Sequence record: MN101221.1
Length of the DNA: 64,000 nucleotides
Source: Klebsiella phage KMI7
Reading direction: 5' to 3' (one strand)
The notes beneath the pieces are model-generated. The model did no database searches, was not told where the DNA came from, and saw only the letters and a list, made by a program, of their open reading frames with translations. Made by a program: the position numbers and the translations under genes. Shown here piece by piece: positions 1 through 64,000 of the stretch. Positions within the stretch are counted from its first letter, which is position 1. Every line of letters begins with the position of its first letter.

Positions 1-824
1 ATGTTTGGCTACTGGTATAATAGTTCGCTGCGAAATTATATTGTCTTGATGGGTTGTCTTTTCAATCACGTGCAAGTTAAACGCGTTCGCGGCGAACAAG
101 AAAAATTTATCAAGGTTCCGATTACCTACGCATCAAAAGAAAAATTCCTGGCATCCATGAACAAGCTGAACTATGCATACAGTCAGGAAAATGTTGCTAA
201 AACGGAAACAATTTTACCACGTATGAATCTATCCCTCGTTGATTTGCAGTATAACGCAATTCGGAAAACGGGGATCGCGGTAAACCAAAAAATGACGCAG
301 TTACGCGCACCTGGAAAAACAGTAACGCAGTTTAACCCTGCTCCGTATCGTCTCATGTTCGAACTGGGAGTGTATACCCGTTACGAAGATGATGTGTTTC
401 AGATTATCGAACAAATACTGCCATACTTCCAGCCGCATTTCAACTGTCGTATTACAGAATTACATAAAAACGACATTAAAATAGACCGAGATATTAAAAT
501 ATCTCTGCAATCTGTTTCCCCTGATACATCGTTTGAAGGCGATGCAACGACACGGCGACACATTGAATGGTCTTTAATGTTTGAATTACAGGGCTACCTG
601 TATCCGCCTGTTAACGAGATTAAAGGCGAGATCAGAACAGTATACACGGATTTCTTTTCCAATATGAACCCGTTGGACAAAGACAATTTTGAATCCGTTG
701 ATGCTCAGGTGGATCCGGTTGATATGCCTATACAGGATTACACGGGAGAAGAATACATTCAAACGTATGCTAATGATATCCCAATTCCTAGCGGCGATCA
801 ACCTCCTAAACCGAGGGGCCAATA

Positions 825-825
<1 letters not shown>
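1..825 (+). CDS. 15: tail sheath stabiliser / tail completion protein gp15 (N-terminus cut by window edge)
   Basis: ORF runs to window start; 274 aa; recognisable similarity to T4 gp15 (MFGY.YNSS...VPITYASKE...ILPYFQPHFN...RRIEWSL); stop overlaps gp16 start in TAATG. Confidence 0.9.
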
Positions 826-3162
<2,337 letters not shown>

Positions 3163-3181
3163 ATTTAGAGGAAACTTAATA

Positions 3182-5173
3182 ATGGCTTTAATCTCTCCAG
3201 GCATTGAAACTAAAGAAACATCGGTACAATCTACCGTTGTTCGAAATTCAACTGGTCGTGCTGCTATTGTTGGTAAATTTTCATGGGGGCCAGCTTACCA
3301 GATCCGTCAGATTTCTAACGAAGTCGAACTGGTAAACTATTTTGGCTCCCCAGACAATGACACCGCTGATTATTTCATGAACGCTGTAAACTTTTTACAG
3401 TTCGGTCAGGATCTGCGTGTTGTTCGTGTCGTCGATAAAGAAGCCGCAAAAAACGCAACCGCGATCTATAATCAGATCAAAACCACGATCACCGCTGCTG
3501 GTTCTAACTATGCAGTAGACGATCAGATCAAAGTTAAACACAATAACGTTGTTATTGAAGAAGATGGTGTTGTTACCAGCGTTGATGATCAGGGTAAAAT
3601 CCTGTCTGTGTTCATTCCGAGCACTAAGATCATCGCACATGCTAAACAGGTTGGTGTATATCCGGATCTATCTAGTGGCTGGACTACAGAAATCGTTTCC
3701 AGTTCTTCTGGTGTTTCTGCTACGATTACAATCGACGGCGTAGAAGTTGATTCGGGTATTACTCTGCTCAACCTTGATACCGCAAAAGAAACTATTCAGG
3801 CAACTGCTTTCCAGGAACTTTGCACCAAATACCAGCTACCGTCTGTTATTGCAATTTATCCTGGCGAAATGGGTAGCACCGTAACGGTTGAAATTCTGTC
3901 TAAAGCTGCATACGATTCTTCGGCTGTCATTAAGTCTTATCCTTCTGGTAAGTCTGGTAAAAACAGCGGTCGCAGTTCGATGAACTTTGGCCCTCAGAAT
4001 GATAACCAATACGCGTTTATCGTTCGCCGTGGTGGTATTATCCAAGAAACGTTTATCGTGTCAACCGCTAAGGGTGATAAAGATATCTACGGTTCAACGA
4101 TCTACATGGATGATTTCTTTGCAAACGGTGGTTCGCAGTATCTGTATGGTACGTCCCTAAACTGGCCTGTCGGATTCTCCGGCGTTCTGGAACTGGGCGG
4201 CGGTACTTCTGCAAACTCCACTGTAGGCGCTGATGAACTCATGGCTGGTTGGGATATGTTCGCAGATCGTGAATCTCTGCATGTTCCTCTGCTGATTGCG
4301 GGTGCTTGTGCTGGCGAAACTGCCGAAATTTCGTCTACTGTACAGAAACACGCTGTGTCTATCGGTGAAACCCGTTCAGATTGCGTTGTATTCGTTTCTC
4401 CGCCGCGTTCTGCTCTGGTTAATATCCCACTGGCTCAGGCCGTTGATAACCTCGTAGAATGGCGTACAGGCTACAAAATCGGTAATACTACCCCAGTTGA
4501 TAACAACATGAACGTAAGTTCAAGTTATGCGTTCATCGACGGTAACTATAAGTTCCAGTATGATAAATACAACGATGTTAACCGTTGGATCCCGCTCGCG
4601 GGTGATATGGCTGGCCTCTGTGTTTATACCGATCAGGTATCGCAACCGTGGATGTCTCCGGCTGGCTACAACCGTGGTCAACTGCGTAACTGCATCAAAC
4701 TGGCTATCGAACCGACTAACGCGCATCGCGATTCTATGTACCAGGTACAGATTAACGCGGTTACTGGTTTCTCTGGTGGTGCTGGATACATTCTGTACGG
4801 TGATAAAACCGCAACGACTGTTCCAAGCCCGTTTGACCGTATCAACGTTCGTCGCTTGTTCAACATGATCAAGAAAGACATTGGCGATAACGCAAAATAT
4901 AAACTGTTTGAGAATAACGATGATTTCACTCGTTCTTCCTTCCGTATGGATGCAGGACAGTATATGTCTAACGTTCGCGCTCTGGGCGGTGTATACGATT
5001 ACCGTGTGGTTTGTGACACTACGAACAACACGCCGGATGTTATTGATCGCAATGAGTTTATTGCATCAATCTACGTCAAACCAGCACGTTCTATCAACTA
5101 CATCACACTGAACTTCGTAGCAACCTCAACTGGTGCGGATTTCGATGAGTTGATTGGATCAACGTCAGTATAA
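3182..5173 (+). CDS. 18: tail sheath protein gp18
   Basis: track ORF 3113..5173 trimmed to internal ATG (MALISPGIETKETSVQSTVV.NSTG, aligns with T4 gp18 N-terminus) preceded by AGAGGAAAC; collinear similarity to T4 gp18 throughout. Confidence 0.95.
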   Translation: MALISPGIETKETSVQSTVVRNSTGRAAIVGKFSWGPAYQIRQISNEVELVNYFGSPDNDTADYFMNAVNFLQFGQDLRVVRVVDKEAAKNATAIYNQIKTTITAAGSNYAVDDQIKVKHNNVVIEEDGVVTSVDDQGKILSVFIPSTKIIAHAKQVGVYPDLSSGWTTEIVSSSSGVSATITIDGVEVDSGITLLNLDTAKETIQATAFQELCTKYQLPSVIAIYPGEMGSTVTVEILSKAAYDSSAVIKSYPSGKSGKNSGRSSMNFGPQNDNQYAFIVRRGGIIQETFIVSTAKGDKDIYGSTIYMDDFFANGGSQYLYGTSLNWPVGFSGVLELGGGTSANSTVGADELMAGWDMFADRESLHVPLLIAGACAGETAEISSTVQKHAVSIGETRSDCVVFVSPPRSALVNIPLAQAVDNLVEWRTGYKIGNTTPVDNNMNVSSSYAFIDGNYKFQYDKYNDVNRWIPLAGDMAGLCVYTDQVSQPWMSPAGYNRGQLRNCIKLAIEPTNAHRDSMYQVQINAVTGFSGGAGYILYGDKTATTVPSPFDRINVRRLFNMIKKDIGDNAKYKLFENNDDFTRSSFRMDAGQYMSNVRALGGVYDYRVVCDTTNNTPDVIDRNEFIASIYVKPARSINYITLNFVATSTGADFDELIGSTSV

Positions 5174-5179
5174 CATGTA

Positions 5180-5197
5180 AGGGGCTGAAAAGCCCCT
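5180..5197 (+). terminator. stem-loop GGGGCT-GAAA-AGCCCC directly after gp18 stop, abutting a late promoter
   Basis: perfect 6-bp GC stem with GAAA tetraloop; T-run weak, so may act as RNA-stabilising hairpin or terminator. Confidence 0.5.
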
Positions 5198-5204
5198 ATA
5201 AATA
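5197..5204 (+). promoter_or_regulatory. T4-type late promoter TATAAATA upstream of gene 19
   Basis: CTATAAATAC 18 nt upstream of gp19 ATG; the same 10-mer recurs before genes 20, 22 and hoc. Confidence 0.7.
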
Positions 5205-5221
5205 CACATAGAGGTTAGAAA

Positions 5222-5707
5222 ATGCTTACTGATATTGTACGCGCCTTTGAATCCGGTGATTTCGCACGTCCGAACCTGTTCGAAGTAGAGATCCCGTACC
5301 TGGGCAAAAACTTTAAATTAAAATGTAAAGCCGCTACTATGCCAGCGTCTACCGTTGAAAAAGTTCCGGTAGGTTACATGAACCGCAAAATTAACGTTGC
5401 TGGTGACCGTACCTATGATGACTGGACAATCACGGTATATAACGACGATGCACACACAACCCGTGATGCAATCGTAGCATGGTCAAACATGCTGCATGGT
5501 ATGGGTGAAGACATTACAGGGGATATCCCTGCAAACTACAAAAAAACCGCTACGGTTAAACAAAAAAACCGTAACGACGAAGTAACCGCCGAACATACCA
5601 TTTATGGCCTGTTCCCGACCAACGTTGGTGAGGTTACTTTAGACTGGGATAGCAACAACGAAGTGAGCACTTTTGAGTGTACTTTCGCGCTAGACTGGTG
5701 GGTTTAA
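5222..5707 (+). CDS. 19: tail tube protein gp19
   Basis: 161 aa; strong similarity to T4 gp19 (RAFESGDFARPNLF.VEI.YLG.NF...MNRKINVAGDRT.DDWT.TV.ND). Confidence 0.95.
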   Translation: MLTDIVRAFESGDFARPNLFEVEIPYLGKNFKLKCKAATMPASTVEKVPVGYMNRKINVAGDRTYDDWTITVYNDDAHTTRDAIVAWSNMLHGMGEDITGDIPANYKKTATVKQKNRNDEVTAEHTIYGLFPTNVGEVTLDWDSNNEVSTFECTFALDWWV

Positions 5708-5711
5708 ACGC

Positions 5712-5719
5712 TATAAATA
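5712..5719 (+). promoter_or_regulatory. late promoter TATAAATA upstream of gene 20
   Basis: CTATAAATAC followed by hairpin AGGGGTAGCAATACCCCT and a T-run (5721-5751); gp20 ATG at 5763. Confidence 0.65.
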
Positions 5720-5762
5720 CAGGGGTAGCAATACCCCTTATCATTATTTTTCGGAGTTGTAA

Positions 5763-7337
5763 ATGAACTTTTTTGGATTAGACAATGTGTTAGGGTTTTT
5801 CAAAAATTTCGCCAAACAGGATGAAATGGAATTTGAAGCCCAATTAAAAGATGATACAGGTTCGATTGCGCCTCCGAAAAATAACGATGGGGCGCACGAA
5901 ATCGAAACGGATTTATCAAACCAGCGTTATTCTTCTGTGTTCCAACAGTTCTATTCCGGACAGGATCCGCGAATTCAGAACAAAACACAGCTAATAAATA
6001 CATACCGTGGTATCATGACATACCCGGAAGTGGAAAACGCTGTTTCTGAAATCATTAACGAAGCGATTGTTAATGAACAAGGAAAAGATATTGTTACGAT
6101 GGATCTTACTAAAACGAATTTTAGTAAAAATATCCAAGATAAGATCATGGAAGAACTCGATACCGTAATGAATATTCACGATTTCGATAACAGAGGATCT
6201 CGTTTATTCCGTGATTGGTATGTTGATTCGCGTATCTATTTCCATAAAATCATGCACAAAAATGAAGCTGACGGCATCAAGGAATTACGCCAGTTAGATC
6301 CCCGTTGCATGGAACTGATCCGAGAATCGGTTACAGAAACCCTACCCGGTGGGGTTAAAATTTTCCGTGGCTATCGTGAATACTTCGTATACACCGCACC
6401 GAAAAACGGTTATAGCTACAACGGACAGATTTATAGTCACAATGACAAGGTAAAAATTCCTCGCTCTGCGATTGTTTACGCTCATAGCGGCCTTGAAGAT
6501 TGCGACAACAACATTATAGGCTACCTGCACCGCGCGGTCAAGCCAGCTAACCAATTGCGTTTGCTGGAAGATGCTATGGTGATTTACCGTATTACCCGTG
6601 CGCCTGAACGTCGTGTGTTCTATATCGACGTAGGTCAGATGGGTGGCCCTAAAGCTACACAGTACGTAAATAACATTGCACAGGGCTTAAAAAACCGTGT
6701 TGTATATGACGCGAGCACTGGTAAAGTTAAGAATCAGCAAAATAACCTGTCAATGACAGAGGACTATTGGCTGATGCGTCGTGATGGTAAAGCAGTTACC
6801 GAAGTTTCAACGCTTCCTGGTGGCACTGCCTTCTCTGATATCGACGATGTTAAATGGTTTAACCGTAAGCTGTACGAAGCATTGCGTATTCCGTTAAGCC
6901 GTATGCCTCGCGATGATGGCGGTATCCAGTTGGGTAACGATGGCGGTATTACCCGCGACGAATTGAACTTTAGCAAATTTATTCGCGAATTGCAAATTCA
7001 ATTCAACCCTGTTCTTGCGGATCCGTTAAAAACTAACTTGATCGCGAAGAAAATCATTACAGAAGATGAATGGGATGAAAACGTAAGTAAGATTGCTTTT
7101 GTATATCAGCAAGATTCTTACTATTCCGAAATCAAAGATATTGAGATTTTGGAACGCCGTTTAAACCTGATGGGCCAACTTGAAGGAGTGGTCGGCAAAT
7201 ATATCTCCCATAAATACGTAATGAAAGAAGTTCTCCGGATGTCTGATGAGGAAATTCAAAGCGAAGCCAAACAGATAGAAGAAGAATCAAAAGAAGAACG
7301 TTTTAAAAATCCAGAAGCGGAAGAGGAAAACTTTTGA
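5763..7337 (+). CDS. 20: portal vertex protein gp20
   Basis: 524 aa, same length as T4 gp20; collinear similarity (GIKELR.LDPR...YLHRAVKPANQL.LLEDA.VIYRITRAP.RRV.Y.D.G). Confidence 0.95.
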   Translation: MNFFGLDNVLGFFKNFAKQDEMEFEAQLKDDTGSIAPPKNNDGAHEIETDLSNQRYSSVFQQFYSGQDPRIQNKTQLINTYRGIMTYPEVENAVSEIINEAIVNEQGKDIVTMDLTKTNFSKNIQDKIMEELDTVMNIHDFDNRGSRLFRDWYVDSRIYFHKIMHKNEADGIKELRQLDPRCMELIRESVTETLPGGVKIFRGYREYFVYTAPKNGYSYNGQIYSHNDKVKIPRSAIVYAHSGLEDCDNNIIGYLHRAVKPANQLRLLEDAMVIYRITRAPERRVFYIDVGQMGGPKATQYVNNIAQGLKNRVVYDASTGKVKNQQNNLSMTEDYWLMRRDGKAVTEVSTLPGGTAFSDIDDVKWFNRKLYEALRIPLSRMPRDDGGIQLGNDGGITRDELNFSKFIRELQIQFNPVLADPLKTNLIAKKIITEDEWDENVSKIAFVYQQDSYYSEIKDIEILERRLNLMGQLEGVVGKYISHKYVMKEVLRMSDEEIQSEAKQIEEESKEERFKNPEAEEENF

Positions 7338-7579
7338 TGAAAGAATTTATCGAAGCAATCAAAAGCGGTAATCTGGTGGAAGCTAAAAAAACTTTTTACT
7401 CCATCATGGAAGACCGCAAAGAAGCGCTTCGTCACGAATTGCGCGTTGAACTTGCCGAAGCTGTACGCATCGAAGGCGAAGAAGACAAAGAAAAAGACGA
7501 CGAAGGCGCTGATAAAGATGACGAAAATGGCGATAAAAAGCCAGCCGAGGATGATAAATCCGATAAAGATGATGAGTGA
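7334..7579 (+). CDS. 67: prohead core protein gp67
   Basis: 81 aa, acidic C-terminal tail (D/E/K repeats) typical of gp67; ATGA overlap with gp20 stop; position between 20 and 68. Confidence 0.8.
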   Translation: MMKEFIEAIKSGNLVEAKKTFYSIMEDRKEALRHELRVELAEAVRIEGEEDKEKDDEGADKDDENGDKKPAEDDKSDKDDE

Positions 7580-7587
7580 GGTGTGTA

Positions 7588-7992
7588 ATGCAACTTGACA
7601 TCGAAATCACCGCCGAAGATCTCCAGGAACATTTAGACGAAGCGAAAGCCCGTGTAGATATTCTGGGTATCGATGAAGGCACGGTTAAAATCATCGAAAA
7701 TTTGGCGGTCACCGAACCAAATTTAGCCCTTGCTATGATGGCGGTTGTTGAAGGTTTAACACTTGATGAGGTAATTGTCAAGCATGTTGATTCCCGTGGC
7801 AACGTAGAACGCCTCAAAGACAGGAAAACCCGTGAGCGTAATGCGTATCAGACTACCGGATTAACCAAATCCCAACGTCGCCAGATCGCGCGTCGTGCTC
7901 TCAAAACAAAACGTGCTAACCCGTCAATTGCTACTCGCGCACAACGTAAGCGCAAGAAAGCATTGCGTAAACGTGCTGCACTGGGGCTATAA
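7588..7992 (+). CDS. 68: prohead core protein gp68
   Basis: track ORF starts at GTG 7576; ATG at 7588 has GAGGTG SD; basic C-terminus (KRKKALRKRAALGL); position between 67 and 21. Confidence 0.75.
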   Translation: MQLDIEITAEDLQEHLDEAKARVDILGIDEGTVKIIENLAVTEPNLALAMMAVVEGLTLDEVIVKHVDSRGNVERLKDRKTRERNAYQTTGLTKSQRRQIARRALKTKRANPSIATRAQRKRKKALRKRAALGL

Positions 7993-7994
7993 AT

Positions 7995-8642
7995 ATGAAT
8001 GAATCCCAAATCAACGAAAACGGCGATATGCTTTTAATCGAAGAATGGGGTTTACCTTGCGGTGACGTTTCAGAATCTATTTTAGAATCTGTTGGGGAAT
8101 CAAAAGACGGTAAATTGCGGATCGAAGGTATTTTCCTTCAAGCCGAAAAAGTTAACCGTAACCGTCGTTTGTATCCTAAAAACGTACTTGAAGAAGCAGT
8201 TAACGATTATATTAGAACTCAAGTTAACACCCGTCAAGCATTAGGTGAAATGAATCACCCTCCGCGCCCGAATGTGGATCCGCGAAATGCTTGCATCCTG
8301 ATTGAAAAATTGTGGTGGAAGGGTAACGATGTTTGGGGCCGCGCTGTTGTTGTTGAAGGCGACGGTGGTGATGGTGACAAACTGGCGGCGTTGATTCGTG
8401 CTGGTTGGGTTCCTGGTGTTTCTTCCCGTGGATTAGGTAAGCTCTCCGATTCCGGCAAAGGCTACGGCGTTGTACAAAAGGGCTTTAAATTAGCTGTAGG
8501 CGTTGATGTCGTCTGGGGGCCAAGCGCACCTGATGCATATGTTAAGCCTATAGTGGAAAATCAGCAAAGCAAACCGCTTGTTGAGAATAATAGTGCTGAT
8601 GACGCTTTTCTGGCATTGTCCGAGCGTTTGAAAGGTCTATAA
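7995..8642 (+). CDS. 21: prohead core protease gp21
   Basis: 215 aa; similarity to T4 gp21; gene order 68-21-22 as in T4. Confidence 0.9.
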   Translation: MNESQINENGDMLLIEEWGLPCGDVSESILESVGESKDGKLRIEGIFLQAEKVNRNRRLYPKNVLEEAVNDYIRTQVNTRQALGEMNHPPRPNVDPRNACILIEKLWWKGNDVWGRAVVVEGDGGDGDKLAALIRAGWVPGVSSRGLGKLSDSGKGYGVVQKGFKLAVGVDVVWGPSAPDAYVKPIVENQQSKPLVENNSADDAFLALSERLKGL

Positions 8643-8645
8643 ATA
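8638..8645 (+). promoter_or_regulatory. late promoter TATAAATA upstream of gene 22
   Basis: TCTATAAATAC overlapping the gp21 stop, 30 nt upstream of gp22 ATG. Confidence 0.6.
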
Positions 8646-8674
8646 CATTAAACAAAACAACAGGAAAATCAAAA

Positions 8675-9463
8675 ATGCTTAAAGAACAACTGCTGGCGGA
8701 AGCCCAGAACCTGGATACTCCGGTCGAGTTAGACAGCATTTTCGAATCAGTTGAACTTTCTGATGACGTGAAAGCGACATTCACCACTGTATTCGAACAA
8801 GCTGTAAAAGCTGGCGCTGCAAAACTCGCTGAATCCCACATTACCCAGATCGCGGAACGTTCTGACGAACTGGTCGAAGCTCAGGTAACTGAACGTGCCG
8901 CTGAAATCGAAACTAAGCTGTACGAAGATGCTGATAAATATTTTGCGCACATTTCCGAAGAATGGCTGAAAGAAAACAAAGAAGCCGTTTCCCGTGACAT
9001 CAAAGCCGACCTGTTTGAATCCCTGATCATGGGCCTCAAAGAAGTTCTGGTTGAACATAACGTTGTCATTCCGGAAGAACAGGTTGATGTAGTCGCCGAA
9101 CTGGAAGACGAACTGACTGAGAATCAGCAGGAAGTTAAAACCCTGTTTGAAGCGAATCAGGAACTGACCAAAGAAATTTCAGAAATGAAACGCAATGCAG
9201 TAGTTTCAGAGAAAACTAAAGGTTTGACCGAATCTCAGGTCGAAAAAGTAGAATCTCTGATTGAAGGGCTGGAATATTCCGCAACCTTCGAAAATAAACT
9301 CAGCGCAATTGTTGAAATGGTAGCAACCAAAGCTGAAAAACCCGTTGACGAGTCTGTAAATACTCCGCAAACGAAAGATGACTTTGTTCCGGTAGTTGAA
9401 AGTGTTCCGGCAGAGAAATCCAAGATCAATAAATATGTACAAGCGGCAAAAGCCCTTTCTTAA
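8675..9463 (+). CDS. 22: prohead scaffold protein gp22
   Basis: 262 aa, highly acidic, coiled-coil-like, no aromatic-rich core; position between protease and major capsid gene as in T4. Confidence 0.85.
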   Translation: MLKEQLLAEAQNLDTPVELDSIFESVELSDDVKATFTTVFEQAVKAGAAKLAESHITQIAERSDELVEAQVTERAAEIETKLYEDADKYFAHISEEWLKENKEAVSRDIKADLFESLIMGLKEVLVEHNVVIPEEQVDVVAELEDELTENQQEVKTLFEANQELTKEISEMKRNAVVSEKTKGLTESQVEKVESLIEGLEYSATFENKLSAIVEMVATKAEKPVDESVNTPQTKDDFVPVVESVPAEKSKINKYVQAAKALS

Positions 9464-9482
9464 TTTCAAAAGGTAAGAAACA

Positions 9483-11051
9483 ATGTCTAAGAAAAACGAA
9501 TTGATGGAAAAATGGAACGATCTTCTGGAGTCTCAGGAAGGCTTACCGGATATCGCTACCAAATCCAAAAAACAACTGATTGCTGCCATTATGGAAGCAC
9601 AGGAAAAAGACGCAGAAGTTGATCCGGTTTACCGCGACGAGAAAATCGTTGAATCCTTCGGTGGTTTCCTGGCGGAAGCTGAAATTGCTGGTGACCACGG
9701 TTACGACGCAACCAAAATCGCTTCTGGTAACTCAAGCGGTGCTATCACCAACATCGGCCCTGCTGTAATCGGTATGGTTCGCCGTGCGATTCCTAACCTG
9801 ATCGCGTTCGATATCTGCGGTGTTCAGCCTATGACTGGCCCTACTGGACAGGTGTTCGCTCTCCGCGCAGTGTACGGTAAAGATCCGCTGGCTTCCGGTG
9901 CTAAAGAAGCATTCCATCCGATGTTCTCTCCGGATAGCATGTACTCCGGTCAGGGCGCGGCTCCGAGCAACGGCTTTACCGAACTGGCTTCCGGTACTGC
10001 GATTGCTGACGGCGCTATCGTGTTCCACGATTTCGTTGAAACTGGTCGTGTGTTCCTCCAGAATGTTTCTGGCTCTCCGGTTACTGTAACTGGTTCTACC
10101 GCCGATGCTCTGGATGCTGCTGTTATCGCCGAACAGGAAAAAGGTACTCTGGCTGAAATTTCTTACGGTATGGCTACCAGTGTAGCAGAACTGCAAGAAC
10201 AGTTCAACGGTTCTACTGGCAACCCGTGGAACGAAATGGGCTTCCGTATCGATAAGCAGGTTATCGAAGCACGTAGCCGCCAACTGAAAGCACAGTACTC
10301 TGTAGAACTGGCTCAGGATCTCCGCGCTGTTCACGGTATGGACGCTGACGCCGAACTGTCTGCTATTCTGGCAACCGAAATCATGCTGGAAATCAACCGC
10401 GAAATCGTTGACATGATCAACTATACCGCACAGGTTGGTAAAACTGGTTTCACTCAGACCGTTGGCTCTAAAGCTGGTGCGTTTGACTTCCAGGATCCGA
10501 TTGATGTTCGTGGCGCTCGTTGGGCTGGTGAAAGCTACAAAGCTCTGCTGATTCAGATCGACAAAGAAGCAAACGAAATCGCACGTCAAACTGGTCGTGG
10601 TGCTGGTAACTTCATCATCGCTTCCCGTAACGTGGTTTCCGCTCTGGCTCGTATCGATAGCGGTATCACTCCGGCAGGTCAAGGTCTCCAGAAGACTCTG
10701 AACGTTGACACCACTAAAGCAGTATTCGCTGGTGTTCTGGGTGGCGTGTATAAAGTATACATCGACCAGTATGCACGTGGTGATTACTTCACCGTGGGTT
10801 ACAAAGGCGATAACGAAATGGATGCTGGTATCTACTACGCTCCGTATGTTGCGCTGACCCCGCTGCGTGGTTCTGATCCGAAGAACTTCCAGCCAGTAAT
10901 GGGCTTCAAAACTCGTTACGGTGTAGGTATCAACCCGTTTGCGAACTCTCGCTCTCAGGCTCCGTCCGACCGTATCACTTCTGGTATGATTACCAAAGAA
11001 ATGTTCGGTAAAAACGCATACTTCCGCAAGGTTTATGTGAAAGGGCTGTAA
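9483..11051 (+). CDS. 23: major capsid protein gp23
   Basis: 522 aa (T4 gp23 is 521 aa); strongly biased codon usage typical of a highly expressed gene; collinear similarity to gp23. Confidence 0.95.
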   Translation: MSKKNELMEKWNDLLESQEGLPDIATKSKKQLIAAIMEAQEKDAEVDPVYRDEKIVESFGGFLAEAEIAGDHGYDATKIASGNSSGAITNIGPAVIGMVRRAIPNLIAFDICGVQPMTGPTGQVFALRAVYGKDPLASGAKEAFHPMFSPDSMYSGQGAAPSNGFTELASGTAIADGAIVFHDFVETGRVFLQNVSGSPVTVTGSTADALDAAVIAEQEKGTLAEISYGMATSVAELQEQFNGSTGNPWNEMGFRIDKQVIEARSRQLKAQYSVELAQDLRAVHGMDADAELSAILATEIMLEINREIVDMINYTAQVGKTGFTQTVGSKAGAFDFQDPIDVRGARWAGESYKALLIQIDKEANEIARQTGRGAGNFIIASRNVVSALARIDSGITPAGQGLQKTLNVDTTKAVFAGVLGGVYKVYIDQYARGDYFTVGYKGDNEMDAGIYYAPYVALTPLRGSDPKNFQPVMGFKTRYGVGINPFANSRSQAPSDRITSGMITKEMFGKNAYFRKVYVKGL

Positions 11052-11138
11052 TAGCCAACTTTTCCAAGAGGGAACCGCAAGGTTCCCTTTTTTATTACAT
11101 AAATAAAGAAAAGTTTGTCAATAACGCAGGAACATAAA

Positions 11139-12428
11139 ATGAGTGAAAAATTTTACACAATTAACAAGCTGGTGCGTCAGTCACAGCTACCGCCTGGCCT
11201 GTCTAAAAAGGTTCTTGATGAGGCAACCGGAACAGAAACAATTAACGTAGCTAATACCCGTCCGGATCTGGTATCTCTTACCCGTGCGGTAAACAACCTG
11301 ATCTACGGTGAACTTGTAGCGATTCAGGAAACTAATTTACCTACCGCAACTCTGTTCGGTGTGCGTTATCGTAACCCTAAAGGCGATATGACGTTTTCCA
11401 GCGCTGCTACCTATTCCGGTAAGTATGCAAGCCGCGATAATATTTCAAATGGTGCGGTTGGTACTGCCTACACCAAAGGCCAAGTTTTCAAACACCCGAC
11501 AAGTGATGTTGTATACGAAGTAACTGATAGCGTAACTCTCGCAGGTGCTGATATTGATGAAGCGATTATGGTCGCATTATTCAGCAATAAATTACGCCTG
11601 GCAAGCGAAGCCGCGCCAACAAGTCAGTATGAAACCAGCGAAGATATTAGTACAACTTCTTTCGAAATGGATCGTTGGAATATCAACGTTCGTTCCCGTA
11701 AATTCAAAACTGAAATGACCGTGGAACTTATGCAGGATCTGGAAGCAAACCAATTCAACGCAGAAAATGTGATTGAAGATGTTTTGGGTACTGTTGCCAG
11801 TGAAGAAGTAAACAAAGATATCATTCAGACTCTGATCAACGTATCAAATCGTTACAACGTTGATGGTGTGATCACAAACGGCATTTTCGATGCTACAACC
11901 GCATACACTGCAAAGGATGCTCCGGCTTTAGGTCGTTTCCTGTATCAATTAGTGTGTGAAATGGGGCAGGAAATGAATAGAACGACTTCATTTGAAGCTA
12001 CCTATGTCCTGGCATCTTCTCGCGTTGTAGGCGTTCTGGCTGCGTCTGGTTGGATGCATGAAACCGATGAAACCCACCCGTTAGCGACAGGGCGACTTAA
12101 AAACGGTTATTATGTCTATACTGACACCAATACACCGTTTGATTACCTGCTGACTGGTTGCAAGTATGATCTGGGTGAAATGGATCATGTTGGCTCTCTG
12201 TTCTATACGCCATACACAGAAGCTGATCAGGCAGGTTCGATCAAGATTTCTGTTGATCCTCAATCCTTACAGCCTAAAGTTGCTATTCTGATGCGCTACG
12301 GTTTATCGGTTAACCCATATACCACTGCTGCAAACGAAAGACTTGTGAAAGGTGATGACTGGGTAAACCTCTCAGGTAAATCTAAGATGAGTCAGATTGT
12401 GGGTATCAAACTTCCTAAACTGGGTTGA
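11139..12428 (+). CDS. 24: capsid vertex protein gp24
   Basis: track ORF 11115 (TTG) trimmed to ATG 11139 with AGGAACATAAA SD; gp23-like fold paralog (ETN.P.A.FG..Y.NP...FY.PYTE...VDP.SLQP...RY.LS.NPYT). Confidence 0.9.
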   Translation: MSEKFYTINKLVRQSQLPPGLSKKVLDEATGTETINVANTRPDLVSLTRAVNNLIYGELVAIQETNLPTATLFGVRYRNPKGDMTFSSAATYSGKYASRDNISNGAVGTAYTKGQVFKHPTSDVVYEVTDSVTLAGADIDEAIMVALFSNKLRLASEAAPTSQYETSEDISTTSFEMDRWNINVRSRKFKTEMTVELMQDLEANQFNAENVIEDVLGTVASEEVNKDIIQTLINVSNRYNVDGVITNGIFDATTAYTAKDAPALGRFLYQLVCEMGQEMNRTTSFEATYVLASSRVVGVLAASGWMHETDETHPLATGRLKNGYYVYTDTNTPFDYLLTGCKYDLGEMDHVGSLFYTPYTEADQAGSIKISVDPQSLQPKVAILMRYGLSVNPYTTAANERLVKGDDWVNLSGKSKMSQIVGIKLPKLG

Positions 12429-12737
12429 TAGTATAACCCAACGGGGATAATATTCAATAGGTGGAGTAGGGAAACTTACTCCATCTTTTAATAATAATTA
12501 TAATTAATATTAAATTAGATCTTGAATTTATAAATGATTTATGATAAAATTTATTAATTATAATTATTATAGATCAAATAATTTTTGAAATCAAGTAAAA
12601 ATAAATTTGATTTTATAAATTAGATCATGTATAATTATTCTTTTAATAATATAATATATTATATTAGATCAATTTAAATTTGACTACAAATTAATATAGT
12701 ATATTATAGATCAACTGGGTAAATTGGTGAGTATGTT
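12429..12737. promoter_or_regulatory. ORF-free AT-rich spacer with five TAGATC(A) repeats, TATAAAT motifs and a sigma70-like promoter upstream of uvsY
   Basis: no ORF; TAGATC at 12516, 12570, 12621, 12665, 12707; TTGAwTTTATAAAT twice (12529, 12614); TTGACT-16-TATTAT at 12680-12707. Confidence 0.5.
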
Positions 12738-13157
12738 ATGAGTTTGAAATTAGAAGATCTGCAAAATGAACTTGAAAAGGATATGCTGATAGATCCCCTC
12801 AAGTTGCAATCAGAATCAGCGGATATCCCTAAGATTTGGGCTAAATGGCTTCGTTACCATTCAAACGCGAAGAAAAAACTGATCCAACTTCATGCGAAAA
12901 AAGAAGCTGATGTTAAGGATCGCATGTTGTACTACACCGGAAGACATGACAAAGAAATGTGCGAAGTGGTGTATACTGGGACTACTGAAATCAAAATCGC
13001 GATCGCTGGGGATCCGAAGATTGTAGAAACCAACAAACTGATCCAGTATTATGACATGGTGGTAGATTTCACCAGTAAAGCACTGGATATCGTCAAAAAC
13101 AAAGGATACTCTATCAAAAACATGCTGGAGATCCGTAAATTAGAAAGTGGTGCATAA
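12738..13157 (+). CDS. uvsY: recombination mediator protein UvsY
   Basis: 139 aa; clear similarity to T4 UvsY (LEDLQ.EL.KD..ID..KLQ.E.A......W...HS..KK.L....A.K......L.YY.GR.D). Confidence 0.9.
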   Translation: MSLKLEDLQNELEKDMLIDPLKLQSESADIPKIWAKWLRYHSNAKKKLIQLHAKKEADVKDRMLYYTGRHDKEMCEVVYTGTTEIKIAIAGDPKIVETNKLIQYYDMVVDFTSKALDIVKNKGYSIKNMLEIRKLESGA

Positions 13158-13333
13158 TGTCTACTGAAAATGAAAAATGTGTAGTGTGCAAGTGTCCGGT
13201 TCCTTCTACTGGTTATGTGACTGAATCCGGGCGCGTGTGTAGCACTATCTGTGCTGACTACATCGCAGAAAAAACAAAAAGCGGCGAGATCAACGAATCC
13301 GATGATCTGAATGAAGTTCAAATGTTGCTGTAG
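13157..13333 (+). CDS. small Cys-rich protein (58 aa), uvsY.-1 position
   Basis: ATG overlaps uvsY stop (TAATG); CxxC...C..C arrangement suggests a zinc ribbon; below the 60-aa track cutoff. Confidence 0.4.
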   Translation: MSTENEKCVVCKCPVPSTGYVTESGRVCSTICADYIAEKTKSGEINESDDLNEVQMLL

Positions 13334-13343
13334 GAGAATCTTA

Positions 13344-13424
13344 TGATTGGATACGGTGAAGGAATTACAGATCGTGATGAACGTCCAGATCTGTTAGAAT
13401 CTGACGAACATCCTGATTTTTAGG
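13344..13424 (+). CDS. tiny acidic ORF (26 aa), uvsY.-2 position
   Basis: MIGYGEGITDRDERPDLLESDEHPDF; position matches the tiny uvsY-distal ORFs of T4; very uncertain. Confidence 0.2.
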
Positions 13425-13733
13425 ATAGGTAAAACTATGCCATAGGCATGACAAACCGATTATGCGTAATGAATGAGGCTTGTACGGGGTTCTTTGCCTG
13501 GATCCCATAGTTCCCCATTACGGAGGCAAAACGGGCGATGGAGGCAACAAAATCGCGTCCTAAATACATGTGTACCCGAAAGGGGCTTGATAAAAGAATG
13601 CTGGATGATAGGCGTACTCTTTTGCGCCGTCCGATGGAGTTTACCTTCGGCGGGGTGATTGATAATATACCTTCGATCAAGGGCATGTGAATAGAATAGC
13701 CAGAATAGTACAGCACTGGCGTTAAGCAAATGT

Positions 13734-13770
13734 ACAAAAGCCCCTTCCTTTCGGTTGGGGCTTCTTTTTA
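13734..13770. terminator. bidirectional rho-independent terminator between the uvsY operon and uvsW.1
   Basis: AAAAGCCCC-loop-GGGGCTTCTTTTT; A-run on one side and T-run on the other. Confidence 0.75.
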
Positions 13771-14001
13771 GAACTTTTCTTCTTCTCCGCTTTCGAGTTC
13801 GGCCTTTAATTCTTCGGCTCGACCTTTCAGCGCATCACGCATAGAAATATCATCTGATGGTGCAACTTCAACTTCTTTCACGCGATTTTTGTAATATTTT
13901 TCAAGCTCTTTAAGGCCGTCCATAGTACGGCAAGAGGCGACCTTGCTCATGAAATCATCAATAGCCGCCTCATAAAGTCGAAAATCGTTGAAACTCTTCA
14001 T
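13768..14001 (-). CDS. uvsW.1: UvsW.1-like small protein
   Basis: 77 aa acidic helical protein immediately downstream of uvsW, as for the 76-aa T4 UvsW.1. Confidence 0.8.
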   Translation of the reverse strand: MKSFNDFRLYEAAIDDFMSKVASCRTMDGLKELEKYYKNRVKEVEVAPSDDISMRDALKGRAEELKAELESGEEEKF

Positions 14002-14009
14002 TTTAACCT

Positions 14010-15509
14010 CTAAATTTCGATTTGTTTGATCACGTAGTCAAACTTTTCTTCATTGTAAATGCGTACTCGTTCGATTGCGTGTTTCATACCATAGTTTTTG
14101 TATGAATATTTATTTTTAGCATTTTTGGACTTTGCCAGCGTTGCTAAGTTATCAACCAAATCCCAAACAGTAGCAAGAGATTTAGAATCATGTTTACGCA
14201 GTACGCGCCCAATTGACTGTTTGACTATAACAGCAGATTTGCAAGGATGTCCGAAGATGATGTGATGCAGGTTCTTGACAGAAATACCTGTACTCAGTAC
14301 ACCAATAGAACCGATTACGATCAGCCCCTTCGTTGATTCCGCGATCCGTTTCATTTCGTTTCGCTCATCAATCCCCGTTTCCCCAGAAATGTATACAACG
14401 TTGTCATATACCTTTTTGAGTTGCTCATACAGCCATTTACCATGTTTGATTTGATTGAACATCACAAACACGTTTTCATCTTTTTCCCTTGCCAGTTTCA
14501 ACGCCAGCTTACAGATCCATGCGTTACGCCTGGTATGCGATGTTATATACTTGATTTCGCTTTGGTAATCAGCCCCCTTCATTTTCTTAATCTCATCCTC
14601 TTTATATCTCATGAAGATGGTATTAATTCGAAGGTTGGTAACTTGACCTTCCTGCATCAACCGATTTGTATCAACTGGCTTGAAGATTTGACCAAAAGCG
14701 CCAATGTATTGCATCATGTTTGCTTTGCCTTCTTTCAGAGAACCAGAAAGGCCAAACTTGAAAATACACTGATCCATTGTGTTGATGATCTTCTGTATGC
14801 TTTGTCCGGTTGATTTGTGGCATTCATCCACCATCAAACACATGAACTGCTGAAACCACTCAGGAGGCATTTTAACAGCCGATTGCCACGTAGACACGTA
14901 GATCAATGCATTACTGTTTTTAGCAGTTCCTGAACGTATTCCAAGCATTGCCTCGCGAGGTAAAAGGCGATAGTTGACAATATCACCGATCATCTGATCA
15001 ACAAGGGCGGTTGTTGGGACAATGATTAGTACTTTGCCTGTGTAATTTTCCAGACACCAACGAGATATCAACCCCTGAATAAGAGATTTACCCGCTGACG
15101 TTGGGAGGTTAAGCACAGCACGGCGGTTTTTAATCGCATGGAACACCGATTGTTTTTGATACCAATACGGATCAATCTGCTTGTTTCCGTCGTATACTGG
15201 GTGTTCTTCTAACCACTTGTCAAAATCTGGCTGGGTAATTTCTTCTGTTTCGTGGATCTTAGGATCCATCCAGATAGAATACCCGCGAGACTCCGCGAAT
15301 TTTGTTACAAGATAGGCTAAACCGTAGGGCAGTTTCCCGTTATAGTCCATCAAGTATATGTAGCCGTTCCATCCACCATATTTGTATTTTGCCTGGTACT
15401 GATAACCTGGCGGCTGGAAGCTGAAATAGTCGCGCAATTCATAGACTATGTTAGCCTCTGCCTGAATCTGCACATGACTAGTGTTAAGGAATTTGACTTC
15501 GATATCCAC
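14010..15509 (-). CDS. uvsW: UvsW DNA/RNA helicase (SF2, DExH)
   Basis: 499 aa; motifs LNLPTSAGKS (Walker A), MVDECHK (DExH), QSIGRVLRKH (motif VI); collinear with T4 UvsW incl. N-terminus MDI.V.F; apparent GTG start. Confidence 0.9.
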   Translation of the reverse strand: MDIEVKFLNTSHVQIQAEANIVYELRDYFSFQPPGYQYQAKYKYGGWNGYIYLMDYNGKLPYGLAYLVTKFAESRGYSIWMDPKIHETEEITQPDFDKWLEEHPVYDGNKQIDPYWYQKQSVFHAIKNRRAVLNLPTSAGKSLIQGLISRWCLENYTGKVLIIVPTTALVDQMIGDIVNYRLLPREAMLGIRSGTAKNSNALIYVSTWQSAVKMPPEWFQQFMCLMVDECHKSTGQSIQKIINTMDQCIFKFGLSGSLKEGKANMMQYIGAFGQIFKPVDTNRLMQEGQVTNLRINTIFMRYKEDEIKKMKGADYQSEIKYITSHTRRNAWICKLALKLAREKDENVFVMFNQIKHGKWLYEQLKKVYDNVVYISGETGIDERNEMKRIAESTKGLIVIGSIGVLSTGISVKNLHHIIFGHPCKSAVIVKQSIGRVLRKHDSKSLATVWDLVDNLATLAKSKNAKNKYSYKNYGMKHAIERVRIYNEEKFDYVIKQIEI

Positions 15510-15579
15510 TATGTGTATCCTATATACGGTTTATATGAATATTTATAGGCTAAATAATGATAAACATTGGAGAACTACA

Positions 15580-16158
15580 ATGAGTATTGATTACGAAAAG
15601 GTTGAAGGTTTCAAAGCCTTAGAACAAAAAGAAGCCAAATTACAGCTTGCTACCTACGCGCAAGAAACGTTTGATGTCAAACTGAACCGTCAGAAGTCAT
15701 TCGAAAATATGCTTGCTGATCTGGAAGCTGCCGTACCAGAAGAAAAACCAGAACTGTTGATCGACTCCCCTGATCCGGAAATTGTTACATACGAAGGTGA
15801 ACCATCCGTTCCTGATGTTGCTCCGGAAATTGCCGACCAGATTGAAATTGTTCCCGACGCTCTACAAGCTCCTGTAAGCGATTCTGAGACGGTTTCTGAT
15901 GAACTGGCATGGATGGAAGGGTTTACCCCGTCTATCATCATGATGGGCCGCTCTGTTTCGAATACTGGCTTTTATACGTGTCCGTATTGGATCTATGATT
16001 GGATGAAACAAAATCCGGATTGGTACAAGCATCCTGATGGTTGCCCTCATTATTCAGCGCGTCAAACCCTCAAATCGCTGGCATGGTACATGCACCGTGA
16101 TGGGATGGTTACTGTACGCGAAACCAGAAATAGCCAGTTCGACACGTTCAAAAAATAA
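15580..16158 (+). CDS. hypothetical protein (192 aa)
   Basis: track ORF trimmed to ATG with GGAGAACTACA SD; acidic Pro-rich middle, Cys/Trp-rich C-terminus; no family recognised. Confidence 0.5.
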   Translation: MSIDYEKVEGFKALEQKEAKLQLATYAQETFDVKLNRQKSFENMLADLEAAVPEEKPELLIDSPDPEIVTYEGEPSVPDVAPEIADQIEIVPDALQAPVSDSETVSDELAWMEGFTPSIIMMGRSVSNTGFYTCPYWIYDWMKQNPDWYKHPDGCPHYSARQTLKSLAWYMHRDGMVTVRETRNSQFDTFKK

Positions 16159-16173
16159 TTTTAAAAAGTAGTT

Positions 16174-16201
16174 GACCTTACCCTGCTGTTCGAGTATATT
16201 T
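16174..16201 (+). promoter_or_regulatory. sigma70-type early promoter TTGACC-16-TATATT
   Basis: near-consensus -35 and -10, about 50 nt upstream of ORF 16251. Confidence 0.55.
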
Positions 16202-16250
16202 GTATTCGAAGGCGGGGGAATGGCTCTCGCAGTGAAGAAGGAAATACAAA

Positions 16251-16562
16251 ATGAACATGATGAAAAATGCTTACTACCCAGTTCTGTTTGTTTGGACTAA
16301 TGGTGAAGTTAAGAAAATCGTCAATTCTAAAGCTCCTTATTACACTGTAGGTGAAGCACTTCGCCACGCTGCGGAAGCAAATTATCCTGTTCATGCTGAA
16401 CCTGGTTATGCTCGTTGGAACGGTTCTAAATGGGTTGCTGATACCTGGGACAACTACGAAGAAGAAAGAATGGAGTGTGATCCTGATTACGTATCTCGTC
16501 AAATGGAAGCTCATATGATTGCAGATCGTAGACTGGATAATGAAGCTCGCGGATTCTATTGA
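16251..16562 (+). CDS. hypothetical protein (103 aa)
   Basis: AAGGAAATACAAA SD; followed by strong terminator. Confidence 0.5.
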   Translation: MNMMKNAYYPVLFVWTNGEVKKIVNSKAPYYTVGEALRHAAEANYPVHAEPGYARWNGSKWVADTWDNYEEERMECDPDYVSRQMEAHMIADRRLDNEARGFY

Positions 16563-16566
16563 TTAA

Positions 16567-16592
16567 CAAGGGGCTACGGCCCCTTTTCTTTT
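16567..16592 (+). terminator. rho-independent terminator AAGGGGC-TAC-GGCCCCTTTTCTTTT
   Basis: 7-bp GC stem plus T-run. Confidence 0.8.
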
Positions 16593-16601
16593 AGGTGAAA
16601 T

Positions 16602-17171
16602 ATGAACTTAAATCACGAATGTTTAAAAGATTTGAGCGATGGTAACGAGATTGGTAACGTTATTTTTCTTGATATCGATGGCGTTCTAAATAATATGCGG
16701 TGCATGAAATTTGGTGAACATATGGACATCGAATGCGCACGACATTTACGCCGGATAGTGAATCACGCTAATTGTGATATCGTCATTTCCTCTACGTGGA
16801 GAATCGGCAACAGTACCCATAATCTACGTGAAATATTTTATCCGTGGGGATTGTATCGGATCATTGGTAAAACTTGCACTAACTTCCCTCATAGCACTGG
16901 AATGCGTGGTGATGAAATCAAGGCATGGATCGATACTTTCGGATGTAAAAACTATCTCATTCTTGATGATGACACCGATATGCTTTCTTCACAAAAAGAA
17001 CATTTTATTAAAACTGATGGGTTCGTTGGGTTGACCGAAGAACAATCCACTTATGCGATCCGTAACATTTTCGGGGTTACTACTCCTTTTTGTCCTGAAT
17101 GCAATGGGTATGGACGTGTTAACGGCTACGACAAATGCGGAACGTGTAACGGTAAAATACTCCGGCTATAA
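16602..17171 (+). CDS. HAD-superfamily phosphatase-like protein with C-terminal DnaJ-type CxxCxGxG zinc finger
   Basis: N-terminal FLDIDGVLNN (HAD motif I); C-terminus CPECNGYGRVNGYDKCGTCNGK (two CxxCxGxG units). Confidence 0.55.
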   Translation: MNLNHECLKDLSDGNEIGNVIFLDIDGVLNNMRCMKFGEHMDIECARHLRRIVNHANCDIVISSTWRIGNSTHNLREIFYPWGLYRIIGKTCTNFPHSTGMRGDEIKAWIDTFGCKNYLILDDDTDMLSSQKEHFIKTDGFVGLTEEQSTYAIRNIFGVTTPFCPECNGYGRVNGYDKCGTCNGKILRL

Positions 17172-17174
17172 ATA
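17167..17174 (+). promoter_or_regulatory. late promoter TATAAATA upstream of hoc
   Basis: GGCTATAAATAC, 25 nt upstream of hoc ATG. Confidence 0.6.
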
Positions 17175-17199
17175 CCAATAAACATAAGAGGTTAAATTT

Positions 17200-18261
17200 A
17201 TGGCAATTCCTTCTGTAACAATTAGCGCCAACAAAAACGAACTTTTGATTGGCGAAACTTTGACCTTAGAGGTTGAAACTACTGAATTAGATCCGGGTGA
17301 TGTGTTTCTGGCCTATCGTTGGCAAAAAGATGGTGTAGATATTCCAGACGCAACCGCCGATACTTACACAACTACGGTTGACGGTACAACTGCTGGCGAT
17401 TATACCCTGATCTTAAAACACGGTGCTGATGAAGAATCAGCAACAGAAACCACGTCTGATACAATCACCGTGACCACTTATCCGGTAATCGCATTTGGTA
17501 CTGATTTACCTGCAACAAAATCTGTTGTTACTGGTAAAGAACTTACCCTGACTGTTGCGGTAACTGGCGGTAAATCCCCGTATACCTATGTATGGAAACG
17601 TGGTTCTACTGTTGTTAGTGGTGATTCTGCAACCTTAACAATTAGCGCGGCTGCAAGTGGTGATGCAGGTTCATATACGGTAGAAGTGACGGATTCACTG
17701 GGTAACAGAAAAACTTCTAGTGCTTGTGCTGTTAGCGTTACGCCTGCTCTTGCGTTTGATAAAAATCTAAGCCCGACCGCTTCCGTAACACAGGATTCTG
17801 CATTGATCCTTAGTGTAACTGTATTGGGTGGTACTTCTCCTTATTCTTATGCATGGACTAAGGATGATTCTCCGGTTGGAGACGATGCGGATACTCTTAC
17901 AGTGGCAAGTGCGGCTCTGGATGATGCAGGTTCGTATAAAGTTGTAGTCACTGACGCGAATTCAGATACCATCACATCAACTGTATGTGTCGTAACTGTT
18001 AATCAAAATTCTGATGATCTCGTTTCTAAATGGACGGTTCACCCGATTCCGTGGCGTGATACCAGCTTTACCCCGATCGGTTATTGGGTACTTGATGAAA
18101 TTCTGTATCAGAAAGCACAGGGTAAAGATTGGAAAACTGATTATGCTGATTACAAGTATAGTGAGGAAGTACAAACGATCCTGAAAGCGTTCATGGAAAA
18201 TGGTGAATGTGAGATCCAGGATTCACGAAACGGCTATATTCATAAAATGAGTGAAATCTAA
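17200..18261 (+). CDS. hoc: Hoc, highly immunogenic outer capsid protein (Ig-like repeats + capsid-binding domain)
   Basis: tandem Ig-like repeats (YRWQKDGVDI / YVWKRGSTVV / YAWTKDDSPV); C-terminus matches T4 Hoc capsid-binding domain (HP.P.R...Y.W...V.DEI.....GKDWKTD...KY....ESRNGYI). Confidence 0.85.
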   Translation: MAIPSVTISANKNELLIGETLTLEVETTELDPGDVFLAYRWQKDGVDIPDATADTYTTTVDGTTAGDYTLILKHGADEESATETTSDTITVTTYPVIAFGTDLPATKSVVTGKELTLTVAVTGGKSPYTYVWKRGSTVVSGDSATLTISAAASGDAGSYTVEVTDSLGNRKTSSACAVSVTPALAFDKNLSPTASVTQDSALILSVTVLGGTSPYSYAWTKDDSPVGDDADTLTVASAALDDAGSYKVVVTDANSDTITSTVCVVTVNQNSDDLVSKWTVHPIPWRDTSFTPIGYWVLDEILYQKAQGKDWKTDYADYKYSEEVQTILKAFMENGECEIQDSRNGYIHKMSEI

Positions 18262-18271
18262 GAGGCTTTAA

Positions 18272-18547
18272 ATGGCAACTGAAAAATGGACTACGGTTCA
18301 TCCTATTCCGTGGAGAAATACCAGTTTTACATATCTTCCATACTGGCTATACGATATTATCGTTGATGCTTTTGAGAAAGGCGACGACTGGCGCGATTAT
18401 GCGGAAGAAAAATATAAATTAGAGTTTGATACTCTGAAAGAGGCGTTTGAAGATTATGGTGATATTCATGTAATCGAATCTCGTAATGGTAAACTGGTTA
18501 GTCTGTTGTCATTGACTCCTGCTCCTGAACCAGATCCTGACCAATAA
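18272..18547 (+). CDS. free-standing paralog of the Hoc C-terminal capsid-binding domain (91 aa)
   Basis: KWTTVHPIPWRNTSFTYLPYW...GDDWRDYAEEKYK...ESRNGKL parallels Hoc residues ~275-350. Confidence 0.65.
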   Translation: MATEKWTTVHPIPWRNTSFTYLPYWLYDIIVDAFEKGDDWRDYAEEKYKLEFDTLKEAFEDYGDIHVIESRNGKLVSLLSLTPAPEPDPDQ

Positions 18548-18560
18548 AATAAGGCAAACA

Positions 18561-19079
18561 ATGAATACACTTCTTTTTGATTTCGACGACACTTTAGCAG
18601 AATTTTCTCAGGCTTTTTATGATAAGTTCGGTGTACGTCCGGAAGGAACGCCAAAAGAACGATATGACGAAATGGCGGCTTCTTTGGTGCGTACTGATTT
18701 TTATAAAAACCTTCCCCGTATTCAGGCTGGGATTGACCTCCTTCAATGGAGTTTCCAACGCCGAATCGGTGATCCTGCTACTTTGCTGCTTCGCGCGGAA
18801 GCGGTCAGCCCTCTTTGGGTTATGAAAGAAAAACTGAACTATACAGATAAGATTTGCGCTGAACTGGGGATCTCTCGTCTCGATTTTAGTCGCATTGACT
18901 ATCCGGAACAGTTCGCAGAACACGCCTATCGTGGTGTTCTGATTTCCCGCAACCAGAAACATCTTGAAATCTGGAACAATTCTCATCTAGCTAATAAAGT
19001 TCCTGGTATTTTCCTTGCGGAAACCCTGGAAGAAAATATTCAGCTAGTCACAGAAGCGCTTGCAAAGGCTAATCAATAA
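18561..19079 (+). CDS. HAD-family 5'(3')-deoxyribonucleotidase-like protein
   Basis: LLFDFDDTL (DxDxT) and TDFYKNLPRIQAG motif shared with the convergent paralog. Confidence 0.6.
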   Translation: MNTLLFDFDDTLAEFSQAFYDKFGVRPEGTPKERYDEMAASLVRTDFYKNLPRIQAGIDLLQWSFQRRIGDPATLLLRAEAVSPLWVMKEKLNYTDKICAELGISRLDFSRIDYPEQFAEHAYRGVLISRNQKHLEIWNNSHLANKVPGIFLAETLEENIQLVTEALAKANQ

Positions 19080-19080
19080 C

Positions 19081-19111
19081 AAAAAAGGGAACCGCAATGG
19101 TTCCCTTTCTT
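19081..19111. terminator. bidirectional terminator GGGAACCGCAATGGTTCCC flanked by A-run/T-run
   Basis: 8-bp stem between two convergent genes. Confidence 0.75.
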
Positions 19112-19576
19112 TTACAATCTTTTTAATTCATCAAGCGCTGTTTTCTTATCACCAACAAAGAGGATCGCTTTACCTCCTGCTTTTCTGAAAGGCAACACCG
19201 CTTTTGCCCGATCGTCAAACAGGATTCCTTTACCAGCGAATGCTGCTTTTTCATGGCTACTTTTAACGTAGTGGAATTCCGGAACGTAACCCAATACTTT
19301 TTGTAATGCTTTACGTTTTTGTTCGGCAACACCGTCAGAATTGAATTTACCGACACTGGTTAGTATTGCTACATCACCAAGTGTTCTTAAATGATGGAAT
19401 AATTCAAATCCTTCTTTGATTGGTTCCAGATTTTCGTAGAAATCAGTTTTGGCAATTTTTGCTTTGCACTTTTTCAACTCATCTTCTGTCATCATCGAGG
19501 GTTCGCCATACATCGGCACAAATGAACCTTCCCAGTCGAACAATACACCATCCATATCAAAGAAAAACTTATTCAT
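19112..19576 (-). CDS. 5'(3')-deoxyribonucleotidase (NT5C family, HAD)
   Basis: FFDMDGVLFDWEGSF and TDFYENLEP closely match the NT5C signature (VDMDGVLADFEGGF / FFF.LEP). Confidence 0.7.
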   Translation of the reverse strand: MNKFFFDMDGVLFDWEGSFVPMYGEPSMMTEDELKKCKAKIAKTDFYENLEPIKEGFELFHHLRTLGDVAILTSVGKFNSDGVAEQKRKALQKVLGYVPEFHYVKSSHEKAAFAGKGILFDDRAKAVLPFRKAGGKAILFVGDKKTALDELKRL

Positions 19577-19625
19577 ATCAATTCCTCAGTTTGTGTATGC
19601 ATACTATAATGTTTAATCATTAATG

Positions 19626-20465
19626 TCAACCCCAAGTATCAGTTTTCGGTGCGTATGCTGCAACTTTAGCCACAATTTCCTTATCCAGTTCAGCTACCGA
19701 TTTCTGAGGTTTACCACGGGCTTTAACTTTGATGTAGTTTGACTTAACAACAAACATCCCTTTGTTACTTGATTTCTTGATCTCGCTATCAACACCAACT
19801 TTGTTAAAGCTGATCCAAATGTCGCCGTCCATATACTGTTTAAGAGAATCACCCATGTTCAGGATCTTCGCCATAGTAAGGGCCGCGCCTTCGTGGGTAT
19901 CCATGAGAATTTCTTTAGGAACTACACGATCGCGTTTCTGGTTCTGCTGCATAGCAATATGCACATCGTTCATAACCCATACGATATGTACGTTTTCTTT
20001 CTTGTATCCCAGCTTTTCTACATCACGCGCGATGCTTGCCAGCTTGCTCATGCCTTTTAACGTTACGTCAAAGATGAGGTTAGGTTTACGATCTTCTGGT
20101 GCTGCCATAATACCGGAATAAACACGGTTTTGGTTTTTGTTGGAAATGTTGAAAACGTCGGCGATCACATGATGGAGGGTAGATACGTTTTCTGGGTTTT
20201 TGAGGTTCATTGTTTTGACATCATGACCCGTTTGTTTCTTGATCTCTGCTGCGAGTTTATCGCTACCCATTACAAGTTTTTTCAGGGCGTCAACGTCCAG
20301 GGTAATACCTTCGATGCCTAGCAGTTTTTCCAGTGTGAATCCTTTACCGGAACCAGCACCGCCAGCAAGAATAACAACCTGACCGAACTTAGGATAAGCA
20401 CGGCCTCCGAAGGTGATCAGCGCTTCGGTTAAGGTGCTTTCTGTGAATTGTTTAAATGACTTCAT
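19626..20465 (-). CDS. P-loop NTPase, kinase-like (zeta-toxin/PNK-like architecture), substrate unknown
   Basis: Walker A ILAGGAGSGKG; hhhhD segment NLIFDVT; not similar to T4 gp1 or Tk. Confidence 0.45.
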   Translation of the reverse strand: MKSFKQFTESTLTEALITFGGRAYPKFGQVVILAGGAGSGKGFTLEKLLGIEGITLDVDALKKLVMGSDKLAAEIKKQTGHDVKTMNLKNPENVSTLHHVIADVFNISNKNQNRVYSGIMAAPEDRKPNLIFDVTLKGMSKLASIARDVEKLGYKKENVHIVWVMNDVHIAMQQNQKRDRVVPKEILMDTHEGAALTMAKILNMGDSLKQYMDGDIWISFNKVGVDSEIKKSSNKGMFVVKSNYIKVKARGKPQKSVAELDKEIVAKVAAYAPKTDTWG

Positions 20466-20579
20466 GTAAAATTCTCCAGTTTATTTTCTATTATTTATTG
20501 ACACGCTTTCTGACAGTGGTGTATGGTTATGGTGTTCGACGGATAGGCCGGAAGAACTTTAAACCATAAGGTATACGAT

Positions 20580-21455
20580 ATGAAAATCAATTTACATCGC
20601 TTCATTGTAGAATTTTCCCGCGACCGCGACATGGACTCTTACAACTATTACTCCCGTGAAATTGAAGATCGTTTTGCGGCTCATGTTGGATTCCGTCGCC
20701 ACCATACCCCTAAAATGCGTCCTGACCACGATCCGAAGTATAGCCCTATTACATGGCAAGCCCCTATCGATGGTTATGTTGAAGGGATCCGGATCATGAC
20801 GTTTAACGCGATGTATGGAAACGCGTTGATCCATATCGCACGTGAGAAAAAGGCAGAATTCCCTAACGGATGGCGTATTGATGAAGTGATTCAAAACCTT
20901 ATGCAGTTACGACGTGAATACAAAGCGGGTATGTGTCTGCGTAATGAACAGTATCAGATGTATAAAACGTATGCATATATCTCTAAGCACCTAATTAACT
21001 CCATGTTTTACATCGTTGGTAATCATGGTTCCGCTATAGATATCGGTTCTTATGAAATCGTGGCTTATGCTCGCGAACAAGGAAAGGCCGCTGCACTGAA
21101 AATTATTGAATCTGGTGCTATCATTCTTAACCATCGTATTGATACTATTGCTTACTATGGTGATCAGGTTGAGGTTGAAGGCGTACACCATGAACGATTC
21201 AACAAAGCCGTATTTACTAAAAATGGTTATGCTTATGGTAATGACATTATAACTTCTGCGGTTCCTTTCGTTCGTTTAACTGTTGAAGGATTTGGAGAAA
21301 GGTTGCCTTATAAACCGTCAGAAGCTCAAATGTGTGCGACTGCTGAAAGAATAGCCAGAAAGCGGAAAATGTATACCGATGAATACCTGGCGTATGTCAA
21401 CAAGACAAAAGAAGATGTAGATCGAGAAATTTCTTGCATGGATTTATCCATTTGA
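20580..21455 (+). CDS. hypothetical protein (291 aa)
   Basis: TTGACA-18-TATGGT candidate promoter at 20501-20530; no family recognised. Confidence 0.5.
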   Translation: MKINLHRFIVEFSRDRDMDSYNYYSREIEDRFAAHVGFRRHHTPKMRPDHDPKYSPITWQAPIDGYVEGIRIMTFNAMYGNALIHIAREKKAEFPNGWRIDEVIQNLMQLRREYKAGMCLRNEQYQMYKTYAYISKHLINSMFYIVGNHGSAIDIGSYEIVAYAREQGKAAALKIIESGAIILNHRIDTIAYYGDQVEVEGVHHERFNKAVFTKNGYAYGNDIITSAVPFVRLTVEGFGERLPYKPSEAQMCATAERIARKRKMYTDEYLAYVNKTKEDVDREISCMDLSI

Positions 21456-21487
21456 TATAATGTAAGCATCTTTTTAAGGGAGGATAC

Positions 21488-21805
21488 ATGAAAACGATAC
21501 ATTGCAGAAATGAAAACGTTGTTTATTATCACGGTTCGTGTACTGCTGCTGGTATTGAAAGCATGTTATTGCCTCCCTGTGATTCTGATACTCTGTCTGA
21601 AAAGGGCAGAAAGAAAAATTTAGACCGTGTTTTCTTTACCGCTGATATCGGGTTAGCTCGTATATATGCTGGAAGGGCCGCGCGTTCTATAGGTGGGGAT
21701 CCTGTTCTGTACAGGGTTGTGTGTCCGGTTGATGTTGTATGCATGAACGAAGACAAAGGCGCGAGCGTTTACCATGCAGCATGGGCGTTTTGTGAGGAAT
21801 TATGA
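21488..21805 (+). CDS. hypothetical protein (105 aa)
   Basis: strong SD GGGAGGATAC; no confident family. Confidence 0.5.
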   Translation: MKTIHCRNENVVYYHGSCTAAGIESMLLPPCDSDTLSEKGRKKNLDRVFFTADIGLARIYAGRAARSIGGDPVLYRVVCPVDVVCMNEDKGASVYHAAWAFCEEL

Positions 21806-21978
21806 ATGATAAAGTGTTGGCGTATCTCGTTTTCTTGCTGGGATATCGCTTAGAAGTGATGGGTGCGTATTCATCAATGTATGGTGATTTAACGGCTATC
21901 TGGATGGTTGGGTTAGGGGTTGCTTTTACATTCCTTTCCTTTGCAATTGTTAATGAATCGGAAGAGGATATTGTATGA
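21802..21978 (+). CDS. small two-helix membrane protein (58 aa)
   Basis: ATGA overlaps at both ends chain it between ORFs 21488 and 21975; hydrophobic helices; below track cutoff. Confidence 0.35.
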   Translation: MNDKVLAYLVFLLGYRLEVMGAYSSMYGDLTAIWMVGLGVAFTFLSFAIVNESEEDIV

Positions 21979-22301
21979 AACTATATCATGTGATCTACTC
22001 TGGTGTTTTAGGCATTGACAAACAAATGTTAGTTGATGTAATGTGTAAAAAACTCGATGAACGAATTGGAACCCGATACAAAAATCATGTATCGGAAAGT
22101 ATTTTCATCAACGTTGACCACCCAAATGACATGGAAGAAATGGTCAACACTCTTGATGATCAGCAGATCCCGTTTGTTGATAATTTCAACATGAGCGCTG
22201 GAGTGTATACGGTAGTAACTTTTGTTCTAAAAAATGTTGACAGCCGAAACGATAGCGTGTTGAATGTAGTTGCAAAAATCGATTCTACCAAAGGAAAATA
22301 A
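21975..22301 (+). CDS. hypothetical protein (108 aa)
   Basis: ATGA overlap with preceding ORF. Confidence 0.5.
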   Translation: MKLYHVIYSGVLGIDKQMLVDVMCKKLDERIGTRYKNHVSESIFINVDHPNDMEEMVNTLDDQQIPFVDNFNMSAGVYTVVTFVLKNVDSRNDSVLNVVAKIDSTKGK

Positions 22302-22302
22302 T

Positions 22303-22659
22303 ATGAAAATTGTACACCGTAGCATTTCTGAACTGTCTCAAGCCGAAAAAGTGCAAATTCATTTCAAATTCAATGATTTGCGTAAAGGTTATGCCGAAAT
22401 TGCCCGTGAACATGGGTTAGATAACGGCGATATTTACCAGGTAGTACAGGAAATTGAACGTATCCGCGCGTTCCGTTCTGCAAATCTCCCTGTTAAAAAT
22501 GCAATGCGCCGCGAAGCGATCGAAATCCATCGTAAGCGTGTGTACAATTTAGAACGTGCTAAACGTCCGATGAAGAAAGAAAAGAAACCTCGCCCGTTTA
22601 AACGCGAACATCTTAACACCTCTATGGCGCTGGCGTTTCAAGATGCGGGGATTATCTAA
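22303..22659 (+). CDS. hypothetical basic protein (118 aa)
   Basis: track ORF trimmed to ATG with AAAGGAAAATAAT SD. Confidence 0.5.
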   Translation: MKIVHRSISELSQAEKVQIHFKFNDLRKGYAEIAREHGLDNGDIYQVVQEIERIRAFRSANLPVKNAMRREAIEIHRKRVYNLERAKRPMKKEKKPRPFKREHLNTSMALAFQDAGII

Positions 22660-23183
22660 TGCGTAAATCTGCGATGGATCGTTGGGCTAGTATTGCTACT
22701 TCAAACGTAAAACCAAACCAAGCCGCACCTGATGTAGAAGCGGTTCGCAAAGCAAAAGAACCTGAGATTGTGGCCCTTAGCCCCGAACTCATTGAGCATC
22801 GCCGCCGTGCGTCTGCTATTGATTTGGATCTGCGTATTGCGCGTTCATATAATCTCAAGCATGAACACGCCGCAAAGAACAACCATTCTTTTGACCTTAC
22901 TCTGGAAGATTGGAAAGTATTGATGACAACTGAACGTTGTCAGTATTCCGGCAAGATGTTTAGCAATAAACCAGGTAGCCCGTATGCCCGTACAATGGAA
23001 CGTATTAATCCACGTCTGGGATATACACAAGAAAATACAATAGCGGTTATCAATGCCGCTAATGCAGAAAAATCACAGCTTGATGCATTCGTTAAGGGTG
23101 ATGTCATTCTGGATGAAGTAAAAGTGAAGTTGCTGCGTAAAGCACTTTATCAAGTCGAAAAACGTGTGAAAATGAAAGGTTAA
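22659..23183 (+). CDS. hypothetical protein with degenerate HNH-like C-terminal motif
   Basis: ERCQYSGKMF...ERINPRLGYTQENTIAVINAANAEKSQ resembles the CxxCG...HH.xP..GG...N...LC..CN..K HNH pattern with catalytic positions substituted. Confidence 0.35.
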   Translation: MRKSAMDRWASIATSNVKPNQAAPDVEAVRKAKEPEIVALSPELIEHRRRASAIDLDLRIARSYNLKHEHAAKNNHSFDLTLEDWKVLMTTERCQYSGKMFSNKPGSPYARTMERINPRLGYTQENTIAVINAANAEKSQLDAFVKGDVILDEVKVKLLRKALYQVEKRVKMKG

Positions 23184-23186
23184 ATT

Positions 23187-24206
23187 ATGTTTAAGAAATA
23201 TTCTTCTCTGACTAACCATTATGAAGGTAAGTTCATCAATGGTGTAATTATGAACGGGCTTACTGGCGGTGTGTGGGTTGCGCGTGAAAAGATCCACGGT
23301 GCTAACTTTAGCTTTATCACCGATGACGGCGTTACCGTTACCCCCGCAAAGCGTACTGATGTTGTGAAGCCAGCCGAAGATTTTTATGGCTGTTCAGCAG
23401 TAGTTGCAAAGTATTCACCAGGGATCCGTAAGATGTGGGAAACCCTCAAAAAGACCGGAACGTATGATGATTTGGTTATTCAAGTCTACGGTGAATTTGC
23501 GGGACGCGGTGTACAGAAAGATGTTGATTACGGCGAAAAAGATTTCTACGTATTCGATATCCGTGTAAATGGTGAATTCCTTCCGGATAACCTGTGCTCG
23601 CTGATCTCTCGATCTCATGGCCTGAAAATGGCCCCGCTGTTGGGATATGGTACTTTTGAAGAGATCAAAGAACTGCCGATTACGTTTGAATCTGTTGTGA
23701 ATAAAGCAAATAGCGGCATTGGTAGTGATAATACAGTATATGGTGAATTCGTATATCCTATCATGGAAGTTGAAGAGGGCAACATTGCAGAAGGGTTTGT
23801 AATGAAACCTGTTTCACCTGCTTTTATGCCAAACGGTGAACGCGTTGCAATCAAATGCAAAACAACCAAATTCACTGAGAAGAAAGCGAAGAAAGCAACC
23901 CGCTTTAATGCTCCGGTTTCACTGTCAGAAAAAGACAAAAACCAACTCGATGAGTTTGTTTGTTACCTTACTGAGAACCGTGTGAAAAACGTTCTTTCGA
24001 AACTGGATCTGGCTTCGATTACTGCGAAAGATTTCGGTCGCATTATGGGCTTAACTGTTCAGGATGCTATCGAAGAAATCAACCGTAATCACGGGCCTTT
24101 CCTCGAACAGTTCGAAGACCCAGCAATGGCTAAAAAGCTGTTTGTAACCGAAGCCCAAAACATGATTCGCCCTGTATGGGGCAAAATCCTGAACCATGAA
24201 TTTTAA
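23187..24206 (+). CDS. rnlB: RNA ligase 2 (Rnl2)
   Basis: 339 aa; N-terminus MFKKYSSL.NHY; nucleotidyltransferase motif KIHGANFS (KxHG); collinear with T4 Rnl2. Confidence 0.9.
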   Translation: MFKKYSSLTNHYEGKFINGVIMNGLTGGVWVAREKIHGANFSFITDDGVTVTPAKRTDVVKPAEDFYGCSAVVAKYSPGIRKMWETLKKTGTYDDLVIQVYGEFAGRGVQKDVDYGEKDFYVFDIRVNGEFLPDNLCSLISRSHGLKMAPLLGYGTFEEIKELPITFESVVNKANSGIGSDNTVYGEFVYPIMEVEEGNIAEGFVMKPVSPAFMPNGERVAIKCKTTKFTEKKAKKATRFNAPVSLSEKDKNQLDEFVCYLTENRVKNVLSKLDLASITAKDFGRIMGLTVQDAIEEINRNHGPFLEQFEDPAMAKKLFVTEAQNMIRPVWGKILNHEF

Positions 24207-24209
24207 ACT

Positions 24210-24728
24210 ATGAACAGTCACGGAAACTATAGAACTATTTCTGATGAAATAGCCGCAATAAGAGAACTCCTTCAACACGTTTCAGTTGATGTTACTTCTG
24301 GAAATATCGTATGGTCTTCTCCGCGTCAAGGTAGGAGGGTTGGTGATTCCGCTGGTACTATGAAAGATGGATATTGTGTTATAAAGTTTCAAAAGAAACA
24401 TTATCGCAGACATCGGATCATCTTTTATGTTGCTAATGGGTATCTTCCCGCTCTTGTTGACCATAAGAATGGTGTTGAATTTGGTGATGGTATAGATAAT
24501 TTGCAAGAGGCAACGCAACAAGAGAACATAAGAAAGCAGATAAAGAAACGAAGTAATGCTTCTGGAAAAAGAGGGGTTATTTTTGATAAAAGAAGAAATA
24601 ACTATCAAGCGCGAATAGTTGTTGATGGTAAGCAGATTTTTCTAGGTTCATATGATAACCCTGAAAAGGCTTATGAAGTTTACAACGAAAAAGCAAAAGA
24701 ATTGTTCGGTAATTTTTATGTCGAATGA
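24210..24728 (+). mobile_element. free-standing HNH homing endonuclease with AP2 DNA-binding domain
   Basis: HNH_3 pattern GYCVIKF...HRIIFYVANGYLPALVDHKNG...DNLQEATQQEN plus AP2 domain SGKRGVIFDKRRNNYQARIVVDGKQIFLGSYDNPEKAYEVYNEKAKELFG. Confidence 0.75.
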
Positions 24729-25305
24729 TTTTAGTACAGTAATTACGACTGCCAAGACAGTAACATTAATTGGCAGTCGCAAACCTCCTGAACGTATCGC
24801 AAACATTGCTGTTAAAATCGGACGTGCTTTGAACGAACGCAGGATCAGGGCTTATTCTGGCGGCGCTCCTGGTATGGATAGTCACTTTCTGTTTGACTAT
24901 AGTCCGGATAACAGGTGTATAATCCTTCCTGAGAACGGGTTTAACGGCCTTTTCTCAAACGGAAAGGATATCATCGACTTTCGAGATTTAAACACACAGA
25001 AAGCCGCTGACGAAGCCAGAAAGGTAGCAGGTAACTTCGATACACAGAATGAATACGTTCAAAGAAGGTATGCGCGAAACACGATTCAAGTTCTTCGTGA
25101 AAATCTTGACAATCCAACTGATTTCGTTTTATTTTGGGCGGAAGAACGTGAAGGATGTGTTAAAGGTGGAACCGCGATCGCTGTAAGATTGGCTAGGTTG
25201 TACAGGGTTCCATGTTTCAATCTCTTCAAAGAAAGTGTATTGAACGATGTGTGTGATACGTTAGGGATCAATATCAAACCCCCAACGTTGGATTTTTTAT
25301 GGTAA
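24718..25305 (+). CDS. SLOG/DprA(Smf)-like Rossmann-fold protein
   Basis: TVTLIGSRKPPERIANIAVKIGRALNERRIRAYSGGAPGMDS matches the GSR...SGxAxGxD core of DprA/SLOG; 11-nt overlap with HNH gene. Confidence 0.5.
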   Translation: MSNDFSTVITTAKTVTLIGSRKPPERIANIAVKIGRALNERRIRAYSGGAPGMDSHFLFDYSPDNRCIILPENGFNGLFSNGKDIIDFRDLNTQKAADEARKVAGNFDTQNEYVQRRYARNTIQVLRENLDNPTDFVLFWAEEREGCVKGGTAIAVRLARLYRVPCFNLFKESVLNDVCDTLGINIKPPTLDFLW

Positions 25306-25817
25306 TTGAACATGCGCCCTTACTTCGTGAAACATACGAAAGATGGGCTGTTAATAACGCAATAGGTGAAAATATGATTCATGTACGTAGTATCGGTGCT
25401 GACGGCGAAACTCCGGTAGAAGGCCGATCTCCCACTCTCGCAGAACGAGCAAGAGAAATTATCAACGATCAGAATGCTAAGATGATCGAACATGCGCGGG
25501 ATACAATCACAAAGGGTGTTCTGAAACACGCGACACAACAAAGCCTTATCTATGATATGAAGCACGATATCGGCTCTTGTCTGGGTATTGAATGTACTCG
25601 CTATGCATTCCAACGCGTTTCTGAATGGTTGGAAGAAGAAGGGCTAAAATTCGATACAGAAGAAAAACGCAACGCCGCTAAGATCACAAATTCTCTGGCT
25701 AGTAAGTACAATCAAACGTATCGAAACCAGGAAGAACGCGAAGTGTTCGGTTTCAAAATTCCTGAAAGGAAAACAGATCGCCGTGTAAGTGAATTCACTT
25801 TTTACATTAGTTGGTAA
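25299..25817 (+). CDS. hypothetical protein (172 aa)
   Basis: overlapping start with previous ORF; no family recognised. Confidence 0.5.
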   Translation: MVIEHAPLLRETYERWAVNNAIGENMIHVRSIGADGETPVEGRSPTLAERAREIINDQNAKMIEHARDTITKGVLKHATQQSLIYDMKHDIGSCLGIECTRYAFQRVSEWLEEEGLKFDTEEKRNAAKITNSLASKYNQTYRNQEEREVFGFKIPERKTDRRVSEFTFYISW

Positions 25818-25824
25818 AAAAGTG

Positions 25825-25853
25825 TTGACGGGGGTTGGTTATAGTAGTATTCT
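25825..25853 (+). promoter_or_regulatory. sigma70-type early promoter TTGACG-17-TATTCT
   Basis: good -35 hexamer, 17-nt spacer, weak -10; 40 nt upstream of ORF 25895. Confidence 0.45.
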
Positions 25854-25894
25854 AACTCCCGTAGACAAGACACTAACTAAGAAGGATAAACATC

Positions 25895-26155
25895 ATGGAA
25901 ATCGTAATGAAAGCAACTTATGCTGGATATTGCCTGGAAGCAAAAGGTGTTGCTAACAACGGCAAAGGCTTACGGGCCAATGTTGAAGCAATGCTGGATG
26001 AATTACATGCAATGTACGAATATGACAACGTAGCGGGTAGCGTTCTTATCCAGGCGTTGGAAGTTGATGGTGTTGATTGTGCTGGTTGGTGGGATGCTTA
26101 CATTGACTACAACGATAACCGGGTTTACCTGTTGAGCAACAAAGATTATTTCTAA
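25895..26155 (+). CDS. hypothetical protein (86 aa)
   Basis: SD GAAGGATAAACATC. Confidence 0.5.
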   Translation: MEIVMKATYAGYCLEAKGVANNGKGLRANVEAMLDELHAMYEYDNVAGSVLIQALEVDGVDCAGWWDAYIDYNDNRVYLLSNKDYF

Positions 26156-26164
26156 GGAACCACT

Positions 26165-26614
26165 ATGAGCGATGAAGCTGAGGCTTTAGAAGATTGGGCT
26201 GATTTTGATGACGAAGAAGATGGGGAATATTTCTGCGTTAACAGTGGTGCTTACAAAGACCGTTTAGAACTTCGTGAACTTTTATCCGGTTCCTCTCAAA
26301 TATCAGGATCCAAACGAAAAAGCAGTAAACAAAAAGTTCAGTATAGTGATGGTTCTGTACGTGATGAAACTGTTGTTGCTGAATTCCGTGGTCGGGTTAT
26401 CACAAAAGAACGACAAATTGATGTAAAGAACTTGTATGAAGTGGCTAAGGCTGCTAAAATAGGTTCTGTGATTGTTTGCCCTGTGTGCAAAGAAAAACAC
26501 ACAAAGACAACGTATCATAAAGTTTTCTGTTCGAATGGCAGAAAAACCAGTAAGGATTGTAAGTCTAAATATCACAATACAATCCATCCCGAACGACTGG
26601 ATCGGGTATTTTAA
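26165..26614 (+). CDS. hypothetical protein with acidic N-terminus and C-terminal zinc ribbon
   Basis: N-terminal 25 aa about 50% D/E; C-terminal CPVC...CSNG...C...H. Confidence 0.5.
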   Translation: MSDEAEALEDWADFDDEEDGEYFCVNSGAYKDRLELRELLSGSSQISGSKRKSSKQKVQYSDGSVRDETVVAEFRGRVITKERQIDVKNLYEVAKAAKIGSVIVCPVCKEKHTKTTYHKVFCSNGRKTSKDCKSKYHNTIHPERLDRVF

Positions 26615-26641
26615 AATAAACTTAAAACGTGGAGTACGTTT

Positions 26642-28075
26642 ATGAACAACAAAACTTTCGAAGAACTGAACAGCATCATCACTTCCGTAGATTCCTATAA
26701 GGTTTCTCACTGGTCGCAATATCCAACTGGCTCCGAAGAGGCGCTGTTTTATATTGAATCTCGTGGTGGCAAATTTGATCAAGTAGTTACGGCTGGCTGT
26801 AACCGCCTTGCGCAAATCCTATCACGTCCGGTGACTATGGAAAACGTAGATTTTGCTAATCGGTTGTACAAAATGCACTTTGGGCGCGAAATCTTCAACT
26901 ACAAAGGGTGGAAAGAAATTGCAGAACTGGGTTACATCCCTCTTGAATTCAGAGCAATTCCGGAAGGAACCCCAGTAGCGGTTAAAAATCCGGTTGCAAC
27001 TTTCCATGCTGGGAAAAATGCGCTGTGGTTAGCAGGACACGTCGAAACCCTGGCGATCAGGGGAGTATGGTTCCCTTCAACCGTAGCAACTCTATCCCGC
27101 GAATGTAAAAAAGTGTTGAAGAAATATCTCAAGAAAACCTCCGATCTCGAAGGTGAAGCATTTGATATGGTATTACGTACCCGTTTGCATGACTTCGGCG
27201 CACGTGGAACCTCTTCTGCTGAATCTGCTGGTATTGGTGGCCTCGCGCACCTGTATAACTTCCTCGGTACTGATACCGTAGAAGCGCTGATTATGGCTAT
27301 CTCTCTGTTTGAAGATTGTCAGAAAGCGTTTGATGATGGTGAAATGGCGGCTGGTATTTCAATTCCTGCTCGCGAACATTCCACTACCGTTTCTTACGGC
27401 AAAGAAAACGAAGACCTTGCGTACAAAAACAGTATTGAGATCTTCGGTGAAGGGATGTATGCATGTGTGTATGATTCCTGGGATTTTAAAGCGGCGGTTC
27501 GCCGTATCGCAGAATATAAAGATTCGATTCTTTCTAAGGGCGGTACTCTGGTAGTTCGTCCGGATTCTGGTGATATGGTAGACAATATCATGTACGCTCT
27601 TGAAGAACTGGGCCGTATCTTTGGCTATATAGTGAACTCAAAAGGGTATAAAGTACTACACCCAGCAGTAAGGATCATTCAAGGCGATGAAATTCATGGC
27701 CCTGAAACAATCAATCGGGTGTTGAACTGGATGGAGTCTAACCGTTGGGCGTCTGAAAACATCGCGTTTGGTATGGGCGGCGGATTGCTTCAAGAAGTTA
27801 CCCGCGACACTCAAAAATATGCGATGAAAATGTGCGCAATCAAAATTAACGGTGTGTGGACTGGTGTGTATAAATGTCCAAAAGGCGCTGAATGGAAAAA
27901 GAGTAAAAAAGGGTTGTTGATGACTATCACTGATGGTGTTAACTTTAAAACCATTGATACTCTGGAACAGAAAGTGCCGGAAGGCTGGAAAGATGCTATG
28001 ATCACATACTATGTCAACGGAAAGATTACTGCCCGTGACACTTTAGAGGAAATTAGGAACCGTGCCGGGATTTAG
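26642..28075 (+). CDS. nadV: nicotinamide phosphoribosyltransferase (NAMPT/NadV)
   Basis: 477 aa; SYKVSHW, GYIPLEFRAIPEGTPVA, HDFGARGTSSAESAGIGGLAHLYNFLGTDT, VVRPDSGD match NadV signatures. Confidence 0.9.
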   Translation: MNNKTFEELNSIITSVDSYKVSHWSQYPTGSEEALFYIESRGGKFDQVVTAGCNRLAQILSRPVTMENVDFANRLYKMHFGREIFNYKGWKEIAELGYIPLEFRAIPEGTPVAVKNPVATFHAGKNALWLAGHVETLAIRGVWFPSTVATLSRECKKVLKKYLKKTSDLEGEAFDMVLRTRLHDFGARGTSSAESAGIGGLAHLYNFLGTDTVEALIMAISLFEDCQKAFDDGEMAAGISIPAREHSTTVSYGKENEDLAYKNSIEIFGEGMYACVYDSWDFKAAVRRIAEYKDSILSKGGTLVVRPDSGDMVDNIMYALEELGRIFGYIVNSKGYKVLHPAVRIIQGDEIHGPETINRVLNWMESNRWASENIAFGMGGGLLQEVTRDTQKYAMKMCAIKINGVWTGVYKCPKGAEWKKSKKGLLMTITDGVNFKTIDTLEQKVPEGWKDAMITYYVNGKITARDTLEEIRNRAGI

Positions 28076-28364
28076 TATCCGCAAAAACGACAAAGGAACC
28101 GTGATTTTCTATGACAACATGCCCCTTGTAGCTCGCAAGGGGCTTTTTGCTAAAATCGCTGGGTATTCCTTTAAACTGGAAGAAGTCAACGACGAAACAC
28201 TAAAAGAGATCGTAAGAATTGCCTTACAGTTAAGAGGTAAGAAAGACGAACAAAGAGCTATTGACATGATCAATAAATTGGGGGAAACTCAATGCTTCAT
28301 AGTGAATCGTGGTTACAAGTACGATACCATTGCAAAATTTGAAAAAGGGCTTTGTGAATTATGA
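28062..28364 (+). CDS. hypothetical protein (100 aa)
   Basis: overlaps nadV end by 14 nt and dam start (ATGA). Confidence 0.4.
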   Translation: MPGFSIRKNDKGTVIFYDNMPLVARKGLFAKIAGYSFKLEEVNDETLKEIVRIALQLRGKKDEQRAIDMINKLGETQCFIVNRGYKYDTIAKFEKGLCEL

Positions 28365-29212
28365 GTTATTATGGTGTGATCCCATACACAGGAAACAAGC
28401 AAAAGCTACTTCCTGAACTGTTCAAATTATTTCCAGACAGAAACAGCTATATGCGATTCATCGACTGTTTTTGTGGTGGTTTGAGTGTGTCACTAAACGT
28501 CCCTAAACCCGTTCTAAGCAACGATTACGATCGGACGTTGATTGATATGTATAAGCGCCTTCAAATGCTTCCTGACCTCTCTCCGGTGCGAGAATTGATT
28601 AAACAACATGGGCTGGGTAAGAACGAGAAAGAAGCGTATCTCACATTTCGTGATGCATATAATAAGAACAAGGATCCGCTATGGCTCTATGTTCTGATCC
28701 TGCATTCGTTTAGTAATGTTAATCGAACCAACGATAAAGGCGATTTTAACGCCAATTTTGGTTGTAGAACGTTGAATGATTCTACCGTTAAACGGTTTGA
28801 ACACTTCAAAAACAATGTTCGTGGAATTGAATTCTCTAGCGCATCGTTTAAGGATCTTGATATCTGCTTGAATGATTTTGTGTACTGCGATCCGCCGTAC
28901 CTGATCACTGATGCAGTTTATAACAAATTCTGGAACGAAGAACGCGAGCATGAATTATATGATTTTCTCGATAATTTAAACTCTGATGGTATCAAGTTTG
29001 GTTTATCAAACGTGACACATCATGCAGGAAAGCAAAATGATATCCTGATCGAGTGGATGCAAAAATATAATGTGCATAACCTCGATAAAAAGTATCTGTT
29101 AGGCCAGCATACTGATTCTTACGAACAAAATAAAACGCAAGAAGTCTACGTGTGCAACTATCAGAAACGCGACGTAAATACATACCCTGAAACACTGGAT
29201 GACTTAATGTAA
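28361..29212 (+). CDS. dam: DNA adenine methyltransferase Dam (GATC)
   Basis: 283 aa; AYTGNKQ.LLPEL, FCGGLSVSLNV, catalytic DPPY; collinear with T4 Dam. Confidence 0.9.
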   Translation: MSYYGVIPYTGNKQKLLPELFKLFPDRNSYMRFIDCFCGGLSVSLNVPKPVLSNDYDRTLIDMYKRLQMLPDLSPVRELIKQHGLGKNEKEAYLTFRDAYNKNKDPLWLYVLILHSFSNVNRTNDKGDFNANFGCRTLNDSTVKRFEHFKNNVRGIEFSSASFKDLDICLNDFVYCDPPYLITDAVYNKFWNEEREHELYDFLDNLNSDGIKFGLSNVTHHAGKQNDILIEWMQKYNVHNLDKKYLLGQHTDSYEQNKTQEVYVCNYQKRDVNTYPETLDDLM

Positions 29213-29220
29213 GGTAACAT

Positions 29221-29496
29221 ATGTTTAAGATTTTTGGTTATATCCCTTCTGTTTACAATTGCGCTCCATGCCTGAATTCTAAACGTCTCCTGGACGCAAA
29301 ACGAAAAGAATATGAGTTTGTTTCTGTAGCCGATGAAAAAGACGCAGACGGCAAACCGATCCTGAATGAAACGGTCATTTCTGAACTCGAAAGCCTGTTG
29401 GGTACTCGTAGACTGACCATGCCTCAAATTTTCCACGATGGTAAGCACATCGGCGGCTTTGACCAACTGCGTGAGTACGTTCGCACATTGGGATAA
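29221..29496 (+). CDS. nrdC: glutaredoxin NrdC (phage thioredoxin)
   Basis: 91 aa; MFK.FGY...C..C...KRLL; C-terminus LTMPQIFHDGKHIGGFDQLREY almost identical to T4 NrdC. Confidence 0.85.
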   Translation: MFKIFGYIPSVYNCAPCLNSKRLLDAKRKEYEFVSVADEKDADGKPILNETVISELESLLGTRRLTMPQIFHDGKHIGGFDQLREYVRTLG

Positions 29497-29527
29497 ATAT
29501 TAACACCTTTATTTGATTGGTGTTATT

Positions 29528-30010
29528 ATGCTCACTAAACGTATTACTAAGAAAGATTATCCATCCATTAAACAAGCTCTTTTTGAACAGCAAAACGGCT
29601 TGTGCGCGTTATGTGGTCGCCCTTTAGAGGGTGACCTTGAAAAACATCACCTTGACCATGATCATGCTCTATCTGGTTCTAATGCCGGACGTGTGCGCGG
29701 CCTCCTATGTAACCTATGCAACGGTACAGAAGGTATTGTAAAGCACAAATTCAATCGTTCTGGTCTGGTTTCCCGTGATGTTGATTACATCGAATGGCTA
29801 GAAAGCCTGGTAGCATACCTCAAACGCGACTATTCACAAAACCGTATGCACGACAAATTTATACCCGATAAGGTTAAATGGTTTACACGCCTGACTAAAT
29901 CGGATATGATAGCCGAAATGATTTCTATGGGCTTTGAGTACTCAGAAACTGAGGATCGCAAGGCTTTAGCAAAGAGCTATAGAAGACAATTAATGAAGGC
30001 AACCAAATGA
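29528..30010 (+). CDS. 49: endonuclease VII (Holliday junction resolvase, gp49)
   Basis: track TTG start trimmed to ATG (MLTKRI...); QNG.C.LC.R.L......HLDHDH.L.G..AG.VRGLLCNLCN..EG..KHKFNRSGL and C-terminal MIAEM...GFEY.E match T4 EndoVII. Confidence 0.9.
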   Translation: MLTKRITKKDYPSIKQALFEQQNGLCALCGRPLEGDLEKHHLDHDHALSGSNAGRVRGLLCNLCNGTEGIVKHKFNRSGLVSRDVDYIEWLESLVAYLKRDYSQNRMHDKFIPDKVKWFTRLTKSDMIAEMISMGFEYSETEDRKALAKSYRRQLMKATK

Positions 30011-32130
30011 AAGTAGAAAAACGCGACGGAACAATCGTCGATTTCGATAAAGAAAAAATTCGTAACGCAGTTTATAAAGCTGGCGGTACGATGACGGATG
30101 AAGACAGTGCGATTATGCTTGTGTTGCGTAGTCAGATCCGCAACGGTAAAGCAATGAAGATTTCACAAATTCAAGAACTTGTTGAAGAATCTTTGATGAA
30201 GACAAATCCGACTGTTGCCCGTGCATATATCGAATATCGTCATGATCGTGATATCTCCCGTGAACAAAACGGAAAATTATTCCGTGATATCAAGGGTTTG
30301 ATGACTCTTAGTAACAAAGAATTAACCAACGAAAACGCAAACAAAGATTCTCGCGTATTCCCGACTAAACGCGATCTTCTGGCTGGTATCGTTTCTAAAC
30401 ATATGGCGCGTAACCATATTCTACCGAAACATATTGTTGCGGCGCATGATTCCGGTGATATTCATTATCACGATCTGGATTACAGCCCGTTCACCCCATA
30501 CACTAACTGCTGTCTTGTTGACCTGAAAGGCATGTTAGAAAACGGGTTCCGGATGGGTAACGCTGATATCGAACCGCCAAAATCAATCGGTGTTGCTACT
30601 GCTCTTATGGCTCAGATCACCGCACAGATTGCTTCTCACCAGTACGGCGGGACAACCTTTGCAAACGTCGATCAGGTGCTGGCCCCTTACGTTGAAATGA
30701 CGTACAACAAACACTTTAAAGATGCTGTTTGGTACGGGGTTCCTAAATCAAAACAGTATGCGATGGAAAAAACAGAAAAGGATGTATTCGATGCGTTCCA
30801 GTCATACGAATATGAAGTAAACACCTTACATACTGCAAATGGACAGACGCCTTTTGTCACAATCACTTTTGGTATGGGTACTGGTTGGCGCGAACGCATG
30901 ATCCAGAAAGCAATTCTGAAAAACCGTATTCGTGGACTGGGTAAAAAGGGCATTACTCCCGTATTCCCAAAACTGGTTATGTTTATGGAAAAAGGGATTA
31001 ACCTTAATCCGGAAGACAGAAACTATGATATTAAGAAATTGGCCCTGGAATGTTCTTCAAAGCGTATGTATCCGGATATTATTAGCGCGGCTAATAACCG
31101 TCGTATTACTGGCTCTAGCATTCCTGTATCTCCTATGGGTTGTCGTAGTTTCCTTAGCGTGTGGAATGATGAGCACGGTAATGAAATTCTTGATGGACGT
31201 AATAACCTGGGCGTTGTGACAATCAACCTTCCTCGTATTGCGATTGAAGCCCAAACACAGGAAGATGAAGACGCGCATGATGCATTTTGGCGTATCCTTG
31301 ATGAACGTCTGGAACTGTGTTTTGAAGCCCTGATGACTCGTATTGATAGTCTCAGAGGTGTTAAAGCCAGTGTAGCCCCGATCCTTTATACAGAAGGTGC
31401 GTTTGGTGTAAGGTTGAAACCCGATGATGAAATATTGGAACTGTTCAAAAATGGGCGTAGTTCTATCAGTCTGGGATACATCGGATTGCATGAAACTCTG
31501 ATGCTTTTCGGATCTGGACAGCACCCATTCGACCGGATCGGTTCTCAGAACATGGGTAGACTGATTCTGGAATATCTACGCGCTGCGACCGAAGCATGGA
31601 AAAAGAAAACCGGATTTGGGTTTAGTCTGTATTCAACCCCTGCTGAATCTCTATGTCATCGTTTCTGCAAACTGGACTATGAGAAATTCGGAAGTATCAA
31701 AGGGATCACAGATAAAGGCTGGTACACTAACAGTTTTCATCTGGACGTTGACCGCAAGGTAACACCGTTCGAGAAAATCGACTATGAAGCCGATTATCAT
31801 TACATTGCAACTGCTGGACATATCAGCTATGTAGAATTCCCTGATATGAAAAACAACCTGGAAGCCCTTGAAAAAGTCTGGGATTATGCAATGGATAAAC
31901 TGGACTACTTCGGAACAAACCTTCCTGTTGATAAATGCTTTGAATGTGGTTCGGATGATGAATTTAAGCCAACAGAAGACGGTTTTCATTGTACCCATTG
32001 TGGGAACCACGATCCGGAAAAAATGAGCGTCACGCGCCGTACATGCGGTTATTTGGGTGCTCCTGCTGTCCGTGGGTTCAACGAAGGTAAGAACAAAGAA
32101 ATGATGCATCGCATTAAGCATCAAAATTAA
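30007..32130 (+). CDS. nrdD: anaerobic ribonucleoside-triphosphate reductase NrdD (class III), intron-less
   Basis: 707 aa; N-terminal ATP-cone, C-terminal zinc site CFECGSDDE...CTHCG and glycyl-radical motif RRTCGYLG; ATGA overlap with gene 49. Confidence 0.9.
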   Translation: MKVEKRDGTIVDFDKEKIRNAVYKAGGTMTDEDSAIMLVLRSQIRNGKAMKISQIQELVEESLMKTNPTVARAYIEYRHDRDISREQNGKLFRDIKGLMTLSNKELTNENANKDSRVFPTKRDLLAGIVSKHMARNHILPKHIVAAHDSGDIHYHDLDYSPFTPYTNCCLVDLKGMLENGFRMGNADIEPPKSIGVATALMAQITAQIASHQYGGTTFANVDQVLAPYVEMTYNKHFKDAVWYGVPKSKQYAMEKTEKDVFDAFQSYEYEVNTLHTANGQTPFVTITFGMGTGWRERMIQKAILKNRIRGLGKKGITPVFPKLVMFMEKGINLNPEDRNYDIKKLALECSSKRMYPDIISAANNRRITGSSIPVSPMGCRSFLSVWNDEHGNEILDGRNNLGVVTINLPRIAIEAQTQEDEDAHDAFWRILDERLELCFEALMTRIDSLRGVKASVAPILYTEGAFGVRLKPDDEILELFKNGRSSISLGYIGLHETLMLFGSGQHPFDRIGSQNMGRLILEYLRAATEAWKKKTGFGFSLYSTPAESLCHRFCKLDYEKFGSIKGITDKGWYTNSFHLDVDRKVTPFEKIDYEADYHYIATAGHISYVEFPDMKNNLEALEKVWDYAMDKLDYFGTNLPVDKCFECGSDDEFKPTEDGFHCTHCGNHDPEKMSVTRRTCGYLGAPAVRGFNEGKNKEMMHRIKHQN

Positions 32131-32132
32131 TC

Positions 32133-32171
32133 AAAAAGCCCTTGACTTCGGTTGAGGGCTTTTGTTATATT
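32133..32171 (+). promoter_or_regulatory. terminator-promoter cassette family A (PeSL-like): hairpin GCCCTTGACTTCGGTTGAGGGC with embedded -35 TTGACT, T-run, extended -10 TGtTATATT
   Basis: near-identical copies at 50033-50054 and 63049-63070 (opposite orientation); 17-nt spacer from TTGACT to TATATT. Confidence 0.7.
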
Positions 32172-32197
32172 GGGCCTATCGAAAAAGGAGACATATT

Positions 32198-32440
32198 ATG
32201 AAACTGACTAAGAAAATGACCGATGTAGTGGCATGTGCGTTTGCATTAGGCTACAAAGTTGAAAATCATCCAACTCGCGTTGAAGTCATCAACCCTATCA
32301 AGGGCCGTCCTGGTTTGGTTCTGTGTGAAGACGGTACAGCATATCGTAATGATGTCTCTTTAGAACTGGCAACTACTATCCGCACCGCAAAACAAATGAA
32401 AGATGTTCTCATTAGCGGCGCAAAATTGAGGGCTTTATGA
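32198..32440 (+). CDS. hypothetical protein (80 aa)
   Basis: track ORF trimmed to ATG with AAAAGGAGACATATT SD located just downstream of the cassette promoter. Confidence 0.5.
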   Translation: MKLTKKMTDVVACAFALGYKVENHPTRVEVINPIKGRPGLVLCEDGTAYRNDVSLELATTIRTAKQMKDVLISGAKLRAL

Positions 32441-32934
32441 TGTATTGGACAAAAGATAAATTTGTTTTTCGTGATGATACGTGCTTTGGGACTGCATACC
32501 GAAACTTAGCTATTCGTGGAGGTTCGTTTTCGGCTAATGATTTGTCTAAGGTAGTATTTCCTATTAAAGTTACTGAGTATGACGTATTCGGTGTTAAAGG
32601 GTTTACTGATTACTTTGGTACAAAGTTTGAATCAGAATCCTACATTTTTACTAATAGCGATCGTGAATTGTTCAAAAAACACGTTGTTGTTAAAGAAAAA
32701 CCGCTATTACCAAAAGAAGATGAAGCAAAGGAAATCTATGATCTCCTGAACATGCTTGATAATCTCGGTACGTGTCATCTGTTCGGTAAACGCGCCCGTA
32801 AAGCGAAAGATGTTCTCAACCTGTTACGCTCTCGCCGTAATTATCTGATCCGGGAAGCGGAACGTAATCTGAAAAATTCAGAAAAACAAGTTGATTTTCA
32901 TAAATCAACCCTTGCGAAATTAAAGGCTTTGTGA
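32437..32934 (+). CDS. hypothetical protein (165 aa)
   Basis: ATGA overlap with previous ORF. Confidence 0.5.
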   Translation: MMYWTKDKFVFRDDTCFGTAYRNLAIRGGSFSANDLSKVVFPIKVTEYDVFGVKGFTDYFGTKFESESYIFTNSDRELFKKHVVVKEKPLLPKEDEAKEIYDLLNMLDNLGTCHLFGKRARKAKDVLNLLRSRRNYLIREAERNLKNSEKQVDFHKSTLAKLKAL

Positions 32935-33140
32935 TGTTTCCGTTATACGCTAAAGTGCGTCGAAATGTCGGGAATTCATATCAAGAATGGAGTGAATGGC
33001 TACGTGAAACAAAGTCATTCTACATTTCAAAAGCAACTGATATGAAAGGCCGTAACATTCGCTATCGTAAACCCAGTGGTAAACGAGTGAATGGGATAGA
33101 TTACATTGTTCTTGATTCGATTCGGGATGATATAAAATGA
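32931..33140 (+). CDS. hypothetical protein (69 aa)
   Basis: ATGA overlap chain. Confidence 0.4.
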   Translation: MMFPLYAKVRRNVGNSYQEWSEWLRETKSFYISKATDMKGRNIRYRKPSGKRVNGIDYIVLDSIRDDIK

Positions 33141-33649
33141 TTAGCAAGATCCTTGATAAGTTATTTCCTTCCCGTGTTGCTGAACGCGAGAAGAGACAAA
33201 ATCGTTTTCAGAACGCTATTGACTATCTCGAAGAAATTCGATTTCAGAAATTCCTTGAAGATAAAAAGATGCGTGAAGACGAGAAGCACCCAAATTCTAA
33301 AATGGCTGACGGTGTAACAAAATGTGCGGTTGGTCGGACGTGGAAACGAAAAGACTACAAGGATCTTGTTTCTGCTATACCACGCGGAAGCCTGGAAGAT
33401 TACTCAAAAGCAACGGGCCGATCTTATACCGGATGCCTTAACAGACTCTGTATGATTGGTGTTGTTAAGAGAATGACTCCTACGTATAATCATGTTTATA
33501 TGGCTATCGTAAAGAAAAGAAGGTTGCAATTCTATGCAGCATCTGGGGAATCTATCAATCTAATTGATGATTTAATTGAAGTTGGGTATGTAGACGACGG
33601 GAAAATTTTAAAAGCTCCTGATTATCTACGTGGTAAACTATTGAAATAG
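33137..33649 (+). CDS. hypothetical protein (170 aa)
   Basis: ATGA overlap chain; basic. Confidence 0.5.
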   Translation: MISKILDKLFPSRVAEREKRQNRFQNAIDYLEEIRFQKFLEDKKMREDEKHPNSKMADGVTKCAVGRTWKRKDYKDLVSAIPRGSLEDYSKATGRSYTGCLNRLCMIGVVKRMTPTYNHVYMAIVKKRRLQFYAASGESINLIDDLIEVGYVDDGKILKAPDYLRGKLLK

Positions 33650-33658
33650 GTATAAATT

Positions 33659-33910
33659 ATGATTTTCAACAAAGCAAATTCACGTAATTTGAACTATCTA
33701 CGCTGTGAACTGGAAGCTAACGAAATTGAACTGTTTTTCTGTGGGGCTACAGATCCGGAACACAAATTGCATTGGGTATCAGGTGAGATTATAAGCCTAA
33801 CCGATCAGATTGTCGAAGAGGCTACCCGCCGCGATGCAATCGTTAAAATTGGTGCTGTTGATGTGAACTATGAAGGACATCCTTCATTTTTCATTCAATA
33901 CTATCCATAA
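33659..33910 (+). CDS. hypothetical protein (83 aa)
   Basis: GTATAAATTATG immediately upstream (late-promoter-like, too close to act). Confidence 0.45.
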   Translation: MIFNKANSRNLNYLRCELEANEIELFFCGATDPEHKLHWVSGEIISLTDQIVEEATRRDAIVKIGAVDVNYEGHPSFFIQYYP

Positions 33911-33915
33911 AAGTA

Positions 33916-33944
33916 TTGACATGTATATCTGAATGTAGTAACAT
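33916..33944 (+). promoter_or_regulatory. sigma70-type early promoter TTGACA-17-TAACAT
   Basis: consensus -35, 17-nt spacer; 27 nt upstream of ORF 33971. Confidence 0.55.
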
Positions 33945-33970
33945 CCTTCTTGTCAACTAAGGAGGATGTT

Positions 33971-34165
33971 ATGAAAATCAAAAACACTGCTACTGAAACT
34001 CTTTGCAACGAAATTGCAGAAATGTACTGGAGTAAAGGTCACTTAGAGGCTATGAAAGAGTTTCAAAAGTGGTGTGATACCCAAAAGTTAGCTAAATGGG
34101 AATACATCGTTATTGTTGAACGGATCAAAGAACTGATCCTCGTGAAGAAAGGTAACATGAAATGA
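33971..34165 (+). CDS. hypothetical protein (64 aa)
   Basis: track ORF trimmed to ATG with AAGGAGGATGTT SD. Confidence 0.45.
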   Translation: MKIKNTATETLCNEIAEMYWSKGHLEAMKEFQKWCDTQKLAKWEYIVIVERIKELILVKKGNMK

Positions 34166-34689
34166 TTCAACTGAAATTAGACACAAATGCGGTGTTAAGC
34201 CTGTTTCCAGAAGGTTCAACCGCTCGCGTAGATCTCCAATCTGCTATCATCAAAAACGTGGTGAATAGCGTGGTTGGTAAGCGTGTTAGCGAAGAAATCA
34301 ACAAACGGATCCAGGAACAGTTAGCTGTTCTAATGCCGAACTCATCCGAAATTACACAGATCATCAAATCTGAATTCTCGGATTACGTCGAAAAACGTTA
34401 TGGGTATTCTAATGTTTTCGATGTCAATTATGGCAATATTCGCGAACTGTCTGGTAAAATCAAAGAATCGGTAAAACAGCAATGCCAAACCATTCTTAAA
34501 GATATCGAGAAAGAGGCGATTGCTCATGCAACAGAAAACATTATTGCAGACGAAGCCGCGTTTATCGCTCGCGTCTCGAATAACCTGGAAGTTACTGTAC
34601 GCAAAGCAGTAACGCAACGGGTTAACACTCAGTTCCCAGACATTATTGACGAAGCGATCAGAGAACGTCTGTTTGGTGAAAAAGCATGA
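34162..34689 (+). CDS. hypothetical protein (175 aa)
   Basis: ATGA overlap with previous; helical, no family recognised. Confidence 0.5.
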   Translation: MIQLKLDTNAVLSLFPEGSTARVDLQSAIIKNVVNSVVGKRVSEEINKRIQEQLAVLMPNSSEITQIIKSEFSDYVEKRYGYSNVFDVNYGNIRELSGKIKESVKQQCQTILKDIEKEAIAHATENIIADEAAFIARVSNNLEVTVRKAVTQRVNTQFPDIIDEAIRERLFGEKA

Positions 34690-35177
34690 ATTACGACCGC
34701 ATCTATAATATGGATGTGGTCAACGGAAAAGGGATCCGTGTTGTTTTGTTTGTGACTGGATGCAATCATAAATGCGAAGGTTGTTATAACAAATCGACGT
34801 GGAACCCTTGCAACGGAACACCGTACACGGAAGAGACAGAAAACCATCTGATTTCTCTGTTGAGTAATCCGCATGTTGATGGACTTACATTAACTGGCGG
34901 CGATCCGCTTTACCGTGACAACTATCCTACTATCCTAAAACTGCTTGAGCGCGTTTCTAAGGAACTTCCAAAGAAAAACGTATGGTTATGGACAGGATAT
35001 ACCCTGGAGGCTTTACAGGCCGACCCAGAACGTTCTAAGCTACTTCCTTACATTGATGTTCTGATTGATGGTAAGTATGAAAAAGATTTGCCAACGAAAA
35101 AGCCGTTTCGCGGTTCAGATAATCAACGTATGATCGAATTCGCTAAAAATTCGATAGAAATTAAAAATATTGCTTGA
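34686..35177 (+). CDS. nrdG: anaerobic RNR activating protein NrdG (radical SAM)
   Basis: 163 aa; MNYDRIY...RVVLFVTGCNHKCEGCYN (CxxxCxxC); LTLTGGDPLY; collinear with T4 NrdG. Confidence 0.9.
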   Translation: MNYDRIYNMDVVNGKGIRVVLFVTGCNHKCEGCYNKSTWNPCNGTPYTEETENHLISLLSNPHVDGLTLTGGDPLYRDNYPTILKLLERVSKELPKKNVWLWTGYTLEALQADPERSKLLPYIDVLIDGKYEKDLPTKKPFRGSDNQRMIEFAKNSIEIKNIA

Positions 35178-35246
35178 CCTAATGTGTAACTATGGTAATC
35201 TTACCACATCGTAAATGACGATTAACTTTAATTGAGAGATAATATC

Positions 35247-36206
35247 ATGATCCTGAATTTCAAAACCCGTAAAGAAGCGCGTAACTACTGCTGGAAGTGG
35301 AACATTCCCCTGAAAACTATCCGTAATACAGGGCGCGGTTCTTGCCCGTGGACAGTTCAAGCAAATGAACTGAAAACGTTCGTGGTTGGTAAAACTTACA
35401 AACTGGTTGACCGTGAAGGGTTTACTACCAATTCACACGGCGGATCTAACACCGCAAACACTATCCAAGCGAGACAGATCGAAAAATTCCTGAATAACGA
35501 GGTAAAAATTATCTCGAAAACCAATTCAGATACTTTCAAAATTGAGCATACTCCGGAAATGACTTTTAGCTCTCTGCGTTCGTGGGAAGCTCGTTATTTC
35601 GTTGAAGTTGGCGCGGCTCCGGTTAAGAAAACGAAAGCTAAACCGAAAAAAACCAACGTTACGGCTCCGGTTGCGCCTGTTGCACCAGTAACCGCAGATC
35701 TTGATCAAATGCTTGATGGTGGTTCGGCAATGTCGGTTGAATTAAATCCGACTGAATTTGTTGAAGGCCGTTCGTATGTTCTGGTTAAACCGCAGCAATT
35801 TAAAAATCGTTGTGGTGCTAACCACGGGATCAAATCATATACCGATGAACACAGTAATGGTGTATACACCGTTTACCATACGAATAATCTCAATCAACAT
35901 CAATTGAGCAAAACGGTAGAAACCATTGATTCCCAGACAGGGAAAGTTGGTTACTATCTGGTTGATTCTGAACGTTCGTTCTTCCGTGAACTGGCGACCG
36001 GAACTGCTGATGAACCTGTTAGCGTTTCCGGTAATAGCGCTATCGCTATCAACGTAGACGAAGCGGCTAAGAAAGAAGAAATCGCAAAAGCAATGGCACA
36101 GCTTGAAGAAGCGGTTAAAGCCCATGATGACGCGCTTCAAAATCTGCGTACTGCTTCCGACCTGGTTCGCAAAGCTGCTCGTAAAGTAGCAGAAGTAAGC
36201 AAGTAA
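35247..36206 (+). CDS. hypothetical protein (319 aa)
   Basis: track ORF trimmed to ATG with GAGAGATAATATC; central PVAPVAPV linker; followed by terminator. Confidence 0.5.
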   Translation: MILNFKTRKEARNYCWKWNIPLKTIRNTGRGSCPWTVQANELKTFVVGKTYKLVDREGFTTNSHGGSNTANTIQARQIEKFLNNEVKIISKTNSDTFKIEHTPEMTFSSLRSWEARYFVEVGAAPVKKTKAKPKKTNVTAPVAPVAPVTADLDQMLDGGSAMSVELNPTEFVEGRSYVLVKPQQFKNRCGANHGIKSYTDEHSNGVYTVYHTNNLNQHQLSKTVETIDSQTGKVGYYLVDSERSFFRELATGTADEPVSVSGNSAIAINVDEAAKKEEIAKAMAQLEEAVKAHDDALQNLRTASDLVRKAARKVAEVSK

Positions 36207-36210
36207 ATTA

Positions 36211-36236
36211 AACTGGGTGCTCCGGCACCCTTTTTA
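36211..36236 (+). terminator. rho-independent terminator GGGTGCTCCGGCACCCTTTTT
   Basis: 6-bp stem, T-run. Confidence 0.75.
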
Positions 36237-36247
36237 TGAGGTGACAC

Positions 36248-36916
36248 ATGGAATTATTAGAAGGTAAATCTTATACCCTGAACATCGACGCTAAAGAATT
36301 TGCAGAAAAAACCTGGCGAAATGCTTTAGCTGAATTGATCAAAAACAACGGCTATATCACAATCGATCGTATTGCTATTGGGGATACTGAGGACATTGCT
36401 TATGTTCTGCAAGATGATTTCGAATATGAGATCCCTAGCCATATCTGGAAATACTTCAAACCATATGATTTGCCGGAAGAAGAACCGAAGATCGCTACTA
36501 AAGAAGAAATCGCCGCGCCTGTTTTAAATTTTGTATCTTCTGATCCTAAAATGTGGATGACTGTAAAACCTGTTCAACAAGATATCAATGATCTGCGATT
36601 TGATTATCCTTTTGTCAAGCGGATCACTTCGATTTCTGTACTACCAGCGCCGACTGATTCACAGGCACTTGAATTTGCATTACAGCATGTTTTCGGTGAT
36701 AATAAGCTGTACGCGATTGACAAGGAAGCTGCTATTGATGAACAGAAAAAGGAAATCATCAACCTTCTTTCTCTGCATCAACAACTTGAAGCGGTGGAAT
36801 TGATTGAGCGTATGCTTTCTGATACAAAGAAAGATATCATTAGCAAAATCACTCCGGCACGAAGGAAAGCAATTGATGAAAATCGAGATTTACGGTATTC
36901 CCGAATCGCTTCATAA
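36248..36916 (+). CDS. hypothetical protein (222 aa)
   Basis: SD GAGGTGACAC; 3' end overlaps the next gene by 41 nt. Confidence 0.5.
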   Translation: MELLEGKSYTLNIDAKEFAEKTWRNALAELIKNNGYITIDRIAIGDTEDIAYVLQDDFEYEIPSHIWKYFKPYDLPEEEPKIATKEEIAAPVLNFVSSDPKMWMTVKPVQQDINDLRFDYPFVKRITSISVLPAPTDSQALEFALQHVFGDNKLYAIDKEAAIDEQKKEIINLLSLHQQLEAVELIERMLSDTKKDIISKITPARRKAIDENRDLRYSRIAS

Positions 36917-37157
36917 ATGTTACGGCTGTATTGAAGCTCGGAAATTACTTGATGATCATGGATTAGAATACGAATTTTATTCTGTTCTAAAGCCAGCAAA
37001 TAACAGTGTGGGGTTTGATTACGATCGACCCCGCATTGAAGAGTTAGCGAAACGTGTTCGTAGTCGAAGCATGGCATTTACTTACCCTCGGATCTTTGTA
37101 GATGGTAATTTTATTGGCGGTTATATGCAATTGAAAGAGTATTTGGGTGAAGCATGA
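36876..37157 (+). CDS. glutaredoxin, NrdC-type paralog (CYGC active site), occupying the nrdH-like position
   Basis: track ORF trimmed to ATG with AAGGAAAGCAATTG SD; MKIEIYG...CYGC...KLLDDHGLEYEFYSV...YPRIFVDGNFIGGYMQLKEY parallels NrdC at 29221. Confidence 0.7.
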   Translation: MKIEIYGIPESLHKCYGCIEARKLLDDHGLEYEFYSVLKPANNSVGFDYDRPRIEELAKRVRSRSMAFTYPRIFVDGNFIGGYMQLKEYLGEA

Positions 37158-37453
37158 ATAAAGAATACATTCGCAAAGTAGCAAACGCTATTCACGCAAC
37201 AACGATTGATTTTATGGAAGGATTTGATCATATTATCCATCCCGAAACGTTGGATAGTTGGGAAGCCAAACTGTTTAAAAGCATCAATGAACAGTTTCCG
37301 GAAAAAGTTAAACGCTGGTTTGTTAGACAGGAAATCGTAGCAACGATCCTTAATGAACGTGGTGTTGAGGCGTTCGGTGTAACCCCTCTATATAAACGAA
37401 ACCAGATTACAGACGAAACAATCAAGAAATATAAAAAGATGGTTCGGAAGTAA
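37154..37453 (+). CDS. hypothetical protein (99 aa)
   Basis: ATGA overlap; followed by terminator. Confidence 0.5.
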   Translation: MNKEYIRKVANAIHATTIDFMEGFDHIIHPETLDSWEAKLFKSINEQFPEKVKRWFVRQEIVATILNERGVEAFGVTPLYKRNQITDETIKKYKKMVRK

Positions 37454-37467
37454 TAAATAATCAGTTA

Positions 37468-37490
37468 AATGGCCTTCGGGCCATTTTTTG
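37468..37490 (+). terminator. rho-independent terminator ATGGCCTTCGGGCCATTTTTT
   Basis: 7-bp stem with TTCG loop and T-run, immediately followed by late promoter. Confidence 0.8.
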
Positions 37491-37492
37491 TA

Positions 37493-37500
37493 TATAAATA
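37493..37500 (+). promoter_or_regulatory. late promoter TATAAATA upstream of gene 34
   Basis: TATATAAATA 33 nt upstream of gp34 ATG. Confidence 0.6.
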
Positions 37501-37532
37501 TTGGTATTGAATACAATATAGGAAAAAAGATA

Positions 37533-40500
37533 ATGGTAGCTAAATCATTCCGCGCACGAAGTGGCCTTGATGCCGCTGGTGAAAAAGTTATCAACGTTGG
37601 GAAGGCTGATCGTAATACGCTGAGTGACGGCGTTAACGTTGACTTTTTCAATGAATTTAACGGAATCCAGCAGTATGACCCGACCCGTGGTTATTCTCAA
37701 GACATGGCGATCATTTATGCGCGTCGTATCTGGTACGCAAAACAGAATATTGCTTCCCCTGCTGGGGCTTTCGACGAATCCAAATGGATCGCAACTCGTA
37801 ATGACCCGAAATGGGTTTATAGTAACGTAACCACTCCAGACGGTAGCATTATTGAATCTGGTAGTTACATTATGGCTGATGGGCGCTTTACTGAACTTCT
37901 GTACCTGCTGCCGGACAACCCGACAGAGGGCGACGTAATCACGTTTAAAGATTGCGGTGGTTTAGTAGGTGTGAACAGTATCCTTGTTAAGTCTAACACC
38001 CGTCAAATCCGTTTACGTGCGGTACAATCGGCACAGTATAGACTGACCCACCCGTACATGATCGCAACGTTTATCTATAACGGTAACGTATGGCGTGTTG
38101 CTGAAACTCTGGACAACCGTGATTCTGAGATCGTGAACGCAACCGGAACAGGTTCATTCCAGTTACAATCTGGTATGACAGTTTTCCGTAACAGTGCTAC
38201 AGGTAAAATCACTCTCCAGTTGCCGAAATATGCAAATGATGGTGATGTGATCACAACCTATGACGCTGATAAAATGAACTCTATCAACGTAGCCGTGTTG
38301 CAGATTTATCCAGGTAGTGGACACACTATTTCTGATGGTGCAAGTACTGGTGTTACTTCGGTAACTAGCCAGAAATCCGGCTTTGGTATGTTCATTTTTG
38401 ATGCACAGAATAGCCAATGGAAAGTATATGATGCTGATAACCGTGTTCGTCTGCGTCGTATCTATAGTGATTTAAACGCAGTTCCTAACGATTACGTTTT
38501 TGTTACTGCAAACCCTTCTGGGACTATACCAAACGTTACAGTTACCCTTCCAACTGATGTTGCTGATGGTGATCGCGTTTACGTATCCCTTTACATGATG
38601 GGTAAAAACCAGAACTGTACAATCAAAGTTAAAGATGGTACAACGGACAAGATCCGCACCAACAAAAATATGATGAAGTTCCCGCAGCGCAAAGATTATC
38701 CGCCTGATGATTGGTTTAGTGTAACTTCATTAGCCTTTAATGCTGGTAGTGATTACCTCCCGTATATCGAGTTTTCTTATCTGAAAGCTACGAAAGAATG
38801 GGTTGTTGCTAATTATCGTCCAATCGTTGAACGTGTTGATGCAACGAACAGATCGCGTACTGGTGTTATTGCTCTTGCTGCACAGGCAGAAGTAAACAAA
38901 AACTTGGAAGATAACCCGAACGACGAAACCGCTATTACTCCGATGACGTTAGCAAATAAAACTGCTACTGAAACCCGTCGTGGTATTGCGCGTTTAGCAA
39001 CAACTGCCGAGGTTAACAAACTTTCAACCGATACCTATCTGGATGATGTGATTGTTACCCCTAAGAAGCTGAACGAAAGAACAGCAACTGAAACCCGTCG
39101 TGGGCTGGCAGAAATCGCAACTCAGGCAGAAACCAACGGAAGCACCGATGATATTACTATTGTAACCCCTAAAAAGTTGCATAACCGTATTGCATCGCCG
39201 ACCTTGACTGGTATCCTTGCCCTTGTTGCTACTGGTGGTGCTCCTAACACCAACACGGATCGTGCTCAGGCTGGTACTGGGGTTTATGATCATTCAGATT
39301 ATCAGAAAGCGGTAACGCCTAAAACTCTTCGTGAGTATAAAGCGACTCAGTTACAATCCGGTGCTGTATGGCTGGCTTCTGAAACCGAAGTTATTAACGG
39401 TACTGTTGCAAGTTCAAACATTCCGACCGTTGTTACTCCGGAAATGCTGCACAAGAAAACCTCTACTGATGGTCGTATTGGTTTGATCGAGATTGCTACC
39501 CAGGCAGAAACAAACGCAGGGACTGATTACACGCGAGCGGTAACGCCTAAAACGCTTAACGATCGTGCTGCAACGGAAACGCTGACAGGTATCATTGCAA
39601 TTGCAACCACTGCCGAAGTATCAGCAGGTACTGTAACGAATAAAGCGATCGTACCGTCTAAACTGAAAGGTTATCTGGACGATACAAGTCATATTACTGT
39701 TGCTACTGCTGACGGGTTAACTCAATCTGGTACTATCTGGACTACGGTTAACATCGGTATTCAATCAGCAACCGAAACTCAACGTGGTACTTTACGCGTT
39801 GCTACGCAGTCTGAGACGAACGCAGGGACATTAGATACAGTATTTGTCACCCCTAAGAAGTTACACGCTAAGAAAGCGACTGAGAGCGCAGAAGGTATCA
39901 TTCAGGTGGCTACGGCTGCTGAAACTACTGCTGGCACCGTTGCAAACAAGGCTGTTTCTCCTAAGAACTTGAAAAATACAATTCAGGTTGATACTTCATG
40001 GCAAGCTACCGATCTGGTACGTGGTACTGTGAAGCTGTCTAAGGGGCTTGGTACTTGGTCTGGTAATGATGTGGCTGGTTCTACTCTTCCGGATGATGGT
40101 TACGCCGCTGTAGGTGTTGCTGTTTCTCCGTATGAACTGAACTTAACACTGAAACACTATCTGCCGATCGGGGCTAAAGCGGTTGATGCTGACAAGCTGG
40201 ATAACCTGGATTCTTCCCAGTTCATTCGTCGTGATGTTGATCAGACGGTTAACGGGGCATTGACTCTAACGAAAGCAACCACTGTACAGGCTGACATTAA
40301 CTCAACCGCTGACGCAAGTTTCCGGGTAATGAATGTTAGTGGAGATCTGAACGTTGGTAACGGCTCTACGATGGGTAAACTTCGTTTGAATGGTGGATCA
40401 TCTAACGACTGGTCAATTCAAGCAAGTTCAGCCTCTGGGCGTATTGCAATGATCTCAACGGGTAACACTGGCACAGTTCATCTTTCTGTGTATAATGATA

Positions 40501-41306
40501 CTCGCGGCGTTGTCGCTAACGTTAAATTCCAGGCTCCTGAAATTCAGGCGATTAGCAAAGTGACTCTGGGTAATGATACAGTGATCACGGCTGCTGGTTC
40601 TGTTCTCTCTATGGGTACGAACAACAAGACAACTAAGATCCTAACTTCGGATGCTGGTAACATTTTGGCAGAAGAATCAGGGAACTCTTATAAAGTCTTT
40701 ACTGAGAAGAACGCGCAAACCTTGCTGAATCCTACGTATGTACGTAAAGCAGGTGATACGATGTCTGGACGGTTGACGATAAGCAACAGTTCAATTATCA
40801 TCGCAGGTCAAGCGGCTTGGTCAACGCTGGATGCAGTAACAGAAGCATCTAGGGGTAACTGGACGGCTGAGATCACAGCATCGGCGCAATACAACTTGCT
40901 CCCAGGTTATGCGGTTCCGGTTCTTGAACCAGACCCGATTAATCCGGATATCATGATTGTAACCCGTTATACCTATGTTAAAGCACCTGGTACTTTAACG
41001 CAGTTTGGTAACGGAACTGCATTCACTTATCAGATTTGGGCACCTCGTCCGACCTCTGGTACTGGTGTTAATGCGCTGGCGCAATCCTTCTGGATCCGTC
41101 AGATGAACCCAATCACAGGTAAATTTGACGAGTGGGGCCGCATGTATACGAGCAACAACCCGCCTACTGCTGGTGAGATTGGTGCAACGTCTGCTGTTGG
41201 TACTACGGTTAAAAACATGACTGTTACCGATTGGATCAAAGTTGGTAACGTTAGGATTTACCCAGATCCGGTTACTCAGACAGTTAAATTTGAGTGGGTG
41301 GCATAA
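37533..41306 (+). CDS. 34: long tail fibre proximal subunit gp34
   Basis: track ORF trimmed to ATG (MVAKSFRARSGLDAAGEKVINV...); collinear with T4 gp34 incl. repeated TATETRRGIA/TPKKL motifs and C-terminus VKFEWV. Confidence 0.95.
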   Translation: MVAKSFRARSGLDAAGEKVINVGKADRNTLSDGVNVDFFNEFNGIQQYDPTRGYSQDMAIIYARRIWYAKQNIASPAGAFDESKWIATRNDPKWVYSNVTTPDGSIIESGSYIMADGRFTELLYLLPDNPTEGDVITFKDCGGLVGVNSILVKSNTRQIRLRAVQSAQYRLTHPYMIATFIYNGNVWRVAETLDNRDSEIVNATGTGSFQLQSGMTVFRNSATGKITLQLPKYANDGDVITTYDADKMNSINVAVLQIYPGSGHTISDGASTGVTSVTSQKSGFGMFIFDAQNSQWKVYDADNRVRLRRIYSDLNAVPNDYVFVTANPSGTIPNVTVTLPTDVADGDRVYVSLYMMGKNQNCTIKVKDGTTDKIRTNKNMMKFPQRKDYPPDDWFSVTSLAFNAGSDYLPYIEFSYLKATKEWVVANYRPIVERVDATNRSRTGVIALAAQAEVNKNLEDNPNDETAITPMTLANKTATETRRGIARLATTAEVNKLSTDTYLDDVIVTPKKLNERTATETRRGLAEIATQAETNGSTDDITIVTPKKLHNRIASPTLTGILALVATGGAPNTNTDRAQAGTGVYDHSDYQKAVTPKTLREYKATQLQSGAVWLASETEVINGTVASSNIPTVVTPEMLHKKTSTDGRIGLIEIATQAETNAGTDYTRAVTPKTLNDRAATETLTGIIAIATTAEVSAGTVTNKAIVPSKLKGYLDDTSHITVATADGLTQSGTIWTTVNIGIQSATETQRGTLRVATQSETNAGTLDTVFVTPKKLHAKKATESAEGIIQVATAAETTAGTVANKAVSPKNLKNTIQVDTSWQATDLVRGTVKLSKGLGTWSGNDVAGSTLPDDGYAAVGVAVSPYELNLTLKHYLPIGAKAVDADKLDNLDSSQFIRRDVDQTVNGALTLTKATTVQADINSTADASFRVMNVSGDLNVGNGSTMGKLRLNGGSSNDWSIQASSASGRIAMISTGNTGTVHLSVYNDTRGVVANVKFQAPEIQAISKVTLGNDTVITAAGSVLSMGTNNKTTKILTSDAGNILAEESGNSYKVFTEKNAQTLLNPTYVRKAGDTMSGRLTISNSSIIIAGQAAWSTLDAVTEASRGNWTAEITASAQYNLLPGYAVPVLEPDPINPDIMIVTRYTYVKAPGTLTQFGNGTAFTYQIWAPRPTSGTGVNALAQSFWIRQMNPITGKFDEWGRMYTSNNPPTAGEIGATSAVGTTVKNMTVTDWIKVGNVRIYPDPVTQTVKFEWVA

Positions 41307-42430
41307 TGTCAAACTTAATGGCGGGGTTCGGCCCCGATTTTGTAGAAACGCAAATTCTATCGGAAACAAACAGCGTAACTTACAGAATAACCGCAAAGGC
41401 AACACATCCCAATGCGGTTCCTAATCAGTATGAGTTTACACTAAATCAAAAGGCGGTAGGGACACCGCCTAGTGTTGGGATCAACGTATGGAGAATTAAC
41501 AATGCTGTAGTTGATCCAATTAAAACCTTCACATTATCGAATGATAATTCATCGACCGCAAATAAAGCGTTTGTTGAATATATGGATGCTCAAACTTCTG
41601 GGCTGTATTTGATAATGACTAACGGTGAATACAAAACAAGTCAAATCGTTGATGATTGGTTTGCTAAAAACAGATCCGTTATGTGGCAAGGCGCTGATTT
41701 CGCTCAGAGATTCCCAAATTCTGCATATGTTGCATTGTATGGGGCCGCAAAATCTCGTATACTGATTGAATCGTTTTACGCAAACGATGGAGTTTTAAAA
41801 GAAGATTCACGCGCATCAATCGATCTTGTCTATGATAACGTTGGTGATGTTGGGCGAACTGGTGTACCTTTCCGATCTGTTGAAGATACGGAAGAATACA
41901 ATTCAACCAATGGATCTGAATATAAAGTATATCCTGTTGCAACCCCAGTAATCTCTAAACTGGCTGATTATGGTATGGCTCCTGGGTTAGCTATGATGAT
42001 TACTGGTGATTTTTACGCCAGCAAAGCATTATTGGATGCTGGATCAACAACAAGGGTTACTGTTCGATGGTTTACGGGTACTGCTCAAACTTCATCATCG
42101 GTGATTGAAGTTCCTGCAAATAAACCTGATGAGTGGTTACGATTTGAACAGTTCTATACGATCCCTAGTGGTTGTGATGGATTTAACGTTGCTGTATCTC
42201 GTTATCCTAAACCCGCTACGGATAGTTTATCTGCGATCCGTAACTTCGTGATGGTTCAGGTATCTGCTGCCGAAGCTGATCAAAACTTTGCTGCACAGTT
42301 TGGGGTTAACGGTATCAGAATGAACAACATGATCGATGGTGGAACACCGTATATATTTGAATTGCCGAATACTAAGGTTTATCCTGGTGGCGATTATTCT
42401 GCTTCCGAATTCCGTGAAGTTGATGCATAA
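41306..42430 (+). CDS. 35: long tail fibre hinge protein gp35
   Basis: ATG overlaps gp34 stop (TAATG; track start is an upstream GTG); size and position as T4 gp35. Confidence 0.8.
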   Translation: MSNLMAGFGPDFVETQILSETNSVTYRITAKATHPNAVPNQYEFTLNQKAVGTPPSVGINVWRINNAVVDPIKTFTLSNDNSSTANKAFVEYMDAQTSGLYLIMTNGEYKTSQIVDDWFAKNRSVMWQGADFAQRFPNSAYVALYGAAKSRILIESFYANDGVLKEDSRASIDLVYDNVGDVGRTGVPFRSVEDTEEYNSTNGSEYKVYPVATPVISKLADYGMAPGLAMMITGDFYASKALLDAGSTTRVTVRWFTGTAQTSSSVIEVPANKPDEWLRFEQFYTIPSGCDGFNVAVSRYPKPATDSLSAIRNFVMVQVSAAEADQNFAAQFGVNGIRMNNMIDGGTPYIFELPNTKVYPGGDYSASEFREVDA

Positions 42431-42434
42431 ACAA

Positions 42435-42457
42435 AGGCCCGGATCATCGGGCCTTAT
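42435..42457 (+). terminator. terminator hairpin GGCCCGGATCATCGGGCC followed by late promoter
   Basis: 6-bp GC stem; short T-run; TATAAATA at 42455-42462. Confidence 0.55.
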
Positions 42458-42479
42458 AAATATGTAAAAAGGGGTTATT

Positions 42480-43148
42480 ATGGCAGATTTAAAAGCTGGT
42501 TCTACAGTCGGGGGTTTACCTATTTGGCACTCCGGCACATTTCCGCTGGTTCCGGTTGGTAATACTCTAACCTATCGCGGATATAAGGTTTATACTGAAA
42601 ACGATAAACCGCAAGCATCAAATAACGACTTCGTTTCTAAAGCAAGCGGTGGTCAATATTTGGGTGTAGTTGCCTTTAAACAGGGGCTACAAATTAACGC
42701 TACTTTCACAGGCGGAAGTGACCAGAACGGTTTATATTCTGGTGATGGTGATGGTGCGACATTATCAAAAGCCAACATAGATCTTGTATCATGGTACGGT
42801 ATTGGTATTCGTTCATCTTCCGGAACTAATGGTCGCGTATTAGTCATCAACGCTCGAAATGGTGATTTAAACACTCAGGGTAATATCACGGTTGAAAAAC
42901 AAATCAGTATTACAACCGCTAACCCTACTGACGCAAGTCATGCAACACGAAAAAGTTATGTTGATGGTCAGATAAATACTGTCACAACAAATGCTAATAG
43001 CAGGGTATTACGCGCTGGCGATACAATGACAGGGCTATTAACTGCCCCGCAATTCGCGAGCACAGGCGCGGCTTCCCGTCCCGAACACGTACCACGGCTC
43101 GACCAGGTAATTACTAAAGGGACTATCATAGATTTTGGATCTTATTAA
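42480..43148 (+). CDS. 36: long tail fibre distal connector gp36
   Basis: 222 aa; MADLK.GST.GG...WH.G.FPL...G; C-terminus NANSRVLR.GDTMTG.LTAP.F matches T4 gp36. Confidence 0.9.
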   Translation: MADLKAGSTVGGLPIWHSGTFPLVPVGNTLTYRGYKVYTENDKPQASNNDFVSKASGGQYLGVVAFKQGLQINATFTGGSDQNGLYSGDGDGATLSKANIDLVSWYGIGIRSSSGTNGRVLVINARNGDLNTQGNITVEKQISITTANPTDASHATRKSYVDGQINTVTTNANSRVLRAGDTMTGLLTAPQFASTGAASRPEHVPRLDQVITKGTIIDFGSY

Positions 43149-43156
43149 GGTGAAAC

Positions 43157-46100
43157 ATGGCTGATTTAGCAAAAATTCAATTCCTACGTAGCACAGTTGC
43201 GGGGAAAACACCTACTACAAGTCAGCTTGCAGATGGTGAACTGGCGATCAACATGGCTGATTATGCCATTTACACGAAAAATGGTTCTTCGATCGTTCAG
43301 TTAGCGGGTAAAGGTATCCCAGAAACAAATACCAAAAAATTAACAGTAGATGGGCCTAGTGCTCTTAATGATACCGTTACCGTAGCGGAAGGTAAAACTA
43401 TTACTTTCACCAACGCGGATTTGAGCGGGGGTATGGTTCGTCATATCACTGGTAAAAACGCGCTTAACGATGGTTGGTACATCGGTTCTGGTGGTGAGAG
43501 CAATAAAGGGTTTTTAGAAATCGGTACAATTGATGACGGTGATGAAGAGATCCGTTTCGTTTCCCGTGGTTCTGGTGATACTGTTCGCCGTACTTTGAAA
43601 CTTATTGATTCCGGTGGTAATACTCGCGTACCAGGTAACATCTATATTGATAAAGCTATGGGCGGTGGTGGTTCTGCCTTTATTTCAAAAAATAAAGCAT
43701 ATTTCGGTGCTGGCGGTGCTGATATCTATATGCGTAACACTGCTGGCGGTGCAACAAATCAGTTAACGATCACTGATGGCGGTGAATTGCTGTTTCAAGC
43801 AAAACCTGTATACTGGGACGGTCGTAAACCGACTTTAACAGAATTGGGGATCGGGCGGGTTGAAAACGCGCGTCAGCTTGAGCAAGATAATTTCCCTGTA
43901 ACTACAGGCAACGAAACTCGTTGGATCAAAGTTGCTCTTTTAAAAGATCCGGCTTCCGGTCAGAGTCGCTTGCAACTGATGGTGACTAACGGCGGTAACT
44001 ATGGTTCTACGCGTAGTTCTATCGACTTTATCGATTGTACTGCTCGAAGCATTCCAGCAACATTAACAAGCGCAAACATTCGTTCTTACCTGCAAATTCG
44101 TCGAATCGGGGATCCAGCAATTGATAATACTAACCAGATGCGTTATAGCCTGGTTCGTACCTCCGAAGGTTTAGAACTGTGGTTTACTCAACGCGCGTTT
44201 ATTGGTGGTGTTAAAGTTGCTCTGCTGTCTATTGCTGGCGGTGCTGCTACTGAATATTATCTGCCTACTGGTTACACAACTTCTGCAACTGCTCCGGAAG
44301 GGTTAGTTGAGAGTGTGGCTATTCGTATCTATGACGAAATGAACAAGCCTAACCTTGACGATGGTACTGATGGTATTCTGTCTGTTGCTAAAGGTGGTAC
44401 AGGCGCAAGTACAGCGGCTGCTGCTCGCACAAACTTAGGTTTGGGTACTGCTGCAACCCGTGATGTTGGTACAGGATCCGGACAAGTAATGCTTGTTGGT
44501 GCTTACGGTTTAGGCGGTAAGGGTACATCATATAGCATCGCAAATGCTCGCGACTTCCTGAAACAACTGCGTACTGATGGTTCTCAGTTCATGCGAAATA
44601 CGCTTGGTACTGACGTTAACTATGGTATGGGCGCAAGTTTTTATAGTTCCGTATCAGATGTTCATGCAGTGATCTCGGTCGATTGGAATACTGGTCGCGT
44701 TAAAGTTGGTGCAACTAATGATACTAACCTTAACTCAGATACAGGAAGAATCAACTTCCAGGAACTGTACGGTACTGCATTTAAACCGACTCCAGATGAC
44801 GTAGGGGCTGTTGCTCGTACTGGTGATACGATGTCTGGTGATCTGACGATCTCGAAAACATCGCCTGGGTTCCATTTGAATGCTGTTAGTGGAAACGCTG
44901 TAATTTGGTTTAAAAATAACGGGGTTGAAAGTGGTGCTGTATGGGCGTTGCCTAACACTTCCTCTTCTGGTGAAGTTCGTATTCGTGCTAAAACGACTGG
45001 TGGAACAACTGGCGGTGAATTCTCGTTTAAATCAGACGGTACATTTACATCACCGGGTAATATTAACATCACATATGGTGCATTTAACGGTCGAACTGTT
45101 AATACATCTTATGCAAACTTTAATAACGCAAGTTCAACCACAACTGAAAACACTGTTACTATTAGTGGTTCGCAGCACACTCCGCTGTTACTGAATAGAC
45201 CGACTAACTCGAACTTGTCTATCGGGTTTAAACTTTCCGGAATGAACATGAAACGTTTGGGTATTGATCTAAACGGTGATATTCGTTACGGTGAAGCAGA
45301 AAACCAGACACAAAACTCATGGCTGTTGACTTCGGATACGATAAACAGATGGATTGTTAACTTCGGTCGTGATATTAACGTTGCAGGTGTGGTTAATTCA
45401 ACTGGTGGATTTACTGGCCCTGTTACTGCATATGATTTGACTGGGGTAACTCAGGATCTTAATAATTTAACATTGAACTATACCGAACCCGGCCATATTA
45501 AAGTTTATTCGTGCCGTAGTATGGGTGGCGGTGATAACATCACCAATAAACCTTCTGGCGTAGGTGGTAACTTTATTGTTATCGTTGAATGTCTCCGTAA
45601 AGTAAACGATACCGATTACACTAACCGTCAAGTATTACGTGCATCGGACAATAAACGCAGTTGGGAACGTTGGTTAACTGTTAGCGGTACTGCTAAAACC
45701 TGGACACCGTGGAGAATGAACGTTGTTAGCGGAAACGATGATGATGTATCATTTAAATCTGTTACCACGACTACAGGAAACCTGAACAGTGGAAACGATC
45801 TGATTGTTGCTAACAACGCTCGCGTAGGCGGCAACTTAGGGTTAGGTGGTGCTTCTTCCACGACGTACACTGATAAAGGTGTTGTGATTGGTAACGGTAG
45901 TGCTCTGTTAGAAAGTACTGATGGTCGCGTGATTATTGGTAGTTCTGGTGCTGGTCGTGCTGTTGAATTTCGTCCTGGTGGCCCAACTCAAACCAACAAC
46001 GGGATCAAAGTAACTGCTACCTCTGGAAGTGGTGGTGATACTGCGATCGAGTATGCACAAGGGGTGAAAATTCGTTCTAATGCCGCTGGTGCGTTGATTG

Positions 46101-47341
46101 TTTCTGCTAAAGCAGGACAAGCAATTTATCTGCGACCGCAAGGTGATACATCCAGCACAAACGAAACCCGTATTGATTCAAACGGTAGTATCACGATTAA
46201 CGGCAATATTAACGCTAACGGTACACTAACTTGTACTGGTGGTGCTGTTAACGGCGAACTTACTGTTAATAACGTTGGCCCGCTCCTGAAAAAAGGTATC
46301 CGAACTTACGCTGATGGTTCAGTTACAGTTAACGAAACTGACGGCATTAAGATGTTTGGCAACGGTACTATATCTGGTACTATGAGATTAGTTGAACGTG
46401 TTAACGATACTACGTTTATTGGTCTTCAAACATCGCTTAATGCAGATACCAACGGTTGGTTTGAGTTTCACCATAATGGGATGCTTCGAGCAAACCATGC
46501 GGAACTGACAACAGGTCTTCGTGTTAAAGGTTCTCCGATTGTTCAGCCAACAAGTGACAACAACGCCTGGGCGTCTATTAACTTTAGGCATACGGACGGT
46601 ACTACAAATCGTGGTATTTTGTTTGCTGATGCTGCTGGTAATATCGGGTTTAGTAATATAAACGGTAAAAACGTTATATGGAACACTGGTAACTACTTTA
46701 TCATTCAGCAAGGCGAACTGAACGTTGGTGTTAACAACGGTGGTACTGGAGAAAACAACGAAGACAGGAACAAAGCTAACTTCTACAACAAAGGTTCTAT
46801 TGATTGCGCAGGTACACGCGCGTATCAGGATGCCAACGCAGGAAACCGCTGGGTTCGTGAAGTTCGTGGCGTAAGACATCTTATGCAAGGAACCGACCTC
46901 GGTTCTGAGAATATATTTGTTGAACGTGTAGGCGAACGTCATTTCCATATGCTTCATGTGTTTGGGGCTAACAGTAACGGTTGGTTTGAATTCCGTAATA
47001 ATGGTGATATGTCGTGTAACGGTACGTTGTATGCGCAGGATGTCTATATAACTTCCGATAAACGACACAAACGTAATATCACTAAAGTTGAAAGCTCCGA
47101 AGAAATTTTGAGCAAAATGTCAGCTTATAATTACGAAGTTCGAGATCCTACAGCAGATGATGCATGGACGAAAGCAACGGGGCTTATTGCTCAGGAAGTT
47201 CAGGAAGTTCTTCCTACTGCTGTTGATGATTCAGATCCTGAACATATTCGCTTGAACTATAACGCGATTGTTGCGGTTCTGGTAGAACAGGTCAACAAGT
47301 TAACTGCTAAAGTTAATGAACTTGAAAGAAAACTTAATTAA
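43157..47341 (+). CDS. 37: long tail fibre distal subunit gp37 with C-terminal self-cleaving intramolecular chaperone domain (peptidase S74-like)
   Basis: N-terminus MADLAKIQF.RS..AG..P....LA.GELAIN as T4 gp37; C-terminal ~100 aa (YITSDKRHKRN...LIAQEVQEVLP...NYNAIVAVLVEQVNKL) match the IMC domain of endosialidases/T5 pb1. Confidence 0.9.
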   Translation: MADLAKIQFLRSTVAGKTPTTSQLADGELAINMADYAIYTKNGSSIVQLAGKGIPETNTKKLTVDGPSALNDTVTVAEGKTITFTNADLSGGMVRHITGKNALNDGWYIGSGGESNKGFLEIGTIDDGDEEIRFVSRGSGDTVRRTLKLIDSGGNTRVPGNIYIDKAMGGGGSAFISKNKAYFGAGGADIYMRNTAGGATNQLTITDGGELLFQAKPVYWDGRKPTLTELGIGRVENARQLEQDNFPVTTGNETRWIKVALLKDPASGQSRLQLMVTNGGNYGSTRSSIDFIDCTARSIPATLTSANIRSYLQIRRIGDPAIDNTNQMRYSLVRTSEGLELWFTQRAFIGGVKVALLSIAGGAATEYYLPTGYTTSATAPEGLVESVAIRIYDEMNKPNLDDGTDGILSVAKGGTGASTAAAARTNLGLGTAATRDVGTGSGQVMLVGAYGLGGKGTSYSIANARDFLKQLRTDGSQFMRNTLGTDVNYGMGASFYSSVSDVHAVISVDWNTGRVKVGATNDTNLNSDTGRINFQELYGTAFKPTPDDVGAVARTGDTMSGDLTISKTSPGFHLNAVSGNAVIWFKNNGVESGAVWALPNTSSSGEVRIRAKTTGGTTGGEFSFKSDGTFTSPGNINITYGAFNGRTVNTSYANFNNASSTTTENTVTISGSQHTPLLLNRPTNSNLSIGFKLSGMNMKRLGIDLNGDIRYGEAENQTQNSWLLTSDTINRWIVNFGRDINVAGVVNSTGGFTGPVTAYDLTGVTQDLNNLTLNYTEPGHIKVYSCRSMGGGDNITNKPSGVGGNFIVIVECLRKVNDTDYTNRQVLRASDNKRSWERWLTVSGTAKTWTPWRMNVVSGNDDDVSFKSVTTTTGNLNSGNDLIVANNARVGGNLGLGGASSTTYTDKGVVIGNGSALLESTDGRVIIGSSGAGRAVEFRPGGPTQTNNGIKVTATSGSGGDTAIEYAQGVKIRSNAAGALIVSAKAGQAIYLRPQGDTSSTNETRIDSNGSITINGNINANGTLTCTGGAVNGELTVNNVGPLLKKGIRTYADGSVTVNETDGIKMFGNGTISGTMRLVERVNDTTFIGLQTSLNADTNGWFEFHHNGMLRANHAELTTGLRVKGSPIVQPTSDNNAWASINFRHTDGTTNRGILFADAAGNIGFSNINGKNVIWNTGNYFIIQQGELNVGVNNGGTGENNEDRNKANFYNKGSIDCAGTRAYQDANAGNRWVREVRGVRHLMQGTDLGSENIFVERVGERHFHMLHVFGANSNGWFEFRNNGDMSCNGTLYAQDVYITSDKRHKRNITKVESSEEILSKMSAYNYEVRDPTADDAWTKATGLIAQEVQEVLPTAVDDSDPEHIRLNYNAIVAVLVEQVNKLTAKVNELERKLN

Positions 47342-47360
47342 GGGGCTTCGGCCCCTTTTC
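47341..47360 (+). terminator. rho-independent terminator AGGGGCTTCGGCCCCTTTT
   Basis: 6-bp GC stem, TTCG loop, T-run. Confidence 0.8.
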
Positions 47361-47372
47361 GGAGGTTAACTA

Positions 47373-47900
47373 ATGGCTATTTCCGGCCCACTAGTTGGAA
47401 GTTCGGCGGTTAATGAAACTGGACAACGATCCATGATTCAAGCTGCTGCCGTCGTTCGACTTGGAACCCCATTTTATATGTCTCAATTAATTGGGCGTAG
47501 CAAATGGCATTTTACTTTTGTTCCCCAGGAACGTTGGTATAACAACACTCGTTGGCGTGGTGTTTGGCGTAAGGGTGCTGATACTGGCGTATGGTATAAT
47601 ATTTCTGACTCTGATTATACTATCGTTGGTGATTATAATGGTAAGCAAATAGGTACTATTGGCGCTATCGGTGATTCAGCAGAAAACGTGTCTAACTTAA
47701 CAATCTATGACGGGCCAAATCGAAATGTACGCATTTTGTTTACCCGTGTAGATAACAATCAACAATGGACGTTTGATTTCAGGATATCAAGTTATATGCG
47801 TGATGGATTCAGAAACTATGACGCGATGAGTAAAGATTGGTATGGTTTCCTTAATGGTAACGTAGGTGTGACCATTTCTGGGATCATTACTGAGATTTAA
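47373..47900 (+). CDS. hypothetical protein in the gp38 (tail-fibre adhesin/assembly) slot, unrelated to T4 or T2 gp38
   Basis: 175 aa between gene 37 and holin t; Trp/Gly-rich; no glycine-rich GGxGG adhesin motifs and no similarity to T4 gp38. Confidence 0.45.
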   Translation: MAISGPLVGSSAVNETGQRSMIQAAAVVRLGTPFYMSQLIGRSKWHFTFVPQERWYNNTRWRGVWRKGADTGVWYNISDSDYTIVGDYNGKQIGTIGAIGDSAENVSNLTIYDGPNRNVRILFTRVDNNQQWTFDFRISSYMRDGFRNYDAMSKDWYGFLNGNVGVTISGIITEI

Positions 47901-47904
47901 TTTT

Positions 47905-47933
47905 TAAGGCTACCATACAGGTAGCCTTTTTTG
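47905..47933 (+). terminator. rho-independent terminator AGGCTACCATACAGGTAGCCTTTTTT
   Basis: 8-bp stem, T-run. Confidence 0.8.
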
Positions 47934-47979
47934 TTGTATCCTAAATATACCTATAGTAACCTAAGAAGAGTCTTATAAA

Positions 47980-48627
47980 ATGGCTGAGAGAAATCCCGTA
48001 GATAAACTAGCCTTATTTGATCGGGTAATCTCGTTTGTGATGGGTGTGAAAACATGGAAACAATTGCTGATAAAAATAATTCTAATAATGGTTATGTTTC
48101 TTATGGTAGTAACTTGGTACAAATGGACTGATATATTCCCGATGATAAAAGGTGCCCTTGTAGTCGATACAAGGGCTATCGAAATGGAAAGAACAGAAAA
48201 GTTTAATCAATCCGCGTTGGAACAGTTGAGCATAGTTCATCTTACTTCCAACGCGGATTTTTCGGCGGTACTGGCATTCAGACCAAAGAACATAAACTAT
48301 TTTGTTGACATTGTAGAATATCAGGGAAAATTACCATCCCAGATCGATCCTAAAAACCTCGGCGGTTATCCGATCGATAAAACATCCGAAGAATACACGA
48401 ATCATATAAATGGCTTGTATTATTCATCCACTAAAGCAAGTTCCTACCTACCGACACGTGATTTTGTGCCAGTAGCTTATACTTTTAGTTGCCCTTATTT
48501 TAATCTTGATAACTACTATTCTGGATCGGTTTTGATGGAATGGTACGCAAAGCGGCCTGATATACCAGATATGAAGCTAAACATCATATGTGGACAGGCC
48601 GCGCGTATTTTAGGTCGAGCGAGGTGA
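47980..48627 (+). CDS. t: holin T
   Basis: 215 aa; single N-proximal TM; LEQL.IVH..S.ADFSAV..FRPKN.NYFVDI..Y.GKLPS.I..K.LGGYP.DKT and C-terminal ICGQAARILGRA match T4 T holin. Confidence 0.9.
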   Translation: MAERNPVDKLALFDRVISFVMGVKTWKQLLIKIILIMVMFLMVVTWYKWTDIFPMIKGALVVDTRAIEMERTEKFNQSALEQLSIVHLTSNADFSAVLAFRPKNINYFVDIVEYQGKLPSQIDPKNLGGYPIDKTSEEYTNHINGLYYSSTKASSYLPTRDFVPVAYTFSCPYFNLDNYYSGSVLMEWYAKRPDIPDMKLNIICGQAARILGRAR

Positions 48628-48897
48628 TTAACGTAATGCTGGTGTTAAATTGTGTGATCTTCCAATAGCCCGTTTGATTGCTTTAAAGAAGTTCATCACC
48701 GGGCTATTTTTCTCGTAAATATCCCAAACTTTCAATTTGTCCCACGGATCCGGAACATAATCTTCATTCCTTGCCGAAACCCCCAACGTAACCCGCCTGT
48801 ATCCAGCGCTGTCGTGATAATACACGAAGAATGGCCTACCTATTGGCGCAACTTTACAACCTCTCTTAGCGGCTCTCATAGCCTCATCGAACGTCAT
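48628..48897 (-). CDS. DUF2829-like small protein (possible Tad2-like), copy 1
   Basis: track TTG start trimmed to ATG (MTFDEAMRAAKRGCKVAPIG...) resembling the MxFxEAL.ALK.GKKV.R..W N-terminus of DUF2829. Confidence 0.4.
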   Translation of the reverse strand: MTFDEAMRAAKRGCKVAPIGRPFFVYYHDSAGYRRVTLGVSARNEDYVPDPWDKLKVWDIYEKNSPVMNFFKAIKRAIGRSHNLTPALR

Positions 48898-49184
48898 TGA
48901 TACCCCCAAAAATTTCTATGCATGAATGGTCGAATTCCGATAGTTTCACTCAAAATGAATATCGGATGATCTAGCTCATCGTGGTTTTCTTCGTCAATGA
49001 CGATATCCCAATCAGTAGCCTTTTGTTCTTCTACCGTGGCAATGAATACCTGGTTTACTTCACACTTGCGGTGTGTACGTCTGATGATTGTATCCCCTTC
49101 ACGAAACACAATCATATCAGGGTTGGTAGTGCGGTACGCGGTTTTACCCGCGCACACTTCATTAAGCATATCTTCGTATGTCAT
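48894..49184 (-). CDS. DUF2829-like small protein, copy 2 (tandem paralog)
   Basis: MTYEDMLNEVCAGKTAYRTTNPDMIVFREGDTII; ATGA overlap with copy 1 and TAATG overlap with upstream gene. Confidence 0.4.
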   Translation of the reverse strand: MTYEDMLNEVCAGKTAYRTTNPDMIVFREGDTIIRRTHRKCEVNQVFIATVEEQKATDWDIVIDEENHDELDHPIFILSETIGIRPFMHRNFWGYQ

Positions 49185-49981
49185 TATAAAACCTTTACAC
49201 GTTGAACGATGGTTTGTTTAACGTCTTTGTATTCTCCGTGCTCTTTAACGGTTGCTTTGAAAGTGATTTCATCACCTTCGTTTGCAATGTTATTACCGAA
49301 GTAAACAACAACATTACCATCAACATTAATTTTGGTCATGAATCTTTCCACAGAAGTGTAGTAAGAAACTTGAGTATATCCCAGTGAAATCACTTTCTCA
49401 ACGGTTCCGGTCATTTCCAGACGTTGTTTGATTTCACCGATGTGGTTAGCTTTAGAAATGCGTTCCTGGCGCTCTTGTTCCCACTGTTCGCGGATTTCTT
49501 CGCGTTTGGCGATATAATCCTTCTCCAGTGCAACACCCATGCAGTAAGCGCACACGGCGTCAAATACAGGGCTGTTTTTGTTGTCTTCTTTAGACTGGTC
49601 AGCCCACCAAAGAACAGTAAACATTGGCATTTCTGCAATTACTTCGCCTTTACGCTTGCCAATCGGCATGATCCCTTTTTCCAGCAGTTCCAGTTTTTCA
49701 GTATCGAACACTGACAGTTTACCGCGACGTTCGAACAGATCGAAATCTGCAAAGCCCTGGAATACCATTTTGAAAGTATCAGTTTCAGTTAAACGGGCTG
49801 AAACACGGTCGAAATACTCACGCGCTTTCGCTTCCGCTTTCTCCGGATCGGTAGATAAGTTGCAGATATAGTTATCAGAAGTATAACCGCCACCTCTACG
49901 CTCAACACGCAAGGTATACATTGCATTTTTACGACCAGAAGAAATGAAGTAAGTGGTAGTAACTACGGTTGCGTTAGTCAT
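49184..49981 (-). CDS. hypothetical protein (265 aa)
   Basis: track ORF trimmed to ATG with AAGGAGAAATACC SD lying downstream of the cassette promoter. Confidence 0.5.
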   Translation of the reverse strand: MTNATVVTTTYFISSGRKNAMYTLRVERRGGGYTSDNYICNLSTDPEKAEAKAREYFDRVSARLTETDTFKMVFQGFADFDLFERRGKLSVFDTEKLELLEKGIMPIGKRKGEVIAEMPMFTVLWWADQSKEDNKNSPVFDAVCAYCMGVALEKDYIAKREEIREQWEQERQERISKANHIGEIKQRLEMTGTVEKVISLGYTQVSYYTSVERFMTKINVDGNVVVYFGNNIANEGDEITFKATVKEHGEYKDVKQTIVQRVKVL

Positions 49982-50014
49982 GGTATTTCTCCTTAAAGGG
50001 TATCTCGTTTCGAT

Positions 50015-50060
50015 ATGGCTAATATAGCAAAAGCCCTTGACTTCGGTCAAGGGCTTTTTT
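50015..50060 (-). promoter_or_regulatory. terminator-promoter cassette family A (PeSL-like), leftward
   Basis: palindromic hairpin GCCCTTGACTTCGGTCAAGGGC 50033-50054 with embedded TTGAC; - sense CTTTTGCTATATT extended -10; followed by ATCGAAAC. Confidence 0.7.
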
Positions 50061-50074
50061 CATTTATTGCGAAA

Positions 50075-50407
50075 TTATAAGAAGAACCCAGTGCGAACAA
50101 TCAGATCGATTTTCTTTTCTGGTTCAAACGGTGATTTGCTATCGATGTTACACTGATAGAACATACCAACATACTTTTCAGGAATGTTGGATTCACGCGC
50201 CCATTTCAGGTTATCATCGGTATTCGGCCCCAGCATGAGGTTAACAACATCAACAGCATAATCCTGTTCTTTGGTGTTACCGGAACCGTTTACATAATGC
50301 CCGTGGGCGGTTTTGAGGATCTCAATTACTTCGCTATCGTCAGTTTCGACTTTGTAAAGCGTTGTATTTTCAGGAATTTCTTCAAGAATGATCAAAGCGG
50401 TTTTCAT
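50075..50407 (-). CDS. hypothetical protein (110 aa)
   Basis: track ORF trimmed to ATG with AAAGGTAAGTGTG SD (MKTALIILEEIPE...). Confidence 0.45.
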   Translation of the reverse strand: MKTALIILEEIPENTTLYKVETDDSEVIEILKTAHGHYVNGSGNTKEQDYAVDVVNLMLGPNTDDNLKWARESNIPEKYVGMFYQCNIDSKSPFEPEKKIDLIVRTGFFL

Positions 50408-50516
50408 CACACTTACCTTTGTGTTTCTGTTTACGTTTTGCTTCTTTAAATGCTCGCTTGCGATCGCGGTGAGTAGAAGCGCGGTTGAAATCATGTTTCG
50501 CTACCAAATTATTCAT
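50382..50516 (-). CDS. possible small basic protein (44 aa) overlapping the start of ORF 50075-50407
   Basis: MNNLVAKHDFNRASTHRDRKRAFKEAKRKQKHKGKCDENRFDHS; AAGGGG SD 5 nt upstream; below track cutoff. Confidence 0.25.
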   Translation of the reverse strand: MNNLVAKHDFNRASTHRDRKRAFKEAKRKQKHKGKCDENRFDHS

Positions 50517-50539
50517 ATAAGCCCCTTAAAGAAAAATAT

Positions 50540-50560
50540 TTAGGGGCTTTCGCCCCTGTA
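50540..50560 (-). terminator. terminator hairpin AGGGGC-TTTC-GCCCCT (leftward)
   Basis: 6-bp GC stem, followed on the - strand by AAATATTTTTC. Confidence 0.6.
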
Positions 50561-50809
50561 TCAATCCAGCAGTTTGCGGATCTTGTCTGCGATACGTCCG
50601 GCGCGGGTTGCGCTTTCGGTATGATTGCTTTCTTTGGTAGCCAGTTCAGCCATACGAACTTTATGTTCTAATTCCGCTGCTTGGCGATCTTCTGCAACCT
50701 GTGCAACCTGCTCGTTATCGTGAGCAATACGCGCTTCCAGTTCAGACAGGGTTTTGTCGAAAGTTGCTACGATTTCATCTACAGAACGAATTTTATTAAA
50801 CAGTTTCAT
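50561..50809 (-). CDS. hypothetical coiled-coil protein (82 aa)
   Basis: helical, E/A/R-rich. Confidence 0.5.
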   Translation of the reverse strand: MKLFNKIRSVDEIVATFDKTLSELEARIAHDNEQVAQVAEDRQAAELEHKVRMAELATKESNHTESATRAGRIADKIRKLLD

Positions 50810-50845
50810 AATTTATCTCAATTGGTTAGTTTTAATCAGTATACA

Positions 50846-51283
50846 TCAATATGGTTGAAATTCAAAATCATAAATGTCATTCAGTGCGCGGTTCCACTCG
50901 GTGTAGTTTTCACCAGCACCATAACGCATTTGAATAGCACTTTCGAACGTTGATCCGTTGAGGTTCGGGAAACCGAACAGGTTTTTGATTTTGTCATGTG
51001 CTACATAGTACAGAGAAGCACTTTCCAGCATCGCAACCATCGCAGACGGTTCGTGTTCGCGGCGCTTGATACGTAACAGAGTACGACTAGCACCAGTTTT
51101 ACGGCGTTGATTTGGTGCTACGTAGAAACGGAATACTACGCGCCCTGTTTTATCATCAACTACCAGGTAAAACCCGTTTTCTTTCAGATCCACGCCTTCG
51201 AATTTCTTGAAGGTTCCGCGTTTCATGTCACCAATTTTAATTGCATATTTGTGAATGTCAAGTCTTGTCAGAATTCTTTTCAT
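50846..51283 (-). CDS. hypothetical protein (145 aa; start uncertain, alternative ATG at 51226)
   Basis: basic; overlaps upstream membrane-protein ORF by 26 nt if the first ATG is used. Confidence 0.45.
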   Translation of the reverse strand: MKRILTRLDIHKYAIKIGDMKRGTFKKFEGVDLKENGFYLVVDDKTGRVVFRFYVAPNQRRKTGASRTLLRIKRREHEPSAMVAMLESASLYYVAHDKIKNLFGFPNLNGSTFESAIQMRYGAGENYTEWNRALNDIYDFEFQPY

Positions 51284-51632
51284 ATTTTTTAGATACCAGT
51301 TTGCCTAATTTTGTAATTTCGCCTGTTTTTACGTTAACAAACAAGGCGATGCTCAGAAATGGGATGCTAATCACTACGCTGATCAATGTAAACAGAAAAC
51401 GTATCACAAAAAGAACAGCACGTTCAAGATATCGTTGCATCCACGCGATTCCTAAACAACTATACCCTACTATAAAGGTTGATGCAATATAAAATTCACC
51501 AAATCCTTTACGAAATACGTAACCTTTCCCGGATTCTATCCGGTCGTCGGCCCACATTTCACGGGCAGTTTTAAGAATGGATTCACCACTTGCGCGAGTT
51601 TCGTTAGCCGAAGGCATGTTTTTAAATTTCAT
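51258..51632 (-). CDS. hypothetical membrane protein (124 aa)
   Basis: two to three predicted TM helices. Confidence 0.5.
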   Translation of the reverse strand: MKFKNMPSANETRASGESILKTAREMWADDRIESGKGYVFRKGFGEFYIASTFIVGYSCLGIAWMQRYLERAVLFVIRFLFTLISVVISIPFLSIALFVNVKTGEITKLGKLVSKKYEKNSDKT

Positions 51633-51677
51633 GATAGTCTCCTATGCGCCCAGAACTCGCCAGGCGCGGTTGTTTAG

Positions 51678-52577
51678 TTAGTAATGGCTAAAACCATATG
51701 TAACATCAATCATGACTTTATAACGGCATACACGCATTTTTGCGTTATTGTAATCCACTGGGATCGCTACCACGTCAGCAGGATCCACCTTCACCTGAAT
51801 GACTCTACCAACACCGCCCCCGTAGTGTGGAAGGTATGATTTAGCCGCAACGTGTAGGCCAGTAGAACAGGTGCGCGTTTTATCTTCGTCTACCATGTTT
51901 CGAGGCATGGAGACAGTTACACCAGGACTATTATCAAATTTGCCAGTAGCGAGATCTTTATAGTTATCGCGTACACGTTTCCAGGCAAGAAAACAACCAT
52001 CATCGGTCAGTTCAATGTCATTATGTACAAGGAACCCGTAAAGCTGGTATACAGCATCGCGTGAAGGGTTTCGCATCAACCGTTCAAAGAAGTTCACCAG
52101 ATGTTCATACGGACGATCGTTATACATTTCGCGAATGATTCGTTGAGTGATATCAGAATCAAACACTACATCTTTATATAGAAGCTGATGACCAATGATT
52201 TTAATGTTGCCTTTGCTATAGGTTCGGATCGCTTCATGAGTATCCAAACAAGCTACAGCACCTTTGACATCACCAGCTTTCAGCATTTCATGCGCTTTCT
52301 TAAAGTTCGGATGTGTTTCACCCGCCATGAAAACGCGCCCTTCGTATACAACCGTAATGAACGATTCAGATCCGATCATACGCGGTACAGTGTCTGATAC
52401 TTTAGGCTTTTGTTTTACATCCCTTTTCTTAGGGAATTCCGCTAACTTGCGGTTGATAACGCGCCCAATGGTTCGGGCGCTTACGTTGAACTGTTGGGCC
52501 AGTGCTGTTTTACTTGCCCCCGTCAACCATCCATTATAGATAGCTTTCTGTTGTACTTCGTCAAGAATTTTGACCAT
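51678..52577 (-). CDS. rIIB: RIIB protein (membrane integrity / rapid-lysis phenotype)
   Basis: track GTG start trimmed to ATG overlapping rIIA stop (TAATG); N-terminal HTH; NPSRDAVYQLYGFLVHNDIELTDDGCFLAWKRV and C-terminal DYNNAKMRVCRY match T4 rIIB. Confidence 0.85.
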   Translation of the reverse strand: MVKILDEVQQKAIYNGWLTGASKTALAQQFNVSARTIGRVINRKLAEFPKKRDVKQKPKVSDTVPRMIGSESFITVVYEGRVFMAGETHPNFKKAHEMLKAGDVKGAVACLDTHEAIRTYSKGNIKIIGHQLLYKDVVFDSDITQRIIREMYNDRPYEHLVNFFERLMRNPSRDAVYQLYGFLVHNDIELTDDGCFLAWKRVRDNYKDLATGKFDNSPGVTVSMPRNMVDEDKTRTCSTGLHVAAKSYLPHYGGGVGRVIQVKVDPADVVAIPVDYNNAKMRVCRYKVMIDVTYGFSHY

Positions 52578-54838
52578 TATTTCCACCGTATTAATTTCTT
52601 AAACTCACTGAGATTCTTTTCGTTGTTGTAAATCGGACGAATTGAATAAGAATCGCTATGTTCAACAAGTGAAGCCAGTAACGGGTTTAGTGATTTAAAG
52701 ATTTCCCATGCCTGATCAACACGTTTTTTCATATTGCTGCGTTTAACACGCATTGATGCTATAGATTCACGCAGAATCGGACAACGCGCCCTGGAAAGAT
52801 TTCTACCATCTTTCTCATACCCTTCCAGACACACTATACGTTCGAGGGTATCAACAATCTTATACAGTTTTTCATTATATCGGTTTTTCACAATCCGATC
52901 AAGCGATACACCAAAACGGCTATGCAATGCGTCTGTTTCTGTTGAGTGTTCCTTACCAATCCATCCAGGCAAGCAATTATCTTTCAATGCCTTTTCGGAT
53001 TTAACATACTGCTTGCACAGCATATCATCAAAGCATACCAGATTTGAATCCGGGATCCACTTCCAGAGGCTGTTACGGATAGCAAACACAACAGGGATCC
53101 CAGTATGGCGCATGATACGCGATAAAGTAGATTCTTTCATTGCTGAATCCATAGACAACCTGGAATTTTCACCATCTAAGCGGCTATATTCATCAATACC
53201 ATACAACCGAACACCTGGGGCTTTATCCAGTGATAAAAACTCTGATTTTGTCATAAACAGAGAAGTTTTTGCCAGATTGCCGTTACTATCCAACTCATAA
53301 CGATATACGGTCGGGGTTTTTGGGCGCGGTTCTGAATTTTTCGGTGCATATAGCGCTTTTGATTTTTCGCGATCTGCATCATAGATCTCTTTTTCTTTTG
53401 TCATTTCACTGGTACGGAGATACACGATTTCCGATTCATCAAAATGACCTTTCCGAACGATATCATTAACAATCTCACGCTTTGAATCACTATCGTAATA
53501 TGCAACAAAGCTAACACGGCTTAGGTTATGCATTTTAGCATACCCGACGATATACGGTTTAACCGTGTTGGTATCCACTTTTAACAGAATGAGTTTCTTC
53601 TGTTTCCACGGATAATAAATGCGTGTGATGTCCTGGCGTTTGGTTGTTTCTGGCTTATACTTGCTCCAGCGGCCTCCGCTACCCGTTACCTGATACCATG
53701 CATCTTTACCGTCGTATTCGTTCGCCCAATACCCAGCAATATAATCATCATTATATTTGTTTGGTTTGACTAGCTCGCTATGGATCCAGCCAATAGAATC
53801 GCCGTTGATGCGAAAATTAGCATCTTTACCAACAAAGTTTTGTACCATTGAAGGCAGAGAATGGAACCACGTCAGTTTATCACGAACGGTTTGTAACTTA
53901 TCGAATTCTGATTTAACTCGATTGAAATACACCCGGCTGATTTGTTTCAGACGTTCTTTAACAATTCCTACTGTCATTTTATCCATACTCAACTCTTCGC
54001 GAGAAGGCATGAAATCAAGTTCACCGATCGGGAAGTCAATAATATACGTATACTGGCTTTCTGTATAGCAATAGAACATCGAGGTATCATACAAATCTTT
54101 ATCCAGAGGATAAATGATGTTACCCATGCGAGCATATACACCGCTAGTGTATGCTGATTTATGACGGATCACCCCGCTATCGTTGGTTGCTTCTTTCGGC
54201 TGATAGTTGATTTTGAGAATAGAAGCACCAACAAAGTTAGGACGAATATCAGTAAATGATTCGTATACCCTTGCTGCTTCGTTTTCCCATTCTTTGATAT
54301 CTTCAACTTTAACCGGAACAGTGATAGTAACCCCGTTAGGTTCATCACTTTCAATCTCATACAGAGGATCGCAGAACGGTTCCCCATCATCCATATAGAT
54401 TGTGTAACCGCATTTGATACCGTCTTTTACAGATTCAACTGTGAACGCATCGGCATAGCAAAGCGGAGATTTGCAACCCAGACCCATAGAACCGATCAGG
54501 TCGTTTGAATCATTTTTAGTTGATTCGAAGTAAACGGTAAACGCATCACTAACGAAATCAGGAGACATACCGATCCCGTAGTCACGAATAACAAAACGAG
54601 GATCAACAGCAGTTGGCAACTGGACATCAAACGGGTTCTGATTTCCCGCTTCTTTGTGTCCATCGATCGCATTACAAGACAGTTCGCGAATGATTGCGCG
54701 GATCTTGTATTTGTATACTGTCGAAGAAAGGATCTTATACGCTTTCTTGTTTGCGCGTAGAGATAGTTTGTTTCGTCCCTTGCTGGTATCTGTACCAACA
54801 CGGTAGATGGTTTGCGGTGTATCTTCGCGTAATTTCAT
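52577..54838 (-). CDS. rIIA: RIIA protein (GHKL/Bergerat-fold ATPase domain)
   Basis: 753 aa; KILSS.VY..KIRA..REL..N.IDGH (N-box), DYGIGMS (G1), GSMGLGCKSP (G2); collinear with T4 rIIA. Confidence 0.85.
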   Translation of the reverse strand: MKLREDTPQTIYRVGTDTSKGRNKLSLRANKKAYKILSSTVYKYKIRAIIRELSCNAIDGHKEAGNQNPFDVQLPTAVDPRFVIRDYGIGMSPDFVSDAFTVYFESTKNDSNDLIGSMGLGCKSPLCYADAFTVESVKDGIKCGYTIYMDDGEPFCDPLYEIESDEPNGVTITVPVKVEDIKEWENEAARVYESFTDIRPNFVGASILKINYQPKEATNDSGVIRHKSAYTSGVYARMGNIIYPLDKDLYDTSMFYCYTESQYTYIIDFPIGELDFMPSREELSMDKMTVGIVKERLKQISRVYFNRVKSEFDKLQTVRDKLTWFHSLPSMVQNFVGKDANFRINGDSIGWIHSELVKPNKYNDDYIAGYWANEYDGKDAWYQVTGSGGRWSKYKPETTKRQDITRIYYPWKQKKLILLKVDTNTVKPYIVGYAKMHNLSRVSFVAYYDSDSKREIVNDIVRKGHFDESEIVYLRTSEMTKEKEIYDADREKSKALYAPKNSEPRPKTPTVYRYELDSNGNLAKTSLFMTKSEFLSLDKAPGVRLYGIDEYSRLDGENSRLSMDSAMKESTLSRIMRHTGIPVVFAIRNSLWKWIPDSNLVCFDDMLCKQYVKSEKALKDNCLPGWIGKEHSTETDALHSRFGVSLDRIVKNRYNEKLYKIVDTLERIVCLEGYEKDGRNLSRARCPILRESIASMRVKRSNMKKRVDQAWEIFKSLNPLLASLVEHSDSYSIRPIYNNEKNLSEFKKLIRWK

Positions 54839-54848
54839 TGTTTATTTC

Positions 54849-55085
54849 TCACTTAACATTAAAAATAACTTGGTCACAAGAGTACTTCGTTGGCTTTTTG
54901 TTCAGACCATATTCTACTACTTCGCAATAAGTGTCAAGGAATTTTACCAATTTTTCTTCCTCGACCTGCTGTTTCTTCATATCAAGGATACCCATCACAA
55001 TAGCAATGATAATAGAACAGAAGAATACGCAGATCCCAAATATGGTCAGATATTTTCCCAACTTAGGCGCATTATAGCGTGTCAT
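54849..55085 (-). CDS. small membrane protein (78 aa)
   Basis: one N-terminal TM helix. Confidence 0.45.
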   Translation of the reverse strand: MTRYNAPKLGKYLTIFGICVFFCSIIIAIVMGILDMKKQQVEEEKLVKFLDTYCEVVEYGLNKKPTKYSCDQVIFNVK

Positions 55086-55088
55086 ACC

Positions 55089-55643
55089 TTACCCCTCTTT
55101 GCGAATGTACGCAAGTTCTTCATGGGTTACTGGACGGATATACAGACGGCCTTTTGTATATGCCTTGCGCCCACTGATCCAAATGTTTTTCATATCCTTA
55201 ACACCGTTCATCACATCGTTGTAAAACTTCTTATCAGCTTTAGCCTGATAGACTTCACGGCCTTGATAATCTTTCATGAACAAACAATAAAGGATCTCAT
55301 TCTTATCAACTAGATTAGCATCCTTTGTAGTTGTTTTACTTGGTGAAGGTTTAGCACCCAGGCGCAAGGCCATAGCTTGCCACACTTTACCATGTTCATA
55401 ACCGCGCCCGACAAGAGCATGAGCGATTTCGTGTAAAAGAGTGTCTAAAATATCCTCGTAGATATCTTCCGCAACATGACGACCAGATAGCTCGATCAGT
55501 TTTTTGGTATAACTGCAACGGCCCAGAGTTTTTGTAATGCGTCCATTGATCCGGAATGTCCAACCATTACTGATCAAACCGTGTTTTTCCATCATGGTAC
55601 GCGCCCAGTGGGTTACTTCCATTGCACTACGAGTTTTCAACAT
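55089..55643 (-). CDS. SprT-like zinc metalloprotease domain protein
   Basis: track ORF trimmed to ATG with AAGGAGATTCTAAA SD downstream of cassette -10; HExxH motif LLHEIAHALVGRGYEHGKVW; WTFRINGRITKTLGRC. Confidence 0.6.
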   Translation of the reverse strand: MLKTRSAMEVTHWARTMMEKHGLISNGWTFRINGRITKTLGRCSYTKKLIELSGRHVAEDIYEDILDTLLHEIAHALVGRGYEHGKVWQAMALRLGAKPSPSKTTTKDANLVDKNEILYCLFMKDYQGREVYQAKADKKFYNDVMNGVKDMKNIWISGRKAYTKGRLYIRPVTHEELAYIRKEG

Positions 55644-55671
55644 TTTAGAATCTCCTTTGCTTGGTACAAAA

Positions 55672-55712
55672 CCAATATAGCAAAAAGCCCCCTGCATTGC
55701 AAGAGGCTTTGT
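55672..55712 (-). promoter_or_regulatory. terminator-promoter cassette family B (degenerate)
   Basis: AAGCCTCTTGCAATGCAGGGGGCTTTTTGCTATATT on the - strand: TTGCAA-17-TATATT with TG at -15/-14; imperfect stem. Confidence 0.5.
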
Positions 55713-55714
55713 TA

Positions 55715-57001
55715 TTATTTCAACTTCTTAGAAAGTTCTTTTAAATCATTGAGATACTCAATTTTAGGGGTTGTTTCTTCCCAGTATTTCAACTGTTTGC
55801 GCAATTCTTCGGCTTCGTCTTCCAGCTTTTTGCTTTCGTCCGTGGTTAGATGGTAGATGTTCATAGCCACTAACATTTCGGCATGATTCTCGCAACCTAT
55901 CCACGTAGACACAAATTTAACCGCTTCGCTGCGACTAAGGCCACGCAGAGAATCAGGAGATTCTACCATTTGAGTAATAAACGCAACCTTTGCCAGTGCT
56001 TTATCTAACGCTTCCTTAGTTTCCTGGATACGCTTATTGATACGCTGTTGATATACATTCATACGAATATCAACGAAATCCTTTAGAAGCGTTTCAGGGC
56101 GTTCATATGAGTATAATTTACCCTCAAAGATAACGTTAATGTTTGGGTTTGAATTTTCAATCAACCCGAAATCTTTCAGGATCTTTTCGCGGGTTAACCC
56201 GTTGGCATACTCTCGCTTGAGCGTTACTTCATAACGAAAATCTTCTTTCGATAGATCCTTGTAGCTAACGATAACGCCTTTTTCTTCCAGCTTGTCAAGG
56301 ATTGCAATGTATTTCACACGGTCGTACTTCACTGGGATCTCGGTGATCACCAATTTGGTTTTACCTTGCAATTCATACGTGCCGTAAATTGTCCCGTCTG
56401 TGATTTCACCTTTAAAGTAAGGGTATTTCAGATCCAGTGTGAAATCTTTATCATTCAGATATGCAATGCACCCGTTAACAACCGATTTAGGATCATGAGG
56501 CGGAATGTTTGTTGCATATGCTTTTGCAATCCCGCTAAACCCGTTAACCAGTACCATCGGGATGATCGGGAGATAGTACGCTGGCGGTACATGTTCCGGA
56601 TCTTCATGAACTGGCGTTAAATCACCATCCATATAAATTGCTTTGAATATTGGCGATAGTTTACACTTGATGTAACGAGGTGCGCCAGGTTTCTTAACCA
56701 AACGGGAACCAAAGAACCCATCACGGTCGAATAACGGAATGTTATTGCACCAGTGCGCCGCCATAAGGGATAACGCTTCTTCTACAGAGGTTTCCCCGTG
56801 GTGATACCCATACATAGCAACACCGCCAGCGATAGAAGCTACTTTCTGAAATCCCGTTCCGCCCTGCATAGCAGAGTGAATAAAGAAACGGTGAACGGGT
56901 TTAAACCCGTCTACCAGGTGCGGGATCGCACGTGAATAAATCGTGTAAAGGGCAAACGTTAGCCCTTCCACCTGTACAACATCTTTAATACTTCTTTCCA
57001 T
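55715..57001 (-). CDS. 52: DNA topoisomerase II medium subunit gp52 (GyrA-like cleavage-religation domain)
   Basis: 428 aa; winged-helix FKPVHRRF-like start and active-site Tyr region MYGYHHGE; collinear with T4 gp52. Confidence 0.85.
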   Translation of the reverse strand: MERSIKDVVQVEGLTFALYTIYSRAIPHLVDGFKPVHRFFIHSAMQGGTGFQKVASIAGGVAMYGYHHGETSVEEALSLMAAHWCNNIPLFDRDGFFGSRLVKKPGAPRYIKCKLSPIFKAIYMDGDLTPVHEDPEHVPPAYYLPIIPMVLVNGFSGIAKAYATNIPPHDPKSVVNGCIAYLNDKDFTLDLKYPYFKGEITDGTIYGTYELQGKTKLVITEIPVKYDRVKYIAILDKLEEKGVIVSYKDLSKEDFRYEVTLKREYANGLTREKILKDFGLIENSNPNINVIFEGKLYSYERPETLLKDFVDIRMNVYQQRINKRIQETKEALDKALAKVAFITQMVESPDSLRGLSRSEAVKFVSTWIGCENHAEMLVAMNIYHLTTDESKKLEDEAEELRKQLKYWEETTPKIEYLNDLKELSKKLK

Positions 57002-58905
57002 TAGTCAACCTTAGAAAATTTGTGTTTTCCATTAACCCAATCTTTACGCGGATCAGATTCGTCGCCGAAGCATAGTTCTAACACTTCTTTGTATTCGTCG
57101 TCAAGTACAATGACATCATACTTCAACTGATCACCCAGAACACGGTCGTAATCTTCTTTGCGTAAAGAACCCAGCCCCTTGATATATCGTACATCTTTTG
57201 CTTTATCGCGGAACGGCGCAAACTCATCAAGAGAATAGAACCATTTTTCCTCGCGCCCAACTTTAGCGATAACGATCGGGGTTCGAATATATCGGATCCG
57301 TTTCTCAGTGAACAAAGAAGGCCAACGGCTAAAGAATGCAAGCAACAGAGTTAAAATGTCGCCGCCGTCAACGTCAGCATCGACCATGATGCCGATATTA
57401 TCATAAGTCATTCCGGAAGTATCACCAGGATGAATATTGAGGATAGCCATTAGCTCAAACAGTTCTTTGTTTTTGATAATGTCTGTAAAACTCATACCCC
57501 ATGTATTCAGAGGCTTACCACGTAGCGGGAAAGCGCCTTGTGTTTCTTCATTACGGCATTCGATGAACTGACCAACAGCGGAATCGCCTTCTGTCAGAAA
57601 CAATGTTGTTTCTACCCCAGGGGTATCAATACCGGAAGCCGGAACGTGTTTAGCAATTTTTGCCTTTTTCGCTTTCTTTTTCGCTTTGGTGATCGCGGCG
57701 GCTTCTGCTGCTTGTTTACGAATCAATGCGGATTCAATGATCGGAGTAATGATTTCTGGGGTATCCATAATCATTTTTGCGATCTTTTTGTAGTTCAAAT
57801 TCGCATGATTGTTAAACTCACCTGCTGTATTTGCTAATCGCTCTTTTGTTTGGCTATCGAATGCAGGTGCATTAAAGTTATGCAGGAATACCACAAGAGT
57901 TAAGCATTCTTTTACACGTGCTTTCGGGATCTCGATACTATGCTTTTTCTTGATCATCGGTTCAAGTTCAGAATAGATACCATCAATCATACACTCAACA
58001 TGAACACCGCCGTTTTTCGTATCCAGACCGTTAACAAAGGATTTCTGTTTAAACCCGTCCTCAGTGCTCGCCAGAATGAAGCTGAGGCGATTATTTGTCT
58101 GGACAATGGTTTTATCCCCATACATGGAAGCGTACAGCGGGAAGCGATTAGAGAGCGTTTCGCCGTTATATGTGAATTTCACAGACGGGAAAGCAACGGC
58201 AAGGGCCATTAAGCGATCCTTAATCACTTCTTTGGTTTCTTCATCGATACCAGTTACACCAAACATAGAGAAGTCTGGAGTAAACTTAACAGTAGTACCC
58301 TGTTCTTTACTGGGGCTGGTTCGGTAATCGATGTTCTGTGCGCCGTCCGTACAGTTAATGGTTACTTTGCGTTTCCCGTTTGCAGTCTCGCCAATAAAAA
58401 TCGAGCTATAACAGTTTGTCAGGAAAGAACCAACACCATTCATACCCATCGTTACGCGGTTTTTATCATCGAAGTTAGAACCCGATTTTGCCATAGTCCA
58501 CGCCGCAACTGGTTTAGGAACTATTTTCCCGTCTGGGGTTTTTACATCATCCTGGGGAATACCGCGCCCGTTATCAGAGATTTTAACCAGATTATGATCA
58601 ATGGTTACATCAATCTTATTAGCATGTTTGAATTCAGTTCGGATCGCCTCATCAATAGAGTTATCAAGGATTTCGTTGATGATTTTAACCAACCCTTCCA
58701 CGTACTCAACCTTGCGATATTGGCCCATTATGAAACGTTCATGCGCTTCTTTGTTAACCGATCCGACGTACATATTTGGACGCAACCGAATATGATCGCG
58801 ATCGCTCATACAAAATGATTCGTCAACCTTTGCGCCTTTTTTGGCTGGTTGTGGTTTCTGTTCTGGTTCATCATCTGCCAGAAGAAAATCTAAACTCATA
58901 TTCAC
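57001..58905 (-). CDS. 39: DNA topoisomerase II large subunit, fused gp39+gp60 (GyrB-like ATPase + Toprim)
   Basis: 634 aa; GHKL N-box ILDNSIDEA, G-box SDNGRGIP, Toprim LTEGDSA / DADVDG; fused form as in several T4 relatives. Confidence 0.85.
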   Translation of the reverse strand: MNMSLDFLLADDEPEQKPQPAKKGAKVDESFCMSDRDHIRLRPNMYVGSVNKEAHERFIMGQYRKVEYVEGLVKIINEILDNSIDEAIRTEFKHANKIDVTIDHNLVKISDNGRGIPQDDVKTPDGKIVPKPVAAWTMAKSGSNFDDKNRVTMGMNGVGSFLTNCYSSIFIGETANGKRKVTINCTDGAQNIDYRTSPSKEQGTTVKFTPDFSMFGVTGIDEETKEVIKDRLMALAVAFPSVKFTYNGETLSNRFPLYASMYGDKTIVQTNNRLSFILASTEDGFKQKSFVNGLDTKNGGVHVECMIDGIYSELEPMIKKKHSIEIPKARVKECLTLVVFLHNFNAPAFDSQTKERLANTAGEFNNHANLNYKKIAKMIMDTPEIITPIIESALIRKQAAEAAAITKAKKKAKKAKIAKHVPASGIDTPGVETTLFLTEGDSAVGQFIECRNEETQGAFPLRGKPLNTWGMSFTDIIKNKELFELMAILNIHPGDTSGMTYDNIGIMVDADVDGGDILTLLLAFFSRWPSLFTEKRIRYIRTPIVIAKVGREEKWFYSLDEFAPFRDKAKDVRYIKGLGSLRKEDYDRVLGDQLKYDVIVLDDEYKEVLELCFGDESDPRKDWVNGKHKFSKVD

Positions 58906-58966
58906 CTCTTTGTTTAATCACTGACATTATATAGGGTTCTATGAAAAAGAAAACCCCTTTCGGGGT

Positions 58967-59173
58967 TTATGCTCGTTTTATCTTTTCCAGAATGGAAATA
59001 AGTTCATCAACCTGCATTCTGGTCAGTGTTATTGTTTTTCCGTCCTGGATAATTTCTGTCATTTCTGATACGGATTCCGTATTAAATTTGACATCCAGTA
59101 AATCAGAATACGGTTCTGGTTGAAATCCTTCTGCAAAACCGTAATCATCGGGGATCCATTCATTAATTTTCAT
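58967..59173 (-). CDS. hypothetical acidic protein (68 aa)
   Basis: track GTG start trimmed to ATG; downstream hairpin AAAACCCCTTTCGGGGTTT. Confidence 0.4.
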   Translation of the reverse strand: MKINEWIPDDYGFAEGFQPEPYSDLLDVKFNTESVSEMTEIIQDGKTITLTRMQVDELISILEKIKRA

Positions 59174-59178
59174 GATAA

Positions 59179-59343
59179 TCACTTGTTATAAGGGAAACCA
59201 TCACGAACCATTTGCGGTTTGTCCACCGTTCGTTTTGCTTTGCCCCCGCAATAACACTCTTTCGGTTCGTCGCGGCTTGCGATGCTTGACATCTTCGGGA
59301 ATTCTTTTTCGCACTTGGTGCATTTATAGGTATAGGTAGGCAT
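59179..59343 (-). CDS. FmdB-type zinc-ribbon small protein (54 aa)
   Basis: MPTYTYKCTKCEKEF...CYCGG matches the MP.YEY.C..C signature of FmdB zinc ribbons; TAATG overlap with upstream gene; below track cutoff. Confidence 0.5.
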   Translation of the reverse strand: MPTYTYKCTKCEKEFPKMSSIASRDEPKECYCGGKAKRTVDKPQMVRDGFPYNK

Positions 59344-59783
59344 TAATAAATCTCTTTTAAACTTAACATCTTAACTAAACGGGCTTTGTTTATGTCAAAA
59401 ACACATTGACGTGCGCCCGGATACAACTTTTCAACTTCGTATACCATGCAGACGAAACCAACATTGTGCATGTACTCGCGTTCATATGCATTGAACCAAC
59501 GAGAAAGGCGCTGTATTGACTGAAAACCAAAGTATAACCCAGCCGCTTGAAAGTCTACATTATCTTTTTCAAGGTTGCGCATCAATCGATTATCGTCATC
59601 CGGAGCTGGATGTCGGTGATCATCCATATCAATATAGATATCAGGATTCATACAGAATTGATCCAGCCATTCAGCAGTATCCATTGACAAATAACGATTG
59701 ACATATGGGCCACTTTTTGTTTGCCATTTTTCTGTACAATCATTCCAGAAAGAACAAGAAAATTCCACACGATATACGAACAT
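59343..59783 (-). CDS. hypothetical protein (146 aa)
   Basis: Cys/Trp-rich; no family recognised. Confidence 0.45.
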   Translation of the reverse strand: MFVYRVEFSCSFWNDCTEKWQTKSGPYVNRYLSMDTAEWLDQFCMNPDIYIDMDDHRHPAPDDDNRLMRNLEKDNVDFQAAGLYFGFQSIQRLSRWFNAYEREYMHNVGFVCMVYEVEKLYPGARQCVFDINKARLVKMLSLKEIY

Positions 59784-59805
59784 GATATAATCCTCACAAG
59801 TAAAC

Positions 59806-60399
59806 TCAAGGTTTACAAGTACGATACCACTTATCTAATTTTTCGTCAAGCATTTCGTTGATAATTTTTGCAATTTCGTGCCGTCCGTGAGTAGTACCCA
59901 GTTCCAGGTAAATCACATCAAGTGCGCACACAATAGCATCAATACTTTCTTCAACGATATTACCGCCGCGTTGAGGCTGAATGAGGCATTCGCTGATCTC
60001 GCCAACTTCCGCTGATAGGTGATGAACCACATCACTCTTCGTGCGTTTCTTCACTTTATGCGCGGTTTCGAAAAACTTATCAAGTACAATCGCCGTTTCT
60101 TCTCGCGTTGCAGTATTCTCGGATGTCGTATCCATCGCATTTCGCAAAACAGTTTCCAAAGATGTAAAATAGTTTTCAAACACGTTGAAAGGGATCACAT
60201 GAGGAACACCATTCAAAAACACCCCTTCTTTACAAACATAATGGATTTTGCGCGGAATAGACAAACCGCCGCTGCGTTCCAAATGTCGTTTAATGCTTGC
60301 TACAAAATCGAAATCTTTCCCGTATCCAGCCAACATACTGTGATAAGTGAGTTGACCAATTGCAGGAACATAGAGATCATTTTCTTTATACAGATTCAT
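59806..60399 (-). CDS. MazG-like nucleoside triphosphate pyrophosphohydrolase domain protein (possible dCTPase-type, gp56-like function)
   Basis: C-terminal half has MazG helices LSAEVGEISECL and EESIDAIVCALDVIYLEL (E..E...E/D metal-binding pattern); extra ~90-aa N-terminal domain. Confidence 0.45.
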   Translation of the reverse strand: MNLYKENDLYVPAIGQLTYHSMLAGYGKDFDFVASIKRHLERSGGLSIPRKIHYVCKEGVFLNGVPHVIPFNVFENYFTSLETVLRNAMDTTSENTATREETAIVLDKFFETAHKVKKRTKSDVVHHLSAEVGEISECLIQPQRGGNIVEESIDAIVCALDVIYLELGTTHGRHEIAKIINEMLDEKLDKWYRTCKP

Positions 60400-60697
60400 T
60401 TACAATACCTTTATGGTAGCCAAAAATATAACAATCAATCGAAGGACGTTCACCAGGGAAGTGAATGCATTGCATGATACGTTCGGCCATTAGATCTTCT
60501 CCCATGTATACCGAAGTAGTTTCTTCGTTGTAATGGGTATCATACGACGTTTTAAGCGTCATGCCCGGAAGCCCTGCAATGTGCATGAATTTAGAATTGG
60601 TGCAAGGTTTCCCTACTTCACCGTTGATCATCAACACTGCATTAGTTTTACGTGCTTTTCTCATTTGAATTTCACCCCGATTTGCGATACGTTCCAT
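60386..60697 (-). CDS. hypothetical protein (103 aa)
   Basis: overlaps neighbours by 14 and 37 nt. Confidence 0.4.
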   Translation of the reverse strand: MERIANRGEIQMRKARKTNAVLMINGEVGKPCTNSKFMHIAGLPGMTLKTSYDTHYNEETTSVYMGEDLMAERIMQCIHFPGERPSIDCYIFGYHKGIVNESV

Positions 60698-61257
60698 TCT
60701 TTTACTTCATCAACAATATCATAATGGTTGATGTATGGTAAAGCAATTTTTAAATTACTCGCGTCTTGAATGTTGCGTAAGAAACGAGTAGGAGAAAGAA
60801 GACACAACCGCTCGGATCCGTTGTTTCCTTTAGCGGCAAATGATAGGGTTTCTCCCCCGTCAATCTTCATATCAACAGAAATCGTTTTGAATTCTGGTGC
60901 ATATGACGTGATTTTGCCGTTGTCTCTCGGCGTACTATAGAAACATACACTTTGTGGGACATTATAACGATCTGTTTCAATGTACATGTAATCGCCGTCA
61001 GTCATTCCCCACACAGTGTAAAGGGATCCGGTATAGTCACCAAAGGAATTTTTAAAATCTTCCTTCGTGGTATATCCCAGCGAGCGCAATTGCATAAGCT
61101 GGTTATGCTGTTCGATTGCGTCGGCTTTTTGTTGTTCCTGTACTTGCGCATCAATCGTTTCTTGCCAGGAATTATACGCATAGTAACCCACAACAGCGAT
61201 TACAGCCATAACCCCTACAGCTTTCCAGATTTTAGCGTCTTCGTTTTTGTTACTCAT
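60661..61257 (-). CDS. membrane-anchored (N-terminal TM) periplasm-facing protein, 198 aa
   Basis: KIWKAVGVMAVIAVVGYYAY signal-anchor; remainder hydrophilic. Confidence 0.45.
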   Translation of the reverse strand: MSNKNEDAKIWKAVGVMAVIAVVGYYAYNSWQETIDAQVQEQQKADAIEQHNQLMQLRSLGYTTKEDFKNSFGDYTGSLYTVWGMTDGDYMYIETDRYNVPQSVCFYSTPRDNGKITSYAPEFKTISVDMKIDGGETLSFAAKGNNGSERLCLLSPTRFLRNIQDASNLKIALPYINHYDIVDEVKEWNVSQIGVKFK

Positions 61258-61273
61258 GCTATATTCCTTTTAA

Positions 61274-61296
61274 GAAAAAGGGCCGAAGCCCCTTTG
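61274..61296 (-). terminator. terminator GGGC-TTCG-GCCC plus T-run (leftward)
   Basis: short GC stem with UUCG tetraloop, TTTTT on the - strand. Confidence 0.55.
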
Positions 61297-61626
61297 TTAA
61301 CGAAGATAAACCACATAACCGCTTTGGTCAATCGCGCGGTCTGCGTCATTGAAGATATTACCACGAATGCCTTTTGCTGGTGCTTTCCAGCTTGCAGGTT
61401 TCAGGATATTACCATCATTATCGATGAAAGCGGCAACAGAACGCTGATTGAACATTTCACCAGTTTCTTTGTTGCGAGTATCCTGAATAACGCGATGATA
61501 TTTGCGGCCTTTCTCCAGAAAGAAAACAGTTTCGAAAGGAGAATCTTGGAAACGAGCGTTACGCGCTTTGTACATTGCTTCCATGAAAGGGGCTGCTTTT
61601 TCTGCGAGGATTTCGAAAGTGTTCAT
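61297..61626 (-). CDS. hypothetical protein (109 aa)
   Basis: preceded by TGaTATAGT promoter and ATCGAAACGAAAC leader, SD TAGGAGATATACC. Confidence 0.5.
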   Translation of the reverse strand: MNTFEILAEKAAPFMEAMYKARNARFQDSPFETVFFLEKGRKYHRVIQDTRNKETGEMFNQRSVAAFIDNDGNILKPASWKAPAKGIRGNIFNDADRAIDQSGYVVYLR

Positions 61627-61685
61627 GGTATATCTCCTAAAGTGTGTTTCGTTTCGATGTAAGTACTATATCAAAGATGGTTATT

Positions 61686-61910
61686 CTATGCAAGGCTTTT
61701 TTCGTTATCCATCAAATATTTTAAGTGTTCTTTTAATGCAGGGAGTTCGTTCAAATGGCGTTGCTTAACTTTCTCGTACTCTTTGCGTTCCCAGTTTTCA
61801 AGATTGCTTGCCAACGCTTCATCACAATAAGCGATCCCGCGTTCTGCATCCTGAACTTTCTGTTTCCATTGTGCAACTGCTTGTTGATAAAGAGAACCGT
61901 TAACCATCAT
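61686..61910 (-). CDS. hypothetical protein (74 aa)
   Basis: preceded by TGgTATAGT promoter and ATCGAAAC leader, SD GGGAGGAAATTATT. Confidence 0.5.
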   Translation of the reverse strand: MMVNGSLYQQAVAQWKQKVQDAERGIAYCDEALASNLENWERKEYEKVKQRHLNELPALKEHLKYLMDNEKSLA

Positions 61911-61983
61911 AATAATTTCCTCCCTTGTTTCGATGGGGTAACTATACCAAAGCTACCCCAGAATGTTTTAACAAAAAGTGCTA

Positions 61984-62247
61984 TTAGTAGGTATCCAGTT
62001 TATACATTTTGCACCAGTTCATGAATTCTTCGAAAGTCTGAGTATTAACACGTTTTTCCTTCTTCACTTTCTTAGTGATTACAGGACGGTTAGTAAAACG
62101 TTTTTGCATTTTCACAGTGATTGCTACTTTATCGCCCAGGTCTTCAACCTTTTCAACCAGCGCCCACTGAGAACCAATTTCAGCGCCGAAAGTCAAACCA
62201 ACAATCTCACCTGCTTTAACGTGTGCTGCATATTTTACTTTAACCAT
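61984..62247 (-). CDS. hypothetical protein (87 aa)
   Basis: track ORF trimmed to ATG with AAAGGAATACGAAA SD; preceded by cassette B promoter and ATCGAAACGAAAC leader. Confidence 0.5.
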   Translation of the reverse strand: MVKVKYAAHVKAGEIVGLTFGAEIGSQWALVEKVEDLGDKVAITVKMQKRFTNRPVITKKVKKEKRVNTQTFEEFMNWCKMYKLDTY

Positions 62248-62284
62248 TTTCGTATTCCTTTCTCTGTTTCGTTTCGATGAATAC

Positions 62285-62325
62285 AAGATACCAAAAAGCC
62301 TCCCGCAATGCAAGAGGCTTCTTTA
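62285..62325 (-). promoter_or_regulatory. terminator-promoter cassette family B: hairpin AGCCTC-TTGCATTGCGG-GAGGCT with TTGCAT in loop, T-run, extended -10 TGgTATCTT
   Basis: 6-bp stem at 62297-62319; TTGCAT-17-TATCTT on the - strand. Confidence 0.6.
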
Positions 62326-62336
62326 ACAAAAAAATG

Positions 62337-62639
62337 CTATTTTATTTCTTTGAGTAATTTACGGATCCCGCCGCCCTGTGTCTTATCAAAGATTTTCTTT
62401 GCATCAATAACAGAAGTGATTATGTGGTAGTTGTTACCTTTTCCGTCAAACTCAAACTCGACCTTGTAGTCACTACGAAATTTCACAAAAACAAATTCAC
62501 CTGCAAAGTGCTTACGAAACTGTTTTTCGTTAATGTCCAACCATTCCTGTGTATCATCTAACTGATACATGCGACAAAACAGGATCGAACCCATTACAGC
62601 AATCACGACAAGGATAGCTAACGCGAATTCTGACATCAT
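62337..62639 (-). CDS. small membrane-anchored protein (100 aa)
   Basis: N-terminal TM helix FALAILVVIAVMGSILF. Confidence 0.45.
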   Translation of the reverse strand: MMSEFALAILVVIAVMGSILFCRMYQLDDTQEWLDINEKQFRKHFAGEFVFVKFRSDYKVEFEFDGKGNNYHIITSVIDAKKIFDKTQGGGIRKLLKEIK

Positions 62640-62860
62640 TTACCCCTGTTTACTGATTGACGGTGCAATGATTTAGGCACAACCGGATTTCGGTATGGTT
62701 TGACTTTATGGATCGTGGGTTCTTCCCCAACCAAATTAGGAAATTGGCTGTTCCATTCCATCGAAAATGGATAGGGTGATGACTTTAACTCTTCGATCAT
62801 ACAGTTTACTAAACGGTCGCCGATTACACCCAAAGCCGCCCCAATAATCGCTATACGCAT
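62636..62860 (-). CDS. hypothetical protein (74 aa)
   Basis: ATGA overlap. Confidence 0.4.
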   Translation of the reverse strand: MRIAIIGAALGVIGDRLVNCMIEELKSSPYPFSMEWNSQFPNLVGEEPTIHKVKPYRNPVVPKSLHRQSVNRGK

Positions 62861-62863
62861 AAA

Positions 62864-63046
62864 TCACCCCTTAATTGTGTCAAGTACAGTAAACCAGTCA
62901 TGAAGCCATATCGTTGTTCTTACAGCGATATACGTTAACAAACTAATCAATGATACCGCTCCGCAAATAGCCAGCGTAATCAACAGCCGGATTTCAAATT
63001 TAGTAAAATTCATATCAATCTCCTTTCTGAGAACCCAATATAACAA
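62864..63046 (-). CDS. small membrane protein (60 aa)
   Basis: TM helix LLITLAICGAVSLISLLTYIAV; SD AAAGGAGATTGAT downstream of cassette -10. Confidence 0.4.
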   Translation of the reverse strand: MLYWVLRKEIDMNFTKFEIRLLITLAICGAVSLISLLTYIAVRTTIWLHDWFTVLDTIKG

Positions 63047-63078
63047 AAGCCCTCAACCGAAGTCAAGGGCTTTGTTTT
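63030..63078 (-). promoter_or_regulatory. terminator-promoter cassette family A (PeSL-like), leftward
   Basis: hairpin GCCCTCAACCGAAGTCAAGGGC 63049-63070 (reverse complement of the 32138 copy); - sense CTTTTGTTATATT extended -10. Confidence 0.7.
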
Positions 63079-63358
63079 AAATTTTTACTAGTTTTGGCAA
63101 TCGAATAACTATACCAGGATGGATCAGACGTGCATCCGGAATAGAATCACGGTTGATTTTAGCGATATCAGGCCAAAGTTCACCAACACCATACAGTTTC
63201 TTTGCTATAGAATATAGGCTATCGCCTGGTTGCACGACATAGCGATCAGATTCAATCTTAACCAGATCCTGGTTAATGATATCATCAAAGGCTTTTGCTT
63301 TCGCTTCGTTAATCGTGTTCCCGTAGTAATGGCGATCCATAATAGTTAATGTGATCAT
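63077..63358 (-). CDS. LysM domain protein (93 aa)
   Basis: YVVQPGDSLYSIAKKLYG...W..I...N.....LIHPGIVIRLP is a canonical LysM motif. Confidence 0.7.
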   Translation of the reverse strand: MITLTIMDRHYYGNTINEAKAKAFDDIINQDLVKIESDRYVVQPGDSLYSIAKKLYGVGELWPDIAKINRDSIPDARLIHPGIVIRLPKLVKI

Positions 63359-64000
63359 CGTTTCTTTCCTATGCTGTTTTCGTCTGTCTCTTCTAAGGAT
63401 GGAGGTTCTTCCAGCCCCAGGGCATAACGTTTAGCATAGATTAGCATCAACGCATCTTTAGCGCAATCATGAATTGAATCATGCTGAATGAATCCATCTA
63501 ACATGCCTTTACGCAGTGGACACGTGGTCACTCCGCGAGTCAGTAAACGGTTTTCAATAGCTGTACGCACATCACGACTATTCCAGAACACGGTCGGCAT
63601 ATCTTCAAACGTGTCAAGTTTCCCTGTCATAGTTCGTACAACATCGGTTAGCATAGAACGATCGAATTCAGGGCCGCGCGTATAATCGTATGACTGCCAA
63701 CGACTCACACCGTCAGCCGCTAAATCAGCAAAGAATTGTCGATGACCTTCGTACAAATCCATGTCAATATCAGAAGGGAACAAAACCCTTTGCGCTTCTT
63801 TAGATTGCTGTTTCCACCATTCGATCGTTTTTTCATCTTTGATGCGTTCTGGTTGTTTCCGGATGTCGAATTTATACTTTCTTCCTTTAGCAATCAGTTC
63901 CTGAAAGGTAGGCGGATCATAAGGATCATCAACAAACGGAACATAGCTAAGTTCAGCTAATTTTCCTTTTGGAAACGGGCCAATACTTTCATAATCAAAT
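63355..64000 (-). CDS. dexA: exonuclease A (DexA), C-terminal part; N-terminus lies beyond window end
   Basis: ORF open to window edge; TIEWWKQQS, NSRDVRTAIE, TTCPLRKGMLDGFIQHDSIHDCAKDALMLIYAKRYALGLEE match T4 DexA (DEDDh 3'-5' exonuclease). Confidence 0.85.
   Translation of the reverse strand, partial: FDYESIGPFPKGKLAELSYVPFVDDPYDPPTFQELIAKGRKYKFDIRKQPERIKDEKTIEWWKQQSKEAQRVLFPSDIDMDLYEGHRQFFADLAADGVSRWQSYDYTRGPEFDRSMLTDVVRTMTGKLDTFEDMPTVFWNSRDVRTAIENRLLTRGVTTCPLRKGMLDGFIQHDSIHDCAKDALMLIYAKRYALGLEEPPSLEETDENSIGKKR

Follow-up and report, generated by a model that had tools for sequence, protein, structure and literature searches.

The gp24-uvsY spacer of a Slopekvirus, a probable composite control region in a family of three AT-rich islands

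Klebsiella phage KMI7, of which a stretch of 64,000 nucleotides (hereafter, the window) was analysed, is a Slopekvirus of the KP15/Matisse type. In the window, a spacer of 309 bp (12429 to 12737) lies between the stop codon of the capsid vertex gene gp24 (plus strand, 11115 to 12428) and the ATG of the recombination mediator gene uvsY (plus strand, 12738 to 13157). The first of these genes matches the Pfam Gp23 family (E=1.7e-92) and is annotated as gp24 in KP15, Matisse, and RB43; its true start is likely the ATG at 11139, giving a protein of 429 aa as in KP15. The second matches Pfam PF11056 (E=2.1e-37), and its product shares 37% identity with UvsY from T4 (E=1e-30). The helicase gene uvsW is found on the minus strand (14010 to 15509; Pfam UvsW_N, E=1.3e-31), with a late box, TATAAATA, at 15547 on the same strand. 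In T4, UvsW is a helicase that unwinds R-loops (PMC3016281). The KP15 annotation also lists RNase H, gp59, and gp41. As originally predicted, the phage also encodes a Dam-like N6-adenine DNA methyltransferase of the D12 class (plus strand, 28361 to 29212; Pfam PF02086, E=1.9e-34), annotated as Dam in KP15. This enzyme is the presumed writer at GATC, its predicted specificity.

The spacer had been described as AT-rich and free of open reading frames, and both properties hold. Its AT-rich core extends from about 12491 to 12716, some 220 bp at 9-13% GC (0.105 over 12500 to 12699), and in a scan of 150-bp windows no other segment of the 64 kb falls below 24% GC. The same core holds the least stable 100-bp stretch of the window, with a nearest-neighbour energy z of 6.3 (runner-up, 3.4). 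No ORF of at least 20 aa is present within 12429 to 12737, which rules out a hidden small ORF. A non-coding RNA was dropped as a candidate because an Rfam search with permissive E-values over 12300 to 13900 returned one sub-threshold chance match only, inside uvsY. The related claim that intergenic regions are otherwise tiny is only roughly correct, as shown by an ORF-poor gap of 434 bp at 13334 to 13767, downstream of the spacer. Several assemblies break inside the spacer, for which a drop in read coverage at about 10% GC is the better explanation; in practical terms, islands of this composition interrupt the short-read assembly of Klebsiella phages used in therapy.

Part of the spacer has the ordinary make-up of a terminator followed by a promoter. 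The late capsid operon upstream ends in an intrinsic terminator on the plus strand (12459 to 12489), where the stem formed by 12459-12470 and 12475-12486 closes a GAAA loop and is followed by a T run. The RNA fold has an energy of -20.8 kcal/mol (z=-3.8), and the element, which is annotated in Matisse, Miro, and KP15, is invariant in 15 isolates except for its tail. At the other end, the uvsY ribosome-binding site GGTGAG (plus strand, 12726 to 12731) corresponds in place to those annotated in Matisse and Miro, and is preceded by the putative uvsY-proximal promoter P5, TTGACT-16-TATTAT (plus strand, 12680 to 12707; 10/12 consensus matches), present as the original prediction had it. P5 matches in position the TTGACT-17-TATAAT of RB43-type phages. 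The length, composition, and GATC content of the spacer are far beyond what terminator and promoter functions need.

Three further sigma70-like candidates are found in the AT-rich core; these and P5 are consensus matches only, and AT-rich DNA gives promoter-like hexamers by chance. P1 (plus strand, 12522 to 12550) reads TTGAAT-17-TAAAAT with 9/12 matches, while P2 (minus strand, 12566 to 12594, pointing to gp24) and P3 (plus strand, 12607 to 12635) both read TTGATT-17-TATAAT with 10/12. Downstream of these three candidates follow 70-155 bp of roughly 9% GC DNA, the longest such tract, about 155 bp, being that of P1. The motif TTGAwTTTATAAAT, noticed before as a duplication, is common to P1 and P3 and is present as TTGAATTTATAAAT at 12522 and TTGATTTTATAAAT at 12607. 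The AAATCAA/TTGATTT inverted repeat is also there (12588-12594 and 12606-12612), but it is better read as the -35 boxes of P2 and P3, which form a back-to-back divergent pair of putative promoters. Both TATAAAT late-promoter-like boxes reported earlier could be located on the plus strand. The first, TATAAATG (12529 to 12536), lies between the hexamers of P1 and is an imperfect match to the late-gene consensus of the window, TATAAATA; the second, TATAAATT (12614 to 12621), is a candidate late box for uvsY, and the same variant is found upstream of a late gene at 3158.

Several known control elements were sought as parts of this region. A MotA-dependent middle promoter was dropped: neither strand has a TGCTT (the MotA box) from 11748 to 13077, and tblastn searches with T4 MotA and AsiA against KP15 and the window gave nothing (E>2). 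MotA is also absent from RB43 (PMC1524935). DnaA boxes (TTATNCACA, up to one mismatch), oriC 13-mers (GATCTNTTNTTTT, up to two mismatches), and the IHF consensus were all without a match in the spacer.

The five TAGATC copies of the original prediction were recovered on the plus strand, at 12516, 12570, 12621, 12665, and 12707, with spacings of 54, 51, 44, and 42 bp; the first reads TAGATCT and the other four TAGATCA. Site 1 (12516 to 12522) abuts the -35 box of P1, site 2 (12570 to 12576) lies directly upstream of the -10 box of P2 (TGATCTATAAT), and site 3 (12621 to 12627) falls between the hexamers of P3, followed by site 4 (12665 to 12671) and by site 5 (12707 to 12713) at the predicted start region of P5. 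The longest stretch shared among the copies is the 13 nt of TATTATAGATCAA, in copies 2 and 5; otherwise only 6-8 nt are shared. A tandem duplication of a 50-bp unit is unconvincing, as units beyond the motif are 71-82% alike over 22-41 nt in a two-letter alphabet.

The cluster is local, since TAGATC occurs in the whole window at chance level (25 seen, 26.5 expected). In the 245-bp core of KP15, 5 GATC are present and 0.18 expected, and 0 of 20,000 shuffles reached that number. All five copies have a TA 5' flank, for which the TA dinucleotide frequency of the core (0.20) gives a naive p of about 3e-4. The claim that GATC sites are concentrated here therefore stands against local expectation, but not in absolute density, which is ordinary for a genome where other 200-bp windows hold 5-7 GATC; only when set against the local 10% GC does the cluster stand out. 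A genome-wide GATC excess was discarded because trinucleotide usage accounts for the count (389 observed, 395 expected), and outside the islands described below this count is thus not evidence of selection.

The comparison with related phages that had been proposed as a check gave a mixed outcome among 15 isolates: the cluster is present in them, but single sites are lost and the sites are no better conserved than their AT background. Sites 1 to 4 are each missing in one or two isolates. Site 1 is kept in 14/15 (TAAATCT in CPRSA), site 2 in 13/15 (TAGACCA in RCIP0021, deleted in Roth23), site 3 in 13/15 (TATATCA in Matisse, TAGATTA in RCIP0021), and site 4 in 14/15; site 5 is the only invariant one (15/15). 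Roth23 is a viable isolate in which a deletion of 36 bp takes out both P2 and site 2. An apparent natural loss of the whole spacer, in KP13MC5-1, was set aside, because in that record the gp24 stop is joined to a remote region of the genome and the assembly may be wrong. The spacing, which had been called regular, is fairly even in this phage, but the distance from site 3 to site 4 is 34, 39, or 44 bp depending on the isolate. With single sites lost and the spacing variable, no GATC site is essential. With the Roth23 deletion set aside, about 4-5 of 20 GATC columns vary, compared with 26 of 206 other core columns, so that no purifying selection on individual GATC sites is seen among these 15 isolates, whose within-genus divergence is too low for a strong test. 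Relatives more distant than the genus have an unrelated module, that of RB43-type phages, in place of the GATC island; the uvsY promoters of RB43-type phages, L014/L015, and JC221 also have one GATC, at other positions.

As the chief new result, the spacer between gp24 and uvsY proved not to be unique, being one of three related islands in the genome. In KP15, exactly three segments fall below 20% GC: rnh|gp55 (region A), gp3|ORF152 (region B), and gp24|uvsY (region C). They are 250-300 bp long and enriched 17-29 fold in GATC (seen/expected: A 9/0.31, B 10/0.58, C 5/0.18), and for each of them 0 of 20,000 shuffles reached the observed count. Nowhere else in the KP15 genome are at least three TAGATC found within 250 bp. 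The islands share the GC-bearing modules TGATCTATAAT, TTTAGATCTGATCT, and GATCTTGAATT, and hold 5/6 genomic copies of GATCTATAAT, a motif with 3 copies in the window against 0.2 expected. Individual candidate promoters also recur: the P2 architecture, TTGAnn-N13-GATC-TATAAT, is found again in regions A and B, and region B holds both a colinear paralogue of P1, TTGAATTCATAAATTTTATGATCTATAAT, and the context of site 1, as TAGATCT(GATC)TTGAATT. Sigma70-like matches are dense on both strands of all three islands, with GATC repeatedly within or beside a -35 (TTGATC) or -10 (GATCTATAAT) hexamer. Regions A and B are also present in phage 05F, which is the window's nearest relative.

The members of this family differ in GATC arrangement and conservation. 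The densest GATC are those of region A (9 in 142 bp) and region B (8 in 178 bp), where flanks and orientations are mixed and the irregular gaps range from 5 to 65 bp, many of them being of 5-14 bp. In 111/113 records the identity of region A is 99% or higher, and region C is the least conserved and GATC-poorest member. Regions A and B are located at the two minima of the cumulative GC skew, which are transcription strand switches and at which the skew is confounded with gene orientation. As the ordinary early promoters of the phage are GC-rich stem-loop cassettes resembling the PeSL elements of related phages, the AT islands form a class separate from them. The spacer is, in summary, a probable composite control region belonging to a family of three.

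The sister genus Pseudotevenvirus, represented by RB43, also has a three-copy module at these junctions (rnh|55, gp3|ORF200, and gp24|uvsY). It consists of four iteron-like GARCGAAGYGA 11-mers around a covarying hairpin stem of about 10 bp, whose AT-rich loop, TTATATTTTATATATAGAGAAAA, is invariant. The module has about 31% GC and only 1-2 GATC, and each copy lies just upstream of the early promoter of the downstream gene, TTGACT-N17-TATAAT. Modules and islands thus share the three junctions, an AT-rich centre, and a following promoter of the downstream gene, but are unrelated in sequence, with iterons, a hairpin, and few GATC on one side only. Unrelated modules at the same junctions point to a cis-acting element conserved in position and replaceable in sequence. 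No published description of the RB43-type module was found in the papers searched, and a literature search on Slopekvirus origins, transcriptomes, and methylomes retrieved nothing relevant.

The best reading, held with a probability of roughly 0.4, is that the promoter region of uvsY doubles as an unwinding origin activated by transcription, similar to oriF of T4, with Dam sites as modulators. Host RNA polymerase would fire the promoters of the spacer early, and transcription into or away from the unstable AT tract would open the DNA, with the divergent P2/P3 pair adding negative supercoiling. The transcript would then act as an R-loop primer, as at T4 oriF. Given that the phage has no MotA, ordinary early promoters would take the job of the MotA promoter; along with the late boxes, they would also express uvsY. 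The hybrids formed in such DNA would be weak, as is general for those rich in rU:dA, and a stable R-loop in 90% AT DNA is thus not assured.

Under this promoter-plus-origin reading, the GATC motifs at or beside the -35 and -10 boxes would be targets of the phage Dam. The infecting genome would be fully methylated and would become hemimethylated after the first replication; the methylation state could tune promoter firing, unwinding, or SeqA binding, helping to limit origin use to the early phase, and UvsW, expressed from the late promoter of a gene 1.3 kb away, would subsequently remove the R-loops. As no single site is required, the GATC sites would act redundantly. The earlier proposal of an origin or methylation-sensitive region, rather than a simple promoter, gains from the three-island family and its distinctness from PeSL promoters, from the position at the 5' end of uvsY, from the GC-skew minima at A and B, and from the sister module; it is weakened by the missing MotA promoter, by an AT tract located upstream of uvsY, by the GATC losses, and by a spacing poorly suited to SeqA pairs.

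Almost as likely as promoter plus origin is a role in transcription alone. The AT islands would in that case be special promoter hubs for uvsY, gp55, and ORF152, built from UP-element or curved AT DNA with stacked early and late promoters, standing in for the missing middle mode and having no role in replication initiation; GATC methylation may then switch promoters between parental and new DNA. The absence of MotA and AsiA agrees with this, as T4 uvsY and 55 depend on MotA middle promoters, and so do the dense promoter matches with their adjoining GATC, the late-type boxes of the spacer, and the placement of each RB43-type module copy just upstream of an early promoter. The invariant site 5 at the uvsY-proximal promoter fits too, one GATC being kept also in RB43-type phages, JC221, and L014/L015. 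What transcription alone leaves unexplained, however, are 220-300 bp of about 10% GC, when the other early promoters are compact GC-rich cassettes, and a minus-strand promoter directed into the end of gp24. Moreover, promoter and origin roles coincide at T4 uvsY, so that transcriptional control does not exclude an origin.

It is clearly unlikely that TAGATCA is an iteron for a sequence-specific phage or host protein (an initiator, a regulator, or a nucleoid protein) with a GATC core incidental to Dam. Five copies on the same strand, fairly evenly spaced at 42-54 bp, all with the TA flank and four with a 3' A, speak for an iteron, as do the evenly spaced direct repeats of T4 oriE (PMC3016281) and the 11-mers of the sister genus at the same junctions. 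The shared 6-8 nt are nevertheless short for an iteron, as origins or operators of this type have three or more direct repeats of about 12-22 bp, the spacing between sites 3 and 4 shifts by 5 or 10 bp among isolates, single sites are lost, and the common denominator of the islands is GATC rather than TAGATCA. Neither was a candidate binding protein found: ORF152 (KP15_152/RB43ORF200), encoded beside region B, has no Pfam match and belongs only to a PHROG family of unknown function.

Still less probable is a role mainly as a sequestration site for host SeqA. Once the DNA has replicated for the first time, SeqA would bind the hemimethylated GATC clusters and shut the region down, much as it does oriC and the dnaA promoter. 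The GATC densities of regions A and B are in the range of oriC, with many short gaps, the phage encodes a Dam-like enzyme, and SeqA binds hemimethylated phage DNA (PMC12707154). However, the GATC pairs that SeqA prefers share one face of the helix and lie close together (spacings assayed, 5-34 bp; PMC2691817), and those of the spacer are 42-54 bp apart, in a phase that is not conserved. An excess of phage Dam would, in addition, shorten the hemimethylated period.

A methylation-gated packaging or cleavage site is hardly credible: packaging in T4-type phages is by headful, a single pac site does not agree with three copies in each genome, and the assembly breaks inside the spacer have the better explanation given above. 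The pac site of phage P1, where methylation is needed, is made of clustered Dam hexamers (PMC12707154), but these read TGATCA/G and the motif here is TAGATC(A/T). Neutral AT-rich filler with slippage repeats is equally hard to credit, being contradicted by the GATC statistics, by the three-member family, and by region A being very highly conserved.

Among T4-type phages, replication origins have been defined only in T4 (PMC3016281), and neither the role of the oriE repeats (PMC3016281) nor that of the phage Dam enzyme (PMC12707154) is clear. The source phage provides three short, recognizable, and related candidate elements per genome, and Pseudotevenvirus adds, at these same junctions, another three-copy module of unrelated sequence. 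With both in hand, it becomes testable whether origins can be conserved in position yet replaceable in sequence, whether early promoters take the place of MotA promoters, and whether Dam methylation gates the use of origins or promoters. A wider proposal, rather unlikely at present, is that Slopekvirus has three Dam-gated origins, each made of an AT island, early sigma70 promoters, and a GATC cluster, in which the methylation state would tell infecting from replicated genomes and so set the moment at which origin-dependent replication gives way to recombination-dependent replication. Such origins would have replaced the iteron-plus-hairpin origin module of Pseudotevenvirus at all three junctions at once. 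If true, they would be the first origins to be defined beyond T4, would exemplify a turnover of origins in concert, and would give the Dam of T4-type phages a physiological function.

Among known systems, oriC of Escherichia coli and oriR of phage P1 are AT-rich unwinding regions with tightly clustered Dam sites under Dam/SeqA control. The spacer shares with them a strong enrichment of GATC in the most AT-rich and most easily melted DNA, with Dam available, and differs in having neither DnaA boxes, nor 13-mers, nor an IHF site, and in the wider separation of its GATC (42-54 bp).

PeSL elements are repeated intergenic modules with a sigma70-type promoter, located at junctions that differ from the T4 gene order (PMC4122927, PMC2839356). 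The islands are likewise repeated intergenic regulatory modules with sigma70-type promoters where gene order departs from T4. PeSL cassettes, however, are compact, GC-stemmed, and numerous, in contrast to the longer islands, which number three, carry GATC clusters, and have no stem-loop adjacent to a promoter. In the spacer, the sole GC stem-loop (12459-12486) precedes the proximal promoter by about 190 bp, unlike in a PeSL, where a GC-rich stem-loop directly adjoins or overlaps a sigma70-type early promoter and the Shine-Dalgarno sequence and start codon come next, and the true PeSL-like cassettes of the genus look different from it.

In T4, oriE combines an early promoter with evenly spaced direct repeats of 12 nt and unclear role; it lies, like oriF and oriG, at a transcription strand switch, and the T4 origins have no common motif (PMC3016281). 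An early rather than a MotA promoter, evenly spaced direct repeats, and a switch in transcription direction are features in common with the islands, but the oriE repeats are inside gene 5, whereas those described here are intergenic, share only 6-8 nt, and contain GATC. A search for homologues of T4 RepEA and RepEB gave nothing beyond a weak antisense match (E=1e-4) within gene 5, which probably results from the conservation of that gene. The correspondences of regions A and B to T4 origins are loose, because oriG is inside gene 34, 2.2 kb from rnh, and oriE inside gene 5; only region C matches the position of a T4 origin closely.

Both oriF and oriG consist of a promoter and an AT-rich unwinding element (PMC3016281). 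The T4 record puts oriF at 115321, where the first codons of uvsY lie, with the uvsY transcript as its primer. The original prediction had placed the spacer in the neighbourhood of oriF, which is right as regards the 5' end of uvsY but not as regards the promoter type or the placement of the unwinding element. The T4 promoter is a MotA-dependent middle promoter, while here MotA box, MotA, and AsiA are all missing; the T4 unwinding element is downstream of the promoter, in the leader and coding start of uvsY, while here the tract is upstream of the gene, is much longer, and has a far stronger AT bias (some 220 bp at 9-13% GC). The spacer further differs in its several putative promoters on both strands, in its GATC cluster, as the uvsY promoter and leader region of T4 has no GATC, and in its three paralogous copies per genome, given that the T4 origins share no motif. 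With oriF and oriG it has in common the location on the 5' side of uvsY, where it abuts the ATG and the uvsY transcript is a potential primer, the putative promoters transcribing through AT-rich, easily unwound DNA, and a phage that encodes both RNase H and a UvsW under a late promoter.

The region from 11900 to 13400 of the window is 99% identical to Klebsiella phages KM2, 05F, KP5, Matisse and KP15 of the genus Slopekvirus, which are T4-type myoviruses. The spacer at 12429-12737 is directly preceded by gp24 (Pfam Gp23 family) and directly followed by uvsY (Pfam UvsY, E=2e-37; 37% identity to T4 UvsY), then by uvsY.-2 (DUF2685) and, on the opposite strand, by uvsW.1 and uvsW. It holds no ORF of at least 20 aa and matches no Rfam family, and its core, with 9-13% GC, is alone in the window in falling below 24% GC and has by far the lowest duplex stability (z=6.3). 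The original prediction, an origin or methylation-sensitive regulatory region rather than a simple promoter, had described an ORF-free, AT-rich spacer in a phage encoding its own Dam; all the sequence features it listed are found where it placed them, and a Dam-like methyltransferase gene lies at 28361-29212. Nearby, the 434-bp ORF-poor gap between uvsY.-2 and the convergent uvsW.1 (13334-13767, ~45% GC) has no Rfam match, and its equivalent in relatives contains only an annotated terminator and tiny, inconsistent ORFs. The gp23/gp24 junction (11052-11138) is free of the SegD-type GIY-YIG homing endonuclease gene (636-639 bp) that KP15 and Matisse carry between these genes.

The spacer belongs to a family. 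A scan of the complete KP15 genome (GU295964.1) in 150-bp windows returned exactly three segments below 20% GC: region A (31823-32103), between the divergent rnh and gp55; region B (101844-102128), between the divergent gp3 and ORF152; and region C (136314-136634), between gp24 and uvsY, which is the spacer itself. Only there does KP15 hold at least three TAGATC copies within 250 bp, and GATC is enriched in each (observed/expected 9/0.31 in A, 10/0.58 in B and 5/0.18 in C). The three regions also have GC-bearing modules in common: TGATCTATAAT occurs once in A, twice in B and twice, inverted, in C; TTTAGATCTGATCT is common to A and B, and GATCTTGAATT to B and C; five of the six genomic copies of the decamer GATCTATAAT fall within them (three copies in the window, against 0.2 expected); and the architecture TTGAnn-N13-GATC-TATAAT recurs four times. 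Regions A and B, outside the window (KP15 31782-32085 and 101800-102168, or L018:31782-32085 and L020:1800-2168), are also present in phage 05F (L045:2333-2636 and L046:2859-3227), which is 99% identical to the window, and region A is the same in KP15 and 05F at 304 of 304 positions. Among 113 records, at least 99% identity is reached by region A in 111, by B in 80 and by C in only 3, so the spacer is the least conserved member of the family; it is also the poorest in GATC.

Several assemblies are broken or rearranged at these islands (LC768470.1, LC768493.1/LC768494.1, OP617746.1). Those of phiKp_9 and phiKp_23 come in pieces of ~141 kb and ~35 kb, which matches how far region B lies from region C; an IMG/VR contig (L009:1-40) has its start within the spacer, its first 38 nt being unrelated sequence that meets the spacer at the fourth GATC; and in KP13MC5-1 (OP617746.1; L031:2830-3010) the gp24 stop is joined to a region at 18.2 kb in KP15, with no uvsY match beside gp24. 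The likely cause is coverage dropout or misassembly in DNA of ~10% GC.

There is good support for placing both the terminator of gp24 and the promoters of uvsY in the spacer. The terminator of the late capsid operon, a hairpin with a T run annotated in relatives, lies at 12459-12489, and a consensus scan predicts three promoters directed towards uvsY on the + strand, P1 (12522-12550, TTGAAT-17-TAAAAT), P3 (12607-12635, TTGATT-17-TATAAT) and P5 (12680-12707, TTGACT-16-TATTAT, the one already proposed before uvsY), and one on the - strand, P2 (12594 down to 12566, TTGATT-17-TATAAT). The duplicated TTGAwTTTATAAAT consists, in both copies, of a -35 box (that of P1 and that of P3) with a late-type TATAAAT box behind it; the AAATCAA/TTGATTT inverted repeat exists, but amounts to the -35 boxes of P2 and P3, which stand back to back. 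The late-promoter consensus within the window is TATAAATA, and TATAAATT stands ahead of a late gene at 3158. A TATAAATA box also lies just upstream of uvsW (15540-15547, - strand), in agreement with T4, where UvsW is expressed late. The usual early promoters of the genus are compact PeSL-type cassettes built around a GC-rich stem-loop (PMC4122927), and the AT islands form a class apart from them. The KP15 features annotated as 'putative middle promoter' (L018-L021; for example, record positions 10386-10425, 55838-55875 and 154835-154873) are GC-rich stem-loops enclosing a TTGAC -35 followed by a TATATT-type -10, and are PeSL-like early promoter-terminator cassettes.

The origins oriF and oriG of T4 combine a MotA-dependent promoter with an AT-rich unwinding element and work via an R-loop, oriE has an early promoter and evenly spaced repeats, and each of the three is at a point where transcription changes strand; the R-loops are removed by UvsW, a late product (PMC3016281). 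In the T4 record, oriF lies within the first codons of uvsY, whose transcript is the primer, and region C is alike in position, as predicted; regions A and B correspond only loosely to oriG, which is in gene 34 at 2.2 kb from rnh, and to oriE, which is in gene 5. The two minima of the cumulative GC skew coincide with regions A and B, where gene orientation also switches. T4 RepEA has a weak tblastn match (E=1e-4; KP15 106083-106220, - strand; L020:6083-6220) antisense within gene 5, arranged as in T4, which may reflect nothing more than gene 5 being conserved on the other strand. In the most probable reading, at roughly 0.4, the AT island of the spacer may also act as an oriF-like origin, a region unwound through transcription that would use early promoters and be modulated by Dam methylation. 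Nearly as likely, though behind it, is a purely transcriptional role, in place of the absent middle mode, at uvsY, gp55 and ORF152: the spacer has no MotA box, tblastn detects no homologue of the MotA or AsiA genes in the KP15 genome, and RB43 also lacks both (PMC1524935). The two are not exclusive, since both roles coincide in T4.

The methylation component of the origin reading concerns the five TAGATC copies at 12516, 12570, 12621, 12665 and 12707 (sites 1-5), all on the + strand, four of them TAGATCA and one TAGATCT. The cluster is local, because TAGATC is at chance level in the whole window (25 observed, 26.5 expected). The predicted concentration of GATC holds relative to the composition of the core, where none of 20,000 shuffles reaches five, but the absolute density is ordinary for the genome, and the window total fits trinucleotide expectation (389 against 395). 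CTAG, by the same measure, is strongly depleted in the window (30 against 93, ratio 0.32) and AGCT moderately (0.63). Nearly half of the core cytosines (5/11) belong to GATC sites, and the remaining G and C bases lie mostly within TTGA -35 boxes. Site 1 is upstream of a -35 box, site 2 adjoins the P2 -10 box, site 5 falls in the region where P5 transcription would start, and sites 3 and 4 are within spacers; given these differing positions, TAGATC is not a fixed promoter element. The regular spacing is seen in the window (54, 51, 44 and 42 bp), but varies among isolates, sites 3 and 4 being 34, 39 or 44 bp apart. Among 15 isolates site 5 is invariant, each of sites 1-4 is missing from one or two (losses occur in Matisse, RCIP0021, CPRSA and Roth23, the last through a 36-bp deletion that also takes out P2), and the GATC columns are no more conserved than other core columns. 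Since single sites are lost and spacing varies, neither any one site nor strict helical phasing is needed. Within this spacer, both a protein array that is cooperative and phase-dependent and classical SeqA pair binding (for its requirement, see PMC2691817) are thereby made less likely. TAGATCA as an iteron for some protein is improbable, and sequestration by SeqA as the main function is more doubtful still. A role as redundant Dam targets is plausible.

The order gp24-spacer-uvsY is retained in Pseudotevenvirus RB43, RB16, Miller, GAP161 and GuL6, in Yersinia phage JC221 and in three divergent metagenomic contigs whose uvsY is as little as 64% identical. In these the position is kept but not the sequence: the RB43-type spacer, of 240-280 bp, is unrelated to that of Slopekvirus. 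It carries GARCGAAGYGA four times, in two direct and two inverted copies, flanking a stem of ~10 bp with compensatory substitutions in 7/10 pairs and an invariant AT-rich loop, TTATATTTTATATATAGAGAAAA; after these comes the uvsY promoter, TTGACT-17-TATAAT. RB16 and Lw1 have the two repeats on the right in exchanged positions, an indication that GARCGAAGYGA marks protein-binding sites rather than one long hairpin. This module, also seen in L003-L006, L010-L017 and L041-L044, has three copies per genome; those of RB43 (L002:1855-2093, L022:6497-6817 and L023:7623-7904) occupy exactly the junctions of the Slopekvirus AT islands, namely rnh|55, gp3|ORF200 and gp24|uvsY. The three positions are thus shared by two sister genera whose repeated cis elements differ, as would be expected if a lineage-specific factor or process acts on these sites, and not if they are filler DNA. 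A pac-like site or neutral filler is very improbable.

No description of the three AT islands or of the three-copy RB43-type module was found in the literature searched. Promoter and origin regions that are AT-rich and contain Dam sites are themselves known, and the element, with its candidate function, is a variant of them.

What the first reader, a model, noticed from the sequence alone, without database searches (positions are those of the whole stretch)
18272..18547. Stand-alone paralog of the Hoc capsid-binding domain immediately downstream of hoc
The 91-aa product parallels the C-terminal capsid-anchoring domain of Hoc nearly residue by residue. Compare KWTTVHPIPWRNTSFTYLPYW…KGDDWRDYAEEKYK…ESRNGKL with Hoc KWTVHPIPWRDTSFTPIGYW…GKDWKTDYADYKYS…DSRNGYI. 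It lacks all Ig-like display domains. A free anchor domain would compete for the same hexon-centre sites. It could tune how many Ig-bearing Hoc molecules decorate the capsid, or serve as a minimal decoration protein. I am not aware of such a split arrangement being described for T4.
Basis: seen in the sequence. Interest (0 to 1): 0.6.

Follow-up and report, generated by a model that had tools for sequence, protein, structure and literature searches.

The report
Display-less second Hoc capsid anchor
A Klebsiella T4-like phage (KP15 group, not T4) carries, right after its normal Hoc head-decoration gene, a second and older type of Hoc gene that has lost its display domain and now encodes only the capsid-binding anchor, which probably occupies the same capsid sites as a blank.

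Summary
ORF 18272-18547 encodes 91 aa that align with residues 276-345 of the upstream 353-aa Hoc (49% identity, E 3e-20). They also match the solved T4 Hoc capsid-binding domain in sequence (E 5e-10) and in predicted fold (8t1x_X, TM 0.68).

The window is a KP15-like Slopekvirus, not T4. The ORF is not a split-off copy of the neighbouring hoc. It belongs to a separate, older subfamily in which the anchor is N-terminal and carries a C-terminal cargo: a Big_2 Ig-like domain in Lemur_ER36, EcS1 and the RB16/RB43 group, a GDSL hydrolase in PG7/Pet-CM3-4. In the KP15 lineage the cargo is gone, leaving anchor codons 1-83 plus a variable 8-residue acidic Pro-rich tail.

The anchor keeps every family-invariant residue. 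Its dN/dS is 0.09-0.17. Within the 91-aa clade, variation falls in the tail, not the anchor.

It has its own Shine-Dalgarno sequence overlapping the hoc stop, and sits behind the single late-promoter motif.

Most likely it binds gp23 hexamer centres in competition with Hoc1. That is inferred, not shown.

Two-Hoc phages and N-terminal anchors were described by Fokine et al. (2023). I found no description of the cargo-less form, although GenBank annotates it.

The parts
17167..17174 (+). T4-type late promoter motif TATAAATA, 25 nt upstream of the hoc1 ATG. It is the only such motif before the two hoc genes.
   Evidence: 8 matches in the window, about 4 expected by chance, so the motif alone is weak evidence. 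The same motif lies at -32/-33 of the first hoc gene in RB16, CfP1 and Lemur_ER36.
17200..18261 (+). hoc1: conventional Hoc, 353 aa, with three Ig-like domains and a C-terminal capsid-binding anchor (residues about 276-353).
   Evidence: Pfam Ig_3 1e-20 and I-set 2e-14. PHROG 1149 'Hoc-like head decoration' 2.7e-64. The anchor clade with Lemur and EcS1 hoc1 has 100% bootstrap.
18260..18265 (+). Shine-Dalgarno sequence AAGAGG for hoc2. It overlaps the hoc1 TAA stop, with a 6-nt spacer to the ATG.
   Evidence: Read directly from the sequence. The same TAAGAGG junction is present in Lemur_ER36. Translational coupling is an inference.
18272..18520 (+). hoc2 anchor domain, codons 1-83: a complete Hoc capsid-binding domain of the N-terminal-anchor subfamily.
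   Evidence: BLASTP to hoc1, E 3e-20. T4 Hoc 293-365, E 4.9e-10. AF2 pLDDT 83; Foldseek 8t1x_X E 1e-6, TM 0.68. All invariant and near-invariant family residues are kept. dN/dS is 0.09-0.17.
18521..18547 (+). hoc2 tail APEPDPDQ (codons 84-91) plus the TAA stop. It is acidic, Pro-rich, predicted disordered, and stands where the Big_2 cargo begins in relatives.
   Evidence: DNA alignment with Lemur_ER36. pLDDT about 42. At least 8 tail variants are listed, giving products of 85-93 aa.
18561..19079 (+). Downstream NT5C-like 5'-3' deoxyribonucleotidase gene, conserved in all relatives with its own start. It rules out read-through into a cargo.
   Evidence: PHROG 2643, 6.5e-51. Same neighbour in KP15, Fraggle, Lemur, RB16 and L018.
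19081..19111 (.). Terminator-like hairpin (13 pairs, then a T-run). It is the first terminator-like site after hoc1-hoc2 that is not inside a coding sequence.
   Evidence: One search detected it on the - strand. KP15's record annotates a terminator at the matching position on both strands.
9483..11051 (+). gp23 major capsid protein, the presumed binding partner. Its Hoc-binding loop is residues 328-346 (nt 10464-10520).
   Evidence: E 2.6e-242 to T4 gp23. The loop GSKAGAFDFQDPIDVRGAR matches T4 G326-R344 GSKAGVFDFQDPIDIRGAR at 17/19 positions. D336 and R344, the residues Fokine 2023 names as Hoc contacts, are both kept.

Best explanation
The ORF is hoc2, the second Hoc-like gene of KP15-type Slopekviruses. 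It belongs to the Hoc subfamily whose capsid-binding domain is N-terminal and normally carries a C-terminal cargo.

In this lineage an internal deletion removed the Big_2-type Ig cargo. What remains is an intact anchor (residues 1-83) and a short, unconstrained, acidic Pro-rich tail.

Inferred mechanism:
- It is transcribed late together with hoc1 from the promoter at 17167, and translated from its own SD that overlaps the hoc1 stop.
- It folds into a complete anchor domain.
- After capsid expansion it docks at the centre of gp23* hexamers through the conserved beta-sheet face and the ESRNG loop, as T4 Hoc does.
- Each hexamer holds one anchor, so Hoc2 and Hoc1 would share the roughly 155-160 sites. 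Capsids would be mosaic, and Hoc2 would act as a blank that lowers the density of Ig fibres.

Shown here: identity, ancestry, fold, residue conservation and purifying selection. Inferred: expression, capsid binding and competition.
For: Identity and fold:
- 49% identity to the hoc1 anchor, E 3e-20.
- T4 Hoc 293-365, E 4.9e-10.
- AF2 pLDDT 83.4. The sole significant PDB fold hit is 8t1x_X, the T4 Hoc C-domain on the gp23* capsomer: E 1e-6, TM 0.68, rmsd 2.2 A.

Contact residues named in Fokine 2023:
- H295/R300/W310/D313/E355-S-R-N-G359 correspond to H10/R15/W25/D28/E69-S-R-N-G73.
- By my count from those alignments, hoc1 and hoc2 agree at 12 of 16 T4 contact positions, against 49% overall.
- The gp23 Hoc-binding loop is 17/19 identical to T4.

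Ancestry:
- PHROGs 14282, 11091 and 9703 match at profile position 1.
- The N-anchor clade has 97% bootstrap. Window hoc2 groups with Lemur and EcS1 hoc2 at 90%.
- Lemur_ER36, L028 and EcS1 have hoc1 followed by a 164-165-aa hoc2 at the same locus.
- The DNA alignment places the loss right after ...SLLSLTP.
- The Lemur-type hoc2 model is an anchor plus a Big_2-type Ig domain.

Constraint:
- NG86 dN/dS of the anchor is 0.09 (vs L028) and 0.16-0.17 (vs Lemur). dN to the outgroup RB16 is 0.224 for the window and 0.233 for Lemur, so there is no acceleration.
- Within the 91-aa clade the anchor has 3 synonymous and 2 non-synonymous changes. The 8-codon tail has 3 non-synonymous changes (Fisher p = 0.005).
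- The exact protein is on 409 contigs. Of the cluster's 34 distinct sequences, those listed show 8 or more tail variants (products of 85-93 aa) against 6 rare anchor variants.

Expression signals: SD AAGAGG, a 10-nt intergenic gap, and no terminator between the genes.

Precedent:
- Anchor-only ORFs are the sole Hoc-like gene next to inh in three other lineages.
- In vitro, several Hoc fusions can share one T4 capsid according to their ratio to binding sites (PMC3012670).
Against: - I found no virion proteomics, cryo-EM or transcript data for any Slopekvirus in the library. Expression and incorporation are therefore unproven.
- The genomes carrying the 91-aa form are at least 97% identical at this locus, so their uniformity partly reflects recent common ancestry.
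- Most of the dN/dS path may predate the cargo loss.
- The polymorphism test rests on few events.
- Hoc is dispensable in T4. RB43's only Hoc-like gene carries an amber codon, so loss of function is tolerated.
- Hoc2 differs from Hoc1 and T4 at four contact positions (Y21, I68, E69 vs D in hoc1, K74), so equal affinity or an identical site is not guaranteed.
- The tail varies freely, so it contributes no evident function.
Confidence: 0.55

Rival explanations
1. Neutral remnant. The ORF is what is left of hoc2 after a deletion. It may still be made, but it has no selected role and will eventually be lost. Its conservation reflects the youth of the KP15 clade.
For: - Hoc is non-essential (PMC3012670).
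- RB43 tolerates an amber codon in its only Hoc-like gene.
- The locus is plastic: hoc1 is 177, 353, 376, 445 or 469 aa in close relatives.
- The tail is clearly unconstrained.
- The genomes with the 91-aa form are at least 97% identical here.
Against: - Anchor dN/dS is 0.09-0.17, with no rate acceleration relative to cargo-bearing lineages.
- Within the post-deletion clade, amino-acid and length variation concentrates in the 8-codon tail. The 83-codon anchor stays intact on more than 400 contigs.
- All family-invariant residues and the SD are retained.
- Anchor-only genes persist independently in other lineages.
Confidence: 0.25
2. It is functional but is not a simple competitor. Hoc2 would bind a different subset of sites (for example particular hexamer environments of the prolate head), or would act during assembly, for instance shielding hexamer centres or keeping capsids dispersed through its negative charge, rather than diluting Hoc1.
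For: - Hoc2-type and Hoc1-type anchors are old, distinct subfamilies with fixed differences at four contact positions: P23 vs G, I29 vs E, I68 vs Q, K74 vs Y.
- T4 Hoc shows site-dependent orientation at vertex-proximal hexamers, and its acidity is proposed to disperse capsids (Fokine 2023).
- Hoc2 has pI 4.4 and net charge about -10.
Against: - In the RB16/CfP1/Fraggle group the hoc2 type is the only Hoc-like gene at the locus, and elsewhere the hoc1 type is. Each type presumably uses the general hexamer-centre site.
- Only one gp23 gene with a T4-like Hoc-binding loop was identified.
- No evidence points to a second site.
Confidence: 0.12
3. Recent tandem duplication, or a split, of the anchor-coding 3' end of the adjacent hoc gene. 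This is the reading implied by 'stand-alone paralog of the Hoc capsid-binding domain'.
For: The two genes are adjacent and the domains are colinear at 49% identity.
Against: - The ORF is 71-88% identical to N-terminal anchors of hoc2 genes in other phages, but only 49% identical to its neighbour.
- The two anchors fall in separate clades with 97% and 100% bootstrap support.
- The same gene pair exists, with hoc2 carrying a cargo, in Lemur_ER36, L028 and EcS1.
Confidence: 0.02

Closest known systems
T4 Hoc (highly immunogenic outer capsid protein), C-terminal capsid-binding domain; PDB 8t1x, 5vf3
   Same: Homologous domain (E 4.9e-10) and same predicted fold (TM 0.68). The ESRNG loop and the H/R/W/D contact residues are conserved, and the gp23 binding loop is conserved in the same genome. 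It sits in the hoc neighbourhood next to inh and uvsW.
   Different: T4 Hoc has three Ig-like domains N-terminal to the anchor and is the only hoc gene in T4. This protein is the anchor alone, with the anchor at the N-terminus and an 8-residue tail, and it is encoded next to a full Hoc.
Second Hoc-like proteins with an N-terminal anchor: Enterobacter phage PG7 511-aa protein (Fokine et al. 2023, PMC10385173) and its Pet-CM3-4 homologue
   Same: Same N-terminal-anchor subfamily (54% identity, same clade). It is a second Hoc-like gene in a phage that also has a conventional Hoc.
   Different: Those proteins carry a GDSL/SGNH hydrolase cargo (Pfam Lipase_GDSL_2, 1e-17) and lie at another locus. 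The window protein carries nothing.
hoc2 of Klebsiella phage Lemur_ER36 (XNS44610, 164 aa), Escherichia phage EcS1 (165 aa), metagenomic L028 (164 aa), and the sole Hoc of the RB16/CfP1/Fraggle group (167-246 aa)
   Same: Orthologous locus and anchor (71-88% identity), the same TAAGAGG junction after hoc1, and the same downstream NT5C-like gene.
   Different: They retain one or two Big_2-type Ig-like domains after ...TP. The window gene ends 8 codons after that point.
Phage T5 pb10 (PMC5292684)
   Same: pb10 is a decoration protein that binds at hexamer centres (abstract). [quoted passage not shown] That is analogous to the ancestral hoc2 layout.
   Different: No homology to pb10 turned up: no pb10 chain passed the thresholds in the PDB sequence or fold searches. 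It is a different phage family, and pb10 keeps its Ig domain.

Membership tests
Hoc capsid-binding (anchor) domain, T4 Hoc domain 4 | Sequence homology to T4 Hoc residues about 281-376 | tested here: met
   phmmer vs PDB: 5vf3_Z/8t1x, E 4.9e-10, query 8-79 aligned to Hoc 293-365. PHROG Hoc-like families match at 2.5e-62 to 6.6e-18.
Hoc capsid-binding (anchor) domain, T4 Hoc domain 4 | Four-stranded sheet plus two helices, the fold of the solved domain | tested here: met
   AF2 pLDDT 83.4, elements E-E-H-H-E-E. Foldseek 8t1x_X: E 1e-6, prob 1.00, TM 0.68/0.65, rmsd 2.2 A. The next hit has E 0.75.
Hoc capsid-binding (anchor) domain, T4 Hoc domain 4 | Conserved ESRNG loop and the His295, Arg300, Trp310 and Asp313 equivalents | tested here: met
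   E69-S-R-N-G73, H10, R15, W25 and D28 are present. All 14 invariant or near-invariant columns of the 30-sequence alignment are kept.
Hoc capsid-binding (anchor) domain, T4 Hoc domain 4 | Binds one copy per expanded gp23* hexamer, at its centre | not testable with these tools
   Indirect only: the gp23 loop G326-R344 is 17/19 identical in the window's gp23. No proteomics or cryo-EM was found.
Hoc proper (display fibre: Ig-like domains plus anchor) | One or more Ig-like display domains attached to the anchor | tested here: not met
   The product is 91 aa. There is no Pfam Ig hit. The model has only the anchor and a disordered 8-residue tail. It is therefore filed as an anchor-only derivative, not as a Hoc fibre.
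Hoc proper (display fibre: Ig-like domains plus anchor) | Late gene in the hoc-inh-uvsW neighbourhood | tested here: inconclusive
   The neighbourhood criterion is met: uvsW 14010-15509 and inh 15481-16158. A late promoter motif is present only upstream of hoc1. Timing was not measured.
N-terminal-anchor Hoc-like subfamily (PHROG 14282/11091/9703; PG7 511-aa type) | Anchor begins at the N-terminus and groups with other N-anchor proteins | tested here: met
   The profile matches start at position 1. The clade has 97% bootstrap. Identity to members is 54-88%.
N-terminal-anchor Hoc-like subfamily (PHROG 14282/11091/9703; PG7 511-aa type) | C-terminal cargo domain (Big_2-type Ig or GDSL hydrolase) | tested here: not met
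   The ORF stops 8 codons after the anchor, and the next gene starts 13 nt later. The cargo is present in relatives.

The most novel reading that the evidence does not exclude
Anchor-only Hoc proteins are a selected, recurrent device rather than debris. Co-expressed with a full Hoc, a blank anchor would set the density of Ig fibres on the capsid, and through that its adhesion, aggregation and antigenicity. On its own, as in contigs L018, L020 and L022, it would be a minimal decoration that caps hexamer centres. The hoc1-hoc2 cassette, which is exchanged between otherwise near-identical phages, would then be a modular surface-tuning locus.
Probability: 0.3. Interest if true: 0.55.

Novelty: new variant of a known kind. 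Interest (0 to 1): 0.4.

Why it matters
KP15-type Slopekviruses are among the most frequently isolated Klebsiella phages proposed for therapy. Hoc is the main antigenic and mucus-adhering surface component of T4-like capsids.

If a cargo-less anchor really shares the hexamer sites with Hoc1, then the surface density of Ig domains is genetically tunable in nature. That density bears on immunogenicity, mucin adherence and aggregation.

It would also show that an anchor of about 83 residues with a free C-terminus is sufficient for capsid binding. That would be useful for phage-display and vaccine platforms that now rely on full-length T4 Hoc.

If it is only a remnant, the locus still documents how fast decoration genes gain and lose domains.

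Tried and rejected
- **Recent duplication or split of hoc.** Rejected by the anchor phylogeny and identity pattern.
- **Read-through or frameshift into a downstream cargo.** Rejected. Only 13 nt separate the stop from the conserved NT5C-like gene, which has its own start in all relatives.
- **Cargo-less form as the ancestral state.** Less parsimonious. The window gene nests (90% bootstrap) among cargo-bearing hoc2 genes whose Big_2 domains are mutually alignable. The root of the N-anchor clade stays ambiguous, because P0090 is also cargo-less.
- **A functional acidic tail.** Not supported. The tail varies in sequence and length.
- **First single-sequence search of the 5.8-billion-protein set.** It gave only 3 hits, so the word index was too insensitive. 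The exhaustive representative search and a profile search were needed. The profile search returned mainly short proteins, so it is not a fair census of architectures.
- **Pfam and NCBIfam.** Neither has a model that hits the anchor.
- **Literature.** Searches for Slopekvirus virion proteomics, cryo-EM or any discussion of this ORF found nothing relevant. The key biochemical paper, Sathaliyawala et al. 2010, is not held.
- **Sigma-70 promoter scan.** Uninformative: 9 sites found, 9.0 expected.
- **First tree script.** It timed out and was redone with a faster distance routine.

Full report
**1. What is there.** ORF 18272..18547 (+) encodes 91 aa. It starts 10 nt after the stop of a 353-aa Hoc-like gene at 17200..18261.
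- BLASTP of the two products gives 35/71 identities (49%), E 3e-20, over Hoc residues 276-345.
- Pfam sees Ig_3, I-set and Ig_2 in the 353-aa protein and nothing in the 91-aa one.
- PHROGs puts both in 'Hoc-like head decoration' families.

**2. Whose genome.** The locus is 97.5-99.5% identical to dozens of Klebsiella, Enterobacter and Raoultella phages of the KP15 group, genus Slopekvirus, family Straboviridae.
- The 91-aa protein is 100% identical to KP15 gp196, which RefSeq calls 'Hoc-like head decoration'.
- Other records call it 'hoc_1', 'large outer capsid protein' or 'hypothetical protein'.
- It is not T4, which has a single hoc.
- The exact sequence is on 409 contigs of the large protein collection.

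**3. It is a bona fide Hoc anchor domain.**
- Against PDB sequences the only real hit is T4 Hoc residues 293-365, E 4.9e-10.
- An AlphaFold2 model built on a 39-sequence alignment has pLDDT 83.4 and pTM 0.70. Its strands are at 10-12, 17-22, 65-69 and 75-77, its helices at 24-35 and 46-62, and residues 84-91 have low confidence.
[quoted passage not shown] The next hit has E 0.75.
- Fokine et al. 2023 list the T4 residues that contact gp23* or hold the binding loop. H295, R300, W310, D313 and E355-S-R-N-G359 correspond to H10, R15, W25, D28 and E69-S-R-N-G73.
- All 14 invariant or near-invariant columns of a 30-sequence anchor alignment are kept.
- The window also carries gp23 at 9483..11051 (E 2.6e-242 to T4 gp23). 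Its Hoc-binding loop, T4 G326-R344, is 17/19 identical, including D336 and R344.

**4. It is not a copy of its neighbour.** The PHROG profiles that fit best (14282, 11091, 9703) match from profile position 1 and extend 80-400 residues beyond the query. In those families the anchor is N-terminal.
- An exhaustive HMMER search of 1.84 billion representatives found 75 clusters. A minority have the anchor at residues 1-89 (P0004-P0010) and most have it C-terminal.
- In a neighbour-joining tree of 41 anchors, the N-terminal anchors form one clade (97% bootstrap). Within it the window protein groups with hoc2 of Lemur_ER36 and EcS1 (90%).
- The anchor of the window's 353-aa Hoc sits in a different clade with the hoc1 genes of those same phages (100%).
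- The two genes are therefore old paralogue types, here called hoc1 and hoc2.

**5. What was lost.** At the same locus (inh / 103-aa gene / HAD_SAK_2 gene / hoc genes / NT5C-like gene) relatives show the following.

| Phage or contig | hoc1 | hoc2 |
|---|---|---|
| Lemur_ER36 | 469 aa | 164 aa |
| L028 (metagenomic) | 376 aa | 164 aa, 88% identical to the 91-aa protein |
| EcS1 | 445 aa | 165 aa |
| RB16, CfP1, Fraggle_ER53 group | none | 167-246 aa |

- The DNA alignment with Lemur shows colinearity through ...ESRNG(K/R)LVSLLSLTP. About 220 nt coding the C-terminal domain are then missing from the window, replaced by APEPDPDQ-stop.
- The Lemur-type protein models as the anchor plus an Ig-like sandwich (pLDDT 88). 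Its best PDB matches after 8t1x are Big_2 domains. Pfam Big_2 scores 21.8 bits, just under the 22.8 cut-off.
- In the Karamvirus Pet-CM3-4 the same kind of anchor carries a GDSL hydrolase. That is the architecture Fokine et al. 2023 reported for PG7, alongside the remark that PG7 and Muldoon each encode two Hoc-like proteins.
- So the two-Hoc arrangement and the N-terminal anchor are known. I did not find the cargo-less form discussed anywhere.

**6. Is the leftover anchor still under selection?**

*Between lineages.* Nei-Gojobori dN/dS of the anchor is 0.09 (window vs L028), 0.16-0.17 (vs Lemur) and 0.14 (vs RB16).
- dN to the outgroup RB16 is 0.224 for the window and 0.233 for cargo-bearing Lemur, so there is no acceleration.

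*Within the 91-aa clade.* Twelve DNA alleles were sampled from all identity classes.
- The 83-codon anchor shows 3 synonymous and 2 conservative non-synonymous changes (D38E, I65V).
- The 8-codon tail shows 3 non-synonymous changes (Fisher p = 0.005). Anchor pN/pS is about 0.17.
- Of the cluster's 34 distinct sequences, those listed show at least eight tail variants, including products of 85, 88 and 93 aa. They show six rare anchor substitutions, none at an invariant column.
- This pattern fits a constrained anchor and a free tail.

*Limits.* There are few events, the clade is young, and much of the between-lineage path may predate the deletion.

**7. Expression signals.** TATAAATA lies at 17167-17174, 25 nt before hoc1. 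No other copy occurs until 37493.
- The same motif sits at -32/-33 of whichever hoc gene comes first in RB16, CfP1 and Lemur.
- The hoc1 stop overlaps a strong SD (TAAGAGG), 6 nt before the hoc2 ATG.
- No terminator-like site lies between the two genes. The first one outside coding sequence is at 19081-19111.
- Co-transcription and coupled translation are therefore likely, but they are inferred.

**8. Mechanism proposed.** Established T4 knowledge: Hoc binds as a monomer at the centre of each expanded gp23* hexamer, up to 155 per head. It is dispensable, and several Hoc fusions can share a capsid according to their ratio to sites (PMC3012670; PMC10385173).
- Both window anchors keep the contact set. 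By my count from the alignments they agree at 12 of 16 T4 contact positions, against 49% overall.
- Only one gp23 gene, with a T4-like loop, was identified.
- The simplest reading is that Hoc2 occupies hexamer centres in competition with Hoc1, as a blank. It is acidic like Hoc (pI 4.4, charge about -10).
- I put this at about 0.55.
- The main rival, a tolerated remnant, gets about 0.25. Hoc is non-essential, RB43's sole Hoc-like gene carries an amber codon, and the locus is very plastic.

**9. Wider pattern.** A profile search turned up other short anchor proteins:
- P0090, 100 aa, an N-anchor plus a PE-rich tail;
- P0010, 121 aa, an anchor plus an acidic PE tail;
- P0098, 95 aa.

On their contigs each is the only Hoc-like gene beside inh. 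The contigs are L018, which has the window's synteny but no hoc1, L020 and L022. Cargo loss with anchor retention has therefore happened repeatedly. That mildly favours a function for bare anchors, but the contigs are partial and expression is unknown.

**10. Verdict.**
- Observation: confirmed.
- Interpretation: partly supported.
- Novelty: a domain-minimal variant of a known family, in a known two-Hoc setting, already annotated but apparently undiscussed.
- Interest: moderate. It would rise if virion proteomics or cryo-EM showed mixed occupancy.

Noticed in passing
window 17200-18261 (hoc1); L001:3457-3990: hoc1 varies in length among near-identical Slopekvirus genomes. KP15's is 177 aa, equal to window residues 1-94 plus 271-353, a clean loss of two Ig domains. 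Only 53-54 of the 111 records that carry the 91-aa hoc2 have those two domains. Lemur_ER36 has 469 aa and L028 has 376 aa.
   Followed up: partly
window 16602-18547 vs L014: The HAD_SAK_2-hoc1-hoc2 cassette is mosaic. Between the window and Lemur_ER36 the flanking genes have dS 0.03-0.06, while genes inside the cassette have dS 0.7-1.2. This suggests the decoration module is exchanged between otherwise almost identical phages.
   Followed up: partly
L012:3001-3504 (RB43) vs L009 (RB16): The RB43 reference genome has an in-frame amber codon (TAT to TAG, codon 62) in its only Hoc-like gene. The rest of the gene is intact and nearly identical to RB16. GenBank annotates only the 61-aa stub as 'Hoc large outer capsid'.
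   Followed up: partly
L018:4001-4303, L020:3673-4038, L022:4001-4288: Anchor-only Hoc-like ORFs of 100, 121 and 95 aa are the sole Hoc-like gene next to inh in three metagenomic T4-like contigs. Two of them end in acidic Pro/Glu-rich tails.
   Followed up: partly
proteins P0105, P0106 (metagenomic): These have a Hoc anchor, then a PEPDPD-type linker, then a short hydrophobic C-terminus INPL(T/S)L(I/V)VM. This unexplained third architecture is 120-121 aa long.
   Followed up: no
L003:4001-5536 (Cronobacter phage Pet-CM3-4): A 511-aa protein has an N-terminal Hoc anchor and a C-terminal GDSL/SGNH hydrolase (Pfam Lipase_GDSL_2, 1e-17), so an enzyme may be displayed on the capsid. It has the same architecture as the PG7 protein noted by Fokine et al. 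2023.
   Followed up: partly
window 18561-19079 (+) and 19112-19576 (-): Two convergent NT5C-like 5'-3' deoxyribonucleotidase paralogues flank a terminator-like hairpin at 19081-19111. They are 32% identical over the first 75 residues.
   Followed up: partly
window 16602-17171 (+): A 189-aa protein combines a HAD_SAK_2 domain (2.7e-29) with a C-terminal DnaJ-type CxxCxGxG zinc-finger motif. It lies immediately upstream of hoc1 and inside the mosaic cassette.
   Followed up: no
window 19626-20465 (-): A 279-aa P-loop protein gives a Zeta_toxin-family hit (9.4e-8). It belongs to PHROG 5268, function unknown, and is conserved beside the hoc locus in all relatives examined.
   Followed up: no
protein P0129 (WP_349043487.1): An 85-aa fragment identical to this phage protein is filed in NCBI as 'hypothetical protein, partial [Brucella melitensis]' on a 5.4-kb contig. 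This is probably phage contamination of a bacterial assembly.
   Followed up: no
window 18272-18520: Neither Pfam-A nor NCBIfam has a model that recognises the Hoc capsid-binding domain. Only PHROGs and the PDB sequence search identify it.
   Followed up: yes

Follow-up and report, generated by a model that had tools for sequence, protein, structure and literature searches.

Phage-encoded NadV of Klebsiella phage KMI7 as the probable Nampt half of the published NARP2 pathway

The nadV gene of Klebsiella phage KMI7 is concluded, with a probability that we put at roughly 0.9, to be the nicotinamide phosphoribosyltransferase (Nampt) half of the published NAD+ reconstitution pathway NARP2 in a T4-like phage of the KP15/KP27/Matisse/phiEap-3 type. 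NARP2 consists of the Nampt and Nmnat of the KVP40 type (Osterman et al, 2024; bioRxiv 10.1101/2024.02.11.579819, later published in Nature), and the finding itself is already known, the phage group having been catalogued as NARP2. In the same study, PRPP was the preferred substrate of the purified KVP40 Nampt and ADPR-PP was used weakly in vitro, and the KVP40 Nampt and Nmnat genes were reported to abolish the defence by type I Thoeris and DSR2 and to raise NAD+ (Osterman et al, 2024). Furthermore, of the phages whose Nampt belongs to this clade, 94% were reported to have an Nmnat gene at some place in the genome, and NARP1 and NARP2 were found together in no phage (Osterman et al, 2024). In Table S2 of that study, this NadV is listed for at least 21 phages of the group (Matisse, KP15, KP27, Miro, phiEap-3, PMBT1 and 15 others) under the label “Nmnat-associated.” The KMI7 protein is identical to these entries at 398 of the 399 residues that the table shows, the difference being T330I. 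The preliminary description of this DNA had placed the gene in a KVP40-type NadV/NatV route, now seen as an NAD+ reconstitution pathway, and this placement was upheld by the clade identity and by the label in Table S2.

The gene was studied in a 64-kb stretch of the phage genome (MN101221.1), called here the window, which shares 97–99% identity with some 100 complete ~176-kb genomes of T4-like Klebsiella/Enterobacter phages and thus represents about one third of the genome (64 kb of 176 kb). The named close relatives are the phiKp series, phiEap-3, Lemur_ER36, KP5 and PSKm2DI, and the group is that of KP15/KP27/Matisse/phiEap-3. The window is collinear with Klebsiella phage Lemur_ER36 (PP738775.1) from position 124659 through the record origin to 12110. 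The phage collection had no exact match to the window; over 25 kb, phiEap-3 came closest with 97.8%, and the NadV protein was 99.6–99.8% identical to those of the GenBank relatives in tblastn. The features in and around nadV are as follows (window positions).

26165–26614, plus strand: upstream ORF of 149 aa, acidic at the N-terminus and rich in Cys/His at the C-terminus, PHROG 7424
26631–26634, plus strand: ribosome-binding site GGAG, 7 nt 5′ of the nadV ATG
26642–28075, plus strand: nadV ORF (Nampt, first enzyme of NARP2), ATG to stop, 477 aa
27377–27379, plus strand: His246 codon of nadV, equivalent of human NAMPT His247
28062–28364, plus strand: ORF 28062, 100 aa, conserved, PHROG 7497, GTG start
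28121–28148, plus strand: terminator-like hairpin with a 9-bp stem, 6 GC pairs, followed by TTTTT
from 28361, next after ORF 28062: D12-class Dam methylase

The protein encoded by nadV matched both Pfam domains of the family, NAMPT_N (PF18127; 2.5e-22, residues 12–95) and NAPRTase (PF04095; 1.2e-40, residues 181–426), and its score for the NCBIfam equivalog NF006629, 461 bits over residues 10–475, exceeded the cutoff of 405. It also matched PHROG 448 “nicotinamide phosphoribosyl transferase” (1e-164) and could be aligned end to end with the solved structures of the Xanthomonas NAMPT (PDB 7yqo; 5.5e-104) and the human NAMPT (3dgr_A; about 4e-86). When the alignment with 3dgr_A was examined in native numbering, all 18 active-site positions checked were found to be kept, namely Y19, H183, D184, F185, R188, D211, H246, D278, R306, D308, G348, D349, G379, G380, R388, K396, K411 and K419. 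Tyr19 corresponds to Y18 of the human enzyme, Phe185 to F193, Arg188 to R196, Asp211 to D219, His246 to H247, Arg306/Asp308 to R311/D313, Gly379-Gly380 to G383-G384 and Arg388 to R392. In the human NAMPT structures, these include the nicotinamide-stacking Tyr/Phe pair, Asp219, the catalytic His247, which becomes autophosphorylated, and the Arg, Lys and Gly residues that bind PRPP and phosphate. The codon 330 of nadV (27629–27631) encodes Ile here and Thr in at least 21 sequences of the same phage group in Table S2, and none of the active-site residues checked is close to it. Thus, the identification of the gene product as a bona fide NadV/Nampt, already proposed in the preliminary description, is firm as far as sequence comparison goes, and rests on both the Pfam domains, NF006629, PHROG 448, the solved NAMPTs and the 18 of 18 active-site positions.

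The nadV gene lies in a block of genes of one direction, in the order rnlB, HNH, DprA-like, three small ORFs, nadV, ORF 28062, dam, nrdC, endonuclease VII and nrdD. Only 27 nt separate it from the preceding ORF, and the promoter scan gave no promoter-like site in this gap. The sigma-70-like sites in the nadV region were not in excess (20 against 23.1 expected from shuffles), and the T4 late TATAAATA motif was absent from 20000–32500. Together with the upstream small ORFs, nadV is probably co-transcribed. Two MotA-box-like matches were noticed inside or 3′ of nadV. Within the same block, 77 nt are shared by the end of an ORF like HNH and AP2-domain homing endonucleases (24210–24728, plus strand) and the first part of the DprA-like ORF (24652–25305, plus strand). 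As the PHROG match of the DprA-like protein sets in only at residue 34, its true start may be further downstream.

Because Namat, the nicotinamide ADP-ribose transferase of NARP1, is a homologue of Nampt and goes under the same GenBank name, it was necessary to examine which of the two nadV encodes. If the protein were a mis-annotated Namat, it would work with an Adps kinase on ADPR-PP. Such a reading could draw on the routine annotation of Namats as “nicotinamide phosphoribosyl transferase,” on the nearly identical active-site residues of the two enzymes and on the weak in vitro use of ADPR-PP by the KVP40 Nampt. The Namat-type protein of Erwinia phage M7 keeps 17 of the 18 active-site positions checked, and therefore the assignment was judged by clade, length, partner and published classification. 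Compared over the full length, the KMI7 NadV shares 49–50% of its residues, and the whole active site, with its counterpart in Vibrio phage XZ1 (Schizotequatrovirus, the genus of KVP40), a KVP40-like Nampt of similar length; with the M7 protein, which has 610 aa and a large insertion, it shares only 25–29%, in two pieces. The PDB matches were likewise split between the solved true NAMPTs (E-104 to E-86) and a weaker group (E-58 to E-48). In M7, the Namat-type gene lies directly 3′ of a Prs-like gene (gp083/gp084). Homologues of Adps/Prs were detected by tblastn with the M7 Adps neither in the window (best E = 0.18, a short chance match) nor in positions 1–174522 of PP738775.1 (best E = 0.49, also a short chance match), the last 1.9 kb of this record being covered by the equivalent stretch of the window. 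An ORF of 324 aa at 35232–36206 was considered as a Prs/Adps candidate for its size and was rejected as it had no Pfam match; neither this ORF nor nine other unassigned ORFs of the window gave a Prs, NMNAT or Nudix match in Pfam.

The counts in phage records pointed in the same direction. Of the Klebsiella phage records, 199 contain a NadV-like gene, 125 a NatV and 75 an Adps. The first number is close to the sum of the other two, and the three fit two non-overlapping groups, one of the NatV type and the other of the Adps type; the Adps records, 75 in Klebsiella phages, are fewer than those of this NadV clade, which number at least 109. Of the two marks of NARP1, a Prs-like Adps was found neither in the window nor in positions 1–174522 of PP738775.1, and a place in the Namat clade was not found either. 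Judged from these comparisons, the predicted protein falls in the KVP40-type Nampt clade and not in the Namat clade. Since Table S2 gives its class as “Nmnat-associated” and no phage has both pathways, a Namat function for nadV appears to us extremely improbable.

The preliminary description had also stated that no ORF of the window contains the NMNAT motif (H/T)xGH. The conclusion on the enzyme stood, as no NMNAT was detected in the 64-kb window by tblastn with the NatV of the clade (best E = 2.1); the statement on the motif had to be corrected, as one match is present, the TAGH at nt 31810 in the ORF of NrdD, the anaerobic ribonucleotide reductase, which was rejected as a chance match. The partner had therein been called either elsewhere or missing, and the search for NatV or NMNAT and Nudix in the rest of the genome, carried out on the relative PP738775.1, decided for the former, as a gene for an NMNAT-Nudix fusion is present in near-identical complete genomes outside the part that corresponds to the window.

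77357–78415 of PP738775.1, minus strand: natV, 352 aa, annotated as “cytidyltransferase”

This NatV contains CTP_transf_like and NUDIX domains and matched the NCBIfam model of bifunctional NMN adenylyltransferase/Nudix over its full length (2e-78). It stays under the strict NCBIfam cutoffs of the bacterial equivalog (264 against 397 bits), which is not surprising in a phage copy that has diverged. End-to-end alignments were obtained with the NadM-Nudix crystal structures of Synechocystis (2qjo, 1.2e-52) and Francisella (2qjt, 2.3e-45). The motifs HYGH at residue 18, SSTNLR at residue 143 and a Nudix box at residue 243 were noticed, and in the latter the last Gly of REUxEExGU is replaced so that it reads RELLEEVRI. 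In PP738775.1, natV lies on the opposite strand, outside the window, at a distance of about 73–75 kb from nadV; the first base of the window follows some 46 kb after it. The GenBank name “bifunctional NMN adenylyltransferase/Nudix hydrolase” is already in use in several records of the group, for example those of Matisse, phiKp_5, phiKp_16 and P61_1. From these near-identical relatives we infer that the KMI7 genome itself would carry natV. Two other proteins of the relative were considered as partners and set aside: the 335-aa “nucleotidyltransferase” encoded near natV belongs to the RlaP family of RNA repair and is not an NMNAT, and the stand-alone Nudix of 135 aa is a MutT/NudE-like protein of a generic kind.

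When the co-occurrence of the two genes was counted in 50,697 phage records, NadV with at least 99% identity was found in 109 records and NatV with at least 95% identity in 111 records. In the 60–80% identity band, formed by Pseudotevenvirus and Cronobacter/Enterobacter phages, there were 67 records with NadV and 65 with NatV, and the ratio of nadV to natV across the clade is thus about 1:1. In T4-like phages the two genes are dispersed, and no NatV was found within 3.5–4 kb of nadV in XZ1, EC-F1 and LPCS28. In some other lineages they are adjacent: positions 215.6 kb (natV) and 218.3 kb (nadV) were read for the Klebsiella jumbo phage KP13-7, and 127.7 and 129.5 kb for the two genes of Caulobacter phage CcrSwift. 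This adjacency supports a functional link. An Nmnat in the same genome, a mark of NARP2, was found in the complete relatives, the 64-kb window itself being without one. In the Cronobacter phage vB_CsaM_leE (KX443552.1, 152637–154053), nadV is annotated as two CDSs and was recovered by tblastn in two pieces over 1417 nt, which indicates a frameshift (pseudogene or sequencing error) and not an insertion.

These observations bear upon the idea, left open in the preliminary description, that NadV acts alone and supplies NMN to a host enzyme, the NMN then being converted to NAD+ by NadR of the host or by PncC followed by NadD/NadE. A 64-kb window without an NMNAT would agree with it, and so would the finding that roughly 6% of the phages whose Nampt is of this clade lack a detectable Nmnat (Osterman et al, 2024). 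Against this, none of the close full-length relatives that were examined or listed lacks NatV, the counts across the clade are near parity, all 21 group phages among those listed in Table S2 are “Nmnat-associated,” and the position of natV is simply outside the genome part that the window covers. As only 64 kb of 176 kb were in view, the apparent absence of NMNAT is an artefact, and the idea of NadV feeding a host enzyme by itself was left unsupported by the NMNAT-Nudix genes of the relatives and the label in Table S2; we regard it as very unlikely. More generally, because the NARP2 genes are dispersed in T4-like phages, little can be concluded from a partner that seems to be missing when only part of a large phage genome is in view.

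In the NARP2 reading, NadV would convert nicotinamide and PRPP into NMN, and the N-terminal NadM-type domain of NatV would convert NMN and ATP into NAD+; both steps are predicted by homology and have been demonstrated for KVP40. The Nudix domain of NatV would probably split ADP-ribose into AMP and ribose-5-phosphate, as suggested by the homology to NadM-Nudix proteins, and the ribose-5-phosphate could again be turned into PRPP by the host Prs. With PRPP regenerated by the host Prs, both the products of Sir2/TIR cleavage would be recyclable. NadV and NatV together would thus keep NAD+ up during infection, also where Sir2/TIR-type defences cleave NAD+. Both enzymes are presumably active, and counter-defence would be their main benefit. 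A different emphasis is that the NadV/NatV pair is chiefly an auxiliary metabolic module, providing NAD+ for redox-demanding nucleotide synthesis or for ADP-ribosyltransferases, and is not primarily directed against defence. NARP2 raises NAD+ without any defence system and uses PRPP and not cleavage products only, nadV is found amid the nucleotide-metabolism genes nrdC, nrdD, nrdG and dam, and the original work on KVP40, as conveyed by Osterman et al (2024), framed the pair as salvage. The KVP40 pair abolished the Thoeris and DSR2 defence, on the other hand, and the metabolic emphasis is compatible with the NARP2 reading since it involves the same enzymes and the same chemistry and differs in the selective benefit that is stressed. 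We hold it possible but rather unlikely that metabolism is the chief role.

The neighbours of nadV were confirmed as named in the preliminary description, that is, ORF 26165 with its Cys/His-rich C-terminus, ORF 28062 and then dam. The GTG start codon of ORF 28062 overlaps the last 14 nt of nadV and therefore the two are probably translationally coupled. In EC-F1, residues 3–20 of ORF 28062 are kept and Gln stands in place of the internal Met that GenBank annotators chose as the start, and the PHROG 7497 profile has a length of 102, of which the 81-aa version of the ORF covers positions 22–102 only. These features suggest that the protein probably has 100 aa from the GTG, and not 81 or 68 aa as in the GenBank relatives. 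The terminator-like hairpin has the arms GCCCCTTG...CAAGGGGC and is located 46 nt 3′ of the nadV stop codon within the coding sequence of ORF 28062. It is kept in the Pseudotevenvirus EC-F1 though the flanks have diverged, with −17.5 kcal/mol in both, and may act as a partial terminator, as a stabiliser of the RNA end that marks the end of the nadV message, or as a translational control element. A homologue of ORF 26165 with 56% identity is found at the same position in EC-F1 and none beside nadV in LPCS28 or XZ1. Similarly, the synteny of ORF 28062 with nadV is limited to the Slopekvirus and Pseudotevenvirus groups, and no homologue of it is found beside nadV in LPCS28 or XZ1. Since neither of the flanking ORFs accompanies nadV in more distant phages, there is no evidence for membership of either in the pathway. 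It is accordingly highly doubtful that ORF 26165 and, above all, ORF 28062 with the hairpin would be accessory or regulatory parts of NARP2 in T4-like enterobacterial phages; if they were, the small flanking ORFs would tune the activity or expression of NadV and spare PRPP when no defence is active.

Some other genes of the window and of the relative were noticed in the course of the analysis. Genes of the RNA-repair type are scattered through the genome: a protein with the HAD_SAK_2 “Swiss-army-knife RNA repair” domain and an Rnl2-type RNA ligase are encoded in the window at 16602–17171 and 23187–24206 (both plus strand), and an RlaP-family nucleotidyltransferase is encoded 1.5 kb from natV in PP738775.1 (L003:24806–25813, minus strand). 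A Macro-domain protein of 157 aa, annotated as “phosphatase” and with a weak match to ThsA_Macro, is encoded outside the window, 3.4 kb from natV in the relative (PP738775.1, 81849–82322, minus strand; L003:31849–32322). This protein might bind ADP-ribose or act on it, and a link to conflicts over NAD+ and ADPR is conceivable. In the window, an ORF of 279 aa (19626–20465, minus strand), “hypothetical” in the relatives, encodes a P-loop kinase domain of the Zeta-toxin-like type (Pfam, 9.5e-08).

KP15, KP27, Matisse, phiEap-3 and many candidates for therapeutic Klebsiella phages carry the complete NARP2, and therefore a resistance of this group to NAD+-depleting defences (Thoeris, DSR, SIR2-HerA) is to be expected, which is relevant to the choice of phages for therapy. 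The annotation has yet to follow, as many GenBank records still name NatV as “cytidyltransferase” or “hypothetical protein” and NadV as “nicotinate phosphoribosyltransferase” or “hypothetical protein.”

Among the known systems, NARP3 is composed of a PnuC-like transporter and a NadR-like bifunctional enzyme (PMC13464706) and is unrelated to nadV; neither PnuC nor NadR is present in the annotation of PP738775.1. The NARP1 pathway of Bas63, SpbetaL1 and M7 (Adps and Namat) resembles the present system in that Namat is a Nampt homologue with nearly the same catalytic residues and that NAD+ is likewise rebuilt. It requires an adjacent Prs-like Adps and uses ADPR-PP, whereas here no Adps was found in the window or in PP738775.1 and an NMNAT partner is found in the relatives instead. 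Compared with the NadV-NadM salvage of bacteria, the phage nadV product aligns end to end with the Xanthomonas NAMPT and the predicted chemistry is the same, whereas the genes here are phage-borne and scattered over the genome. The bacterial NadM-Nudix proteins of Synechocystis (slr0787, 2qjo) and Francisella (2qjt) show the same fusion as the phage NatV, which falls under the bacterial equivalog cutoffs. The NadV and NatV of KVP40 have the same two-enzyme design of a Nampt and a fused NMNAT-Nudix; the NatV homologues of KVP40-like Vibrio phages are about 38–40% identical, and the genes are non-adjacent in either of the T4-like lineages. KVP40 differs in genus and host range; the enzyme data are those of the KVP40 genes, and the identity of ~49% was judged from XZ1 and not from KVP40 itself. 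The closest likeness is to KP15, KP27, Matisse, Miro and phiEap-3 (Straboviridae of the Slopekvirus type), in which the flanking genes are as here and T330I, away from the active site, is the sole difference seen in the 399 residues of NadV that Table S2 shows; presumably nothing functional differs.
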